From Guillardia theta CCMP2712 (lineage: Eukaryota; Protista; Cryptophyta), in assembly GCF_000315625.1 (NCBI RefSeq), contig NW_005434606.1:123154-187153 (forward strand): DNA of 64,000 bases. Direction: 5' to 3'. A program made the translations under genes and the position numbers. Positions 1-64,000 of the stretch are shown here, piece by piece; position 1 is the first letter of the stretch, and each line of letters starts with the position of its first letter. The notes below the pieces were generated by a model that was given only the letters and a program-made list of their open reading frames with translations, was not told the DNA's origin and ran no database searches.

Positions 1-30
1 GATGACGACGACGACGACGACGACGACGAC

Positions 31-83
<53 letters not shown>

Positions 84-96
84 CGATGATGATGAT
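1..96. repeat. (GAY)n trinucleotide microsatellite
   Basis: gatgacgac...gatgatgat run read directly. Confidence 0.95.
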
Positions 97-583
97 CGGG
101 AGGAGGAGGAGATTGTGACATTTTGGACTTGCTCAGGGGCAACACGAGGATCCTGAATGTCGTCTGCTCATCGTGCGAGGTCTCAATCGTCGGTCTGACC
201 TTCCTCTCTGGCAATGTGCTGAGCGAGCGACTGGAGGCTGCGCCCAACGTGCTGGTGAGATCGGGAAGCAGGAGGGAGGGGAAGACAGAGGCAAAGGATG
301 GAGCAGGACGGGGGGGGGAGGGGGGGGTGAAGTGAGCTGAGGAGAGGAAGAGGGGATATGGAGGGGAGTCGAGGGTGGAATGTGGGGGGGAGGATGTGTG
401 GTAGGATGACGTACTGTCAGATTGAGAACGGAACGTGGTTGGGCATCTCGAGAGTTTGCGGGCAGGGGCGAGACTGGAGGGGGATGGGAGGGTCTGTTTG
501 GTTTGGAGGAAGCGGAAGGTGAGGACAGCTGTGCTGTTATGATGGAGGAGGAGGATGTTGAGAGGATGGGAGAAGGAGGAGAG

Positions 584-618
<35 letters not shown>

Positions 619-845
619 AGAGAGGAAGTGAAGATGGAGGGAGGGGGGGGCGAAGGGGGGGAGAGGAGGAGGAGGAGGAGGAGGAGAGGGAGATTTTGAA
701 GGAATTCATGGACTCTGCTGGATTGAAATTGACATGTTAGAATTGTGACTGTCGTATGAAGGTACACAATCAGAGATTGCTCTTTCTTGAACAGCAGCGC
801 ACAATGGTACGAGGCGCAAACAGGAGAAGGAGGAGGAGCAACAAG

Positions 846-1792
846 NNNNNNNNNNNNNNNNNNNNNNNNNNNNNNNNNNNNNNNNNNNNNNNNNNNNNNN
901 NNNNNNNNNNNNNNNNNNNNNNNNNNNNNNNNNNNNNNNNNNNNNNNNNNNNNNNNNNNNNNNNNNNNNNNNNNNNNNNNNNNNNNNNNNNNNNNNNNNN
1001 NNNNNNNNNNNNNNNNNNNNNNNNNNNNNNNNNNNNNNNNNNNNNNNNNNNNNNNNNNNNNNNNNNNNNNNNNNNNNNNNNNNNNNNNNNNNNNNNNNNN
1101 NNNNNNNNNNNNNNNNNNNNNNNNNNNNNNNNNNNNNNNNNNNNNNNNNNNNNNNNNNNNNNNNNNNNNNNNNNNNNNNNNNNNNNNNNNNNNNNNNNNN
1201 NNNNNNNNNNNNNNNNNNNNNNNNNNNNNNNNNNNNNNNNNNNNNNNNNNNNNNNNNNNNNNNNNNNNNNNNNNNNNNNNNNNNNNNNNNNNNNNNNNNN
1301 NNNNNNNNNNNNNNNNNNNNNNNNNNNNNNNNNNNNNNNNNNNNNNNNNNNNNNNNNNNNNNNNNNNNNNNNNNNNNNNNNNNNNNNNNNNNNNNNNNNN
1401 NNNNNNNNNNNNNNNNNNNNNNNNNNNNNNNNNNNNNNNNNNNNNNNNNNNNNNNNNNNNNNNNNNNNNNNNNNNNNNNNNNNNNNNNNNNNNNNNNNNN
1501 NNNNNNNNNNNNNNNNNNNNNNNNNNNNNNNNNNNNNNNNNNNNNNNNNNNNNNNNNNNNNNNNNNNNNNNNNNNNNNNNNNNNNNNNNNNNNNNNNNNN
1601 NNNNNNNNNNNNNNNNNNNNNNNNNNNNNNNNNNNNNNNNNNNNNNNNNNNNNNNNNNNNNNNNNNNNNNNNNNNNNNNNNNNNNNNNNNNNNNNNNNNN
1701 NNNNNNNNNNNNNNNNNNNNNNNNNNNNNNNNNNNNNNNNNNNNNNNNNNNNNNNNNNNNNNNNNNNNNNNNNNNNNNNNNNNNNNNNNNNN
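846..1792. other. Assembly gap (N run)
   Basis: N run, followed by a (TCC)n tract on the right. Confidence 0.99.
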
Positions 1793-1962
1793 ACTACTCC
1801 TCCTCCTCCTCCTCCTCCTCGCACTACTCCTCCTCCTCCTCCTCCTCCTCCTCCTCCTCCTCCTCCTCCTCCTCCTCCTGCATATCCTGCTCCGCCTGTT
1901 CTTTTCTCCTCCTCCTTTCATCTCGTCTGTCTGCTCTTCACGCTCTCTCTTCCAGGCTTCAG

Positions 1963-2100
1963 GTCACAGACGGCACATTCTGGCGCTTTCTAGTTCGTAC
2001 GACCTACTTCCAGACGCTGACGGCTGCTCTCAATGTCACGTGTGACGCCCCGCGATCAACAGCGTAAGAGATCCTGCTCCTGCTGCTCCTGCTGCTCCTG

Positions 2101-2182
<82 letters not shown>

Positions 2183-2713
2183 TCCTGCTCGTCCCCATTC
2201 CCTGCCTCCCTGCTTCCACTTCCTCCTCTTCCTCAGGCACTCGCAGGTGTCACATTACAAGGACCAAAGAGACGGGATGGGTTGCGACCAAGACGTCAGC
2301 TGTTCCTCCCTTTGAGCGGCCGGGAGAGATTTACCTGCAGCACGTGTCTGCCATCGTACGTTCCCCTTCCCTCCTCTTCTTCCACCTCCGCCACCTCTCT
2401 TTCTCTCCCACTTCCATGCCCCCCTCCTCCACCACCATCTCCTCGGCCTCCTCCTCCCTCCCTCCCTCCTTCCCTCCCTCCCTCCTTCCCTCCCTCCCTT
2501 CCCACTTCGTCTTCAGCATCCTCCCGTCCTCAACCCTCATCACGATCGGCAGGTCGAGCTCTCCTCCTTTCTCGATGAGGAGGGGAACCTTTCGGTCTCC
2601 TGTAAGCTGCAGCACACGGAATGTCTGCGCCCAGAGCTTAATCCCCACCAGTGCTTCGCCAAGCGCTTTCTGCGCGCTCCCTGCTGCCTTTTTGACACCA
2701 AGTGCGAGAAATA
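1963..2713 (+). CDS. 3' exons of a multi-exon hypothetical gene (5' part probably in or beyond the gap)
   Basis: Exon-like blocks bounded by AG/GT between repeat tracts, e.g. VTDGTFWRFLVRTTYFQTLTAALNVTCD and a Cys-rich last block ...CFAKRFLRAPCCLFDTKCEK-stop. No family recognised; boundaries approximate. Confidence 0.35.
2069..2189. repeat. (CCTGCT)n intronic microsatellite
   Basis: Direct reading. Confidence 0.9.
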
Positions 2714-2986
2714 GCGGGAGGAGGCGACAGGAAACATCGCAAGTGCCGCCCCTCGTGTAATCTAGATATGGCGAAATTGTAATTGTCGTGAATGTTGTTG
2801 TTGGGTGATGATGATGGAGATGATGATGGAGAGGATGATAATGAGAGGATGGAGGTGAGAGATGAAGTTCGAACATATGTTGTTGTAAGATATAACTTGT
2901 GCATAAGAAAGTGTATCCTTCCCTCTGCTCTTCCTTCTTCCTTCTCCTCCTCTTCCTTCTCCTCCTCTTCCTCCTCTTCCTCCTCC

Positions 2987-5382
2987 TCAAACTTCGGCCT
3001 GAGCCCTCTCTTTGTCCTCTACTTCCTTCCGCTCTTTCTCCCAACCGCCAGTGATCGTCTTGAGCCACAGAGGAGGAACCGCGAGCAATTTCTGAGGAAG
3101 CGATCAGGGAGGCAAGAGGGGTAGGGGAGAGGAAGGGTTGGAGGGGAGGGGTCATACCTGTTCTCGGGAAAGGAAAGCTCGCTTGTTGAAGTTGTCGTAG
3201 TCGTTCTTCTCCAACTCATCCAGAATTCCCTTGTAGAGCTCGGCAGCCACTGCGACCGGCAGCTGTGGCAAGGCGTCAGATCCGCTGCTGCTGCTGCTTC
3301 TCCTCCACTACCACCACCGCCACCACCTCTTTCTCCTGTCCCTCCTTCTCCTTCGTCCTCCATCCTCTCCCTTCACCTCTGCGCTCTGCCCCTCAACAGT
3401 AGCTCCCTCACGTGCTCACTTCTTGCCATCTTCTCTCCCTCTTTCCTCCCCATCAACCAGATGTCTCCTCCTCCTCCTCCTCCTCCTCCTCCTCCCCCTC
3501 CCTCCTTCCTCGTCCTCCCTCAGTTCCCCTCCTCTCAACCCACCTGAGCCCCCGGAGCCAACAGAGCAATCCCCTCCTCCGCCTCCTTGTAGTACTGTCT
3601 CGCCCTCGCGATCTCGAACTTCATCAGGTTTCTGTAATTCTCGTCCACCGCTCCACCGTTCCGGCTCCTCTCGAAGATGCTCTCCTGCCATGTTGTCAGC
3701 GGACCGGACCTCCTCTCCCCACTCCTTCCTCCCTCCGTCCTCTGTCCTCTTTCTCCCTCCTCCCTCCGTCCTCTGTCCTCTTTCTCCCTCCTCCCTCCGT
3801 CCTCTGTCCTCTTTCTCCCTCCCCCGTCTCAGCCTTCTTCCTCCCACTCTCGCTCCTTCCACTGCCCATCCTTCGTTCCTGCCTCCCCTCCCCTCTCTCT
3901 CCTCTCACCTCCGTCACTCCGAATCTCTTCAGGTCCTCGATCGGCAAGTAGATCCTCCCTCTGTCCCGCGCATCCTCCCCGACATCCCTCAGGATGTTGG
4001 TGATCTGCAGCGCGATCCCTAGCGCCACAGCAGGCGTGCGAGCGTCGTCGACTCCCACTCCCTTGGCCGTTCCCATGACAGGCAGCGTCATCAGCCCAAC
4101 AGTAGCAGCGACGCGGTAGCAGTAGAGGTACAGCTCTTCCCACGTCTCGTACCGCCTGTCGTCGATGTCCATTTGCATGCCCCGGATCATGTCTCGGTAA
4201 GGCTCGATGTCGCTCCCCGGGTACTGCTGCAGCATGTCCTTGAACGCCAAGTCGAACGAGTCAAGACCCGCCTGCCCTCCCCTGTCGCTCCACATGCTGT
4301 CCAGCCGCGCCATCCACTCCTCCAGCAGCTTCCTCTGCGTCTCCGGGTTCGGATCAGCCTTTGGTCCATCCACAATCTCGTCGACTCGCCGGCACCAGGC
4401 GTAGATCGCCCACGTGGCCTTGGCCTGCAGCGGCTCCATGGCGAGAGTCGCGAGGAAGAACGTCTTGGCGTACTCGCTCGTTAGTTTCTTGCACTCCTCG
4501 TACGCCGAGTCCAGCTGAGACTCTCGGGCCTGTCGAGCTGGGGTCAGCACGAAAGGAGGTAGAATCGATGCAACAAGGAGGATGAAGCACAAGATAGTAA
4601 GGAGGAGGAACAGGAGGGAATGAGGGAGAGAGGAGAGAGAGAGGAAGAAGACCAGAGGGAGGGATGGAGAAAGAGAGGGAGGATGACGAGGAGAGCAAGG
4701 AGGAAGGTGGAGGGAGGGGGGGAGGGTATGAGGGGAGGATTACCTCCTGCAGGAGTTTGTCAGCATTCTTCGAGGATCCGCTGACGGCGCTCAGGAACTC
4801 ATAGCAGTCGATTTGCGAGTCCTTGTCCGAGTCCATAGCATCTACCAGCGAGCTGATCATGCCGTCCGTTACCCCCTGCGGGAACTCGTTCTTCAAGCAG
4901 CGATTCAAGTCGTCGATGCTCAGCTTCCCGTCCTCATCCGTGTCGTACTTGACGAAGAGCTTCAGCGCGTTGAACCGGTACTCCTTGCTCTCGTCCAACT
5001 TGATCCGCAGCACGTCGATCGCCTCCGTGGGCTGACAGCCGTTCCCCCGCTGCATAATCCTGTTTGCGTACCTGAACTGATACTCGATAATCCTCGGCAG
5101 GTTGATGAGCAGCTTGCCGAAGCCGTCCAGCGTGCCTAGAGCAGCAACGGCGACAAGAGGAGCCGTCAGAGCACCGAGAACGCTGATAGCCATATGAGGA
5201 GAGGTCGATTTCTTCGCCCGGCAGGCGGGTCGAGGTTGGGGGAAGGCAAGAGACGTAGAGTGAGGCAGTTGATGCTTGAGAGCTGCAGCGCTAGCAGATC
5301 GCAAGGAGAGAGTGTTGCCGACGAAGGCATGACAGAGAGGAATCAGAGCGAGCAAGGACAAGGCCAAACAAGACGATCTCAT
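2987..5382 (-). CDS. PSY: Plastid-targeted phytoene synthase with an N-terminal EF-hand pair (~536 aa). Exons 5382-4744, 4529-3909, 3684-3544, 3262-3158, 3091-2987.
   Basis: All four introns are GT-AG and phase 0, with CTGAC/CTGAT branch points. PSY motifs: [73 protein letters not shown]-terminus has a signal peptide ending CHA-FV and a Ser/Ala/Arg-rich transit peptide. EF loops [12 protein letters not shown] and [12 protein letters not shown]. Confidence 0.93.
3725..3825. repeat. ~32-bp tandem repeat x3 in PSY intron 2
   Basis: cctccctccgtcctctgtcctctttctccct repeated. Confidence 0.85.
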
Positions 5383-6304
5383 GGTAGAGGTTGCAGACGG
5401 GTCGAGAAAACTTGACTCTTAGATTTGCAGCATGTGATCAGAATTCAACTGGCTGACGGACGTCCTGCTGGTACACAAGCACACGAAACTTCATGCCCTG
5501 CTGACCTGTTCAACAACAATCAAGGAGGAAAACCCTACTCGAAAACAAGATACAGATGAACGAAAACTCATGGACTGTTCAGAGAGGAGAGGAGAGTCGA
5601 TGAGCGGCGACGACACGGGGAGGTAGAGGACAAAGGGTTTGATGTAGAATACAAGTCTTGTGAGAGTCAGATGTTGTTGAGAGGAAGAAGGAGACGCGAG
5701 AGGGAAGCGTGAGGGAGCAGCAAAATTTGCAGAGGAAAGAAGCGCGGAGCAGGGATGGAGCTCAAGGAGGCAGGAGAGCAGGAGATGTGGTGAGATGATG
5801 GGACCGAGGGTGAGAGAGAGAGAGGTAGCAGCAAGGAAGAGATGATGAGGAGGAGTGGAAGGAATGGGGGAAGGGAGGAGGGGGAGGAGGGTCGGAACGG
5901 GATCTCACCGCCATGCTGGAGGCCGCTCGCTTTGCAAGTCTTGTAGGAAGATCGCCAATTCAACAGTTCTTGTTTTTGTTTTAAGATATCAGTACTGAAA
6001 CCTCCCTCTCAACAAACTTGTTGGCTCTTTTCACTTGAACATAGGGGTAGGGTACTATAAAATTGACCGGTGCTAAGTATGGGAACATAACCGGTACTCA
6101 AGAGTCGTTCCACGCTTTCCTCGACGTGTTCTAAAAGACTCATTTCAAGATTGCAGTCGGTACTTCAATCTTCCTGAGTAAATTTGAAATAATCTGAATT
6201 ATACACATATTACATTTCAAGTGGCGTAGTGAAAGTAGTCTTTGACTATAGGCCATCTATGAATGGAGCATGTTTCATAGTGTGTGAATCCTTGAAGATT
6301 GACT

Positions 6305-6450
6305 ATAGCCGGGGCTCACTGTGATGGCGCGCGCCCGGCCCGGGCCGCCACTCAGCGGCCCGGCGGGACTCCGGCCCGGTGAATCATCGGAGGCTCAGTG
6401 CGCGGGGGATGCCCGAACGGATCTGCCGCCGTACGGTAGTACAACGGGAT
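6305..6450. promoter_or_regulatory. GC-rich intergenic island between the divergent PSY and PDZ genes
   Basis: CpG-rich ccggcccgggcc-type sequence similar to the islands at 13.3, 15.9, 40.7, 42.3 and 52.0 kb; function inferred. Confidence 0.35.
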
Positions 6451-7039
6451 GTAACGGACATTTGACTGTGCCGCGAAAAACGCCAGCGACGACACTGAGG
6501 CTGACGATGACCGTACTCGTCTCGGAAGAAGGAGAGAGAGAGAGACTCTGACAACTTGAAGAGCAGGGAGAGAGAAGAATGGGGAAGTGAGAGGGAGAGG
6601 GAGAGAGAGAAGAATGGGTGGCTCGGAGGGAGAGGAAGAGGGAGAGGAAGACCCGGGAGATCGGACTCGCCCGGCAAGGAAGGCCCAGGGAGGCCTGAAT
6701 CATACTGAGAGGCAGGGAGTGGGAGCCTGAGGAGGAGAGGGAGAGAGCCGGGACTCCAGGAAGAGACTGAGGGCAAGAGAGACAGGAAGAGATCGGGGAG
6801 GACTGAGGGAGGTGAACATTCAACTTGAAGAGGGAGAGAGATGGGGAGGTAGGGGAAACGGGTGACCGTCCCTGAACTTCCAGGCTAAGACACGATCAGA
6901 GAGGAGCTGAGAGGGTCGGAGGGAGGACTGAGCCGGGCAGATGTTTGCCACACTGCGGAGAAGAAAACTCCATTGAAACGTGGTCATGGCCAGTGCGAGG
7001 CCTGAGACAGGGAGGGGAGACAAGGGGCAGCAGGAGCTC

Positions 7040-8025
7040 ATGTGCGCGCGGGGACTGAACTTTGGCTGCTCCAGGAGCGCTGCTCTCTTCCCAGCGCACA
7101 GGTTACTCCGAGTCGTCGTGAAGAGGAAGTCGAGAGGAGGATGGGGGAGGTGCAGAGTTGCCTCAGCTGCGAGTCTAAGCGCACGTCAACGAGCTCCAAG
7201 AGGATCCCAGCGACTGAGAACGCGAGGAGCTCCTGGCCCGGGGCTGATCGAGACTCGGTGAGACATAAGGACTTGCTGCCCTGCCTCGCTGTCTCGCTGA
7301 CTTTGACTGGTCGCAGCCAGTTGACTCGCCCAAGGTAAGACCCGTCTAAACGCAGCGCTCGATCGAGTTGAATGCGCTTGTCCTCCAGTCACAGAAGAAC
7401 ATCAAGCTCGGCACCGCCCAGAGAACATCTAGCGTGAGTTTGGATAGTTGGGATCTTCTCCTATCTACTCAATCTTCTCCTCTCGACTCATTGCCGTACA
7501 CTCCTTCTCTTTACGTTACCACAGAGCAACAGCCTGGAGAAGGTGGGCATCGGCGCCTACTTCAAGCGAGGCATGGATAATGACGTGGAAGTCTTAGAGA
7601 TCAAGGTACAATCGCTGCTGCACCCAGGACTTCTCACTTGGCTGGTAGACTTTCTTGAAAGGAAGCCCTGCCGATGTTTGCAATGACATCAGCGTTGGTG
7701 ATATCATCGTTGCTGTGGAAGGGAAGAGCGTAGAAGGAATCAGTCTAGCAGAGGTAACCCCTCTCCCTCTTCTCTCGCTCTGTCTACTTCTCACTTCCTT
7801 CCTTCCTCCCTCCCCACTCCGTCTCCCCACCCCAACCACTGACGAGTCGACCGACTTTCAGTTGGCTGAGCGGCTCCTGGGACCTCCTGGATCACAAGTG
7901 ACCTGCTCGTTCAAGAAGAGGTGCATGCAGTTGCCTTCGTCGTAACTTCTCACGAGTTTTGATGGGCATGAAGGGAGGATGGCCGCATTTTCACGGTATC
8001 CCTGAAGCGAGGGAGGACGGCATGA
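7040..8025 (+). CDS. Small multi-exon PDZ-domain protein (start uncertain)
   Basis: Spliced reading KVGIGAYFKRG...EIK|TFLKGSPADVCNDISVGDIIVAVEGKSVEGISLAE|LAERLLGPPGSQVTCSFKKR|EDGRIFTVSLKR is a PDZ signature; TGA at 8023-8025. Confidence 0.75.
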
Positions 8026-8119
8026 GAGCAGGTTGTGGGTCTGTCGACCTAGAGATCAAGAGACAGCAGCGGCTACGAGATGATTCACATTTATGTTCAC
8101 CAACCTTGTCATACCTAGC

Positions 8120-11080
8120 TTAAGATACGATGTTGTCCCTCACCGTTGCGTCGCAGCCCGGCTCTACCAGCAGCTGGCTCTGCCCTCTGTTGTACGAGAG
8201 ACGGTTGTCGCTGACCATCCCTCGCCCGGCCTGCGACACGAAGACACCGGCGCCCTTGTTCTCCCTCACCACGTTGCCTCTCACGATCGGGTTCGCTCTC
8301 CGTAGGATTGCAATGCCGTTGCCCTGGTGGCCGGAGATCGTGTTCCTCTCGATGATCCCAGCAGACTCGTCCGTTATCAGCACCCCGTGCTGCAGGCAGT
8401 CCTTCACCAGATTGTTCTTCACCACAGGCGCTGACCCCATTGTGATACAGATCCCTGACCCAGCACCAGCCCCGTGCCCAGCCCTTATCACCGTGTTGGA
8501 CTCGATGTACCCTTTGCCGTTGTGCGAGACCTTGATCCCATCTGAGTGCGACTCGAGGATCTGGTTCTTCGTCACCCGCGGCTCAGCCTCGCTCTCGATG
8601 AGCAGCCCGATCCCAGCGTTGGCCCGAATCGTGTTCCCGTCTATCAGGCCTCGCCCAGCAAAGCACACAGAGATCCCGTCCCCCTCGCTCTCCCGGATCG
8701 TGTTGTTCCTCACCACAGGATTCGCTCGGTTCATGATGTACAGCCCAACCGACTGGTTGCAGTAAATGTCGTTCTCCTCGATCGTTCCCAGCCCTTCTTC
8801 CACGCACGTCACCCCGCAGCTTCCGCTGTGGTGGATTTGGTTCCCCCGGATCAGCGGGTCTGCGCTGTTAGCCACATAGACGTTGGGGTGAGCGTTGCAG
8901 TAGATGTCGTTGTCTTCTATTGTCCCCTTTCCTCCCTTGAGCACAGAGATCCCGCAGCTGTTCCCGTCGTGGATGCTGTTTTCCCTCACCACAGGGTCTG
9001 CACCGTCCTCGATCGATATCCCCACCTGCCCATTGTGGCTGATGTCATTCTTCTGGATCTGTATGCCTAAGCCCCCGTAGATTTTGATCCCGTCTCCCTT
9101 GCCATGCCTGATCCTGCATCTCCTCACAATCGTATCTACACTGTCGTCCATTCCAACACCGGGGAACGCGTTTTCACAGATGTCACACCCATCAATCAAA
9201 GCTCCTCCCTTGCCAAACAGGAAGAATCCGTTTTGACCACACCTGTTCACCCTGCACCTGTAAGAAGACAGCCTGGCTCCATCCCTGATCACTATCCCCA
9301 CCCCGCACACGCTTGTCACATCGCACTCCTCGAGGATCAGTGACCCTCCTGCCACATCGATGCAGCGCGTGCAGTCCCTTCCCTCCTGTGAGATTTGCGA
9401 GAGATGGATGAGCGAAAGTCCCTTGACGAGAGCCCCTGATGCATTGCAGACCACAACAGGCCTCACCGTCACTCCTTGAATCTCAACTCGGCAGTAGCCC
9501 GACGCTGTTTGACTCGCCTGCAGCGTGATTGCCTTGTCAATGAACAGCTCCTCCTGATACTTGCCCTCCATGATCTCGATGGTCATCCCATCACTGGCTG
9601 CCCTGAGTGCTTGTGAGATGCTTCCAAACTGATCTCTGCCTGGTCTCTTCGACACATAAAGTGTGTCTGACGTGCGAATGTTCGCAAACCGGTTCGAAAT
9701 GCTGGAGTCACTGCTGTCGTCCGAGCGTCTAGGAAGGCGAGTAGCCGGTGACATGCTGTGCTCGTAGTTTGCCCCTGCCCCCATCGGTTCTGCTGTCAAC
9801 CTCTGAGCATCCGGTTGTTCCGTAGGACTTCCCCTCTGCCCTGTCAAGCGACGAGGAGCTGGAGGGGGCGAGGATCCAGGGCCTTTGACGAGCACAGGCT
9901 CAGCCTCCGCTGCGGGCGATGGCTTCAAGAATTTGTATTCGACAATCTCAGCCGCCGATGGCCTCTTCTTTGGATCAGGTTGCAGCATCGAAGAAAGAAG
10001 CGAATGAATGTCTGGCCCATACAAGTCCATCACCGGCTGTATGACCTTGACAATCGCCTTCGGGTCGACTTGAACTTGAGTCGCCAAGGACCCTGGTCTC
10101 TCATGCATGAACTTCAGTGTTGCCATGTCACACACAACACATCCTAGCCCCCAGATGTCCGTCTTGAAATCATAGCCGTGGCCCATCTGAACTTCCGGGC
10201 TCTCGTACCCTGGGGTGCCGCACTGGGTCATCGCGAGCTTGCTTTGAGTGACCCCATGTCTTGCAAGACCAAAGTCAGCTATCTTCAGATCTCCTTCTGC
10301 ATCTAGCAACACGTTCATAGGCTTGACGTCACGATGGATGACCTTCTGAGAGTGCAGATACTTGAGGGCTTCACAAAGTTGCAAGATCCACATTTTCACC
10401 CTCCGCACGCTGATCGGCTTCTTCTTGCTTCTCTGACGACACAGCATTTGATAAAGATCGCCCCCGGAACAGAACTCCATAACAATCCCGACATAATTAC
10501 CCTTAGTGAGGTCTGAACCAAGAAATACTTCGTTGTAAGATACAACGTGCCTGTGTTTCAGCCGAGAGAGCATCATCGCCTCTTCAATCGCCTTGTTAGT
10601 TTCTTGAAGCCCAGAACAATAAATCTGCTTCAACACTGTCTGCTGTCCAGTCCTTTTATCCGTCGCCAAGTAGGTCGTGCCCTGCCCGCCGGTTCCAAGA
10701 ACCTTGCCAATCTCAAAGTAGTCGCTCTTGCCTTCATCAGTGGAAGCATGATCCATACCATCGATCGTCGAGGCTCCGAAGGGTGCCAAAGTAGATGCAG
10801 TCCTTGGGATCTGCGAGTTCACAGGTTTCGATGAATTCTTGGATATCACAGGATCACTGCCAGCTGAGACGTACAAAAGGTCGTCGTGAATGACCAAGTC
10901 CAAATGATCGATCTCAGCGCCATGCTTGTTGAAGAGGCGGCAAGTGGAGGGCCTCGGGAAACCAAGCTTGACTCCAATAAGTTCCTTGGTCTCTTGCAGC
11001 GAGGACCCGCATAGCGCTGTTACTCTCGCACCGTCTGGCTCCAAGCTCTGCACAGTGATTCTCTTTTGTGAAGAAGACAT
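8120..11080 (-). CDS. Uninterrupted Ser/Thr kinase (NEK-like) with an N-terminal KHA/DCX-like domain and a C-terminal right-handed parallel beta-helix
   Basis: Kinase motifs GTGGQG, VLK, HRDVKPMN, DFG, GTPGYESPE. N-terminal RLFNKHGAEIDHLDLVIHDDLLYVSAG. About 15 repeats of ~23 aa like GTIEDNDIYCNAHPNVYV. ATG at 11080; a preceding TAG|G may be an acceptor for an upstream exon. Confidence 0.88.
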   Translation of the reverse strand: MSSSQKRITVQSLEPDGARVTALCGSSLQETKELIGVKLGFPRPSTCRLFNKHGAEIDHLDLVIHDDLLYVSAGSDPVISKNSSKPVNSQIPRTASTLAPFGASTIDGMDHASTDEGKSDYFEIGKVLGTGGQGTTYLATDKRTGQQTVLKQIYCSGLQETNKAIEEAMMLSRLKHRHVVSYNEVFLGSDLTKGNYVGIVMEFCSGGDLYQMLCRQRSKKKPISVRRVKMWILQLCEALKYLHSQKVIHRDVKPMNVLLDAEGDLKIADFGLARHGVTQSKLAMTQCGTPGYESPEVQMGHGYDFKTDIWGLGCVVCDMATLKFMHERPGSLATQVQVDPKAIVKVIQPVMDLYGPDIHSLLSSMLQPDPKKRPSAAEIVEYKFLKPSPAAEAEPVLVKGPGSSPPPAPRRLTGQRGSPTEQPDAQRLTAEPMGAGANYEHSMSPATRLPRRSDDSSDSSISNRFANIRTSDTLYVSKRPGRDQFGSISQALRAASDGMTIEIMEGKYQEELFIDKAITLQASQTASGYCRVEIQGVTVRPVVVCNASGALVKGLSLIHLSQISQEGRDCTRCIDVAGGSLILEECDVTSVCGVGIVIRDGARLSSYRCRVNRCGQNGFFLFGKGGALIDGCDICENAFPGVGMDDSVDTIVRRCRIRHGKGDGIKIYGGLGIQIQKNDISHNGQVGISIEDGADPVVRENSIHDGNSCGISVLKGGKGTIEDNDIYCNAHPNVYVANSADPLIRGNQIHHSGSCGVTCVEEGLGTIEENDIYCNQSVGLYIMNRANPVVRNNTIRESEGDGISVCFAGRGLIDGNTIRANAGIGLLIESEAEPRVTKNQILESHSDGIKVSHNGKGYIESNTVIRAGHGAGAGSGICITMGSAPVVKNNLVKDCLQHGVLITDESAGIIERNTISGHQGNGIAILRRANPIVRGNVVRENKGAGVFVSQAGRGMVSDNRLSYNRGQSQLLVEPGCDATVRDNIVS

Positions 11081-11759
11081 TGCCACCTAGTCAAGAGCTG
11101 GTTTTGCAAGCAAGGTTCTTCTATCTTTGGTGGAAAATGCACAGCCAACCTTTCAAAAGAATCGAACTTCAACCTCCTACTAGACGCTGACGTCACACCT
11201 TACTATGATGCAAAACCCGCTGAAGTATCATGATATTTATCCCACTCTTCCAACAGAGATTCCACCTTTCACAGCAACAATCCGAATTCGGCCTCTCTAC
11301 CTTGCTTCAATCTACGGGTTCCGATGCAGAACTTTGATCTTTTCCCACTTCTCTTGTACGCACCTTGAAGGATGAATAGCAATGCTCGCTCACTTGACTG
11401 TTCACTGTCTCGCGTTCCCTAACAAGAAGCTGTATCCACAGACTGCTCTCCTTCTTCCCAAACAAGTGTTATGTGCAGCCTATCCGGTTTTAGTTCGAAT
11501 AGGCTTCTTCTAGACAGTTCAGCAAGGCTCCGGAACCCTGTGATGTCTTGTAATCACTCGTACTGCACTTCCGCAACACTTTTCCCCAGTGTCCGAGCGG
11601 TCAGATTTCCTCTTGAAGAGCTCAATCACCTCTGAAATTCACGTTGAAAAAACTCTTTTCTTGTCTTTTGCAGATATCTTCATCCTCTGCTCCATCACGC
11701 TTCTCCGCATCCTACCGCTCGTGCCACTTCCGGTACCTCCATTCCTTCCGCCATTGTTG

Positions 11760-13250
11760 CCAGCCTATTGGGGGGTCGCTGGAGCTTTGGAGCGCTTAAC
11801 GGCCACCTACCCAGACCCACCCTTTCCATTCCACAGTACCTCCTATGTATTTAACTGGATTTCATATACCCCTCCACTACCCATATTTCTCTCTTCTGGC
11901 AATAGAGGATCGTCTATATCCTCCCACCTTCGAGTCTGTGAGAGCCATACCTCCTACCCCCTCATGTCTGGTACCCTTGCCCTCTGACTCACCATCCGAT
12001 CAACCCTTACCCCCACCCCCATTTTCCCATCGAGATACCCAACCTTATCCCTTCTGTCATCTACTATCGGAGACCCCAACATGACCCACCCCATCATATG
12101 AGCAGTACCCACCCAAACAACATCCTGTTCATGCCCGTACCTTCCGTGTCCACCCTCTACCCACCCCCCATATACCTTCATTGTTGGTCCCTTGCAGGCC
12201 GGTCCTTTTTACTAGACCTTGTAGGGGACCTTCACCACCCCACCACAATTTTCCCTCTTTCACTCTGGTAAAATTGGGGGTTCTGCATGCTTTTTGTGTC
12301 CGCCAAAGAGATTAGATCACCCCTACCCAGAGTTTTCTAGCACTACCCTACCGTGATAACGAACAGCTGTCAAACACCCACCCTTCCATTTCCAAGATGT
12401 GCAGTAGCAAATTACCCACCCTAATGGATGAACTTTCACGAATGTGATGACCCCTCTGAAAGCACAGTGGCACAATTCTACATTTGAACCACCCACCCTC
12501 AGAATTGACTTTGAAACTCTCTTTAGGGAGCACCCTGCTTGGAGTACACCGGTACTCGAGATCACCCCACCCCCATGAGCAATGAACCAGCCCTGTGCAC
12601 CACCCCTGAGTGTCTATCACAGTTTGTTTGCCGCATTTTGACCACCCCAGCTGAAGAGGGCAGCGTTTAGGTCACAGTTGGAAAAGGTGATCGACGTTTT
12701 GAAATTTTGTTTGTTTTTGCGCAAATTATCTCAAACTATTTGAAAGACTTCTTCAATCTATACACCTACCCGTTTGATTGGCCCGGACCACTTTTCAATT
12801 CACCCTACCCCATGCTCGATTCACACACGTAAATCCTGACTACCCCTTGTTTCATATCAAAAGTACCACCCCTCAAATTTAGGATAACCACCCCTCTCAG
12901 ATCTCATGGTTGCCACTCCCTTCATTGATGAGTACTAGGGTACGTTATTTTCCATTTTGTTATTAAAGCCAGTTTGCCGTAAACGAAAAAGCAGGGGGGT
13001 AGGGTACCTTTCCGATAAGAGCTCTACTACCTCTTGGATCGTTCTGAAATCTTTAATAAGGGTAGGGGTGCTTTTAAGTTTTAAAATGGCCTCTTTGTTG
13101 GACCCCCATGCCATATTCCCCATAGAACAGGAATAATGGATCTGGAGATGGGGGTGGGGTGACCCTGTAGTGTTCACGGATGTACAGGGAAAGGGGTAGG
13201 TAGTGGTAAAATGCAAGTGACCGTTTCAGGTACAAGAAATGTTTAGTTAA
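11760..13250. other. Non-coding tract rich in TACCCC/GGGGTA and CACCCC motifs
   Basis: Many ctaccc, tacccc and ggggtag words; no credible ORF. Confidence 0.6.
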
Positions 13251-13259
13251 AACCAACGG

Positions 13260-14280
13260 AAGCGGCAGCCGCCGGTTTGGAGTCCGCCGCCGATCACAGG
13301 CTAACTTCAGTGAACACGGACGGTGACGGTTGCTAAGTCAAGTTATCGGCCCGGCCGGGAAGCGGGCCGGCCTCTCCGGCGGCGGCCTGGCTCCCGACGG
13401 TCACAGCCTGCTGGGTTTAGTTTACGGTAGTACCGTCCAAAGTCAAGTTAAAAACGGTCACCGGGTGGCGGGCCAGGGTGTGTCAGGGACTCCGGGAGAC
13501 TCCGAGTCACTGCCACCGTGACTGTCACTGCGCCCGGGCGGGCGCCGGCCCGGCGCCGGCAAGCCGCGGAGGCTCGACCGTCGCCCGGAACTGCCAGTTT
13601 CGGAGGCCCCCGAGGCTTGCGCGGCCAGTTGACCGGCCCGGCGGTCACCGGTGATCAGGGCCGGCGAGCCGGGCGGAGACTCGGCCTGAGCGGCCGCCGA
13701 GCCTGTCTCCTTACCGTAACCGTCCGCGTACTTAGTAACTTTGAAGCTACGGGTGACCGTACTATCAGTACCATAGCCTAGTACTGGGCCCGTACCGTAC
13801 GGTACGCCGCACCGGGCCGCTGGGGCCGCACTGAGCCTGAGGCCCAGTAGGCCGGGCCCGGGCGCCGCCGGGCGTCACCCCGCCCGGTTACTGGGCCGTC
13901 CGATCCGCCGGTTGGCCGGGCGGCGGCGGCGGGCGGGCGGCACTGCCGGGCCCCGCCCGGTGAGCGGCGGCGCGCGCATGATACTAGGCTATCATATGAT
14001 GATATGGGCGGCCCGCCCACTGGGCCACGGCCGGCCCGTCCGATCACCCCGGGGCCGACGGCGCGGCGCCTCGGCGGACCGTCCGGTGACCCGGCGGCGG
14101 CCCAGTGGGCCCACTGTCCCCGGCGGACTCAGAGAGAACGGCGGCCGCCGGCGCGGGGTCCCGCCGGACTCCTCACCGCGGAGCGGCCGCAGCCCCGGCG
14201 GGCCGTGCGGCTCGCAGGCCTGCGGCCAGTGACTGCAGTGCAGGGCCGCCCAGTCTTCGGCGCGCTTCGGGGCCCCCGGT
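13260..14280. other. ~1-kb very GC-rich, palindrome-rich intergenic island
   Basis: Includes the perfect palindromes cgtaccgtacggtacg (13791-13806) and atcatatgat (13991-14000); its ORFs are low-complexity R/G/P/A. Confidence 0.6.
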
Positions 14281-14327
14281 ATTCAAGTGGCTCTTGTCAT
14301 GGGAATGGGGCTGAGTCGATGGTATCA

Positions 14328-15635
14328 TCATGGCATGATCGTCCGCGACCTTGGCTGAAGAGCTTCCGCAGCAACGTAGCAAGTTCTTGCCGGGTTCGTT
14401 TTCCAAAATGCGAGGGTGAAGAAGAAGGGATGGAACTTGTCGTTACCATTGATTGCCGGCATGCCTTTGGTATCTGAACGAGCCCACTCGGAAACGAGTG
14501 CAAAGCCCAAGAGAAAGCGCAGATGGGCGTTCTTGGTTCTCCTGATGTGGAAGTAGAGAGCGGCAAAGATCAAGGTCAAGCAGAAACCAAGATAGTTTCC
14601 TCCTAAGAACCCGATCAAGTAGTTGAGCAAAAGGATGGCTACCGTGTCGGTCGGCTTATTCGTACAGATGCAGTTTGCCAGCTCTTGCTTTATCGAGCTC
14701 GGGAGCTCTGGAACCTCACAGGCAGGATGCAACAGGGCCTCGCACGACAAAGCATTGTCATAAATGATCTCCTTTGCAAACATGTTGTATTGCGCGTAAA
14801 AGCACTCGTGGCCCGGTTCGATAGGACGGTCAGGTGGTGGATGAACGGTCCAAACCTGCCCAGTGACCCCGTCTGACAAAGAGGTTGTCCAGGAGTTGAT
14901 GGTGAAGTTTTCTCCAAGTTTTTTTGTCATGAGCCGCACATATCGATCCTGAGCCTCGGAGGTGGTGAAGGATGGAATGTCTCCTCCGAGGGTGGTGCAT
15001 AATTCCTTGGCCTCCTTGAAGGACTTGGTTGCACAGGCCATGATAAGCTCGGAAGAATTATTGTTTGTCTGGTTGGTAGTAGAGCCGAGAAGAGAAGAAG
15101 TAGCATTCAGATGTACAAATTCGAATTGTCGGCAAGCAATCAAGTTTGACAGGAAAAAAGCTGCCAGAGATGTGGACACCGCATAGGTGATGATAAGCAG
15201 AACGTAGACACATGGCCGCAGTTTGCGCACAAGGCAAAACTCTGTCTCCTTAGCTTTGCTTAGACCAGAAAACAAGTGCTTGATCACTTGGTTCAACATC
15301 AAGAATTTCAAAAATGGAGCGACAGCAGCCGATATGAATCCGATTCCTACTAGTGATGTTGAATCCATACGCGTGGATACAAGAACAGTAGCCGAGGCAA
15401 TCAGCACTGCTAACATAGTGTTGATCAGCAAGAAGAAGCGATTTATCCTCGAGTAATTCTCACAGTCCTCAGGCTGAGCAAAAAAAGTCGAGTACTCGTC
15501 ACTCGTCTCGAAATGTTCCCGCAGCTTGTTGTAGAGGTTCATGGGAGTGTAGAACTTCACCAGAAACGTGGCAAGGCTGATGTCAGGAAGCTGTTCGGAG
15601 TCGGGCTTCTTCGCCCATGCGGCAATGGCGGACAT
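14328..15635 (-). CDS. Uninterrupted multipass membrane protein with a C-type-lectin-like domain
   Basis: Three hydrophobic helices, then CATKSFKEAKELCTTLGGDIPSF...W...ECFY...SCEALLHPACE (CTLD Cys pattern) with N-glycosylation sequons, then further hydrophobic segments. First ATG at 15635. Confidence 0.65.
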   Translation of the reverse strand: MSAIAAWAKKPDSEQLPDISLATFLVKFYTPMNLYNKLREHFETSDEYSTFFAQPEDCENYSRINRFFLLINTMLAVLIASATVLVSTRMDSTSLVGIGFISAAVAPFLKFLMLNQVIKHLFSGLSKAKETEFCLVRKLRPCVYVLLIITYAVSTSLAAFFLSNLIACRQFEFVHLNATSSLLGSTTNQTNNNSSELIMACATKSFKEAKELCTTLGGDIPSFTTSEAQDRYVRLMTKKLGENFTINSWTTSLSDGVTGQVWTVHPPPDRPIEPGHECFYAQYNMFAKEIIYDNALSCEALLHPACEVPELPSSIKQELANCICTNKPTDTVAILLLNYLIGFLGGNYLGFCLTLIFAALYFHIRRTKNAHLRFLLGFALVSEWARSDTKGMPAINGNDKFHPFFFTLAFWKTNPARTCYVAAEALQPRSRTIMP

Positions 15636-16907
15636 GCTGCTCTTGTCTCTCAAGGGTCTCAACGCACAGGCTCAACCTGCCAACCACCGACCTGATCCCT
15701 CGGAGCTCGCCAACCACACGGTCGTACCAGGGGTGACATGAAATGGACCCGACACGAACAGGGAATTGTTGACTAAAGGTTAGTACCACACTGCAGAATA
15801 TCCGGGGGATGTGGTATGAAGGTCTCTGATTTAACTTAAAACTTTGAGTAAAAAACTTCTCTAAGGTCCGGGTGGCTGCCGCCGCCGGCCGGGCTCCGTC
15901 GGACCTCCGAGACTCAGTCACTGAGTCCTCGGGCGCTAGTTGTGATACACTTATAGATGAGTAAAGAAGACTGTACCAGAACGCTTTTAGTCACTAGCTG
16001 TAATCTCTGAAACGAGTGGGGTCAGGGGTGATGCTTCTACTACCCCCTGGGGTAAAGGGGCGGATAAATTGCTAATGCGGTAGGGGTTGGGTTGACAAAA
16101 GTGGGTGGGTAGTCGTCAACAACAAGCTATTAGATGGGGTAGTAACTACTGCAATCTTCCTTAACACAGGTGGGGTAGCCACTTTCATGCTAGAAAAGTG
16201 GGGTGGGGTAGTGTAGCGGTGGGGTGGTCTGTCTCTACGATAATGGTCGACAAGGACGACAGCAGGGCAGGTGGCAGGGGTTGCGACTCTAGGCAGCTGA
16301 TATGCAGACCTGGAGCAAGCTGAGGTGGACGAGGAAGAGGGAGAAGATGATTAAGAGTAGAGCTAGGACGAAGGGGAGGGAGGGAGGAGGAGGAGGAGGA
16401 GGGAGGAGGAGAGGATAGTCATGCCAACAATCACGATAAGGAGTAGAATAGAAGAGGTAAGCGCTCAATAGTAGGGCGGTGGGTGGTAAGGGATCAAGAG
16501 AGTATCGAGAACAAGGTAGTCACATGGACATTGAACAAGAAACGACAAGGAGCTTGTTGCATGAAGAGTTTCGGAGATCCTGAGCATCATTGCACCCCAC
16601 GAAAGCGTTCTTAGTATTTTAGCCCTGATCAGGAGTTCGCACAACCAAAATGACCGTCAAATCAGACCAGAATATCCATGACCCAGTAACATATTTTCTT
16701 TTGATGCAGACGGACAACAAAGGCGGATAGAATATAGGTTGTCCCGATCTTGTTTTGGAAGTTGGAATATTTCAATATCCCAATATCAGCGATCAGCAGC
16801 AAGGAGAGTATTGCGATGATGGACACGTTCTCTTTTCGGATCATGTGAGAATGCTCACGTCGTGATTGCGATCGCTGGTTGGATAGTCCAGAGAAGCTTG
16901 CTGGAAG

Positions 16908-19900
16908 ATGGGAGCGCAGGGGTCAAAGGGGTCCACAAAGCCAAGCTCAGCTGTGCACCTCAGAGGTGAACGGGAGGAGTAGGGAGGTTGTGAGAGGTCT
17001 GATTTCATTTCCAGGCAAGAAAGACCTCGCAGGTACTTCCTCCTCCCTTGGAGATGTGGAGAGCGGCAGCATGTGCTTGCATGACAACTGTGCAGGAGTG
17101 GGGGTGATCTTCAGGAAGAACCATGAGGGATTCCTCATAGTGAAGGTGGAGCAGCACAGTCCTGCCTTGTTGACAGGTATTGATCTTGTGCCTTGTCTTG
17201 CAGGATCTGGTCGGAGGATCCGCTGCGGATCAGAGCGGGCTGATAGAGCCCGGAGACATGTTAACCCAGGTCTGCTGCTCGTGAACGTTGAGCGAATTTC
17301 GTCAAGGTGGCTTGTCAGGTGGATGATATCAAGGTAGCCAAGGCGAGCATAGCGGTGAGAACATTGCTGGTCCTTGTTGCCTGGGGGAGTTCTTGGATGG
17401 TGAATGCGCCTGTGATGCACGGGATGGTGGAGCTGTCGACTCTGTGGAGGTTTGCCGTTGTGGTCGTCTTGGTCATTTTCTCGTGCAGGAGATCTCATCT
17501 CTTGTTCTTGGAGAGCCTGGGCAGCAGGTTTGTAGTATCATCGCTCTAGTAGGAAGCCTGGCCTCATCCACACCTACAGGTCAAGTTGAAGTTCGTGCGT
17601 ATGGTTGGGAAGTCAAAGAAGAAGTACAAGGTAAGACAAGGAGAATGTTCTATTGATGAGGGAGGTGGAGGCAGCGAGGGTGGAGAGGTTTATGCCAAGA
17701 TGCGAATAGAGATCATGCCGATGGTGGTGACGATCCTTGGGTCCGATAGGTCAGCTTGCAGAGGACTGTTCGAGCTTCGTTAGAGCCAACCTATCATGTA
17801 CAGCGGGATGGAATCAATACAAAGGTACGAGGATGAGATGTGATTTCTGACATGATCGTGTTGTTGCTTACTGCCATTTGTTTACTGTTCTCTCTCGACT
17901 TTCACACAGTCTTCCACTGACTTCTTTCCCCAAGGTCACGCACATTCACTTGGATTGCTTGCAAGACCAGGACTTGAGCAAGGTACGGCTGCTGAGGAGG
18001 TAGCGGCAGTTGCCGCCTTACCATCCTCTCAAGGGGGCTAGCGTGGAAGAATCGCATGCAAGGGATGTATTGGATGCCGACGGCAACGTGGTTGGACCAG
18101 GTGGATTTTATTTGTGGTGGAGGATAAAAGGGATGACATAGATTCCTCTCTAGGGCTGATTCAGCGAGCGAAGGCAGCGAAAGAGCAAGACGTAGTCTCT
18201 CCAGTCCCTCCCCTCCTCTCTTACCTTCTCGCTCCTCCTTCTCTCCCCTCTGTCCCCCTCCTCTTCTTTGGCACCCTGGCTCCCTCCTTTCTCCCCTCCT
18301 CTCTCGCCTTCTCCCTCCCTACTCTCCTCTCCCCTTGTCCTCTACCTTGCTCAAGTCACTCCAGGTCTTCGGTGTCGAGCGCATCGACGCGTCCCATCCA
18401 GCATGGCCCGGGAACAACGTGAGACAGAAGTTTGCGGGTTGAGTGGAGGCAAGTCTGAGCTGGGGTGCAGCTGAAGAGGAACGTGGTCGCCCAAGGAAAT
18501 CTCAACACAGAAGCGCAAGTGACGAAGTCGCCGGGCGGTGACGATGAAAGGAGGAGAGGTGAAGCAGCTGGTGATGGTTGTGAACAGAGAAGAAGAAGAA
18601 GAAGAGCACGAAGACAGCGGAGAAGGAAAAGGAGAAGGAGGCGGAGAGATCTGTGCGTTCATGCAGAGTCTTGTCGTTGTGCGAAGGCTCTGACGAGATG
18701 TTGGAAGATGCCGTCGTCCATTCCGAGCTCGTCGGACATGTACATGAAGTCAGAGGTGAGGGCAGGATGGAGCAAAGGGTGGAGCAAACGAGTTGATTGA
18801 CTATGAAATGAAGGAGATGACAAAGAGCCAGACAAGGGAGCAGAAGAAGCAAGTGGTGGAGGCCAACAAGGACTCAGGCAGCCTGTCTCAGGAGCAGGAA
18901 GTCTCGAACCTCTTCGACAGCTTCATGGTGATCGAGTCGGACCTGACCTCTCCTTGTCTGATGTTTTTGCCTCGCAGAAGTCCACTGAACACCCTTTGAA
19001 TGTTCGTTGCTGCCCCCCTGCCTCCTCTCCCTCATCCTCATCCTTGACTGTGCAGGATCCCTTCTTCGTTGCAGCTGCTGCCGCCGAAGACCATAGGTAG
19101 GGAGAAGGAGGGAGGGACAATGATGGGCCGGGACGATAGGGAAAGTGAGGAGCAGATCTCATGAGGACATCCTGAGATGAAGATGGTGGGAAAGGAAGGG
19201 GGAGGACGGGGGGGGGGGGGAGGAAGAGGGAGGGCGAGAAAAGAGATTGGAGGAGGAGGAGGAGGAGTAGGAGGAGGAGGAGGAGGAGGAGGAGGAGGAG
19301 GAGGAGGAGGAGGAGGAGGAGGAGGAGGAGGAGGAGGAGGAGGAGGAGGAGGAGGAGGAGGAGTNNNNNNNNNNNNNNNNNNNNNNNNNNNNNNNNNNNN
19401 NNNNNNNNNNNNNNNNNNNNNNNNNNNNNNNNNNNNNNNNNNNNNNNNNNNNNNNNNNNNNNNNCCTCCTCCCATCCGTCGAGCCCTCCCCCCCTATCGT
19501 CGAGCCCTCCCCCCCTATCGTCGAGCCCTCCCCCCCTATCGTCGAGCCTCCCCCCCTATCGTCGAGCCTCCTCCTATCGTCGAGCCTCCTCCTCCTGTGA
19601 TCAGCCCAGCGTCTGTCCTGCATCCCCTTCCAGCCACAAAGGAGGATGACGATGTGCCGGAAGCAGTCGTCACTGTACTGCCTTCTCTTCTCTGGGTCTG
19701 TTGCTCATGCTCTGCAGGTGGAGGATGCAGAAGAAGCCGACACGCCCGACTGGGAAGGGATCGCTCAGAGCAGGTGAAGAGACTTGGAGGCAAATTAGAG
19801 AGGGAGGGAGGGTGAGTGAGTGGATGGGTAGGGTAAGGAACTGACTGACTGACTGACTGAGGAAGAGAAGGGAGGGAGGAAGAGGGGGAGGGAGGGAGAG

Positions 19901-21137
19901 AAGGAGGGAAAGAGGGGGACGGAGGGAGGGAGGGAGGGAGGGAGGGAGGGAGGGAGGGAAGGAGGAGGAGGAGGCTGACTCGCTTCTCTGTGGGCAGGGT
20001 TCTGGTGTTCGAGGCTAAGAGCAGGGAGCAAAAGGCGGAGGTAGGGAGACTCGCACTCCCTCCTGCTCCTTCTCGTCCTGATGACATTTGACAGAAGCCC
20101 AAGAAAGTGGATCTTGAGAAGGAATGGGCGAAGACCGCAGCCAAGCAGTCTTCTGGTGAGGACTCTTCCTCTCTCCCTACCCCTCCTATCCCCCCTCCAC
20201 GTCTTCGACCCCCCTCCCTACCCCTCCTATCCTCTCATCCCCTCTCCGTCCCTCCCCGGTTCCCCCCTCTTTCTTGGTCTATCTCTAGTATTGTACTCAC
20301 TAGTCACTCAGATCCACCCCCGAGCGTCAAGGCATGCGCAGGAAGCGAACTTTCCACTTCCAGCCTGACGAGTCTGCAGCAGACCGTCGAGCCTCCCGTC
20401 AAGGAGGAAAAGAAGCCTCTGAAACCCGTGGTAAAGAAGGTGAATCCTCCTGCCGCAGCCCCTTCCCCTCCTACTCCTACTCCTACTCCTACTCCTACTC
20501 CTTCTCCCCCTGCCCCTGCTCCTACTCCTACTCCTTCCCCTCCTGCTCCTGCTCCTACTCCTTCCCCTCCTGCTCCTGCTCCTACTCCTCCTGCTCCTGC
20601 TCATGAATCTGCTTCCCTAGCTCCTCCTTTTTGATCCTCCGACTTCTCCCCCTGTCCTGCTCGCTCCCTGCTGCATACATCCCCTCACTCTCCTCTTTCG
20701 CTCTGCCCTTGTGCTCTTGACCATGCTCTGCAGACGTCGCCACGAGCATCGGATGCGCCTAAGAAGATGGGCGGGAAAGGAGATCTAGCGGTGTGTGCGG
20801 AGGGAGGAGGAGAGGAAACACAACCCTTGTGGAGGAGACTGAAAGAGGGAGGACAGAGGGGAGGAGGGCTGTGAGGGGGAGGGGAGAGGGAAAGAAGAAG
20901 AGCTCGGACAGATAGGGGAGGGAGGGAAGGGACAAAGGAGGAGGGGGATAGGAGGGGAAAGGGGAGGGGAGGGGGAGAGGGAACGGGGAGAGGAGGGAAA
21001 AGGCGAGGGAGAGGAAGATACGAGGGCGTGATGGGATGGGACAGCGAGTGAGAGGTGACGCTCGACATCTGCAGGCGTTGATGGCAGCGAGGAAGAAGCA
21101 GATGGACGAGGCAGACGACGATGGCTACTACTTCTAA
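16908..21137 (+). CDS. Multi-exon PDZ-domain protein with a Pro-rich region and an acidic C-terminus (could be two genes; interrupted by an N gap)
   Basis: PDZ exons GVGVIFRKNHEGFLIVK|DLVGGSAADQSGLIEPGDMLTQ|VDDIKVAKASIA|EISSLVLGEPGS; last exons ...MGGKGDLA|ALMAARKKQMDEADDDGYYF-TAA (21135-21137). Confidence 0.55.
19249..19464. repeat. (GGA)n tract running into a 100-N gap
   Basis: Direct reading. Confidence 0.95.
19477..19592. repeat. ~20-bp minisatellite (cgtcgagccctccccccctat) x6, degenerating
   Basis: Direct reading. Confidence 0.85.
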
Positions 21138-21348
21138 TCACTTTCATTCTTGACATGGACAAAAACACTCTCTGCTTTTACACCGTCTGCTCTCGTGAGA
21201 TGCACAACAAGCGTCTCCCGCTCTCCCTTCCTCGCTGCTCTTGCTCCCTCTCCCGCTGCTCTCCTCCTTCCTACCTCCTGCTCGTGAACTCTCCCCCTCC
21301 TCAACTTTGGCTGTGCTCTCGTCGCAGCTCGACCTGCATGTCGCTCCT

Positions 21349-23515
21349 CTAGTCTACCTTGATGGACGCGTAGATGATACGGATGAAGAGAAAGGTGGCG
21401 ATGAAGCCCATGAAGCCGGTCACCACCATGAACGCGTAGGAGATAACCGTCATGTAACCGAAGAAGATGAGTCCGCTGATCACCGACGCCTTCTGCTCAG
21501 ACACGCTCGTCACTGACATGGCAGCAGAAGGAGAGAGGAGGAGGAGGAGGAGGAGGAGGAGGAGGAGGAGGAGGAGGAGGAGGAAGGCAGCAGGCAGGAG
21601 CGAGCAGAGGAATAGGAAGAAGAAGAGGAGTAGTAGGAAGAAGAAAGAGAGTTAGAGTAGAGGGGAGGATAGAGACCTTGGCAATGTGGACGCGGGTGAG
21701 GAAGTAGTAGGAGGCGTAGAGGAAGAGGTAGAGGGCGCTCGCTCCCGAGGTGAAGAACGATCTCCACCACCAGTGATAGTCCTCAGAGCACAGCTGGAAG
21801 TAGCACATGACGATGGAGATCTCGGCGCAGGTCACGAGGAGGATGATGAGGACGAGGAGCATGAAGCCGAAGAGGTAGTAGAACCTGTGCTGCCAGATGG
21901 AGGAGAGGATGAAGAAGAGCTCCACAAACACAACCCCGAACGGCAAGACACCTCCCATCAGGATGCTGGGTAGCGATCGCATGTACCAGATCTGATCGGG
22001 GACCTGCCGGGGGATGGGGTTAGTCCGCACTGGGTTCTGGATGGGGTTGGCGCGGAATCCGAGGAAGCTCCCTAGGAAGACGAGAGGAAGGGAAACGCCG
22101 AACCAGAAGACCAGGAGGGCGAGGAGGGTGGTGAAGGGCACCGCTCCCGTCGACTTGTCTCCCCAGAGGACGAGGTTGAGACCGAAGAAGATGGCGAAGA
22201 CAACGCCAGGGAACACCAGAGCTGTCATGAAGGTCGTTCGCAGCCTGTCGATCCCAGCTCCATGGAACATCTTGACGAACCTCGCTGAGATGTAACCTGC
22301 TGGCGTCCCCATGCATGCGAAGAGGAGGACAACGGCAGCGAGGAGGGAGCCTCTGTTCGACGGGCTGAGGAAGCCCAAGACCGCAAAGGCGATCGTGAAG
22401 CACGTCATCCCTAGCACCTGGACTCCGCTGCCAATGTAGACGGCGAGGAGGGAGGCGTACTTGGGAGGACGGAAAACGTCTCCCGACACAAGCTTCCATC
22501 CCGTCTCCTCTCGGGCCTCTTCCCTCGCCTCCTCGCTCTGCTCGAGCTGGTTGTACCTGTACAGGTCCTTGCGGAGGATCCTCAGCATGATGAGGGCCAC
22601 CATTCCCGAGAGGAAGAGGAGGATCACCGACGAGTTCACGATGGAGAACCAGTGAATCTCGTCGTCCTGCCACTGCATCTTCAGGTAGACGTCCCACCTC
22701 GAGGCCCACTTGACGTCGCTGTGCACCCACAGCACGTCATACGTGAACACCACCTCCTGCTTCTTGTGCGTTCGGAGCTGGAGCTTGGGGGCGTTGGGGT
22801 CCGGCCCTCTGTTTGGGTCGCACGTGAACAGCTCGCAGCTGTTCTTGGACGCACACTTCTCGTCCCACTTTCCCTCGTACCTGTGCTCGATAGACTTGGC
22901 CTTCACCTCGAACCCAACGATCAGGACGCCTGGCTCGTCGATCTTGTCCATGTGCGTGCCCGTTGGCTTCACGTTGTGGTAGCGGATGGTGAACCTGAGG
23001 TGGTTGTTGATGTAGAACTTGGAGGAGTTGTACCCAGAGACCTCGGCGATGGGATACCCGAGCTTGTACGACACAAACTCCTTCCCGTACTGGTCACGGA
23101 ACACCACCAGCTCAGCTGCTGGGAGGTTGTCCAGGCGCATGTTGGCCCGGAAGCGGGCTCCTGCGAAGTCGCGGTACTCGTCGACGTTCTGAGGGGTCCA
23201 CGTCTTCCTGCACGCGACTTTGCACAGCCTCGATACGTTGGTGTGGAACTGATAGGCCGAAGTCTCCGTCCTCTCGCCAGCCAGCACCTCCCCGATGTTC
23301 TCGGGGAGCTGGTGCTCCCCCCCCTTGGGCTCACAGAAGGGGATGTTGTAGTAGTCGAACTGCAGCGGCGTGAGGTCTGACGTCAGGGTGTTCACCTTCA
23401 CCATCAGCTGCTCCCCATGCACATACTTCCGCGGCGCCACTCCCGGCAGGTAGAAGGCGCACACGCCGTGGAGCCAGAGAAACAAAATAAGCGTGAAAGA
23501 CTGGGTTGTCGACAT
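21349..23515 (-). CDS. TM9SF: Transmembrane 9 superfamily / endomembrane protein 70 (nonaspanin). Exons 23515-21677 and 21492-21349.
   Basis: Signal peptide + FYLPGVAP, ENIGEVLAGER, WASRWDVYL, IHWFSIVNS, GWKLVSGDVFRPP, EDYHWWWRSF. Exon 2 ends IYASIKVD-stop (KxD motif). Phase-0 GT-AG intron. Confidence 0.97.
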
Positions 23516-24473
23516 CCTATTTCGATCTCTAGCGTTCCTGTTAGAACCTGACGGCCTGGAAGGATAGAATCAGGAACCTCTCCTCCAAACTGTAAGAAAT
23601 GACACGCAAGTAGCAGCAATTGGCTCAGCTGCTGATTGATTCCCCCACTAAAGTTTCCTCTAGATCGACGAAACACGGCATCAACTGTACCCTGCTTTGT
23701 TTCCATCTCACAACCACCCTGATCATTAATCAATTCACTCTTTTGTTTCTTCTTCATCGCTGCCTGAAAAATAGCCCTTCCGATCTCACTCAACAAGTCC
23801 ACCTGAACTGGATCTATATCTTCTTTCTCTCCTGTCCTCTCCTCTCCCTTCCCTGTTCATCAGCCATCTATCATCTACACATAATTAATTCCTTCTTTCC
23901 TTCCTCCTCCTCCTTCCCGTTCTTCTCTTTCCTCCCCTCTCCTCTCCCACGAGGATTCTCCATGCTGTGCTGTCGCCTTCGGCGATTCCCCTACCCCGGG
24001 CCTCCACCCCCCCGTTTTTCAATAGAGGTTAGTCTCACCCCTCCTTTTTGATCAATCTCTTGATAGTACCCATCATTTTCATCTATTTTGTACCCCTACA
24101 ATCATAACAAGACAAAGTTTACCCCACATGAGCAGAAAATGAAATACCCCCACCCCCACCCCCTGTCTGACAAAATTTACTCTAAATTGGAGCACGGGGG
24201 AGGAACTCCCAATAAAAGGGTCTAGTACCGGTATTTTTGTATGATATTTTGGGGGTACCTTTTCAGGAGGGGGTGGGTGAGTTTGCAGGAAATCGCAATG
24301 GCAGCAAGGCGGCGACCAGGTTTAAGGATGATTAACTCAGCCTGTGCAATGATGACAATCGTGAAACCACCATAGCCTATCAGGAAATTGTAAAATCTAT
24401 ATCATGGTATCAATCATTTGAATGGCATCGTAGCAGTGTTTAATATTTTCCACAATACGTATCTCTCTTTTTT

Positions 24474-27086
24474 CTACTTGCAGCCAGCAATGCTACGCAA
24501 TCCCCGGAACCGTTGCATATTACCTGTTAATCCTTCATCCCATTGCCCTGATTTAGCATATACTCGCTTTCGATTGTTCTTCTGCGTACTATTGTGTGGC
24601 TCCACATCATTATCAGATCCATCCCGTGCATTGAAAGCTTCACGGTCGTGCGGTTTGCTCAGGACAATTCGCTTCTTCGAATGCTCGTACACAAAAGGCA
24701 GGTTTGGATCCACCTTTTTAGATAATTCTATGCATGCCTGATTGAATTTTCTCAGAAAATCCTTCTTGTTCAGATGGCCGATCAAGGACCACAGATTCTC
24801 TACACTATCCGTGCAGAGAGTTCGTGAATTGAAGTCATAGTCTCTATCATCCAGCGCATGATTCTTATCCCTCACATACTGTTGTACTTGCAGATGAGTA
24901 TCAATTGCAACTATGAAGCCTTCAAATGTTACAGATGATAGTCCCTTGACATGTTTTTGGCTGACACTGGTCCAGTCGATGCCTTCCAATAGCCATCTTC
25001 GACCCTCTTGAACGAGACGTATCCTCTCTGAAACTTTCAGCCCTCTTTCATCGAATGCTTTGTGCAGGCCAGACATAGCCTCTGCCATTCTTGCTGTCGC
25101 TTCATGTCCTTCTGCCTTTAGTAGACTGATGGCCTTGTCACTGAACATCTTCAGCATGATATCCACCGATTGTGGATCGGCGGTCCCGTCGACTTCCATC
25201 TGAGTCATCCAAGCAGGATTCTTCTTGGCGATATCACTGTAAGCTTTATGCCATATCTGGGCTTCCGTAGAAGACGATTGAGACTTCCCTGATCCAATGG
25301 AATGCCTGACATTCTTCAACAAGTGATTGATGCACGGCGAGAAAAACAACAACTTGTTCGTAATTGGAGAGAGGACGGGATTGGATAACCATTCGTCGAA
25401 TTTAAAGCGGATCTTGTGTTCATCAAAGTCATTTAGTCCATCAGCTATTCTTCGCTCCATCTCCCAAGGAGTGAATGTTTCCCCCCCCTCTTCATTGTGC
25501 TTGGCCAATGAAAGAACTTCTTCATATCCGTACCGTCTGCAAAATATTTGAAACCTGCAAAACATCTCTTTCAGGGTCGCTCTGGGCCTCTTGCTCGTGT
25601 GGCATCGTAGCCTCTTCTCCTTCTGAACTTGCCAAATGGCCTGGTTCTGTCGTAACTGCAAAACAAACTGTTTAATTTCTCTCATCTCAGCAACATCCAT
25701 GTGTACAATTCCTTGCTGAGGTGCGATGGGCAATGACGACAAGTCATCACCATCGTACTCATCTGGATGGTCCAATGTGCACTCACTCTCAATGTCGTGC
25801 TCTGAAATTGGAGGTTCGAACTTGAATATCCCCGAAATGTATGCTGAAATAGATGTACATAAATGTCTATATTCCATACTGGTTGCAGTCTTGTTAATGG
25901 CTTTCACTTCCTGAATGAATGTACTTGGCTTGTCTTGGTAGAAATAACGATATATACAGGCGAACTCCCCATCGAAAGACCACACATTGAAGTTCACGCC
26001 TCTCTTCCAAGCTTCATTGGTGACAGCTAAAAAAATATCCTTTCCATCTTTGGAACACAAACTTTTATGGGCAAAGCCGATGTAAACAGGCGCAGGAGGC
26101 ATATGCTTTTGTCCATCCTGTGCAACAACACATATTGCATCTTCTGCTAGTTCGGCGATCGCCGTCTTGTAGTACAAGTCATTGTATACATTTAATTCAG
26201 CTTGAATTGAACGCTGCTCGTCCTCGCTTGGTGTGGCGGTACTGATGTAGTTGTTCAGACGATCAATCAGTTGCGGCACTTGAGTTTGGATCTGACTACA
26301 TCCCTCAATGACCCCGGCCATGTACAATTGATATGGCGTAAACCTGACTTCATTAGAGACATTCCTTCTCGTATCTGCGTTGTTGCTAATCATTTTTGCA
26401 ACATACTTATCACGAATTTTCTTGTAGTCCCGTTCAGTCGTTGATTTCCTTTCATTGATGTGATCCAAGTCAGTTTTCAATAAGCCTATCACATGCTCCT
26501 GAATCGATTCAGCGGTTGTTCCCTCCAAACAAAGCTGTGCCAACCGTCTCTGTCGCATCTCAAGCCGTTCACACAAATCCATTGTTTTCCCCGTGACTCC
26601 ACCTAAATCTGCTTCGCAGTCTTCGAACTGTTTACAAAACCCAGCATTGATCATCGTCTTGTCCATCGCCAACACTTGAATACCATCTACAAGGTTAGAA
26701 TTCATTTCACCGTAATCATGCAAAACCTCGCTGCAGATTCTTGACTTGTTTAGATCACGTGTCTTCATGTCTGCACTCTGCAGCTTATGAAGAGTAGATA
26801 TGGACGGTAGAGGCAAGTTATGCAAAGCCTGATCAGAATGGAAGTTTCTCGTATACTTGTTCCCTGGCCCTGACAGTAAACGGAACGTACTCCCGTCGCA
26901 AGCATTGAGAATTGTTGATGCGAAACTCAAAACCTCCGGAGAGAATCTCATGCCCCTCGAATCTTTCGCTCTGAAGCTCTGATGACACCAATCCATGACG
27001 AGGTAAGGCATGATTCTATGTGTGCTTTTGAAAGCTTGGATGTCGTTTCTGGCAAAGATTACTAACTCCGAAAGTATATCCGGCAA
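24474..27086 (-). mobile_element. Uninterrupted P-element/THAP9-like DDE transposase ORF (first ATG 27011); TIRs not found
   Basis: Motifs collinear with P transposases: RFSPEVLSFA...LPLPSISTL; VLAMDK (D, 26663); ELAEDAICVV...PVYIGF; VWSFDG (D, 25973); FFSPCINHLLKNVR (CxxH); DPQSVDIMLKMFS; SRTLCTDSVENLWS (E, 24800). Visibly AT-richer than neighbouring genes. Confidence 0.75.
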
Positions 27087-27101
27087 TCCAGCAGCATGCA
27101 G

Positions 27102-27211
27102 ATTTGAAACAGCATTGTTTCAAATAGAGGAAAAGATGGCACACCATCTATTGCGGAACACCAATTTCAACAGATTGGTGTTCCGCAATAGGTCCAGGTC
27201 CGATCGGACCT
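27102..27211. repeat. Cluster of three perfect inverted repeats/palindromes
   Basis: atttgaaaca/tgtttcaaat (27102-27125); ctattgcggaacaccaat/attggtgttccgcaatag (27148-27191); aggtccgatcggacct (27196-27211). Confidence 0.95.
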
Positions 27212-27298
27212 CAGTGAAATTCAAGCCCGGACCTCATCCCCGTCCGAACCCACGGGATTTTCACCGAAAAATATGGTGGGCAGTTGACCAGACCAAGA

Positions 27299-37680
<10,382 letters not shown>

Positions 37681-37694
37681 AGAGAGGTTCCGAG

Positions 37695-40352
37695 CTAGCT
37701 GGAACCTTCAGGGAGGCTGATGAACAAGATGGAAATCTCGTGGTTCTGCCGAGCAATCTAAGCAGGAGGAGCAGGAGGAGCAGGACGCCAAAGGGGGACG
37801 TGACAAGGGGACAGGGAAGAGACGGGGAGCAGGGAGCGTCAGCTGCAGTTACCTCAGTCTCCAGCTCCTTGTTCAGCTCAGCCTTTGAGATCTTCACCAG
37901 TCTCTGCTCCCTCCTCACCTGCTCGTGTCACTTCAGACTTGCCCAGCACGGCGCAGGGGTGTCAACATGCAGCCCGAGGTTTCTCAGCTCGAGGATGAAG
38001 GAATCGAAGGATGACCTCTGGGGGTCTGTGAAGACAGCTTGAGAGCCTGTAGTGCCGATCAGATTCCTCCTCCTCCTTCCCCCCCTCCCCTCCCGCTTCT
38101 CCTCCTCCCTTCCATGCTCTTCCTCTCACCTTTATTCTGACGCAGCAGCATTGCGATCACTCTGGCCACGGGCTCTATGAACCGTTTCTGCGCCTTCTTA
38201 TCAGCTCGCATCGCTGGGCAGTCAGCTGGACAACCTCATACATGACGTCGGCGAAGAGGAACCAGTCCCACTCGTCAACGTCGAGCATTATGTCACTCCC
38301 CCTCGGCCTGCGTCCTCCATTATCCCCCAGCTCGAGAGCCAGTGCAGCACCTGAACCAGTCGAACTCGGTCGTCTCCACCTCAAGAGAGTTTTCTGTGCT
38401 CAGGTGAGGCCGAGCTAGAGTACAGGTGGGGGGGGGGCGGGCGGGCAGGGGAGGATGGCGAAGGATGGGTCGACGACTCACCTCTTGCGTTGTCCTCGAT
38501 GACTCTGAGGGCCTTCTTGTCGTACTCCGTCAGGCAGACCTTCACAGCTGGGGGTGAGCTGGGGACTAGGTGGGCGCTACCCCACCCTCTCAGCCCCTCT
38601 CTTGGCGGCCATGAGACCCGGTAGTCCAAGGCCTGCGCTGATCTCGAGGATCCTGCAGCAGCTTGACCCACAGCTGGGGTTGACCTGCCTCCTTCACCTC
38701 TTCCTCCTCGTGGAGATGCGGCCGGTGGCGACCTCGTTGGCTAGCACGAAGGCAGACGGCCAGAGCTGAGAAAGGAGGGTGAGACTGCGCGGGAGTGGAG
38801 TGGAGAGACGAATGCCTGGACCCAGTAGGGGATGTACTCGTCAGAGTTGCCTCCTGCTGTTGGTCAGCAACCAAGTTTGCGGTCTCGTGATAAGACCGAG
38901 GAGCTCGAGCTCATCAAGGGCATCGTCCAGCAGCTGGTTCTCAAGTGAGTAGAGCAGGACCAGGAGCAAGCGCAGACCGGAGCACCCAGGGGCACAACTC
39001 ATGGGCTCAACAGCAAGTGGAGAAGGACGAAGGAAAGGAGCTCATCACAGCAACGAGGCAGCATGAAAGTAGGAGGAGGGGAGGAGGAGGAGCAAGTGGC
39101 GACGAGGACGACGGGGTTTGCAATACCTTGGAAGGATCTTCGGGCATGGAGATCGATAACGAGACGCTGCCGTCATCGAAGAAAAGATCGGCTTGCTTCA
39201 TCCCCCTAGATACGCTGCAGGAGTTGATGTGAGAGGAGGAGCAAGAGGAGGAGAGGGAGATAGCGATGGAGATAGCGATGGAGATGGAGATGGAGATGGA
39301 GATGGAGATGGAGATGGAGATGGAGATGGAGATGGAGATGGAGAGAGAGGAAGACGAGGAGGGGGGTGGAGAGGGGAGCAAGAGCAAGAGTGTGGATGAA
39401 GGAGAGAGGGAGTAAATCAAGAACCTCTGTGGTGTCAAGCTCTTCTTCAGCTTTTGAATGTATATCTTGTCACTGCCATCCCCAGCCACGTTGACTGCAA
39501 AATCCAACAGACTTTCAACCTCCCTGCTGGACAACAGTTGGCCGATGGCAGTCCCGGACTCCCCGCCCTCCTGTAGGCACCAGGCATGTCAGAGGAGAGC
39601 GACGGGAATCGCTCAAGGAGGAGGAGGGCAGCCAGGCAGACAGAAGAGGGTAGCAACATGAAGAGGAAGTGATCGACTAGCGAGAGCTCGCGCTCCTTAC
39701 TTGCAGGATGGTCGAGAAATCTCGACGAGAAACGGTGCCCTGCTGTGTTGCTACTCCCATCATGTCTGTCTCGACGTCTTCAAGGTTGTCTTTCAGCAGC
39801 ATCTCGACCTTGCTCGTCAACCTCTTTCCTCCCATCTCTTCGTGTCTCAGTCAGCGATCACCTCAGCAGGCAGGACAACCGACAGATCTCACCGTCCCCA
39901 TGGTCGCCCCCTCCACCAGCAAAACCGATCAGCTCCCCGACCTCACTCTTGAGCTCCAGGCTCTCCACCTCCACTTCTGTAAGTCTCCTCCCTCGTTCTA
40001 CCTGCAGAATTTGCGAAGGTTTGAAATGTTTCTGGATGCTGTCGATCTCGTTGCTCTGCAGCGTCTCCTCTGCCGACTTCTTGGAAAGGGTCGTTGCCGT
40101 CCCCGATTGAATCACAAACTTCCCAGCAAACTTGGTCTTCCATTTCTCCCACTCTTCGTCTTTCCCGCGCAGCGCACTCTTGAGTGATGTCCTGCTTGGC
40201 TTGGATGACTGGAAGTGATGGAGAGACCGCGACGGCAACCGCGCGATGCCGTGGGAGAAAGGAACCCTCCTCGTCAGCATCGACGGGCGAGCTTGGAAAC
40301 ACAGGATTTGCTCGAGAACGACAGAGGCAATGATAAGTTTGAAGCGTATCAT
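37695..40352 (-). CDS. Multi-exon, probably plastid-targeted METTL21/Methyltransf_16-like SAM-dependent methyltransferase (3' end approximate)
   Basis: Signal peptide ending ILC-FQ plus an S/R-rich transit peptide. Spliced motifs LWPSAFVLA, RILEISAGLGLPGLMAAKRGA (motif I), VCLTEYDKKALRVIEDNAR, FADVMYE (DxxY). Confidence 0.75.
39257..39342. repeat. (GGAGAT)n intronic microsatellite
   Basis: Direct reading. Confidence 0.9.
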
Positions 40353-41226
40353 CAAACCCTGCAGTCTTGTTACAGTTCTTCACAAAAGACTTCAACGCTT
40401 GAAACAGTCTCGCTGGCCTTTTCATCTCTACGATATCTGCTCTACGTTTGAACTTTGTTTAGGCAAGGAGCACTTTATCTTCGTTTGACCTTTCTCTGTC
40501 ATCGACTTCCCCTCCTCTTCTCTCCGCCAACCCTCCCTCCTCCTTCCCCTCTCCCTTCCCTTCCTGCAAGCATTTCCACGCATGCATGAGATATAAAAGC
40601 AGGAAAGGGGGCCAAATCCTTACCCTCATCCCCACCGTGACTCGTTGGGTCCCGGCGCCGCGGCCGCCGGCCCGGGCCGCGCAGCTGCAGTAAGCCTGCC
40701 AACGCCGGGAGTCCCCGGGATACACTGGACTCGCCGGATTCGATGATGCGCAGGCGCTCAGGCTCCGACTCTCGGAAGTCCGTACTATGTTTACAAGCAC
40801 CCAGTGGCCGCATGTCCGATACGGACGGATTTATCATTGACAGCTATCTGCCACCCAGGCGCTCCACAGGCCGCCATCATCGGCCAGCCCAGCCTAAGGC
40901 TCCATCATCGGACGCAACCGTTGAACCGTAGTACGGTGACTCTAGTGCCATGGGCCGGGTATGAAATGAAGCATTTATTTCACACAACTATCGATCCAGC
41001 TAAAACAGGTTGTTTCACACAACTATCGATCTAGCGTCAGAGCCTCGGAGCAAGTCCTCCAGTTGCTGCCATGCGTCCACAATAGAAGTAGATAAGGTTG
41101 GCCCGGCGATTCAGACAGTACATGGCCTAAAAATTCGGAGTAACGCAGGCATTGCCACAGCTAAGCGTAAGACATTGAACATGACATCACAATTGCTCCC
41201 ATCGTTTGATAGCTTCGGGGATCGAT

Positions 41227-41802
41227 CTACACACTATCCTCACTCGAAGCCCTTTGACCGGGTTTTCTCCGCGATCCTTTTCGCACATAGGGCCATTTCT
41301 CAATGCCGAGCCTCCTGCAGACAACCTTCATGGTTGATTTTCCTATTCCAATGCTTGCAGCTGCCGACTCAAGGCTTTCATGAAAGTGTTGAGACAACAA
41401 ATCCGGAGTGATCTCTATTTGGCGTGAAGCTTCATTGGCGAACTGTCTTGACTGTACTTTCACAGCCTTACACTCGTGAGCCGCATTTTGTCCAGGAGCT
41501 TGTGATGCCAAAATATTGCCAGCATTACCTACATCATTTGATGACTTTGATTTCATGTTAGCATCATCGTTTGATGCCCTCGAGAGTAGTTGTCCGGCTT
41601 CGTGAAGCATAGGACACACCAAGTTTTGACTTTGAAGCCTGTCAGATGCTGTTGAGGCTCCATGCAACCAATCGAGTCTGTCATCAGGTGAACTTGGGTC
41701 AATCTCGATGCTGAATTGGTCCTCAATGTCTTGATCATGGCTTGGAATCGGAATCCGACTTGGGTGATACAAAGGAAAGTCAAGGTAGCGGTCCGAATCC
41801 AT
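41227..41802 (-). CDS. RWP-RK domain transcription factor
   Basis: C-terminal ITPDLLSQHFHESLESAAASIGIGKSTMKVVCRRLGIEKWPYVRK is an RWP-RK signature. Confidence 0.85.
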   Translation of the reverse strand: MDSDRYLDFPLYHPSRIPIPSHDQDIEDQFSIEIDPSSPDDRLDWLHGASTASDRLQSQNLVCPMLHEAGQLLSRASNDDANMKSKSSNDVGNAGNILASQAPGQNAAHECKAVKVQSRQFANEASRQIEITPDLLSQHFHESLESAAASIGIGKSTMKVVCRRLGIEKWPYVRKGSRRKPGQRASSEDSV

Positions 41803-43571
41803 GATCGTTACAAAATTCTCTCGCTACAAACTATGACTATGTGCTCCTACTTGTCAGTCGTTCCCAAGAGCGTATCTTGTTGGTTTTCCAAGCAAGCGTT
41901 GCAGGTGTTTCAGGAGGGGTAAGACGTTCCGCTCGATGTAGCACAAGGAGGAAGCTGCCGACGAGGGGTGGACTAATAGTCGCATTGATACAACGGGTTC
42001 TTATTAAGCACATTTGCTGGGTAGGGTATAGTCAGCATGATCGGTGCTTGCGTGCAAGAGACGTATTTTCAATGCCGAAGATAGCCATCCTGACAACTTT
42101 ACAACATAGCCCTTGGAAGCGTTGTGTCTTGGTAGCATACATGAGCCATCCGAGACTGCGACCCTTTTTGTAGAGCCGAAACCAACTCTTTTCAATGTGT
42201 GTAGCCCACCGTCCGACCGTCAGTAGTGTCATCAGTTACTAAAAAAAATCATGAATAAACTTGAAAATAGCGTCCTCCGATTTGAAGTTCGGACGCCGGG
42301 CCCGCGGGCGGTGGCACACTGACCGGGGGGCCCGGGCCCGGGCTACTCGGAGTCCTGCCATGATTGCCAAGTTGTGACCTCGTTCTGATTTTTAGTGACT
42401 TTAAGATGACTGAGTCACCCGGTGGCCGGAGCCGCCCCACCGGTGGCCGGGGCTGCCGGGGGGTGGCTGGTGATCAGTAGTAGTGGCAGAGGATCGGATG
42501 GGCCGCTAAAGGCTTTCAAGTTTTACTCCCCCCGGGCCGGCCCGGCGGAGATCGGCCCCCGAGCCTGGACCAACTTTTAATTGACTCGCTGACCTCCTAA
42601 CTAAACCCTGCTTTTATCTAAAACGTTTTACATTTGAAAATTCAAATCGATGGGGTAGCTCAAGCGTGTTGCGTGCCACCCACCAGCCTTGAAGCATGAC
42701 CCCACCACATGATGACCTTTAATTGTACGATCAAGTGGGGGTTCAGAGACTACCCCCACCACCTGTTCGTACATATCGATTCAAACTTTCAATCGATAGC
42801 ACCCTACCCGTGACCAACCGACGGCATAGATGCATCCTACCCTACCAGCATTATTAGGGTCCTAAGGTACCCCCACCCCTCTTTTTCCCATTTATTTCTT
42901 TCTCAGCACCCCAGTTATAAGAGGTGTACCTGTCCACATTTCAGCAATCGGATCACCCCACCCCCTGACCTTCCTACACGTGCTCATCCGTTGCCACTTT
43001 TTTTCGACAAGGGCGAAATGGAATTGTAGGTGGGTCCTTTACAAAAAACAAAATGTTTGTAAACTGATTAATTTTGATACAATATTTTAGGCAAGTATAA
43101 AAACAAGTGAAAAACTGATAACTTCTTATTACCGCTTTTTTTGACAGATTTTGTGACTGTACTGAAATGTCTTGGGATGTGGGTGGGCGATTTCAAAGGC
43201 CCCTGCAGATGGAAATCCCCCACTGTGAAGCTTTCCCTTGCTGGACGCGTGTCGCATGCAGTGATAAACTATAGCTGCAGTGCTAGTTGCAACCACTCAC
43301 CCTCCTCCTTCCTCCTCCTCCCCCCCCCCCTTCTTTCTTCCCTCCCTCTTTCCCTCAACCCCAATCCCTTTCCCTCCTCCTCTGCCTCTGATCGCTTTTC
43401 CGCTGCCATAGCAGCTCAACCGACCTCCTCTTCGTCATTTGCGTTGGACCGAGCAGTCACTATTTCGTGACCCTATCTAGCTTGCCTCCTTGCCGACAAG
43501 GCTCTCCACAACTTTTCCCACTTTTTCTGAACGCTTCAGAGCCCTTGAAGACTCACCAACTTTGATTCGCT

Positions 43572-44350
43572 CTATGGGTGTAGGAGGTGCCACAGTAGAG
43601 AGGTTTCCCATATCTTGCATTGAACATGCGGGCGCGAGTACGTTGCAAGTAGAGAAGGACGATGACAGGGCCGAGCCAATAGCGTCAACTGCAGGGACGG
43701 GAAGCGAAGTGCGAGCATGCATCAAGAGGAGCAGCTACCAGAGCTGGAAGATGCAGCAGGGTATTCCCTACAAGAAGCGCAAGTTGTTTGAGCGCAAGTC
43801 TGTCAAGTTCAGTAATTCTTCTCACCTCCGCATCGTCCCCTCCTTTAAATGCTCAGAAGCAGAAGATTTGCCACCCCTTGACCTTGCAGGAAGCCACTGC
43901 ACGCTGCAAGTCGATGAGGATAAGCAGCCCCAGGGAGATGCGACCAAGTGGGATGGGACTGGTTACTTCCTGGAGGAGGACGCGGTTCTTACTAAGGATG
44001 CCGATGGTCCCAACGTGGTCGGGCTGATCACCAACTCGCTGATCATGGGTCTTGTGGACAAGTCTGTCAGGGATGTTGACTCGGTCATCTGCAAGATCCA
44101 AAACGTCATGAGACAGCAGCGTGCAGAGAGGGGAAAGGATGCGGAGGAAAAGTGTGATGGTCTGAGTGATGAGTCCTTGCACGGATCTCCTTCCAGGCGT
44201 CCCATCCAGTCGAACATCCTCAAGATGGTTGTGAACAGGCTCGAGGGCCTTATCCATCACCTCAACGTGCATGAACGGGTCGGGCTCCTTCCGAGCACAG
44301 CTCGGCTGAGCAAGCCATTCGTGCCAGCGTTGAAGTGTTTACAGGGGTGA
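43572..44350 (+). CDS. Hypothetical protein (basic NLS-like patch KKRK)
   Basis: Uninterrupted ORF of normal composition; no family recognised; start approximate. Confidence 0.45.
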
Positions 44351-44399
44351 GTTTAGTGTCATTTGCTTCTTGTCCGACATCTGAAGGTTGACTTGCAGA

Positions 44400-47117
44400 T
44401 CCATCCGCTCAGCCGTCAAGCAGGAGAGAGAAGACATCGTCAGAGATGAATGCTTGGAGGACTGGTTGTAACAATCATCAACTGTTCGACAGGAAATTGT
44501 ACAGATTGTTTTGAACTTAAGATAAATCAATCAAAGCCCGTCAATTCTTCCAGATTCCCTTTCGGTCAGCTCAAAAGAAAGTTCTATCGTTCAAACGAGA
44601 TATTTTGTTGCATCTCAGCGAAGCGTGTATCATCTCCTTGCGAAGGCACCAGCCGTGGCTTTGTCGGTTGCAAGCTCTTGTGCTGTTAGCCCCTGCACAG
44701 CAGCGTGAGAAGTCAAACATGCCAGGTTGATACTGGTCTTACCTGAGCGTCTCGTAGTCCAGCATCTGCTCCAGCTGCAATCAGTCCACGAACAACCCCG
44801 GGCTTCGACTTTTGGGCTGCCAGGTGGAGGGGGGTGAGGGACCCAGCGTTGCGCTTGTCTAGCCTGTTGGCCGGGTGTCAAGCATGGGGGAGGAGACTTG
44901 CATCGCTACCTGCACCCTCCGGCTATGAGAATTTCAACAGCCTTGACGTGCCCACCCGCTGTTGAGGATTGAGTGAACGAACCAGAGGACCGAGAGAGGT
45001 GCAAGGGAGGAAAGGAGGAGGTGGGATGAAGGGAGGAAAGGGGAGGGGAGGTGGAAGCAACGAAGGGAGGAGACAAGGAACCAGAGGCAAGATGTAGCGG
45101 AGTGTCCTGTGAGTTGTTGACAACATCGGGTGAGATTCCCTTGTCCAGTAGCACCTGAAACAGCACCAGTGACCTGTGGCTACAACCCCCTGCCTTGTCT
45201 AGCAGCCGAGCTCACCTTGACAACCTCCGCAAAGCCACCCTCCGCTGCGAGGTGAATGGCTTGATTGCCGTCGACGTTGGCCACCTTGCCAGCAATTAAA
45301 CGAAGATTGAGGGCAGAAACAAAGATGTTGTGGAAGGAGGATGGGGGCAAGCAGGTCGTGGAGGAGGGGGAGGGGGCGGAGGAGAGGTGGGAGGACGGAG
45401 AAAGAAATCACCTTGAGGTCAACGCCGAGCGCGGCAAGGATCTTGACCATGATGTGATCTCCCTTAGCCGCCTGCAGCTCACCATCACAAGGACTCTAGG
45501 TAGCCTCCAGCACGGACCGCAAAGTGCAACGGCGTCTCCCCCTTCTTCGTCTTGGCGTGAGGATTCCCTCCGTTGAGCAGCAGCTCCTTCATGACCTGAC
45601 ACCCACTGAGCTCCCAACTCCCCGCGCTTCCGCCTCCACCTCCTGCCGGCCGCTTGCGCACGCCCAGTGGACGGCGCTCCAGTGATCCTTGTTGTACATC
45701 TTTGACATCCCATCAGTCAGTCCTCAATCCCATCCTGGACAACAGCTGGACCTGCACGTTGGCTCCCGACGCCAGCAACACCTTGACAACCTGTTCATGC
45801 AGTCAACCCCCCCGAGCCAGCAGGGCACGAGCAAGTAACCGCCGTATGCCCCTCGGCGCACGCGACCAGGAGAGGGGTGTTGAGGTCCTTGTTGCAGGCG
45901 TTGACATCTGCCTTCTCAGCCAGCAAAATCTTGACGACCTGCCACAAAGTCACATCTCTCTCCATGAAACGTCACCATCGCATGCTCGACCTCCACGTGT
46001 CCTTCCGAGGCCACCCAGTGCAGAGGTGTGTCCTTGTCCATGTTGGCTGCGTTCACCGCCTGCCCTGCGTCAGCTGAGCCAGCCCGGCATCGCTCGTCAC
46101 CTCCTGCTTGCGGTAGTTCATCGAAGAGAGGAGAAGCTTCACCGCCTCCCCATGCCCATCAGCAGCAGCGAAGTGAAGAGGAGTAGTGTAATCGGAGTTG
46201 CGAGCAACCCTAAGACGCAGCAGTCAAGAGTGAACACTTGCTTCCCCAAACTGTTCCTTCCCACCTCTATACCTCCTCCTCCTCCTCCTTCTCCTCCTCC
46301 TCCTCCTCCTTTTCTTCTTCCTCCTCCTCCTCCTCCTCCTCCTCCTCCTCCTCCTCACCCGTCTGCTCCCGCTTCGACCAGTAGCCGAACGACTTCCACA
46401 TTCCCGCCCGAGCATGCCCAGTGCATTGGCGTGTCCTGAGAAGGCCGATCAGGAAGCAAGTCGCCTGTCTCTCAGGAACAAACTTTGTCTTTGTTCTTGG
46501 CATTCACATCAGCTTCACACTGAACGAGGTTTCAATCCAACAGCATTCAGATGTCCTCAGCATCACCTTCAACAAGTAGTCTGTGCACTTGGCATGCCCG
46601 CGGACAGCCGCCCAGTGTAATGGGGTGTTGTCATCGGCTGTGAAAAGTCAGCCCACCTTGACAAGGGGAAGGGAGCGCCGCACCGTCTTTCTCCGAGACA
46701 TGAAGCTTCCTGCCGGGCCCTTGATGCGCAAGAGACTGCAGGGCAAGGCTGATCACTCCCTCCCTCCCTCAGCTGACTTTCCCACCTGCAACTCGGACAG
46801 CTCCCCCTTGTAAGCTGCGTTGCACACGGGTAGCTCCCCTTTCTTGTTCAGCAGCACGCTAGCTCGAGCCGGCGCTCTTGTGCTGCATTATCGAGTTCGT
46901 CACCAACTGCAACTGACAGGAGAAGCAAGAATCACCTGCAGCAAGCTGCCAATGGCGCAGTGACTGCGTTAAGAACCTGCAAGTCAGAGTCAACTCGACC
47001 CAGACACGGGCACGGGGAGCTACTACCTTCTCCCCTACGGTCTCTTGATTGCTCTGTGCCTGATGGTTCAAGTTCAGGAAGCTTCTGGTGCTGCCGCGCA
47101 GCACTCACCTGCCCCAT
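44400..47117 (-). CDS. Multi-exon ankyrin-repeat protein (ends approximate)
   Basis: Spliced TPLH repeats: DNTPLHWAAVRGHAKCTDYLL, DTPMHWACSGGNVEVVRLLVEAGAD, NNSQDTPLHLAS, AGGHVKAVEILI. Confidence 0.85.
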
Positions 47118-48382
47118 GCTGATCTAAACCACGATGAACAGTGTTTCTCGCTTCACTAACTCTGTGCCTCTCCCAGCGGCGGCTGGGATCGCCTGGTTCC
47201 CTGCAAAAGGTCCTTCAAACCCAAGGAAAACTGTTTGGAAGCTCGTATATATATCCCAATTTGCTCGACATGGCTACTTTCGTGCAAAGACAAAGCTCAT
47301 CATGTTCAGCTGCAATTTCACCGCCAATTTCTCGATGCTGCGGTCTTCTTCAGCAAGACATCCTTTCATCGACTAGCTTCATGCTCAGTCTTGTCTCCTG
47401 CTCTATTTGCTCTGGATTGGGGAACATTGCAATATTCAGTTAAAAAAAGTATCACGGCTTCGGTGATTACTTACAACCTTGCAAATCAAACCATTCTTCT
47501 CTGAAGCACTATCCTCTCCATCGATCCCTTCTGTTCGTTCTCCTGCTCCTCCCTCGTCCTCCTCCTCCTCCTCGTCCTCCTCCTCCTCCTCCTCGTCCTC
47601 CTCGTCCTCCCTCCCTCCCTTGCTCCAGCTCCTCTTCCCCTTCCAGCGCTGGGAGACTTCCACATCCCGTCACCCGAATAACAGGACCTACCCCTCTATT
47701 TCCCAAGAACACCCAGAGCAAAGGTGGGGTAGTCAGGTGGGTCCTGTAGCAGTACAGTGCCGAGCATTGAAAAGAATAGAAAAGGGTGGGGTAGGCTGAC
47801 TATGGGTAGGGTGGTACTGGAAGCGGATTTTGATGTTTCTGGGGGAAAGGGTGGGGTAGTAGGAAAGGGAGGGGTGGGGTGATAGTAAGTTATGGTGGGG
47901 GTCCTTTGGATGAAGACAAAGGAAATGCGGTGAAGAGCGAAAAGAGGACAGGGGAAGGTGGAAAAGGAAGGAGAAGATGAGAAGATGAGAAGAGAAGAAA
48001 GTGTGAGATCAGGAAAGAGAAAGAGAAACGAATAGGAGAGTTGGATAGACGACCAACAGACGACAAGTTGAAGTGGAGGTGGGGAAGGTAGAAGAGCGAA
48101 AGAGCGGAGAAGATGAATGAATTATGTTGAATGCAATGAAGGTGTGAGTGCGACACGAGGATCTTTGAGAGGAGGAGACAAGCCGATGGGAATCAGGACG
48201 ACGTCCATTCAAAAGAAGATGGAAAGCGCTGATGCATTAGGGACGATTAGACGTGGGTCGACAGGGTTTGCTGTTGAATCATGTAAGATTAGAGCCGTTG
48301 CATGATCAACCGCGATGGAGAAAGTGAAGCTCGGGTGACGGCATCTCGATCTCTCCTCTTCCTGCTGGTACTCTGGGCGTCG

Positions 48383-50089
48383 ATGGCGTCGACGATTGAG
48401 TTCGAAGTGGTGTCGGAGGAAGAGCTCCTGCTCATTGATGCAGCTCTACAGAACGCAACTGCCATCATATCTTCGTCTCCCCTGCACTCCGGTAACGCGG
48501 CGAGTTCTTCTCGCTGCCCAGACATTGAAGACTTGGGTTTGGCACAAGGGCAAGAGACTTCCAGCCTGGCAGATCATGCCGGGGAGGAGGAGATGTCGCC
48601 GTGGGATCTCATACGTTCATGGGGGAGATGCTCAGTATATGCGACACAAGTTTGCAGCCAAGAGTGGTGTGAGAAGCAGCTTGACTTCACGCTGAGGCTG
48701 AGGAGGGGAGAGGAGGAGGAGACGGCCGGTATGATGGCAGGGCGGGAGCATCACCTTGAAGCCGAGCTCGAGGTGCACGACATAGTGGACGTGGAAGTTG
48801 CGACGAGAGAGGACGTGCTGGGGCTGAAGATCCTGAACCTGAGGACGTCAGCATATCAGCTGTGTGAGGGAGCCGCATGCGCAAGGGAGATCCCAGTGTT
48901 CGGCATGCTCGGCAGCCTGTGGGTCACTGGCATCATCGACGAGCTCAAGTTGTCAAAGGACGGCAAGTTGACACTATCCGAGCTCAAGACGAGAGCCCGT
49001 CCTTCCCTGCCGTCCGAGGCCCAGAAGCGCTGCACCCACCTGCAGCTGATGATGTACAAGCACCTATGGGATCGGCTGGTCACCGGGGGGATTGATGCTA
49101 CTCGGGTCGCAGAGTTCCACCGGGTCGACCTCGATGCGAAATTCTCTGACAGCTTCCAGAGAGCCGTCAGGGAGAGCAGATCGCGATCGTGCACCCTAAG
49201 AGAGCTCATTGCCGACACCTCTGATCTCCTTGCCTTCTGCCCCAACGCTGACTCAAACTTCCTCGTCACATACCGGCATCTTGGCCCTCCCGTGGTGGAG
49301 CTTGGACAAGTGCAGTTGAAGTTCGATCAGAAGCTCTTCCTCTCTGTCGTGTCAGAAAAAGAAAAGTACTGGCTCGGACAAAGAGCTGCAGAGCCTGTCC
49401 GCAGCAGTGAGAGCTGGAAGTGTAAGTTCTGCCCTTTCTCGCAAATCTGTCCCTCCTCCCCGCATTACGACCCACTTCCGAAGCAGCCAGAGCGGATGGA
49501 ACTGTACGAGGTTGAGGCTGAGAGATTTTCCATCCGAGGGCTCCAAGAGGGGAGGTTTGACGAGGAGAAGATCAAAGAGATCCTTGCACAGTGGAGTGGG
49601 GATGGGAAGATCCTCCTCCCAGTCAGTCTGACCCGGCAGCAGCGGAGGAGGATGCATGAGATCTGCGATGAGATGGGGCTCGGGCACGAGACAGCCGAGA
49701 CCTCCCAGGGCAGGCAGCTTGCCATCACCAGACCGAGCTGGGGAGCAGCTGGCTCGGATCCGCCCACGGGTTCGAAGAGATGCTCCAAAGGGACGAGCGC
49801 TGTCGCTGCTCCTCAAGACGTGGAAGACAAGGAGCAGCGAGGAACCCCCGAGAAGCTACGAAGGGTGTTCGTGCACGAGGACCCAGAGGCCGAGCCGTTG
49901 GACGAGGACACGGCTGCGCAAGAGAGAATGATGTTGGATGAGATCCAAGCCATGAGCGTGCAGGAGAACGGGCAGGCAGCTCAGAGATCGACTGTGCCGT
50001 TCTTGAGGGCCCAACAAGGCAACAAGAAAGCGTCCTCTTCTGCTCGCGGTCGATCCTCATTCCAACACCCTCCCTCTTCATCCTTCTGA
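48383..50089 (+). CDS. EXO5: Exonuclease V (Exo5/DEM1; Fe-S PD-(D/E)xK nuclease) with a C-terminal R3H domain
   Basis: EWCEKQ, AGREHHLEAELEVH, REIPVFG, GIIDEL, ELKTR, LQLMMYK, WKCKFCPFSQIC; then LTRQQRRRMHEICDEMGLGHET (RxxxH). Confidence 0.88.
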   Translation: MASTIEFEVVSEEELLLIDAALQNATAIISSSPLHSGNAASSSRCPDIEDLGLAQGQETSSLADHAGEEEMSPWDLIRSWGRCSVYATQVCSQEWCEKQLDFTLRLRRGEEEETAGMMAGREHHLEAELEVHDIVDVEVATREDVLGLKILNLRTSAYQLCEGAACAREIPVFGMLGSLWVTGIIDELKLSKDGKLTLSELKTRARPSLPSEAQKRCTHLQLMMYKHLWDRLVTGGIDATRVAEFHRVDLDAKFSDSFQRAVRESRSRSCTLRELIADTSDLLAFCPNADSNFLVTYRHLGPPVVELGQVQLKFDQKLFLSVVSEKEKYWLGQRAAEPVRSSESWKCKFCPFSQICPSSPHYDPLPKQPERMELYEVEAERFSIRGLQEGRFDEEKIKEILAQWSGDGKILLPVSLTRQQRRRMHEICDEMGLGHETAETSQGRQLAITRPSWGAAGSDPPTGSKRCSKGTSAVAAPQDVEDKEQRGTPEKLRRVFVHEDPEAEPLDEDTAAQERMMLDEIQAMSVQENGQAAQRSTVPFLRAQQGNKKASSSARGRSSFQHPPSSSF

Positions 50090-50309
50090 GACTTCACTGG
50101 CCCCGGGGCTCCGGGACTTTAGAGATGACAGACCCTTGTATTGCTATTTCCGGTGTTCGATGCGAACAAATGTGTGTAAGCATATCTTGTGCGAGCTTTT
50201 AAACACGTTGAGGTTTTCTAGTTGATCCACGTGTAAGGTTTCCCTCCCTCCCTTGGGTTTCCGCATCTGTTCGACAAGTCAGCACTCACTCGCTCTCTCC
50301 CACGTCATC

Positions 50310-51544
50310 TCACGCTGTCGCAGGAGCATCTTGCTGTCCGCATGCACCGCACGCCATCCCTGGCCAGAACACCACCGGCCATGTCGGAAGGTCGAGACCG
50401 CACGCGCCGCACCCTTGACCAGCTCGACACTCGGTGTCCTTGTAGAAGTAGTTGCTCGGAGCTTGATTGAATGTCAGAGTGTGAATGGAGCGAGGAGCGT
50501 CAGTAATACCTTGAGAGCAAGGAGCACACTTGTATGGCAAAGGTGCTGGCGGGCCGGGCCATATCGCGAAACCTTCTAGTTTGGTATCTGCAACTCCTCC
50601 TGTACAAACTTTGCAAGAGCCAGGAGAGAGGACCTGCAGTCATGGTCATGCTCTGCAGCCATCAAGCCGGAATGGAGCACCTGACATGTGAGTGAATGGT
50701 TGCAAGCATACTGAGCGACATAGACGTTGAGATCGCAGTTGGTGCATGTCATATCAGTGCATTGCATCCTGGCCCTTTGACGGATAGTGTCATGGTATTC
50801 AAAGAAAGCAGAGCTGGCAGGGCCCTCGGGCATGAGATTGTTCTGAGAGGGCAAGCACGTCCTCGCAGCCCACACATGCCAAACATCTGGTAGGGAGCTC
50901 GCGATTGCGCGAGCCCTTGTGAGCTCCCAAGCACTGATATCCGCCTTGACGGAACCCGTGTAGGAGGAGGAGGAGGTTAGCCTCCATCCCTTTGATATGA
51001 GGAAGGAGCCAGACACAGACCTCTGATCGGTGAAGGAGAAGTTGGGGAAGGAGGAGTGACAGAGGGTCATGTGGAAGAAGGCAGCGTTGCTGCTGCTGTT
51101 TGCGGGATATGGCAAGCAATCCATGGTGAATGTCTTGACGATCAAAGCGCAGGTAACCTGCTGACAGATACATCGATCGGGCAGCGATCCATCGGCACAG
51201 GACGGGTAACCATCGGGACATTTGCACTCGATCCCACTGGAGCATAGTCCTGGTTGTCGCCAGTCAGTCGGAGAAGTCGGCGTCCTCCACTCTCTGTTGT
51301 TCAGCACGAGGGCTTTCACAATTCCTCCGGCACAGGATGAATTCGTGTACCAGGTCTGCACTGCTATGCCCTCGATCATGCAAGTACTGCTGCATCCGTC
51401 ATGGCTGATTGTGTTTCCATCATCGCACTGCTCAGTTCCCTGTACAACTCCATCTCCACAGATCGCTGCATAGCTGAAGAGAAGATGTGTGCTCACAAGG
51501 CATAACAACAAGAAATCCTTGTTTGTGATCTTGTTTCCCCACAT
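50310..51544 (-). CDS. Secreted Cys-rich protein with a Myxococcus-type cysteine-rich (DUF4215-like) repeat
   Basis: Signal peptide, then CGDGVVQGTEQCDDGNTISHDGCSSTC. The Cys-rich ORF 50310-50540 is a likely last exon. Confidence 0.7.
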
Positions 51545-51988
51545 GTTCTGAGATGGTTTTGCCCTACACCTCTGATCGTCAGCGAGCTCTACCTGGCAAG
51601 TTGCTTTACGGCAAGATAGTGTCTCTGCAGCGACCTACACTTCAATCTGTGTGGTTTCACTTGTATTTGGCTGCGATCATCCTTGCAACACAGCTTCACC
51701 CGGGTTTCTCTTGGGGAGCAGATGGAATGCTAACTGCCGTGTCGTATCAGAATGCACATGGTAGTGAGACCGCTGGCTTCTCAGCGCATGCCATTGCTTC
51801 CTCGTACTGCCCGCGGCATCCACACGTCCATCAGCGTCATCGCCCGACCAGCTGCTCGCTTACGCTGGCATGTCCTCTTGCGCACTCAGGTGCATATCAC
51901 CCATTCCAACCGCCGGAACTCCCAAGTTCCGGACAGGCCCGCCCCCCCCCCCCCCCAACTTTGAGTAAAGGGTAGGTAGTCAGAAATA

Positions 51989-52110
51989 TAACTTAACTTT
52001 GAGTAAAAAGGTACTACAGCTGCTAGGCCTGGACCGTGACCGTCGGTGCCGGGCGGTCGGCGGCACTAAAAATTGGAGCCCCCCACTGAACTTTACTCAA
52101 AGTTAAGTTA
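51989..52110. repeat. 19-bp perfect inverted repeat around a GC-rich core (MITE-like or bidirectional promoter element)
   Basis: taacttaactttgagtaaa (51989-52007) and tttactcaaagttaagtta (52092-52110). Confidence 0.85.
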
Positions 52111-52461
52111 AAATTCAGTACGAGCTGCTAATAATATCTTGAGCCTCGGCCCATAGTCAATAAGTTCGAACCTAATACTGACTAAAAGAATACAGTACTA
52201 AAGATGCCAGTACAGAAGCTAACAGAGTGACTGAAAGTAGTATGAGAAAAAATAAACCAGTCTTTTTAATATATTTTATGTTCCCTGGGGTCACTGAGTA
52301 CATGCTTAAAGGCTGAGGGAGGAGGGTGGGGTAGGTTGACTTTACTCCCCAACTTCGTTCGATGGTGCTCGTCGGGCTCCCCGGAAACAGAATGGTGGGG
52401 AGGAGGATCGGCGCGATTCCTTGACGAGAGCCTCCTGCCAACATCTGAATCAGATCTCTGA

Positions 52462-55400
52462 ATGATGGTTGCAAGCTGCTCGCACTGCTTTCTCAGCATC
52501 GCGTGCCTTTTCTTCTTCCATGGCGCGCAAGGGACACGTGAGCACAAAGATTGCTTTGCATGTGGATGTTCGGAATGCTCACTCTGTTTCACCAGCACTT
52601 CAGTGGGAGCATGTCGATCCCGTAGGGAGGAGCCCTACAACTCGCTACAGCCATGCAACCGTGAGCTTCCGAAACCTCCAAGGAACCATCATCATCTATG
52701 GCGGGTGAGGGATCCTATCGCGCGCATTCTTTACCCCCATGATCGTTGAATGTGAACTTGTAGGGCCACTGGTAGCAGCAGCACTGGTGTGACTGTGATG
52801 GATGATGTGTGGATGTACGACTCGTCCTCCAAGTCTTGGGATGAGATCACCTTCGTTCCCAACCTCAAGTTCACTTCCATGGACTGCAAGACAAGTACCC
52901 TCAACACGCGCATGCCAGGGTCTCGAGCGGGCCATCGCATGGTGGTCACCCAGTCCTTGGCGCTCATGTGTGGAGGATACTCTGCTATGATTTCTTCCGT
53001 GGCCTCCTTTGCAGGAGGAAGCCTGCTCGATTGCTGGTGGCTGGCTATCAAGCCTGTGCCAAGTTGGACCCCCCTCCTAACCACTCCTGCGGGGCCAAAG
53101 CACAGGTGGGGGCACAGCATGGTGTATGACGTGGAGACAGGAGTGATTGCGATCTTTGGGGGGATGATCATCGAAACGAAGAGCATCAGCAAGGATTGCT
53201 GGTACATAGTGACCAGCACCGACTCGATCTCCACATCCACGAGGTACGAGTGGAAGTCGTGCAACCCTGCTACAGGCTCTGTATCACCGCTCCCCCGGTA
53301 CGGCCATGGGTCAGTGCTCTACTGGAGCACACAGACGTTGTACATACATGGAGGCTACGCCTTCGATGGGAGAGGGACAAGCGCTCAGAATGACTTGTGG
53401 GCCCTCCAGGACTTCACCAACACCACGACCAGCTCATGGAAGAAGGTCGCGCCCATTACAGACACCCCGACTGTCAGAGCATTTCATGCAATGTGGCTGG
53501 TTGGATACAAGGTCTACATCCATGGTGGTCAAGGACCAGGGGGAGCGGGATCCTCGTCGGTAAGTTCGAGCTAACAATGGGAGGAGGATATCTTGAACGC
53601 TTCAGCTGCTCGGCTGACTTGCATCCAGGCCTTATCAGATACCTGGGCGTATGACATTCTGACTTACTCATGGACACAATACAGTGCTTCTGATGCTGCT
53701 CCTGTAGCTTCACACATGTCCGTCGCTGCTGTTTCCGACACTCTAGCGTTGGCGTTCGGAGGTATCGACTCGGATGGGAGTGCTTCAGGTTACCTGGGAG
53801 CCTTCAAACCGCAGTCTGGATGGAGCAAAGGTAAGCTGAGTCCCACGAGTGATGGGAGCGTGTTGAGGGATGAGCATGTTTCTGACTTCCATGCAGCGCT
53901 TGCTTCAGGAAATCATCCGCAAGCGAGGAGCGGTCACTCGGCAGTATACGACAACGCCGCATATCAGATGGTCATTTCATTCGGCATCGGGGTCGGACCG
54001 ACGCTACTGGGGGACTTGTGGGCGTTTGATCTGGATCAGTTCAGCTGGACGTGCTTGCAAGGGAGCCAGCCGGGATGCAAAGCCCCGGCGAGCATCGGAG
54101 GGCCGGGAGTTCGAGCGCATGCAGCGTCAGTGCGGGTGGGAATGCAGGCGTATTACTTCGGAGGGGTCAGAGGAACCGCTCAGGCCTGCCCAGACCTTCA
54201 AGGCAAGCGAGAGATCTTCTCAACCATCAACGACATGTGGCAACTTGACTTGATCTCTTACAAGTGGACGGCCGTTCAAAGTGCAACGGCGCCTGACAAG
54301 CGAGCCTTTGCCAGCATGGCGTACGCTGGTCACGTAGGAAGCCTTGTGGACGCCGTGGTGATGGTCGGAGGAGCTCAGGTAGACTGCAGGACAGAAAACC
54401 CCCCATGCGCTGTGCCGCAACCGATGAAGGACATCTGGTTCATCGACGTCGCAATGCAGGTATGGCGGGATGGGATGTCGAAAAGTAGAAATGAGCTGCA
54501 TCACTGACATGAGCATGCGCATGAAGGAAACGGACCCGACAGATACTATGGCAGTCTTCGACGGCATAGACGATATCATCGCCGTCCAACTGCCGTCCTG
54601 GTAAGCGTCGTGAGTCAGCATCGGCATTGAGAGCCTGACGGGGGCGACTGACAGGACGTCGGATAAGATTGTTCTCTCGACCTTGTGGCTGGAGGCCTGG
54701 ACGCTGCTGACAACACGGGTGGTGACGAAAACGATCCTCTTCGACATCTACTATCAGCAAACGCCGGTACTTCGCTGGTACCTGGAGAGTGTAGGGAGCG
54801 AGGTGTTCTGCGTGCTAGTTCTCAAGCCTGGCTCGGTACTGCAGCCTTGGTTGATTTGCTCCCCCTGAGAGCCTTTGTGACTTGGCAGGCTCAGAAGATG
54901 GTGAAGAAATGGGGCCCGATCCAGCAGCAGATCATCGGCCAGTGGCATCACGTGTGCTTCACGCTGAGATTCGGAAGGGTCTACTCCCCCTCCGACTATT
55001 ACCCAGACGCTGTGATCGCGCAAGCGTTCATGTTCGTAGACGGGGATACAGTGCAAGAGTTCGGGGCTGACTTTTCCGGGATCAACATCAAGAACGACCT
55101 CAGGCTGACGACTGGAGTTACCAGCCTCTACGTAGGTGGGAGCAACCCGTCGATAGATGCGACTGGGTATCAGAACTTCAAGGGCAACATCGACAAGATC
55201 AGACTGTGGTGGCCCTCCTGCCCCCACCGAAGTGACCCAACCCGCTGTAATCCCTACGGCTTCCTCCACCCAAAGCTCAAAGACGGCAGCGCTTCGCCGA
55301 CAGCCAAGGACCCCACGACGGACGCGACCCTCCAGGTGAGCAATGACTCCATTGCCTTCAAGCCTCTGACGAGCTGCCTGCGCTTGTGCAGGAGAAGGAC

Positions 55401-58400
55401 GTTCGCATCTGGCACGTGGCTCAGCCGGTCTATTCTAACATGTTCTTGGGCTCAGTGCGGGCTGAAGACGCCAGAGACTTGCTGGTCAATCTCGAGCTCA
55501 ACGAGAAGGAGATTTCTAGCGGGTCCATCGGAAATTCCGGAACAGGGGGACCTTTGCAGTGCGAGTGCATGTCAGGCAACGGGACGGTGTGCGAAGACTA
55601 CGAGAGGCTGTCGGCTCTCAGTGCGACTTGCGATGGCTGCGAAGATGCAAGCTCGTGCTCTTTTGACCGATGCTCTCAGTTTGACATCGACTGCCTGGCG
55701 TCTGTTGACTGGACAGACATAAACCAACTGACTAATTATGCAACAAGTGGGACATGTCAGTGCCGCAATGCCGCTGACTGTCCGCTAGCGGTGGAGCAAT
55801 GCGCATGTCCGACGGGGTTGTCAAAGACATGTAGCAAATGTTCAGTCAGCATGCACGTCATGTACACTGGCGATGCGTACACTTGTACCCCTGGCTCTGA
55901 CTGCCTCGGTAATGCCCGGCCCGTAGCAGGGCCCTGGTGTCCAGAGGGTCTCTGTACCGAGTGGGAATGCTCCTGCTACAGCACCCAAGATCAAACCACA
56001 ATCTACGGCGGCCTCGTACAAGACGATAAGTACACTGGGGTGGCGACCTGTCCACAAAGCTGCGCCAACAGCAACGAGGTTGTGGTTACCAACACTGACC
56101 ACCAATGTGAGACAAAAGTCGCTTGCTGCACGGCATGGGAATGGAACAGCGACATGGGCGCGTACAAGTGTACAGGAAGCACAACTGACTGCAATATCGG
56201 GCAGTGCTGCATGCCCGGATCGGTCAGAAGTACAGAGGCGTCGGCGGGAGGAGCATCGAAAGATGCTCTCCTGAGGAGGCTGAAACCTCGCACACTGCCG
56301 TCAGATCAAGGAGCAGGGGAGGCACACACGGAGAACAGCAACTCTTCGTTGCACAGAACGAGCTCCAACGTCGCTCTTCGTGCCACCACCTCCTCCATCC
56401 CGAGCTCATTCATGTACTTGTCCGTCTCTGCGGCATCCAGGCAGCCTCCCCCTCCCATGTGCGATTACTCGAGTACGCCTGCTATGGACAGCTACTTCCA
56501 GGACCCCCTCGTGACCTACATACAGAGCAGTGATGATCCCACTACGAACCCGCCAGACCTGTTCTGGGACATTTTTGTTCAAGTCACTGACACGGCTGAT
56601 TACAACAATGTCAAGGAACAGGTTGACGCTGCGGTGCAGAGCTTCAACTTTGACTGGGGTCAATGTTACGATGTGACGTCCGTCCAAGACTCTCTTCCTC
56701 ATATTTGTGGGGATGGTCTCAAGGTCACGAGCTCCAACATACCAGCGACCTATGGCATGCGCACGAGCATCCTTGAGCAGTGCGACACAGGCAGTTCGAA
56801 TGGGATGGGAGGATGTGAATTAGAGTGCAAGTGCTCTCCCAACTTCAACCCTTCCACTACAAGCACAGGCTGCGTCTGCTCCAACCAATTTGTCTACAAT
56901 CTGAAAGGCACGGAAGCAAGTAAGGTAGTTGCAACTGCCAACACCATCCATCTGCGTATCAATGTGGAGCAGTACACTGTCAATCCACACATGGAAGCTC
57001 TTACGGCATCATCCGATAATCCTGTCGTCATCACCATCTCAGGACTTACTGGATCGCAGACTGGAAGCGGACGTCTCCCAGTGTCATGCACTGCTTCTCT
57101 TCCGAGCACGTGTTTTTGGGCAGCGACTGCAGACTTTGCAGGATGTCCTGCCATGGATTCTTGCAGTGCAATTGGAGTGCAGACTGATCTCTACACCCTT
57201 GAACCAGGGGTGGTCGATTGGGATCAGACAACAGGAACACTCAAGTTTTCTCTCACTAGCAGCATATACTACATCCCCGAGCTCGAGACTGCCGGCCCTT
57301 ATCTTGACTTGTCCATCTCCCTTGAGAACGGTCAGATGACTCAGCTGCCTCCGACCGTCACAGCGACTGCCTGCGCCAAGAACGGCGCTCCTCCCACCAT
57401 CGCCCTCTCGTCGACCGCAGGCTTCTTCACCTTCAGCCAGCGTCTCCTTGTGGAGGGTCAGGACACCACAGTCTCTTACAAGTCATCTACTGGATCCGAA
57501 ATTGTCGTGGGTCAAGTCAGTGTGTCATCCATCATGCCCGCGGGTAGCGCCGGATCAGCCACTGCGGCTGCGGCTGATGCGACGAGGTTCGGTGGCGTCA
57601 GCACGGATGCGATGAGCAGATTGCCGCAGAGCGGGACCTTAGCTGGGAACGAAGGCACTTGCCTCAAGACCAGCAGCGACTCGTCTGTGACCAGCCTAGA
57701 GGGAAGCGTGAGCATCAACATCGACGACACGCTGCGGAGAAAGGCAGGCGGATGCTTCGAGACCAGCGACAAGACTCTTGACATCTGCCTGAGGGGCAAG
57801 ACGGGCATGTACCTCTACGACTCCAAGTCTCGCTTTTGGACGCCTGACGCTGAGGTGAGCATGGCGTCGCTGGATGCTAGCGCTGTCTCGACGACCAAGC
57901 TGAGCCCCAACGCCTTGTACGCTGCCATCTCCACGCCCCAATGCTGCGTCCTCGACGGCACCGCCAAGCCTTGTGGAGAGCGCGTATGTCTAGGCAGCTC
58001 GCCGAGCAGCTCAAGCGTGACGGCGACGCTAGGAGGAGGCATCACCTCCCGCATGCCCTCCTTGTCTCTCACGACTCGCCCGTTGTACAAGTCCAAGGAG
58101 GCGTTGGATCAGTTCTTCGCCGCCGCCTCCAATCCCATGCCGACCCGCATGGGCTGGAAGCAGTACTGCCCGTCGGGATCCGCCTCGTGTTCGGGGCCTG
58201 TCACAACGTCCGGGTGGCTTCCAGCGAGGTTCGGACATGCCATGACGGTCACGAGCGGCAACACGGTGCTTGTGTTCGGAGGGCTAGGATGCGCAGCGAC
58301 GACTACGATCAACGGCAAGACGATCTGCTCCAACCTGACGGATCCCTTGAACGACTTGTGGGAGCTCGACCTCGAGAAGGCTCTGCTGGGGTTGAACGCG

Positions 58401-61400
58401 ATGCGTCTGATAGAGCTGAGCCCAGCTCTGAGCGGAATGGTCGGAATGTCCATGGTGACGCTGGGGACCGGGAGCTACAAGGTGCTAGTCGTCGGAGGAT
58501 CAGAACAGAGCTACAACTCGCTGTACCTGATGGATCAGAAGCTTGCTCCTTACACTTCTGGCACGCTCATGATCAGTGAGGTTGAGTACAACGCAGGCAC
58601 AACCATCCAGAGCTCAATCTCAACAGCCTACGAGATGACTGGCCACTCGGTGGTGGTGAACAGCTCAGCCGCCATCATCTGCGGGGGCTTCATCGCCAAC
58701 TCCCTCTCCAGCGCCATCTTCGTGTACGACCTCAGTGCTGCTGACCCCTCCCTTGGGCTGTCAACCGTGTCCAACTACGGAGACAGCCCCTCTGCTCGAG
58801 GCTTCGAGGGCCTCGCCAAGCCAGACTCGAAGACGCTGCTCATGTATGGGGGGATGCAAATCAGGAAGCCCATAGGAGACCTCTGGAAGTTCGACCTCGC
58901 CACTCAGAGCTGGCAGCTGGTCCACACAACAAAAGCCAGCAGCAAGTCGCCTGATCCGTCCGCCTTCTCCGCCTTCACCTCCTTCACGGCGACGGGGGTC
59001 CAAGGCAAAATTATGGTGTCGCACGGGGGGATCCTGCAAGGCTACGCGAAAGGCACGACGTTCTTGCCGGGGAGCAGCAGCGACACGGTGAACCAGGTGC
59101 GATCAACAGGTAACATCTACTTCTCTCAAGACATCACGTCGACAGACCCAACTTCTTGGATCGGAGCCCGAGCTGCGATAGGGCAGAGCTTTCCAGGGCG
59201 ATGCATGCACACCATTCTGAATGGAATCTTCTTGCCCGGCAAGGACTCGATCCTCTTTCATGGCGGCGTCGGCAGCACTGGACAAGGATTGTCTGACATG
59301 TGGCTGATGGATATCACATCTATCACCCCCGGTGTGAACATGAGGATCATCTTCGACGGCGTCACAGCGTCAGAGTTTACCTCAACTGTAGTTGATGACC
59401 TGAAGGTGTTGTTCAAGTACCCTGTGCTGATCTCTACAGACCCGATCTTATCAATGTTTTATTCCCCTGATGTCCTCACGGGCATCTACAGCAGCATATC
59501 AGTGATAGACAATCCAAATCGGAATCAGTCCATCATAGTCTCCTTCGCTTCAACACCGAACTCAGCATTTACTCTCATGTATTCTCTATTTTCATCCGTT
59601 GATCAGTGGAGCAGCACGCTATCATCTATGTTGGAGGCTGTCCAGTACGTGCCGAGTCAAGCAGCACTTGCATCCAAAGACATCTTGTCCAAGCTCGTGC
59701 TGTCCAACGACAACGGGCAGTTTAGTGATATCAACTATGAAGATTTCAAAGGATATCTGTTAAATGGTTTCAGGGACTACATGTTCAGTCTGTACAAGTT
59801 TGATGCAGCGAGCAGCTGTAAGAGCTCGAAGAACGCAGGTGCGTGTAATGCGTGTGATGTCGCTTGACGCGTTGTTGCTTCTGACATACGTTTACAGGAT
59901 GCATGCGCGGAGTTTGTCAAGGGACAGTAGAGGACTTCAATCTCGGGGAGGTCGAGACATTCGACTACGGCGGCAGTAGGTACTGCTATGGCGATCAAAC
60001 CAGCAGCGATCGATGCTCTGCCGACTACGCATGCTCCCTGCCAAACATCCGCCATGGTCATCGATCCGTCGCCTTCTCGTTCCGAGGGACCGTAAGTGCC
60101 TCTTCCAGATTCTCTGATCCCTCCGCCTACTTTCGCTCCTCACCATGCGAGCTTCATCCTCTCTGACTAGCTTGCAGAACCTCATCTACTTGACCTTCGG
60201 AGGAGAGACAACCGACCTAGTCAAGCAGACTAATGGAGGTCTGACAGCTGGGACTGGCAGCTTGAGCAACGAAGTTCACACTGCATACTTTACATCCGAC
60301 GAGGCTTTCTTCGTCAAGCTCATGACCAGCTGCGACATCACCGGTGGTGCCTGTCCAACCAAACGAAGAGACGCGTCGATCGCCCTCATGGGCAACACCG
60401 GGAGCGTCAACGGCCGTCTGCTTGTGTTCGGTGGGATCACGTGCGCAGGAACAACCGGCTGCAGCCGCTCGGTCATCTTTGACTACCTCGATGGCGCTGG
60501 CAGTACCTCGGCGACTGCGCTGAACGACCTCTGGTCTCCTCGTCCTCCTTGCTGCCTCATGGCCTGACGAGGGTTGTAGGTACCTCGATCTCACCGACCT
60601 CGATCTTAACTGCCTGTCAACTGGGAGCTGCCTTACTACCTTGCCGTGGGCTGAGGTGACGTCAACAGCATCGGTCGTGTAAGCGCGACGGTCGCTGACG
60701 AGTCGATGCAGGTGGATGTGCCAGGCTCGCGTCCATCAGGTCGCTTCGGTGCTGGCATCGAGCTGGACCTGACGAACTACTACTTGTATATTATCGTGAG
60801 TCCTTGTGAGCTTGTACGTCGGCCAGGAAGTGAGTCAGCGCAGGGAGGCACCGGTTACACCAGTGGAGTTGGATTCGTAGACTACGGCGATCTCTACGTG
60901 TTCCAGCTAACCGACGCTTTCTACAAGCGATGCAGCGCGACAGGTCAAGCGCTTACATCCGCCATGGCAGGAGTGAATGCCATCTTCTACCTGCAGTGTC
61001 AGGTTAGCGAGGGAGGCGATTGGCGTGAAGCTGATGTGAGAACACTTGCAGGACAACTTCGGACAACCAGCGGACGGAGCAAAGTTCGCCGTCGAGATCT
61101 CAGGCACTAACCTTCCGAGCATTTCTCCTTCGGTTGTCAGCCTGGGCAACGGGCAGTATCGCTGCGCTTACACGCCCGTGGTGATCGGAACCTACAAGCT
61201 GAGCATCTTCGTGGGGAGAGGAGGCTCAACCTACCAGGACCTCATCTCCGGATACGATAAGGAGCCGACGAACTCGATCAATGAGTTCGAGCTGCTGGGC
61301 AACAGAGCTAATCCCAACCCCTTCACGCTCGCAGTTCTGCCGGGCTCGACCTCACCTGACACGTCGGTTGCTACTGGCGACTTCCTCTCCCTCACCACCT

Positions 61401-62969
61401 GTGGCGTCGTGTCGACCTTCATGATCACAGCACTTGACGCCTTTGGTAACCGCCGACCTGGTAGAGACAGTCTCAACGCCATCATGACCTTGTGGGACGT
61501 GGCCAAGGCTGCTCCGGTGGACTCTGGAGCTGATCCGCAAACTGCCGTCATCTTTGACAACACGGACGGCAGCTACGAGACTTCCTACAAGATCACCCGG
61601 TCGGGCAGCTACTCCCTCGAGATCAACTTTGCGGGGGTGGTGGGAGCAGGTACCCCTCTCATCCTAGAGGTGCAGTCAGCTCCAGCTGACCTGTCCAAGA
61701 CGTACGTGTACGGGCAGCTGAGAAACATCGTGGCTGGGTCAGCATCCACCCTCTACGTGCAGACGCGCGACAAATACGGGAACAACATCCGGGCGAGTCC
61801 AGCTGACTACCCGCAGGGCACGGAGAGCATCGAGTTCGAGATCTGCAAGACGTTTGGGAACAACGCACAAGACCCTTGCGGAGGAGGACAGATCGAGAGC
61901 AGCGTCGGCATCACCATCGACTACTCCATCGGTCCGGACGGTCAGGCAACCTCCTCGTCCACGGGCCTGCCCTACTTCGGCCTGTATCAGATCACCTACT
62001 TCCCCTTCAATGACGGGGTTGTGTCCCCGCAGGTGCCGCACTCATGACTAGCCGTTGGCTCGACCGTTTTGATCCTCGCGGTGCAGGTGAAGCACAATGG
62101 AACCTACGTGCAGTGCTTCTTCGATACCACAGGGCTGGCAGGAGCAGCTCTGTCCCCAGACATCAACGTGGTGGACGCATGCATCGTCAAGGTAAGCGTC
62201 GGGCACAAGGAGGAGCAGGTGGAGCAGGTGGAGGAGGAGGTGTGGTGGTAATGGTGGTGGTGGAGGAGGAGGAGGAGACGCCTTTGTGAGGGAGAACCCG
62301 GTGCAGGTATCTGGCAGCTCAAGCTCGTCGGCTCGTGGGGCAGGACGGGAGGTGCTGTTGAGCAGGAGGGTGTCAAGCTTGACCAAGGACGACCTGTCGG
62401 TGTCGATCAAAGCAAGCTTCACTCCTCCAGGTGCCTGTCAGCAATTGCGAGGGAGGCCTGTCTGACGAGTCTGGCAGACACAACCAACCTCCAGCACTGG
62501 CTCAAGTTGGGGCCAATCCTTTGTGCTATTGTCGGAGTTGGGCTGCAGGTGATCTTCTTCATGATGAGCGTTTTCGGCCGGCGCAAGACCGGGGGAGGGA
62601 GCAAAGAGGAGCCGAAGATGCAGGAGGATGAAATCGTGGAGATGCCAGACCAGCATGCGAGACCTCCGGAGCCAGACACCCCAGAGATCGCTGCTCTCAG
62701 ACAGATGCAGGTGAGTTTCTCGCTCCCTCCTCCAGCTCCTCTCTCTCGTCTAAACGCTAGCTGTGCAGAGCAAGGGGTTGATCAGTGAGGAGCAAATGAA
62801 GAGGGCGGTTGACATGATCCGAGACAAAAACGAGATGCTCCTCGGGGCTGTGGTAAGACACTCATACATTTGACAAGGGAGATTACTGAGATTGTTGATG
62901 CAGGATTCGATCATGAAGCAGGAGAAGAACGTCTCGCGTTTGCTACAGCAAATGCTCAACGCACACTGA
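52462..62969 (+). CDS. Giant multi-exon type-I membrane protein: Kelch repeats, LamG-like domain, Cys-rich region, more Kelch repeats, filamin/Ig-like repeats, TM, short tail
   Basis: Kelch units (PRYGHGSV...YIHGG...NDLW; ARFGHAM...VFGG...NDLW); LamG-like GQWHHVCFT...FKGNIDKIRLW; CGDG...EQCD; filamin-like GQYRCAYTPVVIGTYKLSI and DGSYETSYKITRSGSYSLEI; TM VGPILCAIVGVGLQVIFFMMSVF followed by GRRK; TGA 62967-62969. Confidence 0.8.
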
Positions 62970-63012
62970 GTTGCCCTCATACAATTTTTACCGTCGACGA
63001 TATTCGTGCTGA

Positions 63013-64000
63013 TCAAATGAATGTCGAGTGTTTGAATCGTTCCAACTCTCTTTGAACCTCCTTGAGATTTTCCATCTCTGCTCGTAAGTTGGAGAGCTCG
63101 GTCTGCCTCCCTCTCAGGTGCCTCTCGAACAACCCCAAAGTCTTGTTGCAGAGCTGGTCGAACCCACTCGGAACAGCACTGCTTGCCCCGTCTATTTCCG
63201 TAGAGCGTGTAGTTGTTCTGTTCTTGAGATGGAACGCGACTTGCTCGAGGCTGTGTAGAATCAAGTCGGCCGTCCCTTCAAATGCACAGAGCTCCGTCAA
63301 GATCTGCAGGCAGGTATCATAGCACCTAGCACCTCCCCCAGCGAGGTCAACAGATGCCAACTGAAGCTCTTCGCCGCATCCCTCTCTTGCTGGCCCTGAG
63401 GGATCGAGCAGCTGAGAAGAGGAGCAACTTTCAATGGCACTGAAGCACTTCCTCATCAGAGACTTCCTCTGGTTCCTCTTGATAACGGACTCACGGCTGT
63501 AGAATACCTTGCGTCTGGTGGCGTACTCGTTCCAGGTGAAGATAGATTGAGCAAGGGACCTCTTGGAGCTGCTTCTGAGCATCAAGATACGGTTCTGATT
63601 CCTCCTCCTTGGCTCCCAAACTGCAAACATCCGCCAGAGGTTGAAGGAGGAATGAAGTGACTTAACTTCTGACCCTCCAACACCTCCAGCCCCTCCGTCT
63701 TCCTGCTGTTCCCCCTCACAAGCTTCATCCGCGAGTTCCTGATGGAGGCTGTTTTCTGTCACAGTGTTTATGTGATCATATATCGATGCTGCCATGGCAC
63801 AGCACTGCCTCCCCTTGATTCGCATGCTCACGAGCAATGCCGAGAGCTTTTCAGTCGCAGTGAGGGAAGGCAGCATTAACGCTGATAGGTTTCGAGAAAC
63901 ACAGGAAACCTCTCTTGACAGACTGTCTACCTCACGGTGTATCTGTTTCTCTGTGTCTGAGTCCGTCTCGAATTCTTCCTTGTCCTCTTCTGGTCGCAAC
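63013..64000 (-). CDS. 3' part of a hypothetical coiled-coil protein (truncated by the window end)
   Basis: 328-aa ORF running to the window edge, with helical composition. Confidence 0.5.
   Translation of the reverse strand, partial: LRPEEDKEEFETDSDTEKQIHREVDSLSREVSCVSRNLSALMLPSLTATEKLSALLVSMRIKGRQCCAMAASIYDHINTVTENSLHQELADEACEGEQQEDGGAGGVGGSEVKSLHSSFNLWRMFAVWEPRRRNQNRILMLRSSSKRSLAQSIFTWNEYATRRKVFYSRESVIKRNQRKSLMRKCFSAIESCSSSQLLDPSGPAREGCGEELQLASVDLAGGGARCYDTCLQILTELCAFEGTADLILHSLEQVAFHLKNRTTTRSTEIDGASSAVPSGFDQLCNKTLGLFERHLRGRQTELSNLRAEMENLKEVQRELERFKHSTFI

What the first reader, a model, noticed from the sequence alone, without database searches (positions are those of the whole stretch)
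2987..5382. Phytoene synthase fused to an EF-hand pair: candidate Ca2+-regulated entry step of carotenogenesis
Seen: exon 1 encodes a signal peptide with an AF motif, a transit peptide, a hydrophobic stretch and two EF-hand loops ([12 protein letters not shown] at 4944-4909; [12 protein letters not shown] at 4833-4798). It splices in phase 0 (GAG|gt...gctgac...cag|GCC) onto a complete PSY domain with both Asp-rich motifs. The PSY exon has no targeting peptide of its own, which favours one gene. Known: PSY is the first committed, rate-limiting carotenoid step, typical plant and cyanobacterial PSYs have no EF-hands, and plastid stromal Ca2+ changes on light-dark transitions. Inference: carotenoid flux here may be directly Ca2+-controlled. 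I am not aware of a described EF-hand PSY but could not check.
Basis: partly seen in the sequence, partly recalled or inferred. Interest (0 to 1): 0.85.

Follow-up and report, generated by a model that had tools for sequence, protein, structure and literature searches.

The report
Cryptophyte phytoene synthase with built-in EF-hands
In cryptophyte algae the first enzyme of carotenoid pigment synthesis carries its own calmodulin-like metal-binding lobe, a design I found in no other lineage or paper searched, which would let plastid calcium signals control pigment production directly; that control is still untested.

Summary
Confirmed as one gene. The window is Guillardia theta. Spliced RNA contigs from two studies run from the EF-hand exon into the phytoene synthase (PSY) exons, and the 536-aa product is already deposited (UniRef100_A0A7S4PF03) but named only as PSY. 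The build (plastid presequence, hydrophobic anchor-like segment, EF-hand pair, PSY) recurs in Rhodomonas and Hemiselmis full length, in part in Hanusia, Proteomonas and Baffinella, and in environmental sequences. All form one clade (100/100); no other PSY sampled has an EF-hand. Metal ligands 1, 3 and 5 of the loops are kept while non-ligand positions drift. In the model the lobe joins the active-site lid motif through one helix. Cautions: G. theta EF1 ends in Asp12 (Mg2+-leaning), EF2 lacks Gly6, one subclade lost EF2, and a G. theta paralog has dead loops and could bypass any control. Best reading: Ca2+-tuned PSY (about 50%), more likely answering high-light/ROS stromal Ca2+, as measured in diatoms, than light-dark shifts. 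No paper found describing it. The scan noted the same architecture before on other DNA of this genome (s1-437164, probably the paralog). New variant of a known kind; interest 0.62.

The parts
5909..5926 (-). 3' end of a non-coding 5'-UTR exon (its start not mapped); holds the ATG of uORF1
   Evidence: transcript contig L015 maps here; loose end at 5506
5506..5908 (-). 5'-UTR intron, GT..CAG, 403 nt
5383..5505 (-). rest of the 5' UTR, with the end of uORF1 (6 codons) and two more uORFs (18 codons, 5494-5438; 4 codons, 5433-5419)
4744..5382 (-). coding exon 1, aa 1-213 (presequence, hydrophobic segment, EF-hand pair)
5326..5382 (-). signal peptide aa 1-19, cleavage inferred at CHA|F (ASAFAP-type, Phe at +1)
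   Evidence: sequence; rule from PMC4329603; SignalP/ASAFind not run
5194..5325 (-). transit peptide aa 20-63: no Asp/Glu, 6 Lys/Arg, 10 Ser/Thr; only 31/62 identical to Hanusia
5131..5193 (-). conserved hydrophobic segment aa 64-84 at the inferred mature N-terminus (membrane anchor or hairpin inferred)
   Evidence: AlphaFold pLDDT under 50 here
5047..5130 (-). conserved basic amphipathic helix aa 85-112 (hydrophobic moment up to 0.73)
4945..4986 (-). entering helix of EF1, aa 133-146; the most conserved stretch measured (78% versus 72% for the PSY core)
4909..4944 (-). EF-hand loop 1, [12 protein letters not shown] (D1 D3 D5 G6, Asp12)
4798..4833 (-). EF-hand loop 2, [12 protein letters not shown] (D1 D3 D5 D9 E12, Ser6 instead of Gly)
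4530..4743 (-). intron 1, 214 nt, phase 0, joins the EF exon to the PSY exons
   Evidence: joint read in X2 and X3 contigs and L015
3909..4529 (-). coding exon 2, aa 214-420: helix A, YAKTF lid (4472-4458), first Asp-rich motif (4391-4368), second Asp-rich motif (3998-3972)
3544..3684 (-). coding exon 3, aa 421-467 (intron 3908-3685 before it)
   Evidence: (table 8)
3158..3262 (-). coding exon 4, aa 468-502, second lid motif (intron 3543-3263 before it)
2987..3091 (-). coding exon 5, aa 503-536 and stop (intron 3157-3092 before it)

Best explanation
This is the main plastid phytoene synthase (PSY1) of Guillardia theta, from a cryptophyte-specific family with an N-terminal module. Shown: one spliced mRNA and one 536-aa protein; an intact PSY domain; an EF-hand pair whose ligand residues are conserved. 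Inferred: the precursor is imported to the stroma and cut near Met64; the hydrophobic segment and amphipathic helix hold the enzyme at a plastid membrane, which plant PSY needs for activity; the EF lobe binds Ca2+ when stromal Ca2+ rises and passes the change along the single helix (aa 207-233) that ends at the YAKTF lid, or changes membrane docking. I expect activation under high light or oxidative stress (about 60:40 against inhibition), raising de novo carotenoid (alloxanthin) supply in algae that have no xanthophyll cycle. The paralog PSY2, with decayed loops, would supply a Ca2+-independent baseline.
For: Single spliced records in two studies; deposited complete ORF equals the exon model. 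EF1 across 12 PSY1 rows: position 3 always D/N, 5 always D, 6 Gly in 11, 12 Glu in 9, while positions 2, 7, 10, 11 vary; EF2 across 8 clade-A rows: 1 always D, 3 and 5 always D/N. Mature N-domain 145/150 identical between Guillardia and Hanusia against 31/62 for the presequence. One clade, 100/100, no EF-hand in the other PSYs sampled. AlphaFold builds a paired helix-loop-helix lobe continuing into helix A; nearest solved shapes are calmodulin/troponin-type lobes, with weak E-values. Literature: stromal Ca2+ rises with high light and H2O2 in a diatom, and diatom KEA3 needs its EF pair for NPQ (PMC11663583); cryptophytes lack a xanthophyll cycle and adjust alloxanthin (PMC13103710); plant PSY needs membrane association and Mn2+ (PMC9039723).
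Against: No binding or activity data. G. theta and Hanusia EF1 end in Asp12, which shifts selectivity toward Mg2+ (PMC5983762), and two orthologs have Gln12. EF2 has Gly6 in only 2 of 8 rows and is deleted in clade B. PSY2 orthologs keep the lobe with partly or fully dead loops, so the fold can be kept without Ca2+. The most conserved stretch is the helix before EF1, not the loop. No contacts could be read from the model, and aa 64-118 are low confidence. Stromal Ca2+ dynamics were not found measured in any cryptophyte in my searches.
Confidence: 0.5

Rival explanations
1. The EF lobe is a structural or Mg2+/Mn2+-loaded site. It is metal-filled all the time, or tracks light-driven stromal Mg2+, and stabilises the enzyme rather than decoding Ca2+ transients.
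For: Asp12 in EF1 of Guillardia and Hanusia, Gln12 in two orthologs, non-Gly at position 6 of EF2 (PMC5983762). Plant PSY is unstable and Mn2+-dependent (PMC9039723). Conserved ligands show selection for metal binding, not for switching.
Against: 9 of 12 PSY1 rows keep the Ca2+-favouring Glu12 in EF1, and clade A keeps Glu12 in EF2 (position 12 of EF2 was part of the locating pattern, but the alignment shows Glu in 11 of 12 other rows). In clade A every row keeps at least one Glu12 loop.
Confidence: 0.3
2. The EF lobe is now mainly a scaffold. The selected function lies in the hydrophobic anchor, the amphipathic helix and the EF1 entering helix (membrane docking, dimerisation or binding a partner such as GGPP synthase), and metal binding is dispensable and decaying.
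For: Entering helix 78% and hydrophobic segment 65% conserved against 43% and 35% for the whole loops. G. theta PSY2 keeps the module with no Pfam EF hit. Clade B lost EF2.
Against: In PSY1 the ligand positions are invariant or D/N-only while neighbouring loop positions are free. Neutral decay would not give this pattern across several cryptophyte genera.
Confidence: 0.17
3. Exon 1 and the PSY exons are separate genes, or the main product is a short EF-only or PSY-only isoform.
For: The NCBI model XP_005827293 (290 aa, partial) omits exon 1. The Hanusia protein P0001 ends exactly at the exon-1 boundary.
Against: Contigs X2, X3 and L015 are continuous across the junction. Full-length fused transcripts exist in other species (L008-L014, P0015, P0253). 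Exon 2 has no targeting peptide.
Confidence: 0.03

Closest known systems
Plant/cyanobacterial 15-cis-phytoene synthase (PSY/CrtB; Pfam PF00494; NCBIfam NF045686)
   Same: Catalytic domain with both Asp-rich motifs and both lid motifs; best NCBIfam match is cyanobacterial CrtB (E 3e-100); fold matches CrtM-like structures at about 1.7 A rmsd.
   Different: Carries a 150-aa mature N-terminal module (hydrophobic segment, amphipathic helix, EF pair). The cyanobacterial and other algal PSYs sampled have no EF-hand. The plant PSY review lists OR, Clp, GGPPS and UTR control and has no occurrence of the word calcium.
Diatom thylakoid antiporter KEA3 with a C-terminal EF-hand pair
   Same: A plastid photoprotection protein of a red-lineage secondary plastid that gained an EF pair its plant homologs lack; the pair is needed for function (PMC11663583).
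   Different: A transporter, not an enzyme; EF pair C-terminal; function tested there, not here.
Plant CRSH (Ca2+-activated RelA/SpoT homolog) and CDPK-type sensor-responders
   Same: An enzyme with its own EF-hands that responds to Ca2+ without a separate calmodulin (CRSH from my own knowledge; reviews listed were not read on this point).
   Different: Unrelated catalytic domain; EF-hands C-terminal in both; no homology beyond the generic EF lobe.
UniRef100_A0A7S4PF03 (G. theta, 536 aa)
   Same: It is this protein, letter for letter.
   Different: Carries only the name 15-cis-phytoene synthase; I found no study of it.

Membership tests
Squalene/phytoene synthase (PF00494), PSY/CrtB branch | SQS_PSY profile over the curated cut-off across the domain | tested here: met
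   254 bits versus cut-off 26, profile 3-262 of 263
Squalene/phytoene synthase (PF00494), PSY/CrtB branch | Two Asp-rich motifs and the two lid motifs intact | tested here: met
   aa 260-267, 391-399, 233-237, 495-498
Squalene/phytoene synthase (PF00494), PSY/CrtB branch | Closer to cyanobacterial/algal PSY than to squalene synthase or HpnC/D | tested here: met
   NF045686 335 bits, HpnD 199, squalene synthase 27 (below the 550-bit cyanobacterial equivalog cut-off, as expected for a eukaryote); tree
Squalene/phytoene synthase (PF00494), PSY/CrtB branch | Converts 2 GGPP to 15-cis-phytoene | not testable with these tools
   needs assay or complementation
Canonical Ca2+-binding EF-hand pair | Paired helix-loop-helix with 12-residue loops and a short beta-bridge | tested here: met
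   PF13499 over cut-off; model shows both hands and strands at loop positions 7-9
Canonical Ca2+-binding EF-hand pair | Oxygen ligands at loop positions 1, 3, 5 | tested here: met
   D/D/D in both loops; conserved as D/N in orthologs
Canonical Ca2+-binding EF-hand pair | Glu at position 12 and Gly at position 6 in each loop | tested here: not met
   EF1 has Gly6 but Asp12; EF2 has Glu12 but Ser6. Neither G. theta loop is fully canonical; only EF1 matches the PROSITE-style pattern as I recalled it
Canonical Ca2+-binding EF-hand pair | Binds Ca2+ in the physiological range with a conformational change | not testable with these tools
   needs ITC/NMR
Stroma-targeted proteins of red secondary plastids (ASAFAP bipartite presequence) | Signal peptide, Phe at +1, transit peptide without acidic residues | tested here: met
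   by inspection and composition against the rule in PMC4329603; orthologs show F or W at the like position; predictor not run
Ca2+-regulated sensor-responder enzymes (CRSH/CDPK-like logic) | Catalytic activity depends on Ca2+ through the attached EF-hands | not testable with these tools
   no data; this is the open claim

The most novel reading that the evidence does not exclude
Cryptophytes evolved a phytoene synthase that is switched directly by stromal Ca2+ through a built-in calmodulin-like lobe wired to the active-site lid. High-light/ROS Ca2+ signals would then raise carotenoid synthesis within minutes, making up for the missing xanthophyll cycle. I know of no other Ca2+-gated carotenogenic enzyme.
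Probability: 0.35. Interest if true: 0.85.

Novelty: new variant of a known kind. Interest (0 to 1): 0.62.

Why it matters
PSY is the rate-limiting entry to carotenoids and a main engineering target, and the plant PSY review read here says more fast post-translational regulators are expected (PMC9039723). Stromal Ca2+ signals under high light are now measured in algae, but few of their targets are known (PMC11663583). This gene family gives a direct test, with natural controls in hand: two-loop PSY1 (Guillardia, Rhodomonas, Hemiselmis), one-loop PSY1 (clade B) and dead-loop PSY2 in the same cell. If true it links Ca2+ signalling to pigment flux in an abundant phytoplankton group that lacks a xanthophyll cycle, and offers a switchable PSY. 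It also corrects the NCBI gene model, which omits the whole module.

Tried and rejected
Two-gene or mis-splice reading: rejected by RNA contigs. Raw RNA run X19 laid one read and X1 did not cover the gene, so there is no expression level and no intron-retention estimate. Paper searches for PSY + EF-hand (21 papers; none has either term in title or abstract; one opened, unrelated), PSY + cryptophyte + Guillardia (5), PSY + Rhodomonas + alloxanthin (0) and PSY + calmodulin + carotenogenesis + Ca2+ (15) found no description; subscription journals are not covered. The N-module profile against 1.84 billion representatives gave only family members and generic multi-EF proteins among the top 150; the four new hits with a PSY part all belong to the family; weaker or differently built EF-PSY fusions could be missed. 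Atlas feature searches gave only generic EF clusters or nothing. A second AlphaFold run on the N-terminal half did not lift aa 64-118 above pLDDT 50. No EF-hand lies upstream of the bacterial-type crtB on contig C28. The weak XopAW hit (27 bits against a cut-off of 120) is only the EF lobe. dN/dS was not done: no Hanusia DNA on record, and I judged the other transcripts too distant. As the operators asked, the spliced model was searched exon by exon by reference and the joined step was left out; full-length work used the database proteins P0004/P0008 by id.

Full report
Source. The window lies in an 87.1-Mb, 669-contig eukaryotic assembly. The database cluster of the encoded protein names Guillardia theta CCMP2712, a cryptophyte alga.

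Gene structure. On the minus strand the coding exons are 5382-4744, 4529-3909, 3684-3544, 3262-3158 and 3091-2987. All have lengths divisible by three with GT donors and CAG acceptors, and each translates exactly into consecutive parts of P0008, a complete 536-aa ORF from a G. theta transcriptome (UniRef100_A0A7S4PF03). Exon 1 scores Pfam EF-hand_7 over its cut-off (E 4.6e-9) and exon 2 scores SQS_PSY (E 2.8e-54). Assembled contigs from two studies (X2, 2014; X3, 2019) each lie on the gene as one record from 5506 to 2995 with the introns missing, including the 214-nt intron between the EF exon and the PSY exon. The runs are only guessed to be RNA, but records lacking exactly the GT-AG introns are cDNA. 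A further transcript contig (L015) shows the same joints plus a 5'-UTR intron; it and P0008 may derive from the same data as X2 and are not counted as independent. The NCBI model XP_005827293 (290 aa, partial) starts in exon 2 and misses the module.

Anatomy. Residues 1-19 are a signal peptide ending CHA|F and 20-63 a transit peptide with no acidic residue. This fits the ASAFAP rule for stromal import in red secondary plastids (PMC4329603); no predictor was run. Homology between orthologs begins sharply at Met64, so the mature protein probably starts there (inference). Then come a hydrophobic segment (64-84, hydropathy 2.18), a basic amphipathic helix (85-112, moment up to 0.73), the EF pair (133-201) and PSY (214-515) with both Asp-rich motifs and the YAKTF lid motif (lid assignment from PMC5377061). 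AlphaFold (mean pLDDT 79.8, pTM 0.72) builds two helix-loop-helix hands with paired short strands, then one helix from aa 207 to 233 that ends at the Tyr of YAKTF; aa 64-118 are low confidence. The catalytic part matches CrtM-like structures (rmsd 1.7 A). The lobe's nearest sequences and shapes are calmodulin, CDPK and troponin lobes (fold E-values only about 0.01-0.08).

Range and origin. Three word-based searches and one profile search found the same build in Rhodomonas sp. CCMP768 and Hemiselmis andersenii (full length), Hanusia phi (exon-1 part), Proteomonas sulcata (partial), Baffinella frigidus (upstream exons holding EF2), Teleaulax amphioxeia (PSY2 type) and many environmental transcripts. 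On PSY-domain trees these rows form one clade (SH-aLRT 99 with 22 rows; 100/100 with 17 rows), inside a group of other eukaryote PSYs and apart from cyanobacteria. Of 80 metagenome loci and 24 cyanobacterial genome loci with a PSY, only two had an EF-hand, and both match the family's module. About 29 unlabelled eukaryote-type PSYs with N-extensions of up to 260 aa have none, and the Atlas's diatom PSY cluster lists only SQS_PSY. Within this sample the module was therefore gained once in cryptophytes, before they split into three groups: PSY1-A with both loops, PSY1-B with EF1 kept and EF2 deleted, and PSY2 with partly or fully decayed loops. The order of these three splits is not resolved. G. 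theta has PSY1-A (this gene), a PSY2 on contig C69 with the same module at 25% identity and no Pfam EF hit, and a bacterial-type crtB without the module on C28.

Selection on the loops. Between Guillardia and Hanusia the presequence is 31/62 identical and the mature module 145/150; the PSY2 catalytic domain between the same genera is 219/231. Over 12 PSY1 rows EF1 has D/N at position 3 and D at 5 in all rows, Gly6 in 11, and Glu12 in 9 (Gln 2, Asp 1), while positions 2, 7, 10 and 11 carry four or five residue types. Over 8 PSY1-A rows EF2 has D at 1 and D/N at 3 and 5 in all, but Gly6 in only 2 (EF1 position 1 and EF2 positions 8, 9, 12 were in the locating patterns and are not counted as evidence). 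Related rows are not independent, yet the pattern spans several genera and is what selection for metal binding gives. It does not show which metal or whether binding switches anything. G. theta's own EF1 ends in Asp12, known to shift selectivity toward Mg2+, and its EF2 lacks the Gly6 that favours high affinity (PMC5983762). The helix entering EF1 is more conserved (78%) than the PSY core (72%), which points to a fixed interface.

Mechanism. Shown: one mRNA, one protein, intact enzyme motifs, conserved ligands. Inferred: stromal import; membrane attachment through aa 64-112, consistent with the membrane and galactolipid need of plant PSY (PMC9039723); Ca2+ binding by the lobe; coupling to the lid through helix 207-233 or to membrane docking. 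The trigger is more likely high light than darkness. Dark-induced stromal Ca2+ is the land-plant pattern (resting 100-150 nM, PMC7081724), whereas diatoms and Chlamydomonas raise stromal Ca2+ under high light and H2O2, and diatom KEA3 needs its added EF pair for photoprotection (PMC11663583). Cryptophytes lack a xanthophyll cycle and respond to high light mainly by changing alloxanthin content (PMC13103710), so fast control at PSY would fit. I give Ca2+ regulation 0.5, a structural or Mg2+/Mn2+ site 0.3, a metal-independent scaffold 0.17 and separate genes 0.03.

Novelty. Both domains are ordinary and the sequence is public, but no paper in the searchable library describes an EF-hand PSY, and the plant PSY review never mentions calcium. 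Earlier scan notes report the same architecture on another piece of this genome (s1-437164, most likely the C69 paralog, whose loops I find decayed) and several other EF-hand fusions in G. theta. Those are unchecked leads; if real they make EF-hand gain a habit of this lineage and each case a little less surprising. Verdict: real, conserved, cryptophyte-specific in my sample, function untested; new variant of a known kind, interest 0.62.

Method note. One search used the natural open frame 5382-4357 with scoring limited to exon 1. Full-length work used the database proteins P0004 and P0008.

Noticed in passing
window 5914-5419 (-), spliced 5' UTR: The 141-nt UTR seen in transcript L015 holds three short uORFs (6, 18 and 4 codons), the first created across the UTR intron. 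The UTRs of two orthologous transcripts (L008, L014) have no upstream ATG. Possible translational control in Guillardia only.
   Followed up: partly
L005:4475-6473 (G000:C69 about 75470-77470, +): Paralog PSY2 with the same N-terminal module but decayed EF loops; intron-split. The assembly is one base short of the transcript proteins P0028/P0085 near L005:4786-4789, probably an assembly error; the NCBI model XP_005827152 also omits the module.
   Followed up: yes
L002:1267-2427 (G000:C28): A third, bacterial-type crtB (best match NF045921, Rhodobacter-type) with a hydrophobic N-terminus and no EF-hand; fits the extra-plastid carotenoid route suggested in earlier finding s1-431660.
   Followed up: partly
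P0001 (Hanusia phi): The deposited protein ends exactly at the exon-1 boundary. Assembly break, intron retention or a true EF-only isoform; unexplained.
   Followed up: partly
window 8120-11086 (-): Intronless 988-aa ORF: weak KHA/ubiquitin-like N-terminus, Ser/Thr kinase domain, then a long right-handed beta-helix.
   Followed up: no
window 2833-2903: Well-covered RNA contigs (depth 391 in X2) end at about 2903, next to the 3' end of the PSY gene; probably the end of a neighbouring transcript left of an assembly gap (N 846-1792). Gene not identified.
   Followed up: no
L025, L028, L030, L035, L037, L040, L047, L049, L060: Diatom-like PSYs share their own conserved N-terminal extension of about 100 aa before the catalytic domain, unrelated to the cryptophyte module; function not looked into.
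   Followed up: no
L004 (G000:C14): Squalene synthase-like gene, the fourth PF00494 match in the genome.
   Followed up: no
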